From the NCBI GenBank assembly GCA_963847705.1, contig CAWKBC010000016.1, forward strand, positions 1 through 42,139: a DNA stretch of 42,139 nt, read 5' to 3'. Positions 1 to 42,139 of this stretch are shown here, in pieces (the stretch's first letter is position 1; each line of letters opens with the position of its first letter). The position numbers and the translations under genes are program-made. This DNA comes from an uncultured Pseudomonadota bacterium. Lineage in GTDB: Bacteria > Myxococcota_A > Polyangia > Fen-1088. The notes under the pieces were generated by a model. That model made no database searches. It was not told the DNA's origin and was given only the letters and a program-made list of their open reading frames with translations.

Positions 1-96
1 CGATGGCGGTTGGCCGACCGTCCGGCGTCGGAATGAACCATCCTGTGGTACCGGTGACGTTCGACGGTTGCCTATGCGGGCCGGGACCGACTTGAC

Positions 97-1632
97 GTGT
101 CCATCTTCGACAACGACTCAACCCTGAGCGGACCCTTCGAGCCCCCAACCGGGTCACTGAGCGCGCCCGTCGTACCTGCGCTCACAATCCTGTGGCACCC
201 GGACCTCAATCGAGTCGGTGAGGTAGCTCTTCTCGAAGACGACGGTGTGTTGGGCTTCACCCGAGATGCCCCGGCGTTTTTTGTTCCTGGCTCCAACGTT
301 GGCCGGCCGATAGCTCACCGCATGATGGGCCGGGACCCCGTCGTAGGATTCGCATCAGTACAGGGCCGTCTCGAGATCCGGCCAGGTTCCACCGACATCG
401 AGGTTCGCGTCGATGGGGAACGGTTCGATCAGACGCGTCAGCTCGATCCAGCAGAGCTTGGACGCGGCATCATCGTGACCGTTGCTCGTGCGTTCGCTTT
501 CTGCCTGCACAGTATTCGCCACCCGGTCACCCGCTCCCCGAACCTTGGTCTCGTCGGGTCGAGTGACGCGATAGACGACGTTCGCCACGCAATCATGCGG
601 GCCGCAGGGAGAGCCGACACAGTCCTCATACGGGGCGAAAGCGGCACGGGTAAAGAGCTGGTCGCCCGCGCTTTGCACGAGAGCGGTCCTCGCGCGAAAG
701 GTCCTTTCGTCCCCGAGAACGCCAGCCGCTTTCAGCGGGAACGCGCAGACGACGTGCTCTTCGGCCACGAACGAGGAGCGTTCACGGGCGCTACCGACAG
801 TCAGCCTGGACTTTTCCGCGCCGCCCACGGCGGCACCCTCTTCATCGACGAGATCGGCGATCTGCCTTTGGAGGCTCAGCCGATGCTCCTGCGGGTGATT
901 GAAGACCGCATCGTCCAGCCTCTCAGCAGCACCAGGTCCCGAAAGGTGGACGTTTTCGTCGTCGCCGCTACCAACGCAGATCTCGAGGCCGCGCTCTCAG
1001 CAGGGCGCTTCAACGAGTCGCTGTTCTACCGCCTCAAGACCAGCGTCAACATCGCTCTCCCGCCGCTCCGCGCGCGTCGGGAAGACGTCGGCTTGCTGCT
1101 CGTTCATTTCCTCCGCATCTATCTCGACGCCGACCTCCAGTCCCTGCAGACCGCGGACCCTCCCTGGCTCGCCGCCCGTGATGTCGCCGCCCTGGCCATG
1201 CATTCCTGGCCCGATAACGTCCGAGGACTCGAAGGGGTGGCCAGGAACCTAGCGATCGAGGCGGGCCCCGGTGCTCGCTGCGGCACGCACGACTGGATCA
1301 AGAACTTCTTGGCCGAAGCAGAACGACAGCCCCCACCGGACGCGAGCTCGTCCCGTGAGACGAAGTCCGCCGCCAGCAACCGCGACCTGCTCCTCGCCGC
1401 CCTCGAGCGCAGCGGTTGGAGCAGCGCGCGGGCCGCCAAGCTCATCGGTCTCTCCCCACCCACTTTCTCGCGGCGCCTGGGCGAGCATCCTGAGCTCCGT
1501 ACGGTCGCCAAGCTTCGCATCGCAGATCTGATTCGCGAAGAACGTGAGGCGAACGGCGACGTGGAGATCGCGGCGAAGAGGCTCGGCGTCTCTCCCGCCC
1601 TGCTCGCGCGACGCCTCCGCCGCCCTCGATAG
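97..1632 (+). CDS. Sigma54-dependent enhancer-binding protein (NtrC/Fis family AAA+), probable FHA-like N-terminus, two C-terminal HTH-like motifs
   Basis: Walker A GESGTGKE, GAFTGA loop, Walker B FIDEIG, LPPLRARREDV, WPDNVRGL. HTH-like ARAAKLIGLSPPTFSRRL and EIAAKRLGVSPALLARRL. Confidence 0.93.
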   Translation: MSIFDNDSTLSGPFEPPTGSLSAPVVPALTILWHPDLNRVGEVALLEDDGVLGFTRDAPAFFVPGSNVGRPIAHRMMGRDPVVGFASVQGRLEIRPGSTDIEVRVDGERFDQTRQLDPAELGRGIIVTVARAFAFCLHSIRHPVTRSPNLGLVGSSDAIDDVRHAIMRAAGRADTVLIRGESGTGKELVARALHESGPRAKGPFVPENASRFQRERADDVLFGHERGAFTGATDSQPGLFRAAHGGTLFIDEIGDLPLEAQPMLLRVIEDRIVQPLSSTRSRKVDVFVVAATNADLEAALSAGRFNESLFYRLKTSVNIALPPLRARREDVGLLLVHFLRIYLDADLQSLQTADPPWLAARDVAALAMHSWPDNVRGLEGVARNLAIEAGPGARCGTHDWIKNFLAEAERQPPPDASSSRETKSAASNRDLLLAALERSGWSSARAAKLIGLSPPTFSRRLGEHPELRTVAKLRIADLIREEREANGDVEIAAKRLGVSPALLARRLRRPR

Positions 1633-1646
1633 TCCAGCCGGTCGCG

Positions 1647-1688
1647 TTTCATTTCATTTCACGGCGTTTCAGTGAAACGGAAATGAAA
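1647..1688. promoter_or_regulatory. Palindromic TTTCA/TGAAA array, candidate upstream activator site
   Basis: TTTCATTTC-acgg-CGTTTCA-g-TGAAACG-GAAATGAAA inverted repeat, AT-rich in a high-GC context, about 55-95 bp upstream of a -24/-12 motif. Confidence 0.55.
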
Positions 1689-1740
1689 GGGTCGAGCGCC
1701 CTAAGTGCGCGTTTTTCCTAATCCGGTACCGCTGATTTCG

Positions 1741-1757
1741 TCGGCACCGAGCTTGCG
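1741..1757 (+). promoter_or_regulatory. Sigma54 (-24/-12) promoter
   Basis: TCGGCACCGAGCTTGCG has exact GG-N10-GC spacing and is close to the TGGCAC-N5-TTGC consensus; 50 bp upstream of ATG 1807. Confidence 0.7.
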
Positions 1758-1806
1758 ATTGGCCTCCTCCGTTCTGGGCGTTTCGCCCGCGGAAGAGAGG
1801 CCAGGG

Positions 1807-2451
1807 ATGCACGACGCAGCTCGCGACCAACTGATCAGAAGCCACCTTCCTCTCGTCCACCGGGTCTCGGAGCGTCTTCGCGCATCGTGGCGCGCGAACG
1901 GGCTGGAGATTGACGACCTCGTCGGCAGTGGCACCGTTGGCCTGGTTCAAGCGGCCGACCGGTTCGATCCGACAAAGGGCGTCAGCTTCAAGACGTACGC
2001 AGAGATCGTAATTGAGGGCGCCATCCGCGATGGCGTTGGCCGGGGCAGCTACTGGTTTGGCCGCCGCGCTGCCGGGAGCGTAGTGGTGGTCCATCTCGAG
2101 GATCTGGCGCCCGACGGCTGCGAGGGTTGGCTCGGACAAGCTCACGACGGCGAGGGAAACGTCCCCGCGCTCTGGAACGGGCATCCCTTTTTCCAACCGC
2201 CCAACGACGACGAACTCGATATTCGGTCGCTTCTTGCCGACGAGATACTCCACCTGCCCGATCGCGAACGTCGCGTGGTCCAACTCTGCTTCTACGAGGG
2301 TAAGAAGCTCACGCACGCTGCACAGGAGATGAAGATCCTATTGCCGCTGGCGTCGCGGCTCCGCAAACGGGCTCTGTGCCGCCTTCATCACGCGATCGGC
2401 AAGGGCCGAAAAGGCCGGCCCGAATCGACGGCCGGAGGGCTGGCCCCTTGA
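1807..2451 (+). CDS. Sigma70-family RNA polymerase sigma factor (FliA/WhiG-like region 2, divergent region 4)
   Basis: DDLVGSGTVGLVQAADRFDPTKGVSFKTYA (region 2) and LPDRERRVVQLCFYEG (region 4.1). Start ATG 1807 follows a purine-rich RBS. Confidence 0.88.
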   Translation: MHDAARDQLIRSHLPLVHRVSERLRASWRANGLEIDDLVGSGTVGLVQAADRFDPTKGVSFKTYAEIVIEGAIRDGVGRGSYWFGRRAAGSVVVVHLEDLAPDGCEGWLGQAHDGEGNVPALWNGHPFFQPPNDDELDIRSLLADEILHLPDRERRVVQLCFYEGKKLTHAAQEMKILLPLASRLRKRALCRLHHAIGKGRKGRPESTAGGLAP

Positions 2452-2512
2452 TCTCTGGCACTGATATACGGCCCCGTGGGCGCTGCGCTCGGGGCGGCGG
2501 ATCGGAGTGTGC

Positions 2513-3061
2513 GTGAGCACAGACTCCGATTTCGCGTCCGGCCACTTCGGCACGCGATATCTTACGACCGAGGAGGCGGCCGCCTATCTCCGGTTCCGGT
2601 CACCATCCGGTGTCTGGAACTTGGCGCGTCGAGGCGGTGTGCGCCCCCTGCAGCGAGGTCGTACCGCACTCTGGACAGTCGAGATGCTAGACCGGATGTT
2701 GCGGTCACCGGCCGTAGTGCCGGCCGTTTCCGAGGAGGGAGCTGATGCAAAAAACGAAATACCCCGGCGTGTGGCGACTCCCATCGGGCGGATACCACGT
2801 CCGAACCTCAGCGATCGATCCGCGGACCGGCCGGCTCCTGCCCCGCAAGCGGAACCTGCCGACGGCGACACTGGCGGAGGCGCTCCAAGAGGTCGCCCGG
2901 CTTCGCCAGATCGCCAAGGCCGGCGGCACGGTGCGCGATCCCAAGCAGCCGACCCTTACGGCCTTCGCGCGATCTTGGCTCGAAACACATCTTCCGCGCA
3001 TGACGTCGGATCTGGCCAAGGCGCGGTACGCGGAGGCGCTCGACCTCCACGTGCTGCCTGA
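2513..3061 (+). CDS. Helix-turn-helix (excisionase/HTH_17-like) protein; C-terminal part overlaps the integrase
   Basis: YLTTEEAAAYLRFRSPSGVWNLARRG winged-HTH pattern immediately upstream of the integrase; GGAG precedes GTG 2513. Confidence 0.75.
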   Translation: MSTDSDFASGHFGTRYLTTEEAAAYLRFRSPSGVWNLARRGGVRPLQRGRTALWTVEMLDRMLRSPAVVPAVSEEGADAKNEIPRRVATPIGRIPRPNLSDRSADRPAPAPQAEPADGDTGGGAPRGRPASPDRQGRRHGARSQAADPYGLRAILARNTSSAHDVGSGQGAVRGGARPPRAA

Positions 3062-4112
3062 GCTCGGCGCGTTCTTCATCGATCAGATCTTCGATCGCGA
3101 CCTCGAAGTGTGGCTGACGAAGCCACGGAAAGATCGCCGGGGGCGCGCCTACTCGCCGCATACGGTGAACGGCTGGTGGCGGGTCTTGAAGATGGTCCTC
3201 CAGGCCGCTGCGCGGCAGCACCGTCTTCCGGACCCTACAGCCGGCGTGAAGCCCCTGCCCCTCCCGCAACGTGAGCACGAGAACTCTCTGACCCCCGAAG
3301 AGCTGCGCGCGTTCCTCGACGTCGCCAAGCGGCTCTACCCGCAGTGGTACACGTTCATCGTCCTCGGCTTCACACTCGGGATGCGTCCCGGCGAGCTCCG
3401 CCCGCTCAGGTGGGACGAGGACGTCGACCTCGACGCCGGAACGCTGACCATTCGGCGATCGCAGCGTCGGACCTACGTCGGGCCCACGAAGACGAAACGT
3501 ATCCGGGTGATCTCCCTCCCGACGACGCTCGTCGAGCTTCTTCGTGCTCACCGGGAGGCGATAAAGGGATCAAAAGGATTCCGTCAGCTCGCGTTCCCGG
3601 CGGCCGGCGCGCCGGGCGTCGCAGTTGGCTCCAAGAAGCTGCAGCACTTCGCCAAGCTGATCGGTCTGCCGCCCCGGAAGGCGCGGGCGCTTCGCTGGGA
3701 CGCAGACATCGATCTATCGGCCGGCGTCGTCACCACGGCGTCCGACGGCAACTTGAGACTGTCGGCCCAAGTCTTAACGATTCTCCAGGAACTCCGCGAC
3801 GGCATGAGTGGCTACGCCGCTTCCGGCGACCTGCTCTTCCCAGCCGAGACGGGCGGCTTCGTCACGGCATCGTGCCTCGACAAACCGTTCCGCCAGATTG
3901 TGGCGACCGCGAAGATCAAGAAGCTCATCACACCTCGGGCGATGCGCCGGACGGCGCAGGATCTCTCACGGCTCGCCGGCGTCAACGACCTTGTCACCCG
4001 CGCCGTCAGCGGCCACAGCGACATCGCCATGCAGGAGCTTTACAGCACCATCCGCGGCGAGGAGATGCGGAAGTCGCTTGCGGCGGTCGTCCAGTTGGCC
4101 GGACTTACCTAA
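2745..4112 (+). CDS. Tyrosine recombinase / integrase
   Basis: GMRPGEL (catalytic R), PTKTK, TPRAMRRT (HxxR position reads RxxR), SGHS and LY (catalytic Tyr). SAM-like domain YSPHTVNGWWRVLK; strong RBS GAGGAGGGAG. Confidence 0.95.
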   Translation: MQKTKYPGVWRLPSGGYHVRTSAIDPRTGRLLPRKRNLPTATLAEALQEVARLRQIAKAGGTVRDPKQPTLTAFARSWLETHLPRMTSDLAKARYAEALDLHVLPELGAFFIDQIFDRDLEVWLTKPRKDRRGRAYSPHTVNGWWRVLKMVLQAAARQHRLPDPTAGVKPLPLPQREHENSLTPEELRAFLDVAKRLYPQWYTFIVLGFTLGMRPGELRPLRWDEDVDLDAGTLTIRRSQRRTYVGPTKTKRIRVISLPTTLVELLRAHREAIKGSKGFRQLAFPAAGAPGVAVGSKKLQHFAKLIGLPPRKARALRWDADIDLSAGVVTTASDGNLRLSAQVLTILQELRDGMSGYAASGDLLFPAETGGFVTASCLDKPFRQIVATAKIKKLITPRAMRRTAQDLSRLAGVNDLVTRAVSGHSDIAMQELYSTIRGEEMRKSLAAVVQLAGLT

Positions 4113-4393
4113 CCAACCGGGCCCGCGATCCATGCCTCGGGCGAACCGTCTGAGCATGCCCTGAAGCGTAGGGCGCGTCATCGAGGACGTCTACGACGGC
4201 CGCTCGATCCACCGCTCATGTTCTTCGACGCCGAGTCGAGTCATGCTCGACAGCTCGCGCCGGAGCGCCTTGAAGTCGCCAGGTCGTTTCAACGCCACGA
4301 TTCTAATCCAGGGGCGACCAGCGCAGCTGCGACCAACACACCGGCCTGGCGGAGCGGAAGACAGCCGCGGCCCGCGCCGGCTACACTGGTCTG

Positions 4394-5800
4394 ATGCGAT
4401 CGGAGGATCTGCACTTCGGTTTCTTCCCGGCGCTGCCATTGAGGGACAATCTCGAGCTTGGGGAGTGGGTGGTCGGTTCGCCGGCGCCGGAGGTTGAGTG
4501 GGCGTCATCCGAATTTCGACAGCTCGCCGAGACGCTCTACGACTCCTTTGCGCCGCGGTTCACCCGGGGAGCAAAACTCTGGCACCGTACGCGCGGGTTC
4601 GACGGATCGTGGCCAACAGCCGAAGCGTACCGAGCCATTCAAGCAGCGGTGGCGTTCGCGGTCTTCGACGTGAACGACCACGTCCCAGTGGCCGATCGCC
4701 AAACGCAGCTCGCAACGACGGACAACGCGGACCTCTTTCTGCAGCCTATCCACGATCGGATTACTCACGTTCGTCCGGGTGGCCTCCGGGGCGAATGGAT
4801 CGGCGGGTGGCCGATCGGAGAGGGGGCGCCCCCTCTTGCCGACGCCGTGTTCCCTCTCCAGCTCGCCGTACCGGCGTCAAAGACGTTGGCGAAGGCGGTC
4901 TACGACTTCTTGTGCGGAGGCTCCGCTAACCTTGCGCGAGTTGCCACCGCAATGGAGTGGCATCGGGTCGCGATGGCGAATCCCGCCGCCGTCACGCTAC
5001 AGCAGCGGATCGTCGCTCTCAAGACGGGATTCGAAGCGCTGCTGAATGAGAGCTCTTCGGTTGCCGCGGCTGGGTTGCTGCGGCGCCTGTTCGAGGACGC
5101 CACACGAGATCATCAAAAGCTTCTGCCGTGGGAGGGTGTGCTCTGGTCTCCAACGGAACGGACGATCTCCTACTGGTGGTGGGAGAGGGAAAAGAACGAG
5201 AAGATCAGAGTCCTCAAGCGATGCAGCGAGCTTGAACACTGGTTCTTGGCGTTTGCGAACGCTCGAAACGAGGTCATCCACGACGGCGTGTTGTCCTCCG
5301 ACGTGTACGTGGCGCCCGCCGAACGTCCCAAGTCACGTTACGCGGGCTCTCTTTTCTGGACTGGCGAGAGAGTCCTCCGCGAAGCCATCAAGACGGAGTT
5401 GGGATCGAAGGTGCTTCTTTGCGGGATCATTGCGGCCGACGAAAGGATTCGGGCGGCCGTCGGTCCGTCGCTTGACGTCGACAATCCGGTCAACCTGACG
5501 GCGACCGTCGGTCCATCCGCGACCACTCCCGTGACTCCGCTTCTGACGATGCTGCGGTCGCTTGGATGTCGAGCAGCGAACGAGATCACCATCTGCGACC
5601 TCTTCGAAGAAGGAGCTAGGCCGGGCGCGGTGGCGCGCGCCACAACCGGCCGTCACATCGATCCTTGGGACTCCGGATCGGAAGAATGGGGCGTCGACCC
5701 GGAGGAGAAGTGGATCGAAATCACCGGAGCGGAGCGTGAGCTTCTCAAGCAGGCGGGCGCAGAGGACGAGCTGCCGAATCTTTGGTACCCCTGCGAGTAG
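4394..5800 (+). CDS. Hypothetical protein with HEPN-like RxxxxH motif (ApeA/HEPN-like)
   Basis: The helix LVALKTGFEALL equivalent (IVALKTGFEALL) is followed by ARNEVIHDG at 5261-5287; 468 aa ORF inside the island. Confidence 0.65.
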   Translation: MRSEDLHFGFFPALPLRDNLELGEWVVGSPAPEVEWASSEFRQLAETLYDSFAPRFTRGAKLWHRTRGFDGSWPTAEAYRAIQAAVAFAVFDVNDHVPVADRQTQLATTDNADLFLQPIHDRITHVRPGGLRGEWIGGWPIGEGAPPLADAVFPLQLAVPASKTLAKAVYDFLCGGSANLARVATAMEWHRVAMANPAAVTLQQRIVALKTGFEALLNESSSVAAAGLLRRLFEDATRDHQKLLPWEGVLWSPTERTISYWWWEREKNEKIRVLKRCSELEHWFLAFANARNEVIHDGVLSSDVYVAPAERPKSRYAGSLFWTGERVLREAIKTELGSKVLLCGIIAADERIRAAVGPSLDVDNPVNLTATVGPSATTPVTPLLTMLRSLGCRAANEITICDLFEEGARPGAVARATTGRHIDPWDSGSEEWGVDPEEKWIEITGAERELLKQAGAEDELPNLWYPCE

Positions 5801-5857
5801 GCCCATGGCCCGCAGATGGTGCGTGGTCTTACACGCGAGCCGGATCTCCTGTTTGGC

Positions 5858-6514
5858 TCACCAGTCATTCGGTGGCGACAACATGCCCGGACTCTCGACG
5901 AGCAGGGGAATATTCTGATGGCACTCGGGACACTGCCCAGGCGTGGGGACAAGGCCAGTCGTATGCCGCATCCAACCGAAATAGAGCTGCTGCACGGCGA
6001 CCTGCGTGAGGGAAATTACCCGCTTAAGGCCTTCCATGAATACTGCCGTCACTGTGCAGATGTACCGGAAATCGACGTAGGAATCGGCGAATACTGATCC
6101 GAGCAGATTCGGAACGGCGGGCAAGTAATGGTTCGCGAAGGCCTTGCCGTCGATGACATCCGCCCGATTCTCGTCGGCACTCCGCTCCTGATCGCCTTGG
6201 ATCTCTGAAAGGGGTCGGACTATTGCCAGTTGCCGAATCTTGCCGTTCTCGACTTCACAACCGCGGCTGAGGAGAACTCCTAGCGTGAAGCGGCCGGGGA
6301 CCAGAAAGGTTGCGTCTTGCTTGCCTTCCGAAATCTTGGTGGGTAGCGGTGCCAGTGCTCCGAGGATCTCCACGGACTCGCGGTCATTCTTTTTCTGAGT
6401 ATTACCGGCAGCCCGCAGAGGCGGTTTGAGACCGCGAAAGGACGGAGACAGCGAGAATATGTCACCGGGCCGAATCTTCTCGTCCGGAACTCGGTACCAC
6501 TCTTCAGACGTCAT
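5858..6514 (-). CDS. Hypothetical protein, PemK/MazF-like pattern (putative toxin), C-terminal CxxC
   Basis: IRPGDIF...GVLLSRGCE...LAIVRPL...SYVDFRYICTV...RVISLT follows the order of PemK-family motifs. The start overlaps the upstream gene's stop region. Confidence 0.55.
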   Translation of the reverse strand: MTSEEWYRVPDEKIRPGDIFSLSPSFRGLKPPLRAAGNTQKKNDRESVEILGALAPLPTKISEGKQDATFLVPGRFTLGVLLSRGCEVENGKIRQLAIVRPLSEIQGDQERSADENRADVIDGKAFANHYLPAVPNLLGSVFADSYVDFRYICTVTAVFMEGLKRVISLTQVAVQQLYFGWMRHTTGLVPTPGQCPECHQNIPLLVESPGMLSPPNDW

Positions 6515-6953
6515 CGTCTTCGCCAGCTGGTGGCGCTGGACGACCTTCGATGTCGGTGGAGGACGCGAGAAGATGCCCTATGAATTTCGACTCCATCAGA
6601 GCCCGGGTTCGCCATCGTGCTTTAGCTTCTTCCACGGGATTTGAGAGAACCGGTCGCTTCACAGCGAGTTTGGCGTGCCACGCAGCAGGAGACACGTGAA
6701 CCAGCCGAGTCTGTCGCAATCGACCGTAAACCGAAACCAGCATACCGGCGGCCTGTTGTGAAATGGAAAACAGGTCGCTGATAGACCGGCCAATATGAAT
6801 AATCCCCGATGCCGCGTTAACGACGGACCACTTTTCCGTAGTGGTCTGAGTCGTTACGGGATCGACCGGGTCAAAATGAGCGACCGAACTCGACGTCGTG
6901 AGTCGCCACCGAGGACGCGCATTGTTGGTCGGACTATCTTTCTGTAGCTGCAT
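6504..6953 (-). CDS. Small hypothetical protein (putative antitoxin) between the TIGR04255-like and PemK-like genes
   Basis: ATG 6953 with a GAGGT RBS lying inside the upstream gene; overlaps both neighbours; ends in an acidic tail GEDDDV. Confidence 0.6.
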   Translation of the reverse strand: MQLQKDSPTNNARPRWRLTTSSSVAHFDPVDPVTTQTTTEKWSVVNAASGIIHIGRSISDLFSISQQAAGMLVSVYGRLRQTRLVHVSPAAWHAKLAVKRPVLSNPVEEAKARWRTRALMESKFIGHLLASSTDIEGRPAPPAGEDDDV

Positions 6954-7734
6954 CGATGACCTCAAATGTATTTCGCGCGTTGTCAGTTACAGAACCCTCA
7001 AACGGTTTGATGATTCCTTCGTCGTGGGCAGTTCGAAGCCAGGCCGCGAGAGTCTCAAATGTCGGCCGCCGATCGGGCTTCGATGTAACTCGAAGATCCA
7101 ACCATACTCCGAGGATCTTTTCGACCGCCGGTCCCGCCTTCACTGAATACCGGAGGTCAGCGCCGACGGAATCGAGGTCCATCCCGATGTCAGCAGCATA
7201 TTCCTGAATGGAGCTAAAGGATGGCGGAAGCGATAGACCGATGGTCAGCCAATCCTCAGCGATTCCGTCTTCACCGATAGGCACCTCGATCCTATTAATG
7301 TACCGCATCGAGGTCTGCTTCAGACCTCGAGCTGACCCGAGTTGTTGGTAGTGCTCAACAGCCGCCAGCACGTGCGGGACAAACCACTCAAAGCCCGGAT
7401 AAGGTTGTCCGTCCCCCGCTTCGGGGAGAGGTGGATTCCTGACAAAATGAATCGAAAGGACGCCCGGGCCCACCTGGACGGCCAGGCCGGGCCTGGCGGA
7501 AAGCCAGAGCCTTTCCGTAGGAAGCGGAGGTGTCGAGGGGACCGCGCCTGTGCTCGGGCCAAACTGAATGAGAACATGCTGGGTCTGAAACTGGTCCCGA
7601 CGGATGCAGCGTTCTTTCCATCCTTCGTAGAACCGTCCTGCCACCGATGGGTCCGGAGTGTCCTCGTCGTATAGAACCTCCACGATCGCCTCGAGGATGG
7701 GCGGCTTCCGGTACCGCTTCTTGGGGTCTGGCAC
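6934..7734 (-). CDS. TIGR04255-family protein
   Basis: Family-typical motifs YRKPPILEAIVEV, YPGFEWF, MRYINRI, WLDL and FEGSVT. Confidence 0.82.
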   Translation of the reverse strand: MPDPKKRYRKPPILEAIVEVLYDEDTPDPSVAGRFYEGWKERCIRRDQFQTQHVLIQFGPSTGAVPSTPPLPTERLWLSARPGLAVQVGPGVLSIHFVRNPPLPEAGDGQPYPGFEWFVPHVLAAVEHYQQLGSARGLKQTSMRYINRIEVPIGEDGIAEDWLTIGLSLPPSFSSIQEYAADIGMDLDSVGADLRYSVKAGPAVEKILGVWLDLRVTSKPDRRPTFETLAAWLRTAHDEGIIKPFEGSVTDNARNTFEVIDAATER

Positions 7735-8006
7735 CTTGTTGATTTAACCCCTCACGGACGTAGGTACTTCCCAAAAGTCAACGCCGCGATCTTGTCCGTG
7801 CATCGCGAACGGGACGCCACCCGAGGGCCTAACCCGGTGCGGAATTGGGTCCGATCGAATCTCCACTCGGATCGGCAGAAGTCGCGCATGAGCTTGAGGA
7901 CAACGTCACGGTAGTGCTCGCGGATCAGCGCGTCAAGAAAAACCGGGAGCTAGATGAAGACGTAGAAGTCCCCGCGCCATCTGGCTAGCGAAGCTGATCG
8001 GGTCGC

Positions 8007-8996
8007 CTAGCCATATGAATCATCGACCGCCCGCTTGAGCCGATCGAACGCGAACCGGAAGGCGAGATCGCGGGTCTCGCGTGGGGTTTCGACGCTAGCG
8101 GTGAGCCAACCGTCCCATGGAAAGACATGGCCGACAGGACCGGCTCGTGAGCTGCTTGCACCACTCTGCGGATGCTCCAAGAGGAGGTTGGCCCGGGGAT
8201 CAGCGACCCGCTGAGGACGCGCTAGGACCACCCAGTAGTAGAACAAACCGAAAAGGACGACGACGGCACCGAACAAGTCTTGTTGGGTCGTGGTAATCAC
8301 CGCGTGGGGGCCCGGCCCGAATCTAAACAGACCTTGCTCTTCGTGCGCTCCAGGCGATGCGATCACCCCGCACACCGGGACGGATTCGCTGCCTCCCAGA
8401 ATGAATCGCCGAACGCTCTCGAACTGCGCACCACGCATCGCCTCACCAGAACGAAGCATCGCAGCCCGCTCGAAGGCAATTTTCGCGGCAAGGCGACGAA
8501 GAACCAGCTTGTCGAGCTCGTCGTCGAGAACAACGAACGGACCCGCCACCGGATCGGGGGAACGTTCCTCCCAGCGGATCTGTTGCCCCTTGCCGATCCG
8601 ATTCTGCGCTCTCGTCACTGCCGCATCGGGACCCATGACCCTATAAACTCGCTTCCCGTCCGCTCCCACGTCTGTCTTGATGATCGCCGATCGGAGTTCA
8701 CCGTCCTCGCCGATCGCGACCGACTCGACTCGACCGTCCGCGAACTGCACCTGTCCCGGAACAGGCGGAACTCTCCCTTTCTCGGCGATGCCCCAGACAC
8801 TCCGGCAGAAGGCGAAGAATGGGAGTGCCGGGTTTTCCACTTCGGAGTTGGTGGCATGGTTGCAGCGGGCACATACCGTGCGGCGGGACTGTGCGATTCC
8901 TCCGAGCGCCTGCGGAATCACATGAGCAGCCGGCGCCGCCCCGAATACCTCGCCATCGTAGGCGCACGTGAACGTCGCTGGTCTGACTGTGGACAT
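8007..8996 (-). CDS. HNH endonuclease (HNH_5-like N-terminus) with uncharacterised C-terminal region
   Basis: CAYD...HVIPQALGG...VCARCNH, and later RLAAKIAFE. Confidence 0.8.
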   Translation of the reverse strand: MSTVRPATFTCAYDGEVFGAAPAAHVIPQALGGIAQSRRTVCARCNHATNSEVENPALPFFAFCRSVWGIAEKGRVPPVPGQVQFADGRVESVAIGEDGELRSAIIKTDVGADGKRVYRVMGPDAAVTRAQNRIGKGQQIRWEERSPDPVAGPFVVLDDELDKLVLRRLAAKIAFERAAMLRSGEAMRGAQFESVRRFILGGSESVPVCGVIASPGAHEEQGLFRFGPGPHAVITTTQQDLFGAVVVLFGLFYYWVVLARPQRVADPRANLLLEHPQSGASSSRAGPVGHVFPWDGWLTASVETPRETRDLAFRFAFDRLKRAVDDSYG

Positions 8997-9084
8997 CCGT
9001 CGCTCTGACAGTCAGTAGTACGCGGATACTGAGGAGTCGGAATAACCGAGGGTGGCGCCCCGGACAACCATCGATCGTACAGAA

Positions 9085-9150
9085 AACTCGTCCCGGAACT
9101 CGTCCCTGAGCGGTTTTACCGAAGGGGGGGTCTCGTCTAAGTCGTTGAAA
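9085..9150. promoter_or_regulatory. att-site accessory motifs: two direct repeats (arm-type-like) and an IHF-like site
   Basis: AACTCGTCCC at 9085-9094 and 9097-9106. The minus-strand TTTCAACGACTTA (9138-9150) matches WATCAANNNNTTR with one mismatch. Confidence 0.55.
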
Positions 9151-9157
9151 TTTTGGG

Positions 9158-9229
9158 TGGGCGTTGTAGGGATTGAACCTACGGCTTCCACCGTGTGAAG
9201 GTGGCACTCTTCCGCTGAGTTAAACGCCC
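9158..9229 (-). tRNA. tRNA-Val (anticodon CAC)
   Basis: GGGCGTT/AACGCCC acceptor stem, ACTC/GAGT D-stem, CCACC-TTCACAC-GGTGG anticodon arm, GTAGG-TTCAATC-CCTAC T-arm. Discriminator A is followed by CCCA. Confidence 0.96.
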
Positions 9230-9273
9230 GAGCGATCTTTGATAGCGCGGCGGCGAAACAGCGTCAACCGCCG

Positions 9274-10884
9274 TCAGCGGCGACGCCCACCACCGCCGCC
9301 GCCGAAGTGGCCGCCGCCCGATGGGCTGAAGTGGCCGCCACCGCCCGACGACGAGCCGAAGTGGCTGAAACCGCCGCCGGAAGGAGGCGCGGAGGGGGGC
9401 GCAAACGACCGGGGAGCTTGGCTGTAAGACGGCGCCGGCGCACGGTAGGCGGGCGCCGGCGCGCGGTATGCCGGCATCGGCGCGGGGGCGCGGTACGCGT
9501 TCACCGGCGCGCGGTACCCGTTCTGTGCGCCGTAAGCGCTCGGTGCACCGTATGCGTTCGGTGCACCGTAGGAGGGGCGCGTCGCCGGCGCAGACCATCC
9601 GCTGTTGTAGGGGTGGCCGTAGCCGCCGCCGCTCCCGTAGGCCGGGGCTGGCCGCTGCGACCAGACGGCCGTCGGCGCGCGGACCTCCGCACGCGCGGCC
9701 GGGCTCGCGGCGTAGGCGGGGGCGCGACCGAGGGTGCGCGGCTGTGCCGCCGGAGTGCCTCCGCGCCAGCCCTGGGTCATTGCGTCCCCGCGCGCCTCTG
9801 GCGTCCGCGTCCAGGGGCGCGCGCTGAGAGACAGGCCGGGGTGCGGGTAGACGGCGACGCGCGGCAAGGCGCTCGGCGCGACCCTCGACAGCGAAACCGG
9901 GCGGGCGATGATGCCGCGGGTCGGGCCCGCGTTGGTGTGGACCGACCAGCTCCCGCGCGTGAGCAACCGGTCGTTCGACACGACGGTCGTCCGCGCGAAC
10001 ATCCCCGGCAGATAGCGGGCCGAGACGAAGGTCGGGCGCGCGGCGCCGAGGCTGGCCGCCGGGGCGAACCGCCACGGCGATCCGGCGCCGTACCCGGCGG
10101 CGAGGCGTACGCCGCGGGGCGGGAGTGGCGACCATCCGACGTAGCCGCCGCCGGAGCGCCAGGAGACCCAGGCCGGACCCCACATGGATCCGGGAACCCA
10201 GCTCCAGCGGCCGGCGCGGGTGATCCAGCGGCCGTAGTGGAAGGGCGCCCAACCCCAGCTCCAGTCCGAGACCCAGGTCCAACCGTACTCCGTCAGGGCC
10301 CAGTTGCCGCCCGTGGCGTAGGGAGAGAAGGCGGCACCGACGATCGACGCGCTCGGCGACCAGACGTAGCCATACGAGCTGTCGTAGTCCCACCCGCCGA
10401 ACGGGGCGAGCGCTGACTCGAACTGGGTGTACGCCTGGGCGTCGTAGCCGTCGTCGTAACTCTGCGCGATCTCGTTGTCCGGACCGAGGTCAACGGGCGG
10501 ATAGTCGGCGGCGTTCTGCGCATTCGGGTAGCCCTGCGCTTCCGGGTAGCCCTGCGCGGTCGGGTAGCCCTGCGCTTCCGGGTACCCCTGCGCAGTCGGG
10601 TAGCCCTGCGCGGTCGGCGAGTTCGGCGAATTCGGCGAATTCGGCGAATTCGGATCGTCCCCTTGCTGGGGATCGACGCCCGGCTGCACGTAAACGTCGT
10701 CGGCCGGCAGCGGCACCCCGTCGCCCTGCGGGGCGGGAACCTGCTGGACCTGCGGCTGTTGAAGCTGGGGTGGGACGGGCGGCGCGTAGGGCGCTGGCAT
10801 CTGCTGCTGCGCGCCGGCAGGAAGGCCGAGAAGAACCGATGCGCCGACCAACGAGACGACAATCAGGGACTTCATGGTCTCCAC
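9274..10884 (-). CDS. Secreted Pro/Gly-rich DUF6600-family protein
   Basis: Signal peptide; LAPFGGW...YGYVWSP...WGWAPFHYGRW...WSWVPG..WGPAWVSWR...YVGWSPLPP; Gly-rich tail. The start may be 10875. Confidence 0.85.
   Translation of the reverse strand: METMKSLIVVSLVGASVLLGLPAGAQQQMPAPYAPPVPPQLQQPQVQQVPAPQGDGVPLPADDVYVQPGVDPQQGDDPNSPNSPNSPNSPTAQGYPTAQGYPEAQGYPTAQGYPEAQGYPNAQNAADYPPVDLGPDNEIAQSYDDGYDAQAYTQFESALAPFGGWDYDSSYGYVWSPSASIVGAAFSPYATGGNWALTEYGWTWVSDWSWGWAPFHYGRWITRAGRWSWVPGSMWGPAWVSWRSGGGYVGWSPLPPRGVRLAAGYGAGSPWRFAPAASLGAARPTFVSARYLPGMFARTTVVSNDRLLTRGSWSVHTNAGPTRGIIARPVSLSRVAPSALPRVAVYPHPGLSLSARPWTRTPEARGDAMTQGWRGGTPAAQPRTLGRAPAYAASPAARAEVRAPTAVWSQRPAPAYGSGGGYGHPYNSGWSAPATRPSYGAPNAYGAPSAYGAQNGYRAPVNAYRAPAPMPAYRAPAPAYRAPAPSYSQAPRSFAPPSAPPSGGGFSHFGSSSGGGGHFSPSGGGHFGGGGGGRRR
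10525..10653. repeat. Coding tandem repeats: 5 x 18 bp (AQGYP[T/E]) and about 4 x 9 bp (PNS)
   Basis: cgggtagccctgcgc recurs at 10525, 10543, 10561, 10579 and 10597; cggcgaatt units at 10615-10653. Confidence 0.9.
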
Positions 10885-11148
10885 TCATTTCTAGCGCATC
10901 CGGACGCCGGTGCCATTCGTTCCGTCCGCAGCTGCGCTGGTCTGTTTGTGGCCTAGTGCTTGTGCATCTTTCGCGCCGACGCCAGCGACGGCGGGTTACT
11001 GGCGAGATCCGGCACCGGCCGCGCAGTTACGGCCGAGGTGGTGGCCCGGCGTGCGAAAAAACGCCGCGCGCCTGTGTGCGCCCCAGACCATTGCGCCCCG
11101 CTCCCGCCCATCCACCCCGCCCTGGCGCGCTGTGCAATGATTGGGTGG

Positions 11149-12003
11149 ATGGAGGGATTTGCCGCTCTCGGTCAGGGGCTCGGCCTGCGCCCCCCCTTCT
11201 ACGAAGCCGCCGCCGACGGCGGCGCGTCCGGCGCAGCGGTGGCAGCCGTGGACTGGTGGGAAGTGATCAGCGAGAACTTCATGGGCGAGGGGGGTAACCC
11301 GCGCCGGGTGTTGCGGGCGGCGCGCGCCCATCGCCCGATCGTGCTCCACGGCGTGTCGATGTCGCTCGGGTCGACCGATCCGCTCGACGACCGCTATCTC
11401 GATCGGTTGGCGGCGCTGGCGGCGGAGATCGAGCCCGCCTGGATCTCTGACCACCTCTGCTGGTCGAGCTTCGGCGGTCACCGCGGGCACGATCTGTGGC
11501 CGCTGCCATTCACCGAGGAGGCGCTGGCCCACGTCGTGGCGCGCATCACCCAGGTGCAGGAGCGGCTCGGGCGACGCATCCTGGTCGAGAACGTCTCCAG
11601 CTACCTCACCTACCGGCACTCGACGATGAGCGAACCGGAGTTTCTGACGGCGCTCGCCGAGCGCGCCGACTGCGGCCTGCTGCTGGACATCAACAACGTG
11701 TTCGTCAGCGCGCACAACCACGAGTTCGACGCGACCGCCTTTCTCGACGCCATCCCGCGCGGGCGCGTCGGGCAGTTTCACCTCGCCGGCCACGAGACGT
11801 TGCCGACGCACCTGCGCGACACGCACGATCACCCGGTGTGCGACGGCGTGTGGGAGCTGTATCGGCAGGCGGTCGCGCGGTTCGGACCCGTCGCCACCCT
11901 GCTCGAGCGCGACGACAACATTCCGCCCCTCGACGAGCTCTGCGCGGAGGTCCGGCGCGCCCGGGAGATCGCGCGCGCGGCACGCGGGGAGACCGGCGCG
12001 TGA
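11149..12003 (+). CDS. DUF692-family multinuclear non-heme iron oxidative enzyme (MNIO)
   Basis: GLGLR, EVISENF, HGVSMSLG, SDHLCW, LVENVSSY, LLDINNV, FHLAGH, DTHDHPV, LLERDDN. Start is 11149 or 11137. Confidence 0.93.
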   Translation: MEGFAALGQGLGLRPPFYEAAADGGASGAAVAAVDWWEVISENFMGEGGNPRRVLRAARAHRPIVLHGVSMSLGSTDPLDDRYLDRLAALAAEIEPAWISDHLCWSSFGGHRGHDLWPLPFTEEALAHVVARITQVQERLGRRILVENVSSYLTYRHSTMSEPEFLTALAERADCGLLLDINNVFVSAHNHEFDATAFLDAIPRGRVGQFHLAGHETLPTHLRDTHDHPVCDGVWELYRQAVARFGPVATLLERDDNIPPLDELCAEVRRAREIARAARGETGA

Positions 12004-12812
12004 AGCTCGCCGAGGTCGAGGCGCGGTTCTACGCGCTCGTCACGGCGCGCGACAGCGTGGCGGCGACGGTGGCCGCGCGCGGGCCGGCGATGCGGCGCGC
12101 CGTCGAGGAGATGGTGGCCGGCGACGCGCGGCTGCCGGCGCTCGCGCGTCTCGAGATCTACGCCGACATGTACTTCGCCCGTATCCATGACGTCCTCGGC
12201 GACGAATACGCGAAGACGGCGGCGGCGCTGGGCGCGGCGGCCTTTCATGGGCTCGTCCTCGACTACCTCGACGCCTGCCGGCCAGACCACCCGTCGATGC
12301 GTGAGGTGGGGGCGCGCCTGCCGGCGTTTCTCGCCGCCCACCCGGCGACCGCGCACCGGCCCTGGCTGGCCGAGCTGGCGCGCCTCGAGCGGGCGCGGAT
12401 GGAGATGGTCGACGGCGCCGATGCCGAGACGCTCACGCTGGAGGTCCTCAGGACGTTCCCGCCCGAGCGGTTCGCCGGGCTTCGCCTGCGGCTCGTCCCC
12501 AGCCACCTGCTCTTCGCGACCCGGTTCGACGTCGTCCCGCTCTGGCGGTCAGAAGATCCGGGGGCCGCGGTCCCGGCGCCGGCGCCGATGGCTCTGCTCG
12601 TCTGGCGGCGCGCGCTCGACGTGCTCCACCGCGCGGTCGAGGGCGAGGAGGCCGACTGGCTGCGCCGGCTGGAAGCTGGCCAGGTCACCTTCGAGGAGCT
12701 GTGCGCGGGGCTGGGGCGGGGGCGCACCGATGAAGCGGCCGCCGCGCGCGCGTTCGAGCTGGTCGGACGCTGGGCCAGCGACGGCCTGCTGCGCGCCGAC
12801 TCCCCCGCCTGA
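12000..12812 (+). CDS. DUF2063-family MNIO partner protein
   Basis: GTGA overlap with the DUF692 stop; RLEIYADMYFARI, WLAELARLERA, LLVWRR. Confidence 0.88.
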   Translation: MKLAEVEARFYALVTARDSVAATVAARGPAMRRAVEEMVAGDARLPALARLEIYADMYFARIHDVLGDEYAKTAAALGAAAFHGLVLDYLDACRPDHPSMREVGARLPAFLAAHPATAHRPWLAELARLERARMEMVDGADAETLTLEVLRTFPPERFAGLRLRLVPSHLLFATRFDVVPLWRSEDPGAAVPAPAPMALLVWRRALDVLHRAVEGEEADWLRRLEAGQVTFEELCAGLGRGRTDEAAAARAFELVGRWASDGLLRADSPA

Positions 12813-12848
12813 AGCGACGGCCTGCGGCGCGCCGACTCCCCCGCCTGA
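12777..12848. repeat. 36-bp tandem duplication of the DUF2063 gene 3' end including its stop codon
   Basis: agcgacggcctgc(t/g)gcgcgccgactcccccgcctga twice, one mismatch. Confidence 0.9.
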
Positions 12849-12878
12849 ACGCTGCCGGAGCTCGCGCTCCGGCAAAGC

Positions 12879-13727
12879 TCAGTTGGCGACGAGGCTCACG
12901 CTGGCGATGCAGATGTTCTGACCGGCCATCACGAAGAAGGCGACGCCGGTGTTGTCGTCGTTCCCCATCGTCAGGGTGAAGGTGTGGGTGAACGTCTGGA
13001 GACTCCCGGTGAGCTGGTCGTCGGGGTTCGTCTCGTAGTCATCGGGCGTGTAGGGGCTGACGGCGTGGGCCACCTTGATGTGGAGGACGGCGCTGTTCGA
13101 GCCCGACGCGCGATAGGAGAGCGTGTAGCTCTGACCGTTCGTCAGCAAGAGCGGGCTCGTCATGTTCTGCCATCCGAAGAGGGCGCTCGCGTTGATGCTG
13201 CTCGTGCAGTACTGGCCATTGTTGACGCTCGCGGTGCCGTTCTCGAAGTGCCAGTTGGTGTCCGCCTGCGAGAAGTCGCCGTTGGCGATCAGGTTGTTGG
13301 CCGGGTTGCCGCCCGTCCCCGAGCTGCCGCCCGTCGCGGACGCACCACCGGTTCCAGCGCCGTTGCCGCCTGTACCAGGCGAGCCGCCGGTCCCGGGGCC
13401 GCCGCCCGTCGCAGAGCTGCCGCCGGTTCCGCCCGTTCCCGGCGTGCCACCGGTTGCCACGGAGCCGCCCGTTCCCGGCGTGCCGCCGGTGCCCGCCGTC
13501 GTCACGCACTCCATGTTGCCCCCGCCGAGGTCGGCGCAGGCCAGCCCTTGATTGCAAGTGGTCCCCGCACAGGGGCAGCCGACCGACCCGACGGGGCAAT
13601 CGCCGGAGCCTCCGCTCCCATTGCTGCCACCGGTGCCGGTCGTGCCGGTGCCGCTCGGATGACTGCAGGAAGCGACCGCCAGACCAGCGCTCGCGAGGCC
13701 GACGAGCAAGACTTTCCAGTAATTCAA
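12879..13727 (-). CDS. Lipoprotein with Cys motif, Gly/Thr-rich linker and C-terminal carbohydrate-binding (CBM4/9-like) domain
   Basis: TTG start after AGGAG; lipobox-like AVASC; NLIANGDFS, GQSYTLSYRA, QTFTHTFT. Confidence 0.8.
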   Translation of the reverse strand: MNYWKVLLVGLASAGLAVASCSHPSGTGTTGTGGSNGSGGSGDCPVGSVGCPCAGTTCNQGLACADLGGGNMECVTTAGTGGTPGTGGSVATGGTPGTGGTGGSSATGGGPGTGGSPGTGGNGAGTGGASATGGSSGTGGNPANNLIANGDFSQADTNWHFENGTASVNNGQYCTSSINASALFGWQNMTSPLLLTNGQSYTLSYRASGSNSAVLHIKVAHAVSPYTPDDYETNPDDQLTGSLQTFTHTFTLTMGNDDNTGVAFFVMAGQNICIASVSLVAN

Positions 13728-13828
13728 AGCGATTCTCCTGGGGGAAGAAAGCGCGCATTTTCGCAGAGAGCCCCGGGCGCTGCAATGGCTGGCGCGCCAG
13801 CCCCCGGCGAGCTCGTCCGGGCGCGGCG

Positions 13829-14926
13829 TCAGACCGCGGGAGCCGGTGCGTTCGCCGTCAAGGTCCGCAGGTCGTAGCGGCGCGACTTCCAGATGGTGCC
13901 ATCGAGGTAGTAGTGGCCCAGCGTGAACCCGGTCCAGAAGGTGAGCGCGATGTCCATGAACGGCCGGTGGACGAAGAACGAAACGCCGAAGGCGAATGTG
14001 TAGACGACCGCGGCGCAGGCGGCGATGAGCCCCATGTAGGCCAAGGCGCGGCCGCGCTGGGCCACCCACGAGACCAATCGCGCCTGCGGATCGACCCCGC
14101 CCCGGTAGCGGCGATCGTTGTAGAGCCAGACGACGGCGATGTACTGGACGGCGTGCCAGAGCGCCGCGGCCCCGAACGCGCTGTTGCCGTCGCGGATCAC
14201 CAGGAAGGGCATGGCGAAGCCGAGAAAATTGAAGGCCAGGTAAGCCGGGCGGATCCACTCGTGGGCCGGGCGTTGCTTGCTGCCCGCGAACCAGACCAGC
14301 AGGTAGACCGCCGCCAGCGCGACGATCAGCGCACCGAACCCGTTCACCAACCAGGCGGTCGGACGGAGGTGAATCACCTCGATGCCGAACAGCGTCCAGG
14401 GGCCGGTGTAGAGGCGATGAAGCGCGCAGAAGAATGCGGGCAGAAAGATGAGCGCCTTTTCGAGCCGCGCTTCGGTCCGCTCGGCGGCGCCGTGCTTGCG
14501 CTGGTAGATGCGCATCACACCCCAGCTCTGCGCCACGAAGTGCCAGGTCGCCCAGTAGAAGATGGTCGAGCGAACCAGGCGCAAGCAGAGCCCGCCGGTC
14601 GCGTCGGCCGTGATGGCGAACGCCATGGCCAGACCTGGGATGACCCAGTAGCGCACGGGGCGCTTGAAGCGCTCGCCCGGCAGCAGATAGACGCGGGTCC
14701 AGGTCGAGATCAGGTGCGGGCCGTTGACGACCCCCACGCCCAGGATCACGTACCAGCCGGGGTAGTGCAGGACGTCGGAGACGATCCAGGGGATGATCGT
14801 CAGCAGCGTCACCCCCACGAACAGCAGCGCATCGACCCCGGGCGCGATCATCCAGGGACGCTCGGCGGGGCGCGCGGGCGCGGAGAACGGCATGGCAGCC
14901 GCCGGGGCCAGCGTCAATTCACTCAC
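13829..14926 (-). CDS. Polytopic membrane protein with His-containing motifs
   Basis: Multiple hydrophobic helices; NGPHLISTW, WHFVAQSWG, WHAVQY, HYYLDGTIW. Start position uncertain. Confidence 0.75.
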   Translation of the reverse strand: MSELTLAPAAAMPFSAPARPAERPWMIAPGVDALLFVGVTLLTIIPWIVSDVLHYPGWYVILGVGVVNGPHLISTWTRVYLLPGERFKRPVRYWVIPGLAMAFAITADATGGLCLRLVRSTIFYWATWHFVAQSWGVMRIYQRKHGAAERTEARLEKALIFLPAFFCALHRLYTGPWTLFGIEVIHLRPTAWLVNGFGALIVALAAVYLLVWFAGSKQRPAHEWIRPAYLAFNFLGFAMPFLVIRDGNSAFGAAALWHAVQYIAVVWLYNDRRYRGGVDPQARLVSWVAQRGRALAYMGLIAACAAVVYTFAFGVSFFVHRPFMDIALTFWTGFTLGHYYLDGTIWKSRRYDLRTLTANAPAPAV

Positions 14927-14986
14927 GGCGGCCCAATATAGCAACCGAGGGGGGGCGAGGAGAGTGGCGAAAATCGCGCCGCGGGA

Positions 14987-15547
14987 TCATTTCCGCAGGG
15001 TGGCGAGCGCCCCGGTCCAGCGCGAGAGCTCGTCCAACATCGGGGTTATCGCCTTGTCCTGCATCTCGCCGGCGACGAACTGCCCCTCCGCGTTCATCAT
15101 GTTCCGAAAGAAGGGGATGGAGACCCCCTCGGGGATCGGCATGATCTTCACCGAGGGCAGCATCTGCTTCGTCATCTGCGCCGAGCGCGTGCCCCCCGAG
15201 ATGCCGCCGTAGCTGACGACCGCCGCCGGTTTGTAGGCCCATTCGACGGAGAGGTAGTCGATGGCATTCAGGAGCGCCGGGGGCATCCCATAGTTGTATT
15301 CGGGCGTCACGAAGACGAAGGCATCCGCCGCCGCGACGATCGCGCTCCAGGCCTTGGTGTGGGCGTTCTTGTATTGACGAAGGCGCGGGTGCTGCGGCTC
15401 GTCGAAGAGCGGCAGGTTGACCGCCTTCAGATCGACCAGCTCCGGCTCGAACTTGCCGTGCGCCTGCGCGCGCTCCATGACCCAGCTGGCGATGGGGGAC
15501 CCCTCGCGCCCCTCCCGGGTGCTCGTAAAGACGATCTGCAACTTCAC
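14987..15547 (-). CDS. NADPH-dependent FMN reductase
   Basis: STREGR, ADAFVFVTPEYNYG, LLNAIDYL..EWAYKP, VSYGGISGG; GTG start after GGAGG. Confidence 0.93.
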   Translation of the reverse strand: MKLQIVFTSTREGREGSPIASWVMERAQAHGKFEPELVDLKAVNLPLFDEPQHPRLRQYKNAHTKAWSAIVAAADAFVFVTPEYNYGMPPALLNAIDYLSVEWAYKPAAVVSYGGISGGTRSAQMTKQMLPSVKIMPIPEGVSIPFFRNMMNAEGQFVAGEMQDKAITPMLDELSRWTGALATLRK

Positions 15548-15629
15548 GATGAACGACCTCCGTTTGTTTGAGTCAGCCGGTTCTAGCACTTGCGCCGGAA
15601 AACCGTCGGCGCCATCCTTCGCGCCGCTG

Positions 15630-16583
15630 ATGCCGGCCGCTGCCGTCGAGACCGTCGACCTCGCCAAGACCTATCCCAAGGTCGAAGCGCTGCGCGGTCT
15701 GTCGCTGCGGATCGAGCCGGGGGAGATCTTCGCGCTGCTCGGGCCGAACGGCGCCGGCAAGACCACCTGGATCTCGATCGTCTGCGGCCTGGTGCGCCCG
15801 ACCGGCGGAACCGCCAGCATCCTAGGACACGACGTGGTGCGCGACGCGCTGGCGGCGCGGCGTCTGGTGGGCCTGGTGCCGCAGGAGGTGAACTTCGATC
15901 CCTTCTTCACCCCGCGCGAGGTGCTGCGCTTTCAGATGGGCTACTACGGCGTGCCGCCCGACGACGCCCGCATCGACGAGGTGCTGGCGGCGCTCGATCT
16001 GTCGGCCAAGGCGGACACCAACACGCGGGCGCTGTCGGGTGGGATGAAGCGGCGGCTGCTGATCGCCAAGGCGCTGGTCCCGCGCCCGCGGGTGGCGTTC
16101 CTCGACGAGCCGACGGCCGGCGTCGACGTGGCGCTGCGGCACGATCTCTGGTCCTACGTGCGGGTTCTGCGCGCGCAAGGGACGACGATCGTGCTCACCA
16201 CGCACTACCTCGAGGAGGCGGAGGCGCTGGCCGATCGCGTGGCCGTCATCGACAAGGGTGCGCTGGTGGGGCTCGACACGCCGGCGGCGCTGGTGCGGCA
16301 GCTGGGGCGCAAGCAGATCCGCTTCCGGCTGGCCACCCCCTGGACCCTCGGCGCCGCGGCGCTGCCCGAGCCGTTGCGCCGGCGTGGCGCCACCCTCGAC
16401 GCGAGCGGCGCGCTGGTGATCTGTCCGGTCGACAACACGCCGATCGGCGAGCTGCTGTTGCTGGCCGGAGCGCTCTCCCCGGCGGTCATCGACGTGGAGA
16501 TCGTTCAGCCGTCGCTGGAGGACGTGTTCCTGCAGCTCACCAAGCGGCCCGACGCCGCCAGCTTCACCCGGCGGTCGTCATGA
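15630..16583 (+). CDS. ABC-2 transporter ATP-binding protein (YadG-like)
   Basis: GPNGAGKTT, LSGGMKRR, FLDEPTAGVD, LTTHYLEE. Confidence 0.95.
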   Translation: MPAAAVETVDLAKTYPKVEALRGLSLRIEPGEIFALLGPNGAGKTTWISIVCGLVRPTGGTASILGHDVVRDALAARRLVGLVPQEVNFDPFFTPREVLRFQMGYYGVPPDDARIDEVLAALDLSAKADTNTRALSGGMKRRLLIAKALVPRPRVAFLDEPTAGVDVALRHDLWSYVRVLRAQGTTIVLTTHYLEEAEALADRVAVIDKGALVGLDTPAALVRQLGRKQIRFRLATPWTLGAAALPEPLRRRGATLDASGALVICPVDNTPIGELLLLAGALSPAVIDVEIVQPSLEDVFLQLTKRPDAASFTRRSS

Positions 16584-17341
16584 ACGGCATCGGATTTCGC
16601 ACCTTGCTGGCCAAGGAGACGCGCCGCTTTCTCAAGGTGCCGGGGCAGACGCTGGCGCAGCCGGTGGTGACCACCACCCTCTACTTCCTGGTGTTCGGCT
16701 TCGCGCTGGGCGGTCGGGTGCGCGAGGTCGACGGCGTCTCGTACATTCGTTTCATCATCCCGGGCCTGGTCCTGCTGACGCTGACCCAGAACGCCTTTCT
16801 CAACACCTCGTCGTCGATGTTCATCGCCAAGATGCAGGGGACGATCGTCGACCTGCTGATCGCGCCCCTGGGCGTCGCCGACCTGCTGGCCGCGTTCCTC
16901 TCGGCCGCCGTGCTGCGGGGCTTCCTGACCGGCGGCCTGGTCTGGCTGATCTCCGGCCTCTTCACCGGGTTCGGCGTGGCGCACCCGTTCTGGGTCCTGC
17001 TCTACATGCTGCTCATCGCCACCGCGTTCGCGGCGATCGGGCTGGCGGTGGCGATCTGGAGCGACAAGTTCGAGCAGCTCAACGTCGTGCCGACGTTCGT
17101 GCTCACCCCGCTCACCTTCCTGGGCGGCGTGTTTTACAGCGCGCGGATGCTGCCGAAGCCCTGGGACGCGATCACCCGGCTCAACCCCATCCTCTATATG
17201 GTGGAGGGGCTGCGCTTCGGCTTCCTCGGCACCTCGTCGAGCTCGCCCTATCTGGGCCTGGCCATCACCGGCGCGGTCGTTGCGGTCGCCACAACTTTGA
17301 CAACCTGGATGCTCGCCACCGGCTACAAACTGCGCAGCTGA
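16580..17341 (+). CDS. ABC-2 transporter permease (YadH-like)
   Basis: ATGA overlap with the ATPase; KETRRF, YIRFIIPGL, PLTFLGGVFYS, NPILYMVEGLRFGF, GYKLRS. Confidence 0.93.
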   Translation: MNGIGFRTLLAKETRRFLKVPGQTLAQPVVTTTLYFLVFGFALGGRVREVDGVSYIRFIIPGLVLLTLTQNAFLNTSSSMFIAKMQGTIVDLLIAPLGVADLLAAFLSAAVLRGFLTGGLVWLISGLFTGFGVAHPFWVLLYMLLIATAFAAIGLAVAIWSDKFEQLNVVPTFVLTPLTFLGGVFYSARMLPKPWDAITRLNPILYMVEGLRFGFLGTSSSSPYLGLAITGAVVAVATTLTTWMLATGYKLRS

Positions 17342-17369
17342 CCGGAATTCCGGGTTACCCTGAAGGCGG

Positions 17370-17996
17370 ATGCCGCTTGGCTGCAGGCTCGCCCCCCGGC
17401 AGATCGCGACCGCGGCGCTGTTGTTCGCGATGGCAAGCGGGCCGCGCGCCGATGCCGCCAGCAAACATGCCGCCGCGCCGCACGCCAAGTCGCGGGCCAG
17501 GGCGAAGCCCGTGGCCAAGGAGTGTCCGGCGCCCAAGGAAGAGGCGCCCATCCTGGTGGCGGGCGGGAAGGTGGCGATGTTCACCTTCACCGGCGACGAC
17601 GCCGAGGCGATCCGCCGGCAGGTGACCCATCTGCTCAAGTCGAAGGGAATGAAGGTCATGACCTCGCTGCGGCCGGTCGACAGCGCCGAGCAGTACCGCG
17701 AGATGTCCGTGGCGCTCAACCTGGTCGCATACGTCGATGGCGAGGTGACCATCGACGGCAATGACGGCAGCGCCACCATCTACGTGCGCAACGGCGCGAC
17801 CGGCATGCGCACCGCCTCGGCGACCGTCGCCGCCGAGCGGCACCAGCTGGCGGCAAGCCTCGGCAAGGAGCTGTGGGAGCGGCTCGGCCCCGCGCTCGGT
17901 CAAGCCTGCGCCGACGCCGCCAAGCCACGCAAAGCGGGTCGCGAGCCGATGCGCATCAACGCCGGCACGCCGCTCACGGCGGCCGACGACAATTAG
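17370..17996 (+). CDS. Secreted hypothetical protein
   Basis: Signal-peptide-like N-terminus, GC3-rich codon usage, globular alpha/beta-like core. Confidence 0.7.
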   Translation: MPLGCRLAPRQIATAALLFAMASGPRADAASKHAAAPHAKSRARAKPVAKECPAPKEEAPILVAGGKVAMFTFTGDDAEAIRRQVTHLLKSKGMKVMTSLRPVDSAEQYREMSVALNLVAYVDGEVTIDGNDGSATIYVRNGATGMRTASATVAAERHQLAASLGKELWERLGPALGQACADAAKPRKAGREPMRINAGTPLTAADDN

Positions 17997-18011
17997 ACGC
18001 GATCGACGAAC

Positions 18012-18536
18012 CTACTGGGGAGGCGGGTAACCGGCGGGCGGGGGATAACCGGCGGGCGGCGGGGGCGGGTAGCCGGCAGGCGGCGGGGGATAGCCGCCTG
18101 GCGGCGGGGGCGGGTAGCCTCCGCCTTGCTGCCCCGGCGGCGGCGGTGTCCAACCGTTGTTGTCGGCAGGCGGGGGTCCCGCTGGCTGCATCGCGAAGAC
18201 GTGCACCGGTTGGTACCCCATGACCCAGAGAAGCACCGGCCAAATGAAGATACCGACGACGAGGGCCACGGGGTCGAGCTGTTCGTTGCGGGCGATGATG
18301 GCATTGAACGGCTGGTATCCCGGATACTCCAACCGGATCTGGGTCGACGTACCGATGATGTTCGTGTCCGTCATGGTGTAGGGCGTATTTCCCATCGGCA
18401 CGCCATTGAGGAAGACCCGCGCGCCGGGAGGCTGGCTCTGCAGGACCGTCGAGCTCGCGCAACCGGAGGCGGCCACGGCCGCAATCAGCCAGGCGCCCGC
18501 GAAGAGCGGGCCAAGACGAAAACGCATCAAGCTCAT
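18012..18536 (-). CDS. PEGA-domain lipoprotein with Pro/Gly/Tyr-rich tail
   Basis: ASGC lipobox; SQPPGARVFLNG..MGNTPY; RLEYPGYQP; GYPPPP repeats. Confidence 0.85.
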   Translation of the reverse strand: MSLMRFRLGPLFAGAWLIAAVAASGCASSTVLQSQPPGARVFLNGVPMGNTPYTMTDTNIIGTSTQIRLEYPGYQPFNAIIARNEQLDPVALVVGIFIWPVLLWVMGYQPVHVFAMQPAGPPPADNNGWTPPPPGQQGGGYPPPPPGGYPPPPAGYPPPPPAGYPPPAGYPPPQ

Positions 18537-18584
18537 GCGTGAAACTTTATGCGCAGTCGCGGCGCGCGTAAAGCGACAGGCGTC

Positions 18585-20337
<1,753 letters not shown>

Positions 20338-20441
20338 GAGCCTGCCTGCCGCGAGGAATCCCCCCGCGCCTGTTAGATCTCCTGCCAATTGCGCCGCCGG
20401 GTCAAGCCCGGGGCGTCACAGAGGGGGCCGCGTGTCGCCTG

Positions 20442-20526
20442 GGCGAAGCGAGGCTTCGCCTCGCGGAGCCCGTCGGGGGAGGGTTTGGGAGGGGCGGGTG
20501 GGGGCCCCGCCCTCTCCCCTCCCATC
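20442..20526 (+). repeat. Palindromic (REP-like) element, intergenic copy
   Basis: GGCGAAGC-gag-GCTTCGCC hairpin, then GCGGAGCCCGTCGGGGGAGGGTTTGGG, then a second hairpin; homologous to the 81-bp units at 33162-33458. Confidence 0.75.
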
Positions 20527-22219
20527 TTAACTGCCGCCGCTGCAGCCGAGCACGCGGAGGATCTTGATCTTGGTGGCGCTGCTCCCGGGCGCGGGATAGG
20601 CGACGGAGCCGTCGGGGTACGTGCGGAAGTCCTGGTAGCGGCTGCCGAGCACGTTGGGCGACAGCATCAACGGCCCGGCCGACGTGGCCGATGATCCGGC
20701 CGGCGCGGCGCCCGTCGTGCTGTCGAGCACCTGGAGGTACATCTGGCGATTCTTGTCGTTCTGTGGAAGGTCGCCCGTGGTTGTCGACTCTTCCCAGGCG
20801 GCGAGCATCTGCCCCGTCCCGTATGCCGCCAGGTGCGGCGCCCGGTCGTTCTTGGTGTCGCTCACCAGCATCGAGATCCTTGTCGGGCGTGAGCGCGCTG
20901 GTGCTGGCGATGTGCAGGAGGTGCACGTCGGCCAGGCCGTTCGCGTTGGCCGTCTGCCCGGTGCGGATGTCGCTGGTGATGATCCAGTCCCCGCCGCCGC
21001 CCGCCGACAGGACGTTGCCCAGGTCCGAGTAGCTCAGATCGACCGGATAGATGGTCGACGTGTTCGGCGCCAGTGCGATCCGCCCCGACTTGGTGCCGGT
21101 CATCGCGTCGTTCTTGCACACCGGGATGAACTTCTTGGACGCCGTGTCGTAGACGACGCGCTCGTAGCCGCTGTGGCTGCAGCCGATGCCGAAGCCCGGC
21201 GTCTTCTGCAGCGCGCCGGCGCTGTTCACCACCTTCATCTGATCGCCCTGGTGAATGTTGATGCCGGTGGTGAGCGTGCTCGAGCCGACGCACGCCTGGC
21301 TGACCGAGATGGCGATGCCGTAGTAGCCCGCGTAGTTCGCGCCGTCGAAGGCGATCCGGCCGTTGTGCGCGTACTCCGACCAGACGAAGGTGATGTCGCC
21401 CGTCTGCGTGGTGCTGGTCATGTACGCCGGCTGCGTCGCACTGGTGTCGGTCAACTTGGTCGCCCAGGTCTCCGACACGCCGTCGAAGCGAACCATGTAC
21501 ATGTCGTAGCAGGAGGCGGCCGTCGGATAGTTGGCGACGAGCCCGCAGAGGTTGTTGATGTTGCCGCAGTTGTTCCCGGCGGTGGAGCCCATCGCGTTGC
21601 GGCTGACGAGCAGCGTGCCGCCGCTCGCGTCGGCGTAAATGTCCTGGAAGTCGTAACCGGGAAGCGTGAACGCCGAGCCGGCGACCACCTGATCGTTCGC
21701 GTCGAGCGTCACGATGTGGATCAGGCTGGCGCCCTTCTCGAGGAACGCCAGCCGCGAGCCGCCTCCCGGGATCGGCGAGATCGCCAGCACCGTCAACCCC
21801 AGCGCGGCGCCGTTGTTGTCGACCTCGTTGTAGGCGTAGCTCGCGCCGACGTCGATCTCGGTGATGCGCACCCGGTCCGACAGGGCTGACGAGCAGACGC
21901 CGCCGTCACCGCTCGAACCGTAGCCACCGTCGGGGATCGGGACGCCCGGTCCGCCGCCGGTGCTGCCGCCCGTGGTGGAGCTGCCGCCGGTGCCACCGCC
22001 CGTGGTGGAGCTGCCGCCGCTGCCGCCGCCGGTGGTGGAGCTGCCGCCGCTGCCGCTGCCGCCGCCCGTGGTGGAGCTGCCGCCGGTGCCGCTGCTGCCG
22101 CCGGTGGTGGAGCTGCCACCGCTGCCACCGCCCTGGCTCGAGGACGACCCGCAGCCGAACGACAACAGGCAGACAGCGACCGTCCAGGCGAGCGGCGCAG
22201 GGTTTCTGTGAGCGTTCAT
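20527..22219 (-). pseudogene. Gly/Ser/Thr-rich lipoprotein with beta-rich domain, frameshifted at about 20872
   Basis: ATG 22219 with GAGGTG RBS and LSFGC lipobox. Removing the base at 20872 joins ...TPDKDL to MLVSDTKNDRAPHLAAYG..., which ends at 20527. Confidence 0.8.
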
Positions 22220-22381
22220 GCGATTCACCTCGGCTGCTGGAAGTGACGGCCTGAGAGAGCTGTGGCTCACCTATCTTGGTAACGGTCCTGGTGACGGTCC
22301 TGGTGGGTCCTGGCAAGTCCAGCCGTGCGCAGATCGAATCCCTCGTTTTTTTGCGGCGCTGAGGCAGAATAGGCGGCGACA

Positions 22382-22600
22382 ATGCGACCGCGACCGAATC
22401 CCTTCGAAAAGCGTAAGAAAGAAATCGCTCGCAAGGAGCGCCAGAAGAAGAAAGCCGAACGCCGCGACGAGCGAGAGCGGGGGAAAGCCGACCGACCCGC
22501 GCTCGGTCCGGACGAAGATCCCGATATCGCCGGCATCGTCCCGGGGCCTCAGCCTCCTCCGGAAGGCGAGCCTGGCAGCGAGCCACCCGAAAGTACCTGA
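22382..22600 (+). CDS. Small basic-then-acidic hypothetical protein
   Basis: FEKRKKEIARKERQKKKAERR followed by DEDPDIAGIVPGPQP; composition of a real small protein. Confidence 0.8.
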   Translation: MRPRPNPFEKRKKEIARKERQKKKAERRDERERGKADRPALGPDEDPDIAGIVPGPQPPPEGEPGSEPPEST

Positions 22601-22643
22601 GGGTACCTGGAAGCAGGTAGAAGGTACGTAGAAGGCACGTGAT

Positions 22644-22740
22644 CGAAGGGGAGTAAGCTCAGCGCAGTGAACGCACGCGCGCCGGACCCGCATGCGGCTG
22701 ACGCGCTTTCGGGCCGACCGGACCCTCTCGGCAGGCTCGT
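22644..22740 (+). ncRNA. Candidate structured RNA, loosely yybP-ykoY-like
   Basis: CGAAGGG can pair with CCCTCTCG, enclosing GGAGTAAG...GGACC, with internal hairpins. Confidence 0.3.
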
Positions 22741-22847
22741 TTCATGGTGGTGATCGGACGGTGGACTTCCCGCGGAGCGGCGTGCCGGGCGGCGGCCGTG
22801 CCCGCCGCCGGTGGGCCTCGCGTGCGGGACCCTCGCCGGGTCTCGAA

Positions 22848-24185
22848 TCAGTAAAACAAGATCGGCCACCAGTTCTTCATCGGGGTTCCGTCGGTGGCCT
22901 TGGCCTGGTTCTGGAAGCCCGGCATGCTCTGACGCCAGTAGATCTGCCAGCCGGCGGGGCAGCGCGAGCTCCCGGTGTACATCTCATCGTAACCGGCCAC
23001 GACGCTCGCCGAATAGGGGCGGTAGACGTCACCGCCGTTCGGACCGCCGCCGAGACCGAAGGTCTCACAGCGCGAATTGACGGGCGTGCTGTTCATGAAG
23101 TCGTCGGCTTGGGTGGCGTTGGAGGGGTAGAGCGAGGTCCCGCAGCCCTGGTCGAAGGGATTGAAGTCGAACGTCGGTGCGTCTCCCGACGTGCTGGTCG
23201 CCTCCATCGGATTCGGGTAGCTCACGCAGGGCGTGCTGCCGCACAGCTCGCTCCATTTGTCGAAGCTGACGTCGAAGCGCGTCCGGAAGTCCTGATTGAG
23301 AAATGCGTTGGCGTCGACGGCCAGGCTCTCCGGCAGCGCCGCCCACATCCCCTCGATCCCCCACCCGCGCACCTGGACGTCGCAACCGACCCCCGCGCCC
23401 GGATCGAGGTGCGCCAGCCGGACGGTGACGCTGCAGGGGAAGTTGCACCCCTGCGAGCTGGAGCTCTCGCCGACGCAGGTGCTGAAGTCATTGGAGATCG
23501 CCTGGCCGCTGGCGTCGTACCCCTGCTTCTGCTCCTCGTAGAGCGGCGCGCGGGGAAGGTTTTGCGCCGGATCGCCACCATCCTGAATCCAGACCTCGTT
23601 GATGATCCCCTTCTCGAAGAGCTGGCACAGCGACAGGTAGCTGCCGCTCTGGGCCGGGTCGGGGTAGTCGTAGAGCGGCGGGAAGGTCGCGCTGCTGAAC
23701 AGCGCCGTCGTGTCGAAATCGCCCGTCGAGGTGAGCGGGAGCTTCGCGCTGACCGTCATCGGCGTCGACGAGTCGGTCAGATCGACGACCTTGGCGATCT
23801 GATAGTTGAGAAACGCCGGCGCCGCCGAATCGGAGTAGCCGTGGTACATCGAGCCCACGGACAGCTGCGCCGCGACGTCCTCGGCGTACTGCTTCGTCTG
23901 CGCCGTGGACTGGCCATTGTCGAAGTTGAGGACCAGCACCTGAGGCTTCATCGAGGTGATCACCTGGTTGTGCGTGACCAACCAGGGATCGGAGTTCGCG
24001 GTGTGATTCGGGGTGAGACCCGTCGTCGGCCAGGGGGTCGGCGCGCAGTCGGGATCGGTCGACTGCAGCGTACAGTCCGTGGCCCCACCGATGGGCGTGA
24101 CGGCGTCGACGACGCGCGTGCACCCGAGCCCCGCGAGCGTCTCGACCAGGATCGCGGCCAAGACGACGGCCCGCGACCCCCTCAC
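22848..24185 (-). CDS. Lipoprotein of unknown function, last gene of the ECF cluster
   Basis: LAGLGC lipobox; paired cysteines; GWQIYWRQSMPG and KNWWPILFY C-terminus; GTGA overlap with the upstream gene. Confidence 0.85.
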   Translation of the reverse strand: MRGSRAVVLAAILVETLAGLGCTRVVDAVTPIGGATDCTLQSTDPDCAPTPWPTTGLTPNHTANSDPWLVTHNQVITSMKPQVLVLNFDNGQSTAQTKQYAEDVAAQLSVGSMYHGYSDSAAPAFLNYQIAKVVDLTDSSTPMTVSAKLPLTSTGDFDTTALFSSATFPPLYDYPDPAQSGSYLSLCQLFEKGIINEVWIQDGGDPAQNLPRAPLYEEQKQGYDASGQAISNDFSTCVGESSSSQGCNFPCSVTVRLAHLDPGAGVGCDVQVRGWGIEGMWAALPESLAVDANAFLNQDFRTRFDVSFDKWSELCGSTPCVSYPNPMEATSTSGDAPTFDFNPFDQGCGTSLYPSNATQADDFMNSTPVNSRCETFGLGGGPNGGDVYRPYSASVVAGYDEMYTGSSRCPAGWQIYWRQSMPGFQNQAKATDGTPMKNWWPILFY

Positions 24186-25396
24186 AGCTGCACCCCCAGC
24201 GCGCCGCCGATCCAGATGATGGGCCGTCCGGCCTGCACGACGCCGACCTCCGCGATGTGGACGTCCGTCGACGTCGCCGACATCAGGACCCGAGCGTCGA
24301 CGGTGACCGTCAGCCGTGAGAAGAGCACGGCCGCGCCGACCCCGCCGCCACCGACCGCCGACCAGACCCGTGTCGAGCTCCCCTCATAGCCGGTGTCGCC
24401 TGTTCCATCGATGGCGAGGCGTGCCGCGCCTGCGCTCACGCCGGCTGTCGTCTCGAAGTGACGTCCGAACGGCTGCCGCGCCGCCAGCTCGCCGAGCGCG
24501 AGCCCGTACGCCAGGCGGACCGATCCCTTCGACTGTTGGGTCAGCTCGGCAGACGAGCCGAACCCGGTCGCAATGAGGCGTGCCCCCACGTGTCCAGAAT
24601 AGGCGGCGAGGGCGAGCAGCGGCGCCCAGGTGCTGATGCTGCCGGCCCCGATCCAGCCGGCCCCGACGCCCAGATCGAGCCGACTTCCGAGCGCCCGCGC
24701 TTGACCCTCCTGGCTGCCGGACGACGGCGCCGCCACGATCTTGGCCGGCACAGATCCCCCGCCGTCGGTCACCTCCACGCGTGGCGGCGGAGGCGGCGCT
24801 GGTTCCGGGGGACCGGGCGTGGGCGGAGGCGCGGCCGGTTGGGGTGCCTGCTGGGCTATGGCTGGTTCTGCGTCGCGCGGAGCAGGCGGCGGGGCGGGAG
24901 GCGGCGACGGCGGCGCTGCGACGGGCGGCGCCGTCACCCAGACCTCCGCCAGCGTCGCCTTGAGGAGATCGACCGCCTTGACCGCCAGCACCGTCGCCCG
25001 CCGCTCCGGCGCGGCCACCGACAGCGGCAACGTCTGCACGACCGTTCGGCCCGAGACGCTGTCAGTCACCCAGATCTCGGCGACGCCCGCGCCAAAGAAG
25101 ATCCCGAACGCGGCGCGCGCGTCGGCCTTCCGCAGCGCGCGCTCGACCGTCGCCCGCCGGTCGACGTTGTTGGCGACGACGTCCGTCTCCACCTCGAACC
25201 GCGCCGCCCCGAGCTCGCCGCGCACCCGCGCCAGCGCCTCGTCGGCGACCGCGCCGGGAGCTTCGGGGACCACCAGCACCACCCGACGAGCCGATTCGGC
25301 CCGCGCGGTCAGGGTGAACATCAACGCCGCCAGCAGACCCCCAGCACCCGCCACGCGACGGCCTCGCGCGCGAAGCGCGGCGCGCGCCACCATCAT
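24182..25396 (-). CDS. Secreted protein with Pro-rich linker and probable C-terminal beta-barrel
   Basis: Signal peptide, Pro-rich middle, alternating Gly/hydrophobic strands ending GGALGVQL; overlaps both neighbours. Confidence 0.8.
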   Translation of the reverse strand: MMVARAALRARGRRVAGAGGLLAALMFTLTARAESARRVVLVVPEAPGAVADEALARVRGELGAARFEVETDVVANNVDRRATVERALRKADARAAFGIFFGAGVAEIWVTDSVSGRTVVQTLPLSVAAPERRATVLAVKAVDLLKATLAEVWVTAPPVAAPPSPPPAPPPAPRDAEPAIAQQAPQPAAPPPTPGPPEPAPPPPPRVEVTDGGGSVPAKIVAAPSSGSQEGQARALGSRLDLGVGAGWIGAGSISTWAPLLALAAYSGHVGARLIATGFGSSAELTQQSKGSVRLAYGLALGELAARQPFGRHFETTAGVSAGAARLAIDGTGDTGYEGSSTRVWSAVGGGGVGAAVLFSRLTVTVDARVLMSATSTDVHIAEVGVVQAGRPIIWIGGALGVQL

Positions 25397-26715
25397 TGCT
25401 TCAGTATGAGCCTGGCCGCGTCCGCGTACGAGCCCGAAGGGAACCGATGCAGATACTCTTCGGCATCGATCCCTGCCGACGAGGAGGCCCGCCGGCTCTC
25501 GATCAACATCTTGCGCCCCAGCGCCTGCGCCGCGTAGGTGCCGGCGGCGTCCTCGCGCAGGTAGCGCCCGTACCAGGAGAGGGCGCCCGAACGATCGCCG
25601 CCATCCTCGGCCAGAGTGCCCAGGAAGAATGACGCCTCCCGCCCCTCGGCGGTCTCCGGAAAACGCTCGCGCTCTGCGTTCAAGGCACGCCCGGCCAGCC
25701 GGCTGCGGCGCGTGTAGCGGGCCGCGTCCGCCAGCGCGGCCAGCTCCGCGTGCGAGCCGTGCGCCAGCACCGACTCGATCCCCCGCCGCTCGGCCGCCGC
25801 GACGACGGCCTCGAAGTCACCGCGCGCCATCCGGCGACTCCAGGACTTGATCACCGGGTGGGTGACGCGGCCGGGAATGTGCGATGGCGGCGTCACCTCG
25901 TCCTCTTGCTGGTCCGCGATTCCGGTCCCTTCGCCATGCGCCGCCACCGCCGGCGCGGCCGCGGGAGCGGGCGGCGGCTCCGGCGTCGCGGGCGTCTCGG
26001 CCGCGTCGGCGCGCTGGCTGTCGAGCAGGATCTTGTTGTCCTTCACCCGCGTCAGCAGGTGCTGGCCGTGGGTCATGGCGATGCCGTCGCCGATCAGCGG
26101 ACCGCTGACGCGCACGGAGCCCTTCTCCAGCCATACGTCGAAAGCCTCGCTGTCCCCCGACCACTGCACGTCGAAGATGGTGCCGGTGACCTGCACCACG
26201 TAAGGTCCGGCCGCCACCTGCCAGCGCGCGTGCAGCTTCGGCACGAAGAAGGTGTGCGCGCGGCCGTTCGAGAGCACGATCCGCGCCCCGATCGGCGTCA
26301 CGTCACTGACCTGCGCCCGCGCCTCCCGATCGAGCGCGATCTCCGACCCGTCGGAGAAGCGGATCCGCGTCCCGGTTCTTTCGGCGATGGCCGGACGAAT
26401 CTCACCCTTTTCGCCGACCGTCCCGTTGATCACCTCGAAGGTGAGCGGCCCGGGTCTGCGCACCGCGAACCAGGCCGCAGGCGCGGCCACCAGCAGCAGC
26501 GCCACGAACCCCAGCGCCGACACCGCCTGCCAGCGCAGACGGCCCCGACCCCGATTGGGCCGCTCCAATCGCCGCAGCCCGCTCTCGTCGGCCGGCCAGT
26601 TCTCTCGGGTGGCCTCGTCGCTCAGCGTCCCGCGCGTCAGCTCGACCAGCTTGCGCAACCCTTCGTCCTCCGGACTGCCCGCCCGGATCACCAGATCGTC
26701 TCGCGTCCCCGGCAT
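25393..26715 (-). CDS. FecR-domain anti-sigma protein with C-terminal TPR-like region
   Basis: TM helix, RFSDGSEIAL, VQVTGTIFDV, EKGSVRV, YLHRFPSGSYA. Confidence 0.88.
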   Translation of the reverse strand: MPGTRDDLVIRAGSPEDEGLRKLVELTRGTLSDEATRENWPADESGLRRLERPNRGRGRLRWQAVSALGFVALLLVAAPAAWFAVRRPGPLTFEVINGTVGEKGEIRPAIAERTGTRIRFSDGSEIALDREARAQVSDVTPIGARIVLSNGRAHTFFVPKLHARWQVAAGPYVVQVTGTIFDVQWSGDSEAFDVWLEKGSVRVSGPLIGDGIAMTHGQHLLTRVKDNKILLDSQRADAAETPATPEPPPAPAAAPAVAAHGEGTGIADQQEDEVTPPSHIPGRVTHPVIKSWSRRMARGDFEAVVAAAERRGIESVLAHGSHAELAALADAARYTRRSRLAGRALNAERERFPETAEGREASFFLGTLAEDGGDRSGALSWYGRYLREDAAGTYAAQALGRKMLIESRRASSSAGIDAEEYLHRFPSGSYADAARLILKQ

Positions 26716-26717
26716 CT

Positions 26718-27383
26718 CTACGCCTCGCCCTCGATACCACGCTCGAACATCGGCAGCAGCTCACCCAGTGCCGAATCGTTGCGCACCAAGACCGCCAGTC
26801 GCTTCCAGGTCCGTGCCAGCCGCCGCTTGGTGGTGGCCAGCGACAGGTCCAGCGCCACCGCCACCTCGCGCAGCTCCATCTCCTCGACGAAGCGCAGCGT
26901 GAAGGCCGTACGATCGACCGCGTTGACCCTGTCCAGAATCTTGAAGAAGCGCGCCAGCGCCTCGCGGGCCTCGGCGTTGGGCTGGAACGTCCGCAGGTCC
27001 AGCTTCTCGACCTGCCCCGGCAGGACCAGCCAGCGCCGCAACCAGCGCCAGCGCAGGTGGTGGCGGATCTTGAACGCGGTGATCGACATGATGAACGCGG
27101 TCAGCGTGCGCGGATCGCGCAGCGTCTTCACGCGATCGAAGAAGGTGATGAAGACCTCCTGCGAGAGGTCCTCGAGCTCGCTCTCTGGACCGAGCGTGCG
27201 CAGGAGGATCCGGCGCACCATCGGTCCGAACCGGCGCCAGGCCTCGCGCGTGGCGCGCGGATCGCCGTCGAGCAGCCCGCGCACGAGCGTGCTGTCGTCG
27301 GCGTCCGCCAGCGTGGCGCTCGGCAGATAACAGATCTGCGCGGTGCGGTCGATACGCGGCGCCTTCAACTGGTCCCGACTCAT
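26718..27383 (-). CDS. ECF RNA polymerase sigma factor
   Basis: EDLSQEVFITFF (region 2) and EMELREVAVALDLSLATTKRRLARTW (region 4). Confidence 0.92.
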   Translation of the reverse strand: MSRDQLKAPRIDRTAQICYLPSATLADADDSTLVRGLLDGDPRATREAWRRFGPMVRRILLRTLGPESELEDLSQEVFITFFDRVKTLRDPRTLTAFIMSITAFKIRHHLRWRWLRRWLVLPGQVEKLDLRTFQPNAEAREALARFFKILDRVNAVDRTAFTLRFVEEMELREVAVALDLSLATTKRRLARTWKRLAVLVRNDSALGELLPMFERGIEGEA

Positions 27384-27590
27384 GGATTGTACACTCCGGC
27401 GAACCCCCCCCGTGCGCCGACGACGGCACCGGCGGGGGATCCCAGGGGAAGTTCCACGGAAGCGGCCCGACGGCTCAGCGCAAAGCGGCGTCATGTCGGT
27501 GGCGGGCCCTCGTGTCGCGCCCATGAGAAAGGAAGGCGCATTGCGGCAAAGCCGCCCGGCAAGCCGACGCCCGGCCGGCGGTGAACCCGC

Positions 27591-27690
27591 GGGCCGGGCG
27601 TGGAAGGAGACGGAGGACCCTCGAAGATCTGGCAGGGGGTCCTCGAGATCCGGCGCGGGCGAGCATCGCCGGGCAAGCCCGGCGACGCTC
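27591..27690 (+). repeat. Palindromic intergenic element, distant relative of the REP-like family
   Basis: GAGGACCCT...GGGGTCCTC hairpin, then GAGATCCGGCGCGGGCGAGC, then a GAGCATCGCCGGGC-aa-GCCCGGCGACGCTC hairpin. Confidence 0.5.
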
Positions 27691-27707
27691 AGGCGACGGT
27701 CCCGGGC

Positions 27708-28778
27708 TTACGAGCAGACGGCGTCGACGCAGGACATCCCGCTGCCGCACTGCGCGTCGAGCTGGCACTTCGGCGCCGCTTCGCCCGGCGTCTCGCAGTA
27801 TCCGCCCGGGCCGCAGACGATCGCGGTCGTGCAGGTGCAGCAGTCGGCGCTCGTGGTGCAGCTCGCCCGGCAGAACCCGTCCACGCAAGTCTGACCGGAG
27901 CTGCAGTTGGCGTTCGACAGACAGCTCGGGTGCGGGCGGACATCCGGCGAGCAGACCCCTGCCGAGCACATGTCGTGCGGGCCGCAGTCGGAGTCGTAGA
28001 CACAGGCGCCGTGACAGAAGCCGTTCACGCAGGTGTCACCTGCCGCCGGACAAGAGACGTTGAAGACGCACTGGCTGCCCCCGGTCGTGCTCGGCTGACA
28101 GACGCCCGCGGTGCAGACATCGCCCGTTCCGCAATCTGCGGCCGAGCTGCAGGCTGGCTGGCAGAGACCGTTGGCGCAGCGCCCGCCCACGCCGCACTCG
28201 CTGCTGAAGTGGCAGAGCGGCGCCGCGGTCGGCAATGGCTGGCAGCTCCCCGACACGCAGCAGAGGCCCGAGCCGCAATCGCTCGTGGCTTCGCACACGC
28301 TCGTGGTGCCGCCCGTGCCCGCCGTTCCGCCACTGCCGCTGCCGCTGCCGCTGCTGCCCGCGCGACCGCTGGCGCCGCCCAGGTTGAGGGATCCGCCGGT
28401 GTTGCCGGTTCCGCCACCGCTGCCGCCGCCAGTCCCGATCACGCCGCCGGTTCCGGGAGCGCCCCCAGTCGCCTGGACCTCACCGCCTGTGCCTGAGCTT
28501 GGCGCGCCGCCCGCGCCCGCGTAGCCGTGGCCGGCATGCCCGCCGGCTCCGCCCGTGCTGCCGCTGTGGCCGCCGGTGGTCGTCGGCGGGAGAACGCACT
28601 TGCCGTACTCCTCATCGCAGATCGCGCCCTTGGGACAGTCGGCGTCGCAATAACAGTAGGTGTACGAAGAGCCACCCCCGCTGTTGTCACTGGGATCCGT
28701 CATCGGGATGCAGCCCGCGCTTCCGAGAGCGCTGATCGAAATCACGGAGAGACCGACGAGAAAGTGAAGGCGTGTCAT
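27708..28778 (-). CDS. Cys-rich repeat lipoprotein (CxxxxxC..G..C..G.C units) with Gly-rich linker
   Basis: ATG 28778 after AAGGAG; SAGC lipobox; about nine Cys-rich repeats. Confidence 0.88.
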   Translation of the reverse strand: MTRLHFLVGLSVISISALGSAGCIPMTDPSDNSGGGSSYTYCYCDADCPKGAICDEEYGKCVLPPTTTGGHSGSTGGAGGHAGHGYAGAGGAPSSGTGGEVQATGGAPGTGGVIGTGGGSGGGTGNTGGSLNLGGASGRAGSSGSGSGSGGTAGTGGTTSVCEATSDCGSGLCCVSGSCQPLPTAAPLCHFSSECGVGGRCANGLCQPACSSAADCGTGDVCTAGVCQPSTTGGSQCVFNVSCPAAGDTCVNGFCHGACVYDSDCGPHDMCSAGVCSPDVRPHPSCLSNANCSSGQTCVDGFCRASCTTSADCCTCTTAIVCGPGGYCETPGEAAPKCQLDAQCGSGMSCVDAVCS

Positions 28779-28806
28779 GAGGTGCTCCTTTTGCCGAGCG
28801 GCACAT

Positions 28807-28823
28807 CGCAAGCGACGGGCCAC
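28807..28823 (-). promoter_or_regulatory. Sigma54 (-24/-12) promoter for the Cys-rich lipoprotein
   Basis: GTGGCCCGTCGCTTGCG with exact GG-N10-GC spacing, about 28 bp before the ATG. Confidence 0.6.
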
Positions 28824-29405
28824 ATGGTTCCGCCGCCCGCCGATCTCAAAACGATCTAAGTAGTGCCGCGATCGCGGACGGCAATGCGGGAACAACTCAA
28901 AGCGCCCGGTGATCGACGCCACGACAAAAACGCCGATGCGTGCCGGCCATTCACGCCGGATGCTGTGACGCTCACGCGCAATCCAGATCACGGGAACACG
29001 CTGCGTTCGCGTGATGGCGTTCACGGAGCTCAACGGCCCCGACGAGTCGGCGGTCGATTCCACCAATCGGGTTTCCGACTCTCGACGACGACGTCCATGA
29101 GACGCAGACGATGACGCCCGCCACCACCACCGGACGCGCCTGGAGCTCAACCAGCCGTTCTTCATCATCTCGAATTTGACGGTGGGAGGGAACGTCCCGG
29201 GAGCGCCCAGCTCGAGCACGACGTTCCCGCGGACGATGAGGTCGACTGGGTGCGGTCGACCAGCCGACCGACGCCGGCTGAGCCGGTCCTGCTGAGCTGA
29301 GGCGGCCCCTCCACGGCTGTCCCCGGTCACTACATTTGATCGGGTAGGGATCGCTGAGGTTCGTCCGCGGGTGGTCGAGCCCTCCGACCCCGGGGAGGGT
29401 TCCCT

Positions 29406-29738
29406 ATGACCACACGCATCTTCAACGCGCTCATCGGCGTCTGGCTGTTCGCCACGGCTTTCATGTGGCCTCACGCGCACCTCGCCAAGGAGGTGACCAT
29501 CGTGGCGGCGGTCCTGACCTTCGCGCTGTCCATCATGTCGATGTCGATACGCGGCGCGCGCCACCTGAATGCGGTCGTGGCGGTGTTTCTGTTCTTGTCG
29601 GCGCTCACGCTCCCCGCGTTGAGCCGGGCCACCACCTGGAACAACGCCATCTGCGCGATCGCGATCCTGGTCGCCGCGCTGGTCGACAACGGTCCCGAGG
29701 GGATCCGCCGCGAACGCGAGCTCTACGGGCGCATCTGA
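29406..29738 (+). CDS. Small four-TM membrane protein (SPW-repeat-like)
   Basis: NALIGVWLFATAF and NAVVAVFLFLSAL internal repeat; GGAGGG RBS. Confidence 0.8.
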   Translation: MTTRIFNALIGVWLFATAFMWPHAHLAKEVTIVAAVLTFALSIMSMSIRGARHLNAVVAVFLFLSALTLPALSRATTWNNAICAIAILVAALVDNGPEGIRRERELYGRI

Positions 29739-31321
29739 TCGTCCTTCAACCAGCCTTCGTTCTGCAGGTAACGCCGGAGATCGACGTCGTCCCGAGACAG
29801 CGGCGGAAGCCAGGGGCCGAGGCGCGTGCGCTGCCACCAGGCTCTGCCGCCGAGCGGCGCAAAGCTATAGCGGTAGAGATCGACGCGGACGTAACGGGGC
29901 GGAGCGCCGTGAAAGGGATCGTCGGCCAGGAGGCCGAGCGCGGCCGGGTCGGCCACCAGCAGCTCCCAGACGAGGTGCAACGCCCAGGGGTAGTCGCGCG
30001 GGCTCCCCATGGCCGCGAACCAGAGGAGCCAGTCGAGCCTGTAGTGGTAAGGGCTCATCCAGCAGGGGCGGCGGGCCGGATCGCCCGGCTGGCACTTGAA
30101 CGCATAAGGAAGCCACGTGGTCTCGGGCGTGAGCGTCGCAGCGCTGGTGCCTTCGAACACCAGCTGCCCGCGCTGGCGGCCGACGCTGCCAAACGCGCCG
30201 TAGCTGTTGACGATCGGCAGCCGCGTGAATGCGCTGTTCATCAACTGCGAACCGGACAGCATGTTGAGAACTGGCGCCACGCTGAGCGCCGCGATCCCGA
30301 CGGTGACGACCGCGACGCTCAGCCCCTGAGCGCGCGACGTGACGGCAACCGATGATGCCGCCTCCGCGCGCGCCGTCAGCCCTGACGGAAGGAGCCGCCG
30401 CCAGAGCCCGTCGTCGAAGCAGGCCAGGATGCAAACCAGCGTCAGCCAGTTGAGAAACGCCAGATTGCCGCTGGCGATGAGGATGATCTGCAGCGCCAGC
30501 ATCAGCGCGCCGCCGGCCTGACGCAGGCGACGGCGACCCAGGATCAGAAACGGCGCGCCCAGCTCGACGACGTGGTTGAAGACGACGCCGACGGCGTGCG
30601 CCCAGTGCGGCAGCGCGTGAAAGTACGGCGTCAGCGGCCCCGGCACCGGCTGGGTCTCGAAATGAAAGTCGAGGCAGCTGAGATCGCGCCAGCAGGCGTC
30701 GCCGCGCAGCTTGATGAGCCCGGCGCCCCACATGATCCGCATGGCCAGCCAGCGCAGAAGCCAGATCACCGCGCGCGGCGGCGGCCGGCGCGGAAAGGGC
30801 CGAAGCTCCAGCAGCGGACAGAGAAAGATGCAGAGGAACCCGGTCTCGACCAGCTGCAGCTCCCAGCCGAAGCCGTAGAACGCCTGCCCGACGTTGCAGA
30901 TCGAGATCTGCAGCGCACAGAGGAACGTGAGAACGATGGCGTTGGTGTATCCGGCCAGCATCGCCAACGAGAGCGCAGCGCCGATCCAACCGGCGGCACG
31001 CAACGCGCCGTCGCTCGCCCCGAGCCAGAACAGCGACGGCAACTCCCAGAATCCCGACGCGCGCGACCCGGCCTCCGCCGCGACGTCGGCGAGATAGCGG
31101 TCGATCGGCAGGAGCCCCCGTGGCCCCAGCAGCGCCGGGCCCTGCCAGGCCAGGGTCAAGAACGCCATCAGATAGACCAACCCCAGGAGCCGCAGAATCA
31201 CGAACCGCCCCAGCCAATTCCCGTTTGGGCTCGCGTCGTTGCGCCCGAACCACACAGAGACGGCGGTCAACTGATTGGGGAGCCTCGACACCGGAGGATT
31301 GTAACGATTCTTTGCGCTCAC
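29723..31321 (-). CDS. Lipase maturation factor (LMF) family protein
   Basis: GQAFYGFGWELQLVETGF, AGLIKLRGD.CWRDL, HFETQPVP, SGNLAFLNWLT, NSYGAFG, SPYHYRLDW..WFAAM. Confidence 0.93.
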   Translation of the reverse strand: MSAKNRYNPPVSRLPNQLTAVSVWFGRNDASPNGNWLGRFVILRLLGLVYLMAFLTLAWQGPALLGPRGLLPIDRYLADVAAEAGSRASGFWELPSLFWLGASDGALRAAGWIGAALSLAMLAGYTNAIVLTFLCALQISICNVGQAFYGFGWELQLVETGFLCIFLCPLLELRPFPRRPPPRAVIWLLRWLAMRIMWGAGLIKLRGDACWRDLSCLDFHFETQPVPGPLTPYFHALPHWAHAVGVVFNHVVELGAPFLILGRRRLRQAGGALMLALQIILIASGNLAFLNWLTLVCILACFDDGLWRRLLPSGLTARAEAASSVAVTSRAQGLSVAVVTVGIAALSVAPVLNMLSGSQLMNSAFTRLPIVNSYGAFGSVGRQRGQLVFEGTSAATLTPETTWLPYAFKCQPGDPARRPCWMSPYHYRLDWLLWFAAMGSPRDYPWALHLVWELLVADPAALGLLADDPFHGAPPRYVRVDLYRYSFAPLGGRAWWQRTRLGPWLPPLSRDDVDLRRYLQNEGWLKDDQMRP

Positions 31322-31365
31322 AATCCGGCGCTGCGCGTCCGTTCGGACATGTTATGGTCGCGCCC

Positions 31366-31902
31366 ATGCTCGACCACATCAGCCTCCGCGTACAGGATCA
31401 CTCGCGAGCCGTGGCCTTCTATCGGGCTGCGCTCGCGCCCCTCGGCTACCGCGTCCTGATGGAGTTCCAGGGTGCCGCCGGCCTCGGCGCCGGCATGCCG
31501 GACTTCTGGCTCATGGCCACGGAGCAGCCGCTCAACCCGACGCACCTCGCCTTCTCCGCCGACCGCGCCACGGTCGACGCCTTCCACACGGCGGCGCTGG
31601 CCGCCGGCGGCACCGACAACGGCCCGCCCGGCCTGCGCGCCGACTACCACCCTCATTACTATGCCGCCTTCGTGCGCGACCCCGAGGGGAACAACGTCGA
31701 GGTCGTCTGCCACGCCGATCCCGACGCCAAGCCGGCTCCGGTCAAGACGGCGGCTCGCAAGAGCGCGCGCAAGGTGGTCAAGGCGAGCTCGAAGGCCAAG
31801 CCGAAACCGAAGGCCAAGGCCGCCCCGAAGGCCAAAGCTGCCCCGAAGGCCAAAGCGAAACCGAAGGCCAAGAAGAAGCCAGTCGCCAAGAAGCGCCGCT
31901 GA
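31366..31902 (+). CDS. VOC/glyoxalase family protein with Lys/Ala/Pro-rich tail
   Basis: LDHISLRV, HLAF, GGTDNGPPGLR..YH..YYAAFVRDPEGNNVEVV; KAKAAP repeats. Confidence 0.92.
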   Translation: MLDHISLRVQDHSRAVAFYRAALAPLGYRVLMEFQGAAGLGAGMPDFWLMATEQPLNPTHLAFSADRATVDAFHTAALAAGGTDNGPPGLRADYHPHYYAAFVRDPEGNNVEVVCHADPDAKPAPVKTAARKSARKVVKASSKAKPKPKAKAAPKAKAAPKAKAKPKAKKKPVAKKRR

Positions 31903-32077
31903 GGCAACCGAAAACTCCCGAGCCATTTGCTGGCCACCAGGGCCCCAGCCGCCAAGAAACGCCGCTGAGACAACCGAAAACTCCCGAGCCATTTCCTGCC
32001 CACCAGGGCCCCAGCCGCCAAGAAGCGCCGCTGAGGCAACCGAAAACTCCCGAGCCATTTGCTGGCCACCAGGGCCC
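31884..32077. repeat. Three 66-bp tandem copies spanning the VOC gene stop codon
   Basis: gccaagaagcgccgctgaggcaaccgaaaactcccgagccattt... starts at 31885, 31951 and 32017. Confidence 0.92.
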
Positions 32078-32109
32078 AGGCGTCGCGGTCGCGACGCCCG
32101 GCCGGCGCC

Positions 32110-32982
32110 TCACTGCAGCTGGCGCAGCGCCGTCACCTCTTGATCGAAGTAGCTCGGCAGCGCGCCCCACGGGTTGGGCGCCGTCCCGTCGGTGGTGAAC
32201 ACCCAACCCGCGCCGAGGCTGATGGCCCTCGACAGCACCTGGCTGGCGTCGGCGTCGGGGACCTCGCTGACGAAGTGACAGAACCGCTCGGGCGAGTTGG
32301 CCGGCATCCACGACGGCGATGAGTAGCTCTGGTACATCGAATAGGTCTCGGCGAATTCGACCATCAGATCGGAGAAGGTGATGAACGTCGGGCAAAAGCG
32401 AGTGCCGATCGCCAGGTAGGCCTTCGGGTCGTGCGACTGCGCCAGCGCGGTGAGCCGCTCGTACTCCGCCTGCAGCGTGTCGCAGGTGTCGGCCGTCGGC
32501 CCCTCTGCGAAATAGATCCCCGACGGTGAATAGAGCGAGTAGTACCCGTTGACGTCGGCGTCGATGTCCCCCTCCGCCCGCGCGCCATACTGGGTCGACA
32601 CGTAGCCGAGCACCTTGATGCCGGCGGCCTGTGCCTGGGCGATCGCCGCCGCGTATCCCGGCTTGGTCGCCGTCCCCGGGCCGTTGTCCGGATTGAAGAT
32701 GATCATCCCGACCGTGGGAGCGTCCGCGATGATCCGCTGCCACTGCTCGTCGGGATCCCAGTAAGCGGGGACCACGATGCGCACCGTCCCGGGCGAAACG
32801 ACGCCCGCGTCGAGGACGATCGCCGGTCCGTCGGTCGGGCCGCCGGTACCCCCTGTCGCGCCCGGGCTCCCGCCACTGCCCCCCCCGTCGCTGTGCGATC
32901 CCTCGCCCCCGTTCACGTTGCAGGCGGCGAACACCAGGCACAACAGCGCCGCGCCCCACCCTCTCGGCCCGAATTCCCCCAT
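32110..32982 (-). CDS. Spherulation-specific family 4 (GH135-like) lipoprotein
   Basis: FAAC lipobox; VVPAYW, IIFNPDNGPG, KVLGYVSTQYG, SGIYFAE, NPWGALPSYF. Confidence 0.85.
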   Translation of the reverse strand: MGEFGPRGWGAALLCLVFAACNVNGGEGSHSDGGGSGGSPGATGGTGGPTDGPAIVLDAGVVSPGTVRIVVPAYWDPDEQWQRIIADAPTVGMIIFNPDNGPGTATKPGYAAAIAQAQAAGIKVLGYVSTQYGARAEGDIDADVNGYYSLYSPSGIYFAEGPTADTCDTLQAEYERLTALAQSHDPKAYLAIGTRFCPTFITFSDLMVEFAETYSMYQSYSSPSWMPANSPERFCHFVSEVPDADASQVLSRAISLGAGWVFTTDGTAPNPWGALPSYFDQEVTALRQLQ

Positions 32983-33091
32983 CCGCACGGAACCTCCTGG
33001 TCCACAAGAGGTAAGCATCCGCGGCGCCATCGTCCAGATCACGCCCGGCACGCAACCCGAACGGACGGCGACCGAAGACGTGACCCGAGTC

Positions 33092-34894
33092 ATGCGCGAG
33101 AACGCCGACCAGGAACCCGACACCGAAACGATGGGCCCGTCGGCCGGCCCCGAATCGCGCGGGAGCCCATCGCGGGAGGGTGTGGGGACCCTCCCAGGGT
33201 CCCCACGAAAGATCGCGCGGGCGGAGCTCGGCTCCGCCGAGCGGAGCCCCTCGCGGGAGGGTGTGGGAACCCTCCCAGGGTCCCCACGAAAGATCGCGCT
33301 GGCGGAGCTCGGCTCCGCCGAGCGGAGCCCCTCGCGGGAGGGTGTGGGAACCCTCCCAGGGTCCCCACGAAAGATTGCGCGGGCGGAGCTCGGCTCCGCC
33401 GAGCGGAGCCCCTCGCGGGAGGGTGTGGGGACCCTCCCAGGGTCCCCACGAAAGATCGACCGGTACGAGCTGTGCGAGATGATCGGGTGCGGCGGGATGG
33501 GCGCGGTCTATCGCGCGATCGACACCAAGCTCGGGCGCACGGTCGCGCTCAAGACGACCGCGGCGAAGCGCAACGGCGCGCGGCTGACCGACCGGGTGCG
33601 CCAGCGCTTTCTGCGCGAGGCGATGGCGCTGTCGAAGGTCGAGCACCGCAACGTCGTCCAGGTCCTCGACTTCGGGTTCGCCGACGACGGGACGCCGTTC
33701 TTGGTCATGGAGCACCTGCGTGGACGGGACCTCGGCGCGCTGCTCGCCGGGTCCGAAACACCGCTTCCCGTCACCGACGTCGTCGACATCATGCTGGCCG
33801 TCTGCGCCGCGCTCCGGGCCTGCCACCGGGCCGGAATCATTCATCGAGACCTCAAACCGGGGAACATCTTCCTCGCGGAGACCGAGACCGGCCGGGAGGT
33901 GAAGGTCCTCGACTTCGGCGTTTCGAAGGCGCCGACGGCCGACGATCTCACGCGCGAGGGACAGATCCTGGGGACGCCGCAGTATCTCGCGCCGGAGCAG
34001 ATCGACGGCAAGGTTGGACCGGCGAGCGATCAGTATGCCCTCGGCGTGGTGCTCTATGTCTGTCTCACGCTGAGGCTCCCGTACGAGGACCACCAGAATC
34101 GCCAGCTCCTGCGGGCGATCGAAACCGGGACGTTCGAGTCACCGCGCACTTTCAGGTCCGACCTGCCGGACGCCCTGGAAGCGATCGTCCTTCGGGCGAT
34201 GCACGTCTCGCCCTCGGAGCGCTTTGAATCGGTTTATGCGCTGGGGCAGCGCCTCTGGGAGCTCGCCAGCCCACGGAGCCAAGAAGAATGGCGGAGCTAC
34301 TACCTTCCACGATCGCGAGGCGGGCGGGGAACAGGGGCGATGGTGGTCGCCAGAACGCAAATCCTCGAGGACTCCGCCGCCACCGACCCCGAGCAGGACG
34401 GCGAGGCGCTGTTCGGTCTGCCCACCAAGGCCGCTCCACCGAGCGCGCCCGTCGACGTCGATCTGTCGCCCCTCGAAGAACGATCGGCGCAGGAGGAGCG
34501 CCCGTTGGAGGGGCGGTCGTTGGAGGCTCTGCTCTCGCCGGGATCGCGCCGCCAGATGATTGCGGCGGCCATCGCGCTGCTGGCTCTCGGTGGGGTGTTC
34601 GCGGCGCGGTTACGCGCCTCGCACCGAAGAGCACCCTTCGCGCAGAGCGCGCCGGTGGTGGCACGGACCGCACCGCCCGCTGTCAGGGCTCTCTCTCCGG
34701 TCACGCCCCTGCCGCCGCGGCGGCCTGAACCCATCGCGGCGCCGGCCGTCTTGGAAGAATCGAAGAGCGCTCCCGCGCCGTCGCGGGGCCTGCCGCCGGC
34801 CCAACCTCCCCGGGCACGTCGCCGAGACCGCGCACCGATCAAACGCCCTCTCCCGAACATCGACCAGGCCGGCATCGGCATCCCCACTGAATGA
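33092..34894 (+). CDS. Membrane Ser/Thr protein kinase with N-terminal 27-aa repeats
   Basis: IGCGGMGAVY, VALK, HRDLKPGN, DFG, GTPQYLAPE and a TM helix. Start is 33092 or 33131. Confidence 0.92.
   Translation: MRENADQEPDTETMGPSAGPESRGSPSREGVGTLPGSPRKIARAELGSAERSPSREGVGTLPGSPRKIALAELGSAERSPSREGVGTLPGSPRKIARAELGSAERSPSREGVGTLPGSPRKIDRYELCEMIGCGGMGAVYRAIDTKLGRTVALKTTAAKRNGARLTDRVRQRFLREAMALSKVEHRNVVQVLDFGFADDGTPFLVMEHLRGRDLGALLAGSETPLPVTDVVDIMLAVCAALRACHRAGIIHRDLKPGNIFLAETETGREVKVLDFGVSKAPTADDLTREGQILGTPQYLAPEQIDGKVGPASDQYALGVVLYVCLTLRLPYEDHQNRQLLRAIETGTFESPRTFRSDLPDALEAIVLRAMHVSPSERFESVYALGQRLWELASPRSQEEWRSYYLPRSRGGRGTGAMVVARTQILEDSAATDPEQDGEALFGLPTKAAPPSAPVDVDLSPLEERSAQEERPLEGRSLEALLSPGSRRQMIAAAIALLALGGVFAARLRASHRRAPFAQSAPVVARTAPPAVRALSPVTPLPPRRPEPIAAPAVLEESKSAPAPSRGLPPAQPPRARRRDRAPIKRPLPNIDQAGIGIPTE
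33162..33458 (+). repeat. About 3.7 x 81-bp in-frame tandem repeat made of palindromic units
   Basis: Units start at 33162, 33243, 33324 and 33405. They contain GTGGGGACCCT-ccc-AGGGTCCCCAC and GGCGGAGC-tcg-GCTCCGCC hairpins. Confidence 0.95.
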
Positions 34895-34904
34895 AGGTGA
34901 ATCG

Positions 34905-35804
34905 ATGAACACTCTCCGTGCTGCCGCCGTCGCCTTGATCGTTGTCGCCCACTTCAAGCCGGCCTTCGCTCGCGCCGACGACACCGACCCCGACGTCCTC
35001 ATCATGCGTGGCCTCGACTTGCGCCGTGCCGGCAGGTCGGCCGACGCGCTGGCGCTCTTCCGGCGCGCCTACGAGGTGGCCCCCTCACCGCGCACGCTCG
35101 GGCAGATGGGGCTGGTCGAATCGTCGCTGCAACATTGGGCCGACGCCGAGGCGCACCTGGTCGCGGCGCTGGCGACGCCAGACGACGCCTGGGTTCATCG
35201 AAACCGCCAGTTTCTCGATCAGGCGCGGGAGCGCACCAAGGAGCACATGGGCGAGTTGGTGATCACCGGCCCGCCGGGAACCAAGGTCAGCCTGGGCGAA
35301 AAACCGATCGGCGCGCTCCCACTGGCAACCCCGGTGCGCCTGGTTGAAGGAGAGATCGCGATCAACGCCACCTCCGCCGGTTACAAGCCGTTCTCCCTCG
35401 ACCTCTCGATCAAGGGCGGCGCCCGCGCGGCCGTCTCGATCGTGCTCGAACGAATCGATCTGGCTGCCCGCGGTTCAGAGGTTCAGGACCTCGTGTCGCC
35501 CTCTCCACCGGCCACACACCGAAGACTCTGGGCGGGGACGACCCTGGCAGTCGCAGGAGCCGGGGCGCTCACCTGGGGAATCGCCTGGCTCGTGCTGGAC
35601 GGGCGCCGCGACTGCGGTGCAGGCCAACCCGGCGCCTGCCCGACGACCTACGACACCAGAACGGCAGGGACGCTGCTCGCCGTGGGCGGGGGAGCATTGG
35701 CCCTGGCGGGCGGCGCCCTGCTCTATTCGGGCCTTCGTCCGGGACCTTTGAACGTAACGTTGGGGATGACGACGCACTCGTTGCGATTCGAAGCGCGGTT
35801 CTGA
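34905..35804 (+). CDS. Secreted TPR + PEGA domain protein
   Basis: Signal peptide, ALALFRRAYEVAPSPRTLGQMGLVE, PEGA-like GPPGTKVSLG..IGALP, hydrophobic C-terminus ending EARF. Confidence 0.85.
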   Translation: MNTLRAAAVALIVVAHFKPAFARADDTDPDVLIMRGLDLRRAGRSADALALFRRAYEVAPSPRTLGQMGLVESSLQHWADAEAHLVAALATPDDAWVHRNRQFLDQARERTKEHMGELVITGPPGTKVSLGEKPIGALPLATPVRLVEGEIAINATSAGYKPFSLDLSIKGGARAAVSIVLERIDLAARGSEVQDLVSPSPPATHRRLWAGTTLAVAGAGALTWGIAWLVLDGRRDCGAGQPGACPTTYDTRTAGTLLAVGGGALALAGGALLYSGLRPGPLNVTLGMTTHSLRFEARF

Positions 35805-35889
35805 ATCGTTCCGGCATCGGACCGGGACGAGCGCGTGCGAATCAGGGTTGGCGGCCGGCCGCAAAATACGGAATATTGGCCCGACCGCA

Positions 35890-37512
35890 ATGGGTGCATT
35901 CGAAACAGGGTCTTTGAAACGACGCCGGATCGATCGTTACGAGATTCACGAGCTCATCGGCGAGGGGGGCATGGGGGCGGTTTATCGTGCCATCGACAGC
36001 CGTCTCGGACGCACCGTCGCGCTCAAAACCGTGGTTTCGCATCGTTCGGGCGAAGGCCTCACGGATGAGCTGAGGCAGCGGTTCATGCGGGAAGCGCTGG
36101 CCGCCTCCCAGGTGGACCACCGCAACGTCGTTCACGTCATCGATTTCGGCGTGACCAACGACGGCATCCCCTACCTGGTGATGGAGTATCTGCGGGGGCG
36201 TGACCTCGGGGTGCTGCTCAAGAAGGCAAAAGCGCCGCTGGCCGTGGAGTACGTCGCCGACGTGATGCTGGGCGTTTGTGCCGCGCTCCGCGCCTGCCAC
36301 CAGCTCGGCATCGTTCATCGCGACCTCAAACCGAGCAACATCTTCCTGGCCGACACCGACACGGGCCCCGAGATCAAGGTGCTCGACTTCGGCGTCTCCA
36401 AGGCGCCGGCGGCCATCGATCTCACGCAGGAAGGGCAGATCCTGGGGACACCGCAGTATCTCTCACCCGAGCAGGTGAACGGCAAGGTGGGGCCGGAGAG
36501 CGATCAGTACGCGCTCGGCGTGCTCCTTTATGTCTGTCTCACCAAGAAGCTCCCCTTCGAGGAGCACCAGAACCTCACTCTTCTCCGCGCCATCGAAGCC
36601 GGGCGATTCCAGGGCCCGCGCGCGCATCGACCCGAGATCCCCCAGCCGCTGGAGGCGATCATGCTGCGCGCCATGCACGTCAACCCGACCGAACGCTTCG
36701 AGTCGGTTCATGCCCTCGGTCAGGCGCTGTGGACCTTCGCCAGCGCCCGCGGGCAGGTGGAGTGGAAGAACTACTACTTCCACACGCCGCCCGCTTCCGC
36801 GTTCGACGAGGCGACGCTTCGGGGCATTCCACACGCTCCCGTCCCGGGCGTCTCAGGAGCGTCTCTGGCGGACGGCGTGCCGGTGGCGCGGTCCACCGTC
36901 GAGCCGACGGCGGTTCTGGCCGACTCGGTGAACATTGCTCCGCAGGTCTCTGCACCGGCGAGCCCGCAGCTTTTCCTGTCGACGAAGCTGGCCAAACCGA
37001 CGCCTGCAACGGGTCCCGAAGCACCCACGCCCGCCGCGGAGCCTGCAGGGGAGCGCAGCTGGAGACGATGGGCAACGTTCGGCGTCGCCGCGGGAATCGT
37101 CGGGGCGGGAATCTGGATCGGGTACCGGCATCTCGGGACGGCGGCGGCCACGCCATCCAGCGCGCCGGTCGCGAATGCGGCCAGTGGAACGGTGTCGAAG
37201 CTCTTGCCGCCGCCACCATCAGCGGCGGCCTATCGAGCACCCGACCCGGTAGAGCTTCCACGCTCGAGCCATACCGAGACAGCGATTCAAGCGCCGGTCG
37301 CGACCGCACTCCCAAAGGTGACGACGAAGACGCCCACCAAGACGCCGACCAAGACACCGACCAAGACGCCGACCAAGACACCGACCAAGACGCCGACCAA
37401 GACGCCGACCAAGACGCGCTCCGTTCGACAGATGACTCCGGGATCTCGAGTCGAAAGGCCGCCGAAGCTGACCGGGCTCGACAAAAACGGTATCGGCATC
37501 CCCTCAAATTGA
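35890..37512 (+). CDS. Membrane Ser/Thr protein kinase (paralog of 33092-34894)
   Basis: IGEGGMGAVY, HRDLKPSN, DFG, GTPQYLSPE, TM helix, TKTP repeats. Confidence 0.93.
   Translation: MGAFETGSLKRRRIDRYEIHELIGEGGMGAVYRAIDSRLGRTVALKTVVSHRSGEGLTDELRQRFMREALAASQVDHRNVVHVIDFGVTNDGIPYLVMEYLRGRDLGVLLKKAKAPLAVEYVADVMLGVCAALRACHQLGIVHRDLKPSNIFLADTDTGPEIKVLDFGVSKAPAAIDLTQEGQILGTPQYLSPEQVNGKVGPESDQYALGVLLYVCLTKKLPFEEHQNLTLLRAIEAGRFQGPRAHRPEIPQPLEAIMLRAMHVNPTERFESVHALGQALWTFASARGQVEWKNYYFHTPPASAFDEATLRGIPHAPVPGVSGASLADGVPVARSTVEPTAVLADSVNIAPQVSAPASPQLFLSTKLAKPTPATGPEAPTPAAEPAGERSWRRWATFGVAAGIVGAGIWIGYRHLGTAAATPSSAPVANAASGTVSKLLPPPPSAAAYRAPDPVELPRSSHTETAIQAPVATALPKVTTKTPTKTPTKTPTKTPTKTPTKTPTKTPTKTRSVRQMTPGSRVERPPKLTGLDKNGIGIPSN
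37324..37416 (+). repeat. 12-bp coding tandem repeat (TKTP x7)
   Basis: accaagacgccg-type units. Confidence 0.92.
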
Positions 37513-37519
37513 GAACACC

Positions 37520-38437
37520 ATGACGCGCTCCCTGACCATCGTTGCTCTTCTTGGGGCGGCCTCGCTGTCGGTCGCTGCCCTGGCTGCCGAACCGAGCGCC
37601 GACGCTTTGATTGAACAGGGGCTCAGCCTCCGTCGGGAAGCCAAGCCAGAGCAGGCCCTGGAACTGTTTCGCCAGGCACACGCCCTTGCGCCTTCGCCGC
37701 GAACGTTCGGACAGATGGGGTTGGTCGAGACCTCACTCAAGCGGTGGGTCGATGGGGAAAAGCACCTGTCGGTCTCGCTGGCGAATCCCGACGATCGTTG
37801 GGTGGCCAAGAACCGCGCGTTCCTCGACGAGGCACTGGGGTTGTGCAGGAGCCACGTCGGCGACCTGGTCGTGACTGGACCTGCCGGAGCCGAGGTCTTC
37901 GTGGCAGGCCAATCCGTCGGGACGCTGCCCGCCGTTCCCGCGCTTCGGCTCGCAGAGGGGACGATCTCGGTATCGGCGAGCGCTCCCGGCTTCAAGCCGT
38001 TCGAACGGACCGTCACCATTCGAGCCGAAGCGCGTTCGCCGCTGGCGATCGCGCTCGTCCCGGCAGCCGCACCGCGCGCCGTTTCCCCCGCCGCTCCGGT
38101 GGCACCCGCCGCCCCGAAGCCCGCCCCACCGACCGCGGCCGTAGCTCCCCCCCACAGCGAATCGAGCCCGACCAGCTGGCACACCTGGGCTGGTGTCTCT
38201 GTCGCGGTGGCCGGAGCCGCGGCGCTGGGCTGGGGAATCTACTGGATCGCCATCGACAGGCACAGCGCAGGCGGCAACCAGCAGTACGACACCCAAACGC
38301 CCGGGTTGATTCTGGCCGGCGCTGGCGTGGCGGCGCTGACCGGGGGCGCGGTAATTTTCTTCACCGGCCACTCGACCGAATCGAGCTTCGCTCTCGGCCT
38401 CACGCCGAGCTCGATTGTGTTGAAGGGCCGTTTCTAG
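37520..38437 (+). CDS. Secreted TPR + PEGA domain protein (paralog of 34905-35804)
   Basis: ALELFRQAHALAPSPRTFGQMGLVE, GPAGAEVFVAG, ends KGRF. Confidence 0.87.
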   Translation: MTRSLTIVALLGAASLSVAALAAEPSADALIEQGLSLRREAKPEQALELFRQAHALAPSPRTFGQMGLVETSLKRWVDGEKHLSVSLANPDDRWVAKNRAFLDEALGLCRSHVGDLVVTGPAGAEVFVAGQSVGTLPAVPALRLAEGTISVSASAPGFKPFERTVTIRAEARSPLAIALVPAAAPRAVSPAAPVAPAAPKPAPPTAAVAPPHSESSPTSWHTWAGVSVAVAGAAALGWGIYWIAIDRHSAGGNQQYDTQTPGLILAGAGVAALTGGAVIFFTGHSTESSFALGLTPSSIVLKGRF

Positions 38438-38548
38438 CTCTTCTCTACCAGCTCTTCTCTGTTGGCTCTTCTCGGGCTCGACATGGCCGCGGCCCCGGCC
38501 GCGCGAGGCGACCGGAGCTGCGAGCGATCCAGAAGTCGCGTCGGGAAG

Positions 38549-39055
38549 CTACGCCTTGGCCGGCTCGCTGCTCGGCGCTTTGGCGCCGGTGCCGATCACG
38601 ATCTTCTTCGGCTGCACTTCGGGCTTCTTCGGGACCGTCAGCGTCAGGACACCGCTCTTCAGATCGGCGGCGACGTTTTCGCCGTCGACGCCCTCGGGGA
38701 GCGTGAACGACCGCGAGAAGCTGCCGTAGGAACGCTCGCTGGCGTAGAAGGTGTCGCCCTGCTCGTGGTGCTCTTGTTCGCGGCGGCCGGAGATCGACAG
38801 GCGCGTGCCGGTCAACGAGATCTCCAGATCCTGCTCCTTGACGCCCGGTAGGTCGGCGCGAAACAGGTAAGCGTCCTTGGTCTCCGTCACCTCGAAGGTC
38901 GGGGCGAAGCCGCGCACGTCAGCGGGGCTCAACACCGCTTCGACCTCACGGAAGGGATCCCAGCGCAGGATGTCGCGCATGACGCGAACGGGATCCCACG
39001 CCGCACCAGACTGAACAAGCTCGTATCCTTGGTTTCTTCTGCTGAGATTTGCCAT
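38549..39055 (-). CDS. Hsp20/alpha-crystallin small heat-shock protein
   Basis: ADLPGV, ERSYGSFSRSFTLP, GVLTLTVPK; AAGGAGG RBS. Confidence 0.95.
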   Translation of the reverse strand: MANLSRRNQGYELVQSGAAWDPVRVMRDILRWDPFREVEAVLSPADVRGFAPTFEVTETKDAYLFRADLPGVKEQDLEISLTGTRLSISGRREQEHHEQGDTFYASERSYGSFSRSFTLPEGVDGENVAADLKSGVLTLTVPKKPEVQPKKIVIGTGAKAPSSEPAKA

Positions 39056-39162
39056 CGTGATCGTTCCTCCTTGCGGTGACTTGAATAATCACCGCCTCCG
39101 AGGCGACAAGCGCGATGCCCAGGCGCGGCTCGAGGCGCGCCTGGCGATCGGCAAGAACAGCG

Positions 39163-40572
39163 CTAGAGCTCGAGGCCGAGCGCGCGCAGCTCGGATTCGA
39201 GCCGCGCCACCTCACGCTCGACCATGGCCGGCGCCGGGCCACCCGGCAGCGCCCGCGCCGCCACGGCCCGCGCCGCGTCGAGCGCCTGCATCACCTCGGG
39301 CGTGAGCGCGCTGTCGACCGCGCGCAGATCAGCCGCGTCGAGCTGATGCAGCGGAACGCGCTTTTGCTCCGCGGTCCGCACCAGACCGCCGATCACCTCG
39401 TGCGCACTGCGGAACGGCATCCCCCGACGGACCAGCTCCTCCGCCAGATCGGTCGCGCCCAGCGCCGGATCGGCCGCCGCCGCGCGCATCCGCTCGACGT
39501 CGAACTCCAGCCCGGCGATCAACCCCGGCAGCACCGCCAGCGATTGCTGCGCCGTCTCGACGGCGTCGTAGAGCGGCTCCTGCGTCTCCTGCAGGTCTTT
39601 GTTGTAGGCCAACGTCAGCCCTTTGCTGATCGTCAACAGCGCGACCAGATCGCCGATCGCGCGCCCCGACTTCCCGCGCAGCAGCTCGGCGATGTCAGGA
39701 TTGCGCTTCTGGGGCATCAGCGAGCTGCCCGAGCAGTAACCCTCGCCGAGGCGCACGAACCCGAACTCGGTCGTCGACCACAACACCAGCTCTTCGCCGA
39801 GGCGCGACAGGTGCACCGCCAGCAGCGCCGCCGAGAATGCGAGCTCCGCGGCGAAGTCACGGTCGGAGACGGCGTCCAGGCTGTTGTGCGTCGGCCCGCC
39901 GGTGAAGCCGAGCGCACTGGCCGTGTGCGCCCGATCGATCGGCAGCCCGGTCCCCGCCAGGGCGCCCGAGCCGAGCGGCGATTCGCCGGCCCGCCGTTCG
40001 GCGTCGACGAAGCGCCCGCGATCGCGGCCCAGCATCTCGGCGTAGGCCATCAAGTGGTGACCGAGCGTGACCACCTGCGCGCGCTGCAAGTGCGTGTATC
40101 CGGGCAGCAGCGTCGCCGCGTGCGCGCGCGCCTGTCGGCAGAGCGCCAGCCGCGCGCGATCGATGGCGGCCACGATCTCCAGCGCCGCCCGCCGCGCGTA
40201 GAGGCGCAGGTCGGTGGCCACCTGATCGTTGCGGCTGCGCGCGGTGTGCAGGCGGCGCGCCGGCTCGCCGATGATCTCGATGAGGCGGCTCTCCACGTTC
40301 ATGTGGATGTCTTCCAGCGCCGGATCCAGAGCGCGCTTTCCCGAGGTGATCTCTTCGGCCACCTGGTCGAGGCCGGCGACGATCGCCGCCGCGTCGGCCT
40401 CCGAGATCAGCTTCGCCGCGGCCAGCATGCGGGCGTGGGCCTGACTGCCGCGCACGTCGTCCTTCAGCAACCGCCGATCGAAGTGGACCGACGCATTGAG
40501 CGCCGCCGCCGCCGGGTCCATCGCCCCTGCGAATCGCGCGCCGCGACCGCCGCTCGGTTTACCGCCAGACAT
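39163..40572 (-). CDS. argH: Argininosuccinate lyase
   Basis: EDIHMNVE, LHTARSRNDQV, PGYTHLQRAQ, GSSLMPQKRNPD, YNKDLQE. Confidence 0.97.
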   Translation of the reverse strand: MSGGKPSGGRGARFAGAMDPAAAALNASVHFDRRLLKDDVRGSQAHARMLAAAKLISEADAAAIVAGLDQVAEEITSGKRALDPALEDIHMNVESRLIEIIGEPARRLHTARSRNDQVATDLRLYARRAALEIVAAIDRARLALCRQARAHAATLLPGYTHLQRAQVVTLGHHLMAYAEMLGRDRGRFVDAERRAGESPLGSGALAGTGLPIDRAHTASALGFTGGPTHNSLDAVSDRDFAAELAFSAALLAVHLSRLGEELVLWSTTEFGFVRLGEGYCSGSSLMPQKRNPDIAELLRGKSGRAIGDLVALLTISKGLTLAYNKDLQETQEPLYDAVETAQQSLAVLPGLIAGLEFDVERMRAAAADPALGATDLAEELVRRGMPFRSAHEVIGGLVRTAEQKRVPLHQLDAADLRAVDSALTPEVMQALDAARAVAARALPGGPAPAMVEREVARLESELRALGLEL

Positions 40573-40677
40573 TTCTCGCTCTCATATCACGCTCACTATC
40601 TGGCCAAATCGATCCGCGCAAGCTAACATCTGGGAAGGGTCCGCGAACGACTGGCCCACAAAGGAGGAGAAGAACGC

Positions 40678-40761
40678 ATGAGTAAACGCACCCACTGGAA
40701 CGGTACGCCTTCTCTACGCCATCTTCACCGGTTCGGACACAAGGAGACCGACCGAAGCTAA
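40678..40761 (+). CDS. Candidate 27-aa small ORF (MSKRTHWNGTPSLRHLHRFGHKETDRS)
   Basis: Strong SD AAGGAGGAG upstream of ATG 40678; TAA at 40759-40761. Confidence 0.35.
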   Translation: MSKRTHWNGTPSLRHLHRFGHKETDRS

Positions 40762-40914
40762 GCCCTCCTCAGTTTTCCCTCTCACGCACGACGTCCTGAG
40801 CCCATAGAGGACGCACAACCTGGAAATTTTCGGCGAGGCTCACGCCGAAAAAACCCACGAACTGGGCTACGCCCCGCGGCGTCAGCCCCCCGACCAGTCA
40901 ACTAGCGGAACCCA

Positions 40915-40955
40915 AACGCGCCGACCGGACCGCCGGTCGGCGCGTTTTCTATTTT
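40915..40955 (+). terminator. Intrinsic terminator
   Basis: AACGCGCCGACCGG-accg-CCGGTCGGCGCGTT perfect stem followed by TTCTATTTT. Confidence 0.75.
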
Positions 40956-41025
40956 CTCCGGGACCCTGAGAGGGTCCCGCGCCCCCCGCGATGAGGTCGA
41001 TCGAGCAAAGCTCGCTCGCCCTCGA
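40951..41025 (-). repeat. Palindromic (REP-like) element, reverse copy
   Basis: Minus-strand CATCGCGGGGGGCGCGGGACCCTCTCAGGGTCCCGGAGAAAAT resembles CATCGCGGGAGGGTGTGGGGACCCTCCCAGGGTCCCCACGAAAGAT at 33168. Confidence 0.7.
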
Positions 41026-41118
41026 CGCGATCTATTCCCGCTGGGTTGGGATCCATCTGAGTTCGTCTGGGTGGAACCCGCCTGGAGCCGGAAGCGGAGC
41101 CGAGGCTGCTAGGCAAGC

Positions 41119-41227
41119 GCGGAGGCGGCAGGGGTGCCTCTCCGCCGCTCGCCCGCAGGCCGCTCTGATCGTTCGCGGCCGAGGATTCCTTCTCGCGAGC
41201 GGCGGAGGGCACCCCTGCCGCCTCCGC
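41119..41227. repeat. 33-bp inverted repeat (long hairpin)
   Basis: 41119-41152 is the reverse complement of 41195-41227 except for one bulged base. Confidence 0.9.
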
Positions 41228-41289
41228 CCTCGCCGTGAGGCCGAGCGGAGCGGAGCGATCTGCCCGGAGCGCGAGGCGAAGAAAGCGGT

Positions 41290-42057
41290 CTAGCTGGCGC
41301 GCTTGACGCGGAGGCCGTTGAGCTCGTCCAGGAACTTCGCGGTGGTCTCGATGCTGTTCTCCAGCGACTCGATCACCAGGTTCAGGAGCGCGTCGTTCTC
41401 GGTCCGCAGGGCCTCGTAGTAGCGCTGCCGCTCGATGGAGTGAATGACCGCCGGCAGGTAGCCGTGCTTGATGAGGATGAAGTTCATCAACAGCCGCGCG
41501 ACCTTGCCCGAGTTCTTGGTCCACGGGTAGGCCGACAGCAGGCGGAAGTGGACCTTCGCCGAGCGGGTGATCGGATGGAGCTCCGTGAACTCGTCCGATT
41601 CCATCCACTCGCCGAGCTTCCTCATCTTGTAGGTGATCTTCTCGGGCGGAGCGATCTCGTGATAGTAGAGCCGGTGAAGCGGGTTCTCCTTCCGATAGGG
41701 GTACCCCTTGGCGGCTTCTTCGGGCGTCAAGATGGCGTAGAGCCTGCGGATCAGCTCGAGGTCCACGACCGGCGGCTTCTTGGCGACGCTGGCCTCGCGA
41801 ACGAAGTCGACGGCGGTCTTCTGATTACGGACCTCCTCGTACATCGGGATCAGCGTGACATCGCTGATGATCCGCTGATCGATCGCCGCCTTCAGCTCGG
41901 AATACGACAGCACCACCCCTTCGAGCGCGTTGTCGTGAAAAATCCACGATACGTCCAGGCGGTCCTGGTAGTCCTTCAGGATCTTCGCCGGGAAGCTCGC
42001 CGTCTTGGCGCGGAGCGCTTCCATCTTCGTGTCCATTTCAAAAAACTTCGCGTCCAT
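41290..42057 (-). CDS. Fic-domain protein with degenerate catalytic motif
   Basis: HDNALEG inhibitory-helix motif, HPITRSAKVHFRL, YPWTKNSGKVARLLMN..L...GY.PAVI; ATG 42057 after AGGAG. Confidence 0.88.
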   Translation of the reverse strand: MDAKFFEMDTKMEALRAKTASFPAKILKDYQDRLDVSWIFHDNALEGVVLSYSELKAAIDQRIISDVTLIPMYEEVRNQKTAVDFVREASVAKKPPVVDLELIRRLYAILTPEEAAKGYPYRKENPLHRLYYHEIAPPEKITYKMRKLGEWMESDEFTELHPITRSAKVHFRLLSAYPWTKNSGKVARLLMNFILIKHGYLPAVIHSIERQRYYEALRTENDALLNLVIESLENSIETTAKFLDELNGLRVKRAS

Positions 42058-42139
42058 CCCCGTCTCCTGCATGAGTCCAGAAGTCCTCCGCCGAGTGAAA
42101 CCGGGGAGCACTATAATCCAAAGAACCCTTTAGTCAAGC

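Follow-up and report, generated by a model that had tools for sequence, protein, structure and literature searches.

A predicted enhancer-binding protein-sigma54 switch in front of the sigma, xis and integrase genes of a mobilizable element in uncultured Polyangia

Integrative elements usually keep their excision under the control of CI/ImmR-type repressors, SetCD-type activators or, in the case of Tn916, a sigma factor that the element itself encodes. The window analysed here, a stretch of 42,139 nucleotides from an uncultured, myxobacterium-like member of the Polyangia from soil, raises the question of whether an element may place its excision genes under a sigma54 activator of its own. An earlier note on this DNA had proposed a cascade on a mobile element, in which an enhancer-binding protein (EBP), possibly gated by Ser/Thr phosphorylation, fires a sigma54 promoter, and the sigma70-type factor made from it switches on xis and int.

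The EBP gene (97..1632, plus strand; 511 aa) matched Sigma54_activat (1e-53) and HTH_8, and the GAFTGA motif, which had been described as intact, was found at 775-792 and is kept in 7/7 element EBPs. Walker A (634-657), Walker B (838-858), the switch Asn, the second Arg and sensor II (1207-1224) are all retained. The C-terminus bears a Fis-type HTH (two matches, aa 429-463 and 484-509), with a predicted cognate upstream activating sequence (UAS) in the range of 50-150 bp 5' of the -24/-12 element. This UAS, seen before as a palindromic site, is in fact an array of six TTTCA/TGAAA half-sites at 1647..1688, -96 to -59 from the promoter GG, with a palindromic centre at 1667-1678 and inverted repeat arms at 1647/1652-1660 and 1680-1688; the EBP would bind here. 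Arrays with at least 4 half-sites per 60 bp occur only twice in the 6.1-Mb genome, and in both cases a -24/-12 site and then a row of sigma and int genes come next. The half-site sequence varies with EBP type (TTTCA, GTCTC, GTTCG, TGTAG or GTCCG) at similar positions, so that array geometry stays constant while the sequence shifts with the EBP.

The -24/-12 promoter was likewise confirmed as GG-N10-GC at 1743..1756 on the plus strand (GG 1743-1744, GC 1755-1756); it is conserved in homologues, and the host carries rpoN. The pattern GGCAC-N5-TTGC has 36 occurrences in the genome, counting both strands, and 0.0006 are expected per 200 bp on one strand. A -24/-12 element was present at 28/33 accessory-sigma loci and at 0/2 host-sigma loci. 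By the GGN10GC rule (PMC8657755), transcription would start near 1768. A candidate IHF site between UAS and promoter (1702-1714) did not stand out, the best match having 3 mismatches, no better than shuffles; IHF matching over 18 leaders gave means of 3.06 versus 3.29.

Positions 1-9200 of the window cover the right-hand portion of an integrative mobilizable element inserted at tRNA-Val, and the claim of a mobile element stood: a tyrosine integrase and an xis-like gene are accompanied by an att site at the tRNA 3' end and by arm-type sites, and the gene order is conserved in mobilizable relatives. The integration site is tRNA-Val(CAC) (9156..9229, minus strand), with the att core at 9157-9200. 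The integrase arm-type direct repeat, two copies of ACTCGTCCC at 9085..9108 on the plus strand, is unique in the genome and common to both ends of the element in G017. An IHF-like site lies by the att core (9138-9150). The variable cargo (4394..8996) encodes a 468-aa unknown, two further unknowns, a TIGR04255 protein and a weak HNH protein, and its GC content is 60.7% versus 69.1% past the tRNA. The window begins inside the element, since bases 1..36 (plus strand) are the 3' end and stop of mobE, as judged from the G017 element, which is 89.5% identical over window 1-4122, carries a relaxase, oriT and mobCDE, and has mobE before the EBP. Apart from these final 36 nt of mobE, the mobCDE mobilization operon of this copy lies beyond the contig end. 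A second copy of the att core (C14:323680-323723) was rejected as the left end of this element because its arm lacks the arm repeat, and the left end is therefore taken to be unassembled and the tRNA-Val site to hold a tandem array. The relaxase on C10 was also rejected as the element's own, because it continues into C44. An attP joint was not found in contigs of 4 DNA runs in which relatives were seen, and such contigs cannot show its absence.

Downstream of the promoter, the sigma factor, the xis-like HTH gene and the integrase were confirmed as co-oriented. The sigma70-family factor (1807..2451, plus strand) is FliA/WhiG-like, with Sigma70_r2 and r4, a disordered linker between them and no folded region 3; it scored 76.8 bits against TIGR02479 (FliA/WhiG; cut-off 189.6), and only the sigma70 superfamily model TIGR02937 passed. 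It belongs to an element-borne sigma clade, its recognition residues are altered (VIEG for RIRG, LPLASRL for RSWASRL), and an ESM Atlas search returned generic sigma70 clusters. The excisionase-like HTH_17 gene (xis; 2513..2743, plus strand, start at 2513 or 2507) follows after a 61-nt gap, which is occupied by the frame of a 22-codon mini-ORF (2448..2516, plus strand) that overlaps sigma at its stop and xis at its start. The mini-ORF has the same length, without a stop, in 10/10 window-type rows, and may possibly act as a translational coupler. Rather than ending where int begins, the xis frame runs open to 3061 beneath the integrase; this 317-nt run was rejected as a special overlap or frameshift, because 128/245 genes in the genome are comparable. 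The tyrosine integrase (2745..4112, plus strand; 455 aa) has its own SD, the catalytic motifs R214, RAMR, H424 and Y433, and an internal degenerate repeat of the box-I/beta segment. Values of dN/dS were 0.03-0.45 across the EBP domains, sigma regions 2 and 4, xis and int, indicating purifying selection.

A scan of 1-4500, which is blind to alternative-sigma promoters, found no sigma70-type promoter and no plus-strand terminator. Because no separate promoter was seen before xis, the sigma54 promoter likely drives sigma, xis and int as a single operon. The proposed second step, sigma70-type activation of xis and int, was not supported: that scan showed no promoter before xis, the 61-nt gap is filled, and mob-xis-int elements without a sigma gene exist. 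We lean, by a modest degree, towards a reading in which the array is likely bound, and the sigma54 promoter likely fired, by the EBP that the element itself encodes, so that one sigma-xis-int operon would bring about excision in a single step. Gene order, conservation, the promoter and array statistics and the mob context are the demonstrated part of this explanation.

Relatives bear on this reading in both directions. The complete relative (G017:C2) spans 19.1 kb between 54-bp repeats at tRNA-Gly, in the order relaxase / mobCDE-EBP-UAS-sigma54 promoter-sigma-xis-int-tRNA; its relaxase is PF03432 and its mobD is 55% identical to a plasmid mobD. The order EBP-sigma-xis-int was found in the window, in G017 and at L070, L072, L073 and L067 (at the last, only the int start), and three further rows (L066, L069, L071) break off inside the cassette. 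The expectation of synteny across other Myxococcota was borne out within one Polyangia family and not beyond it, sigma or int standing near 0/20 out-of-family EBP loci (20 examined of 77 matches). The EBP N-domain was not confirmed in viral contigs among 39 pattern matches, and plasmids gave generic AAA+ matches only. Within the family, only 3/20 EBP-sigma pairs have xis-int next to them downstream; the other 17/20 are followed by lipoprotein or small genes, 6 of them standing behind Ser/Thr kinases and 4 behind a topoisomerase. Elements with sigma-int but no EBP are common, as are those with xis-int but no sigma; at G016:C334 the EBP and most of the array are lost, and the same genome as the window holds a mob-xis-int element without cassette or sigma (C44).

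These counts fit the alternative that EBP, sigma54 promoter and sigma form a self-contained cassette whose sigma governs genes of the cargo or the host and which came to lie between mobE and xis, leaving xis-int under mob read-through or a promoter of its own. Against it, no plus-strand terminator was found between sigma and xis, and in most elements the stop of sigma either overlaps the next start or is bridged to it. The cassette head adjoins integrases of three types (at tRNA-Val, -Gly and -Leu), and the sigma-xis/int junction stays constant across them while the cargo changes. We consider this alternative unlikely and retain the single operon, likely fired by the element's EBP.

The leader of this operon contains a predicted hairpin (1759..1804, plus strand; -29 kcal/mol, z -3.7, 0/200 shuffles as stable). 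Its 5' arm (-9 to +3) straddles the predicted start site and pairs with the ribosome-binding region of sigma. The two arms covary: duplexes of own pairs averaged -12.6 kcal/mol versus -8.7 kcal/mol when swapped, with 0/100000 permutations as strong. On RNA from the predicted start, opening the sigma RBS was cheaper by 3 kcal/mol or more in 15/18 leaders versus 3/11 control promoters (p 0.018), and the p-values for the hairpin are overstated since the leaders are related. RNAalifold on a sequence alignment of the 18 leaders gave no consensus hairpin, 3 promoter pairs only and no covariation; in such an alignment the stems are shifted. Four further leaders folded clearly (2), partly (1) or not (1). 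The int RBS opened at 3-5 kcal/mol in 5/5, and occlusion of the xis RBS was seen in 5/7 homologues only, independent of the mini-ORF. The covarying hairpin is predicted, from folding models, to block sigma translation on read-through transcripts only.

In the mechanism we propose, the mobCDE transcript probably ends with the EBP gene. Read-through RNA from mob would carry the full hairpin, and sigma, probably with xis through the overlapping frames, would be poorly translated; int, with its own open SD, would still be made, favouring integration. A transcript from about 1768 would lack the 5' arm and yield sigma, Xis and Int, favouring excision. Sigma would be a co-product, and its candidate targets are its own promoter (autoactivation, as with Tn916), further genes of the element and host genes. 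A sigma-specific promoter at mob was rejected, since the regions upstream of mobC are alike whether the elements' sigma types differ or are absent, and a bipartite-motif search for a shared sigma promoter in the cargo gave GC-rich generic words only.

Whether the EBP can fire the promoter depends on its ATPase. The R-hand motif RxDxxxR (PMC3419264) is represented by N306-x-S308-xxx-R312 (1003-1035), with two of three residues missing, and in PspF the substitutions R162A and D164A lower ATPase activity to about 0.2 per min (PMC3419264). ESELFG is changed to DDVLFG and WPGNVREL to WPDNVRGL, and array and promoter also occur without an adjacent EBP (C40, G020:C13, L059). The EBP could accordingly be a weak or dead ATPase that serves as repressor, roadblock or partner of a host EBP, with the promoter fired from elsewhere. 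We judge this quite unlikely: the remaining catalytic motifs are retained as listed above, dN/dS of the AAA+ domain is 0.08-0.3, and NtrC1 has been proposed to rely on the second Arg. Moreover, the first R-hand Arg is absent from 17/17 sigma-linked EBPs, yet their -24/-12 sites are conserved. An active EBP acting from the array thus remains our preferred reading.

The EBP N-terminus, previously called FHA-like, has no FHA match in Pfam; its modelled fold is an FHA beta-sandwich (pLDDT 88.5; top Foldseek matches all FHA, E 1e-4, target TM up to 0.78), so that the fold stood and the family match did not. FHA domains use an Arg, a Ser and an Asn in the pThr pocket. Here Arg56 is retained and invariant, the Ser position is Gly78, and the Asn is absent. 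The conserved Ser is gone in 8/8 element-borne EBP domains and retained in 42/42 others, which makes phospho-gating unlikely, and phosphothreonine sensing by this domain is probably no longer present. No kinase is encoded by the complete relative. A strict cascade from a host kinase signal through FHA and EBP to sigma54, and then from the sigma70 factor to a second promoter for xis/int, could draw on the FHA fold with Arg56, on 70 kinase matches in the host genome, on a sigma that has recognition residues of its own and is under purifying selection, and on HrpRS-HrpL and Tn916, which show each half to be workable, but the lost Ser, the kinase-free complete element, the filled sigma-xis gap and the lack of a shared promoter motif at mob or in cargo make it very doubtful.

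Each single part of the arrangement has precedent (HrpRS-HrpL, Tn916, CTnDOT, IS10); for the combination none was found. In IS10/Tn10, structure on upstream-started transcripts only reportedly hides the translation start of the mobility gene (attributed to Davis, Simons and Kleckner, 1985), whereas here the predicted hairpin would protect a sigma gene that follows a sigma54 promoter. Myxobacterial FHA-containing EBPs have the layout FHA-AAA+-HTH; the present EBP differs in its lost phospho-pocket Ser, the absence of an element kinase, its tandem HTH and its altered R-hand. MobABCDE elements (IncQ-2/IncP-6 type, MOBP) share the tRNA-targeted tyrosine integrase and, as seen in the complete relative, relaxase PF03432, mobD, an oriT-like ATCCTG site and the lack of a mating pore, but here the EBP-sigma54-sigma cassette stands between mobE and xis. 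RteB of CTnDOT is NtrC-like. In the available portion of PMC5812530, the chain RteA/RteB to RteC to xis2c-xis2d-exc is likewise an element-encoded activator chain to excision genes, with two-component input and a non-sigma second activator, and no sigma54 promoter is mentioned there. Tn916 (sig7-sig8-xis-int) is similar in that an element-encoded sigma70-type factor with regions 2 and 4 heads the xis/int operon, control is positive rather than by a CI-type repressor, and upstream read-through matters (bioRxiv 10.64898/2026.10.01.756105; PMC5812530). The same sources describe the Tn916 sigma as split, autoactivating its own promoter and primed by tet(M) read-through; here a single-chain sigma stands directly before xis-int behind a -24/-12 promoter, a UAS and an element EBP, read-through is apparently blocked (predicted), and no mating-pore operon is present. 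In Pseudomonas syringae, HrpR/HrpS act through a sigma54 promoter on the sigma70-family gene hrpL; they work in tandem, have no sensor domain and regulate type III secretion (PMC8657755; PMC3105312; PMC5263251), whereas here a single FHA-AAA+-HTH protein stands on a mobile element before xis-int. A sigma54 promoter on xis-int was not found described in the literature searched.

The cassette is a mosaic of an EBP whose closest relatives are encoded next after Ser/Thr kinases and a sigma from the element-borne clade. A wider reading, tentative and on balance improbable, is that islands captured a kinase-linked FHA-EBP/sigma54/sigma cassette, shed its phospho-input and gained a two-output switch with private EBP-UAS channels and trans-triggering of C40. 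If the two-output switch is true, mob read-through would give integrase only and the sigma54 transcript sigma, Xis and Int. If the private channel is true, the EBP of the window would act on the tRNA-Leu island of C40 as well, which has no EBP but bears the only other TTTCA/TGAAA array in the genome, and one island would control the excision of another.

Without its activator a sigma54 promoter stays silent, which suits it to a step that must never leak. For one family of uncultured Polyangia, and as a matter of prediction, the EBP-sigma54 arrangement kept in related elements is likely an undescribed on/off switch for excision. The cassette also offers a predicted read-through-blocking leader and, in its EBP-UAS pairs, natural series in which specificity has changed, and its bEBPs without the PspF R-finger bear on the open R162/R168 question.

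The window opens contig C16 of a 6.1-Mb host genome that is 84.7% complete. Four plus-strand genes run from 97 to 4112: a sigma54 enhancer-binding protein (EBP, 97-1632; 511 aa) comes first, followed by a sigma70-family factor (214 aa), an xis-like gene with an HTH_17 match and, last, a tyrosine integrase (455 aa). Between the EBP and sigma genes, we found an array of six TTTCA/TGAAA half-sites (1647-1688) and a GG-N10-GC motif (-24/-12; 1743-1756). At least four such half-sites within 60 bp occur at two places in the whole genome, here and on contig C40, where the array precedes another -24/-12 site, a sigma gene and an integrase at tRNA-Leu; GGCAC-N5-TTGC occurs 36 times genome-wide. By these counts, the row described in the earlier note is genuine and most unlikely to be a chance arrangement. 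Within aa about 210-370 (window 3370-3860), the integrase carries a degenerate second copy of its box-I/beta segment, at aa about 305-367 and with the catalytic Arg replaced; this ~75 aa insertion is kept in homologues 79-95% identical.

GC content rises from 62.7% (up to 9150) to 69.1% past tRNA-Val(CAC) at 9156-9229. A complete relative in a same-genus genome (G017), 89.5% identical to window 1-4122, occupies 19.1 kb at tRNA-Gly and is flanked by 54-bp repeats. Its order is relaxase (reverse strand, PF03432 match), then mobC-mobD-mobE-EBP-array-promoter-sigma-xis-int-cargo-tRNA; bases 1-36 of the window belong to the 3' end of mobE. The mobD homologue shares 55% identity with plasmid mobD, and mobC and mobE are named from position and DUF6753. 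The arm repeat ACTCGTCCC-N3-ACTCGTCCC at 9086, the sole exact copy in the genome, is common to both ends of the G017 element, so the window integrase belongs with the tRNA-Val end. A 44-bp copy of the attachment site (att) on contig C14 was rejected as the left end, as the arm repeat is missing there; the left end lies outside the assembled contigs. The excision product was not seen among contigs of four DNA runs, and contigs cannot show absence.

C14 312689-328846 is a tandem array at the tRNA-Val site. It holds two more att copies (312689 and 323680), a further xis-int pair, part of a tRNA-Asp-like end close to 324838 and a cluster of aldehyde dehydrogenase/MaoC/MDMPI genes (59.8% GC). In the window, low-GC minus-strand genes (6934-7734 and 6504-6965) comprise a TIGR04255-family gene and then 153-aa and 218-aa unknowns, possibly toxin-antitoxin or defence cargo, and the C40 island encodes a paralogue (46%) of the 468-aa unknown at 4394. 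A soil relative in run X1 matches window 2331-9019 with nearly identical cargo and leaves the EBP without cover; from the 3' end of sigma through xis to the start of int it has a 91-94% variant, a further sign of module swapping.

The host has rpoN, and a -24/-12 site lies upstream of 28/33 accessory sigma genes, every EBP-adjacent one included, vs 0/2 host sigma genes. The array keeps its position in most (centre about 70-76 bp before GG), and the half-site varies with EBP type (TTTCA, GTCTC, GTTCG, TGTAG, GTCCG). An IHF site between array and -24/-12 had no support, the match being no better than shuffles. Pairwise dN/dS vs relatives was 0.08-0.30 for the AAA+ domain (a value of 0.52, from a non-orthologous host EBP, was set aside), 0.03-0.19 and 0.05-0.45 for sigma regions 2 and 4, 0.21-0.44 for xis and 0.09-0.18 for int. 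Counting against activity, the EBP reads N-x-S-xxx-R in place of the R-hand RxDxxxR, which PMC3419264 proposes for all bEBPs. The first Arg is absent in 17/17 sigma-linked EBPs vs Arg or Lys in 22/26 others; the last Arg is present in 44/44.

The earlier note had the sigma70 factor switch on xis/int as a second step, which the sequence does not support. Neither a plus-strand terminator nor a sigma70-type promoter was found in window 1-4500, and the 61-nt sigma-xis gap is spanned by a 22-codon frame overlapping sigma stop and xis start in 10/10 window-type rows; two other row types have bridging frames of 27 and 51 codons. Only the far (xis) end of such a frame is informative, because any TGA overlaps some NTG. 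No motif marking a sigma target was found in mob upstream regions or cargo. One sigma54 transcript spanning sigma, xis and int is the simplest reading. We lean, by a little, towards the element's own EBP acting at the sigma54 promoter of a single sigma-xis-int operon to switch on excision in one step, each regulatory step being predicted. The sigma factor is predicted to fold into regions 2 and 4, joined by a disordered segment; it falls below the FliA/WhiG cut-off, and its recognition residues are changed vs the single-copy host paralogue. From these features it probably recognises a promoter of its own; an autoactivation loop, as in Tn916, is possible. The nearest host relative of element sigmas is a FliA/WhiG-like factor (C32 99091-99789) without a Pfam region 3 match, whose type is matched in 86/89 family genomes, once in nearly each.

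A leader hairpin is predicted at 1759-1804 (-29 kcal/mol, z -3.7, 0/200 shuffles as stable), pairing -9 to +3 with a purine-rich stretch ahead of the sigma start; from 1768 onward no stable structure is predicted (z 0.7). Equivalent stems of differing sequence occur in 16/20 leaders vs 10/34 other -24/-12 sites, own pairs average -12.6 vs -8.7 kcal/mol for swapped pairs, and opening the RBS is at least 3 kcal/mol cheaper from the predicted start in 15/18 leaders vs 3/11 matched controls (p 0.018), all statistics inflated by kinship of the leaders. RNAalifold gave no consensus hairpin in the leader alignment; four new leaders were clear (two), partial (one) and negative (one). In the window, the sigma RBS costs 12.4 to open, the xis RBS 16.4 and the int RBS 5.0 (median 6.0 in 26 control genes), and the xis RBS is occluded in 5/7 homologues. 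Were transcription to start near 1768, mobCDE-EBP read-through would yield Int but hardly any sigma or Xis, both of which would be freed for translation on the sigma54 transcript. IS10 blocks translation from read-through transcripts in a manner to which the hairpin can be likened. Host -24/-12 promoters at C8 57394, directly behind a co-oriented EBP gene, and C27 89377 both have a start-site-straddling RBS hairpin, so this arrangement may be in wider use.

The EBP-sigma-xis-int order recurs in G017 and loci L070, L072, L073 and L067 (first 18 int codons); in L066, L069 and L071 contigs stop inside the row. G021:C8 retains an EBP remnant, promoter and sigma ahead of a different integrase, and G016:C334 has lost the EBP. 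Cassette-bearing elements have three integrase types at three tRNAs (Val, Gly, Leu). The cassette is modular, since sigma-int without adjacent EBP (C29, C40, G019, G020, G021:C13, G027, G080) and xis-int without sigma (C44, C14) occur. The EBP N-domain has 33 matches in 24/89 family genomes, with a sigma gene downstream in 20, none in 11 and two cut by contig ends. Xis-int directly follows in 3 of the 20 pairs (one joined via metagenome contigs L073/L074); three of the 20 lie on contigs that stop about 1 kb or less from sigma. Beyond the family, the N-domain occurs in 52/400 genomes of the phylum, and 0/20 loci examined (of 77 matches) had sigma or integrase nearby; the synteny, which the earlier note suggested looking for in other Myxococcota, was found within the family and not at these out-of-family loci.

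Six of the 20 pairs lie behind Ser/Thr kinase genes and four behind a topoisomerase gene. In trees, the window EBP clusters with kinase-linked EBPs (100% SH-aLRT, quick tree), whereas its sigma falls among those borne on elements, in a long-branched clade (100/100), so the cassette is a mosaic. A recurring module (L060, L061, L145, L163, L164, L166) starts with a Ser/Thr kinase gene, in some order with a lipoprotein or PEGA/TPR-like gene, and continues with FHA-EBP, sigma54 promoter and sigma; a short conserved ORF that overlaps the stop of sigma closes it. It is likely a complete Ser/Thr-to-sigma signalling cassette. Another arrangement (L053, L054, L151, L152) runs topoisomerase, EBP, (FHA-GGDEF), sigma, Cys-rich lipoprotein genes and RadC in island-like DNA, one copy at tRNA-Asp. 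On the C40 island (33571-34510), the TTTCA/TGAAA array, -24/-12, leader hairpin, sigma and integrase recur without adjacent EBP. The island's nearest candidate is a paralogue (45%) at a distance of 22 kb, and cross-activation between the two islands is possible.

For the EBP N-domain model (pLDDT 88.5), every top Foldseek match was an FHA domain, and profile alignment placed its SR motif over SRQH of a solved FHA. The roles of the phospho-pocket residues are those generally known for FHA domains. Arg56 is invariant, and the Ser position is Gly, Ala or Asn in 8/8 element-borne domains vs Ser in 42/42 others; the complete G017 element encodes no kinase. These results disfavour the suggested Ser/Thr phospho-gating of this element; such gating would fit the ancestral kinase-linked loci.

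The EBP-sigma54 promoter-sigma-xis-int combination was not found described in the literature searched, which mostly does not cover subscription journals. HrpRS-sigma54-HrpL is a precedent for an activator driving a sigma gene through sigma54 (PMC8657755), Sig7-8 of Tn916 heads the xis-int operon and autoactivates it, and CTnDOT RteB-RteC is a precedent for an element activator chain (PMC5812530). The module would be a variant of positively controlled excision, with a precedent for each part.
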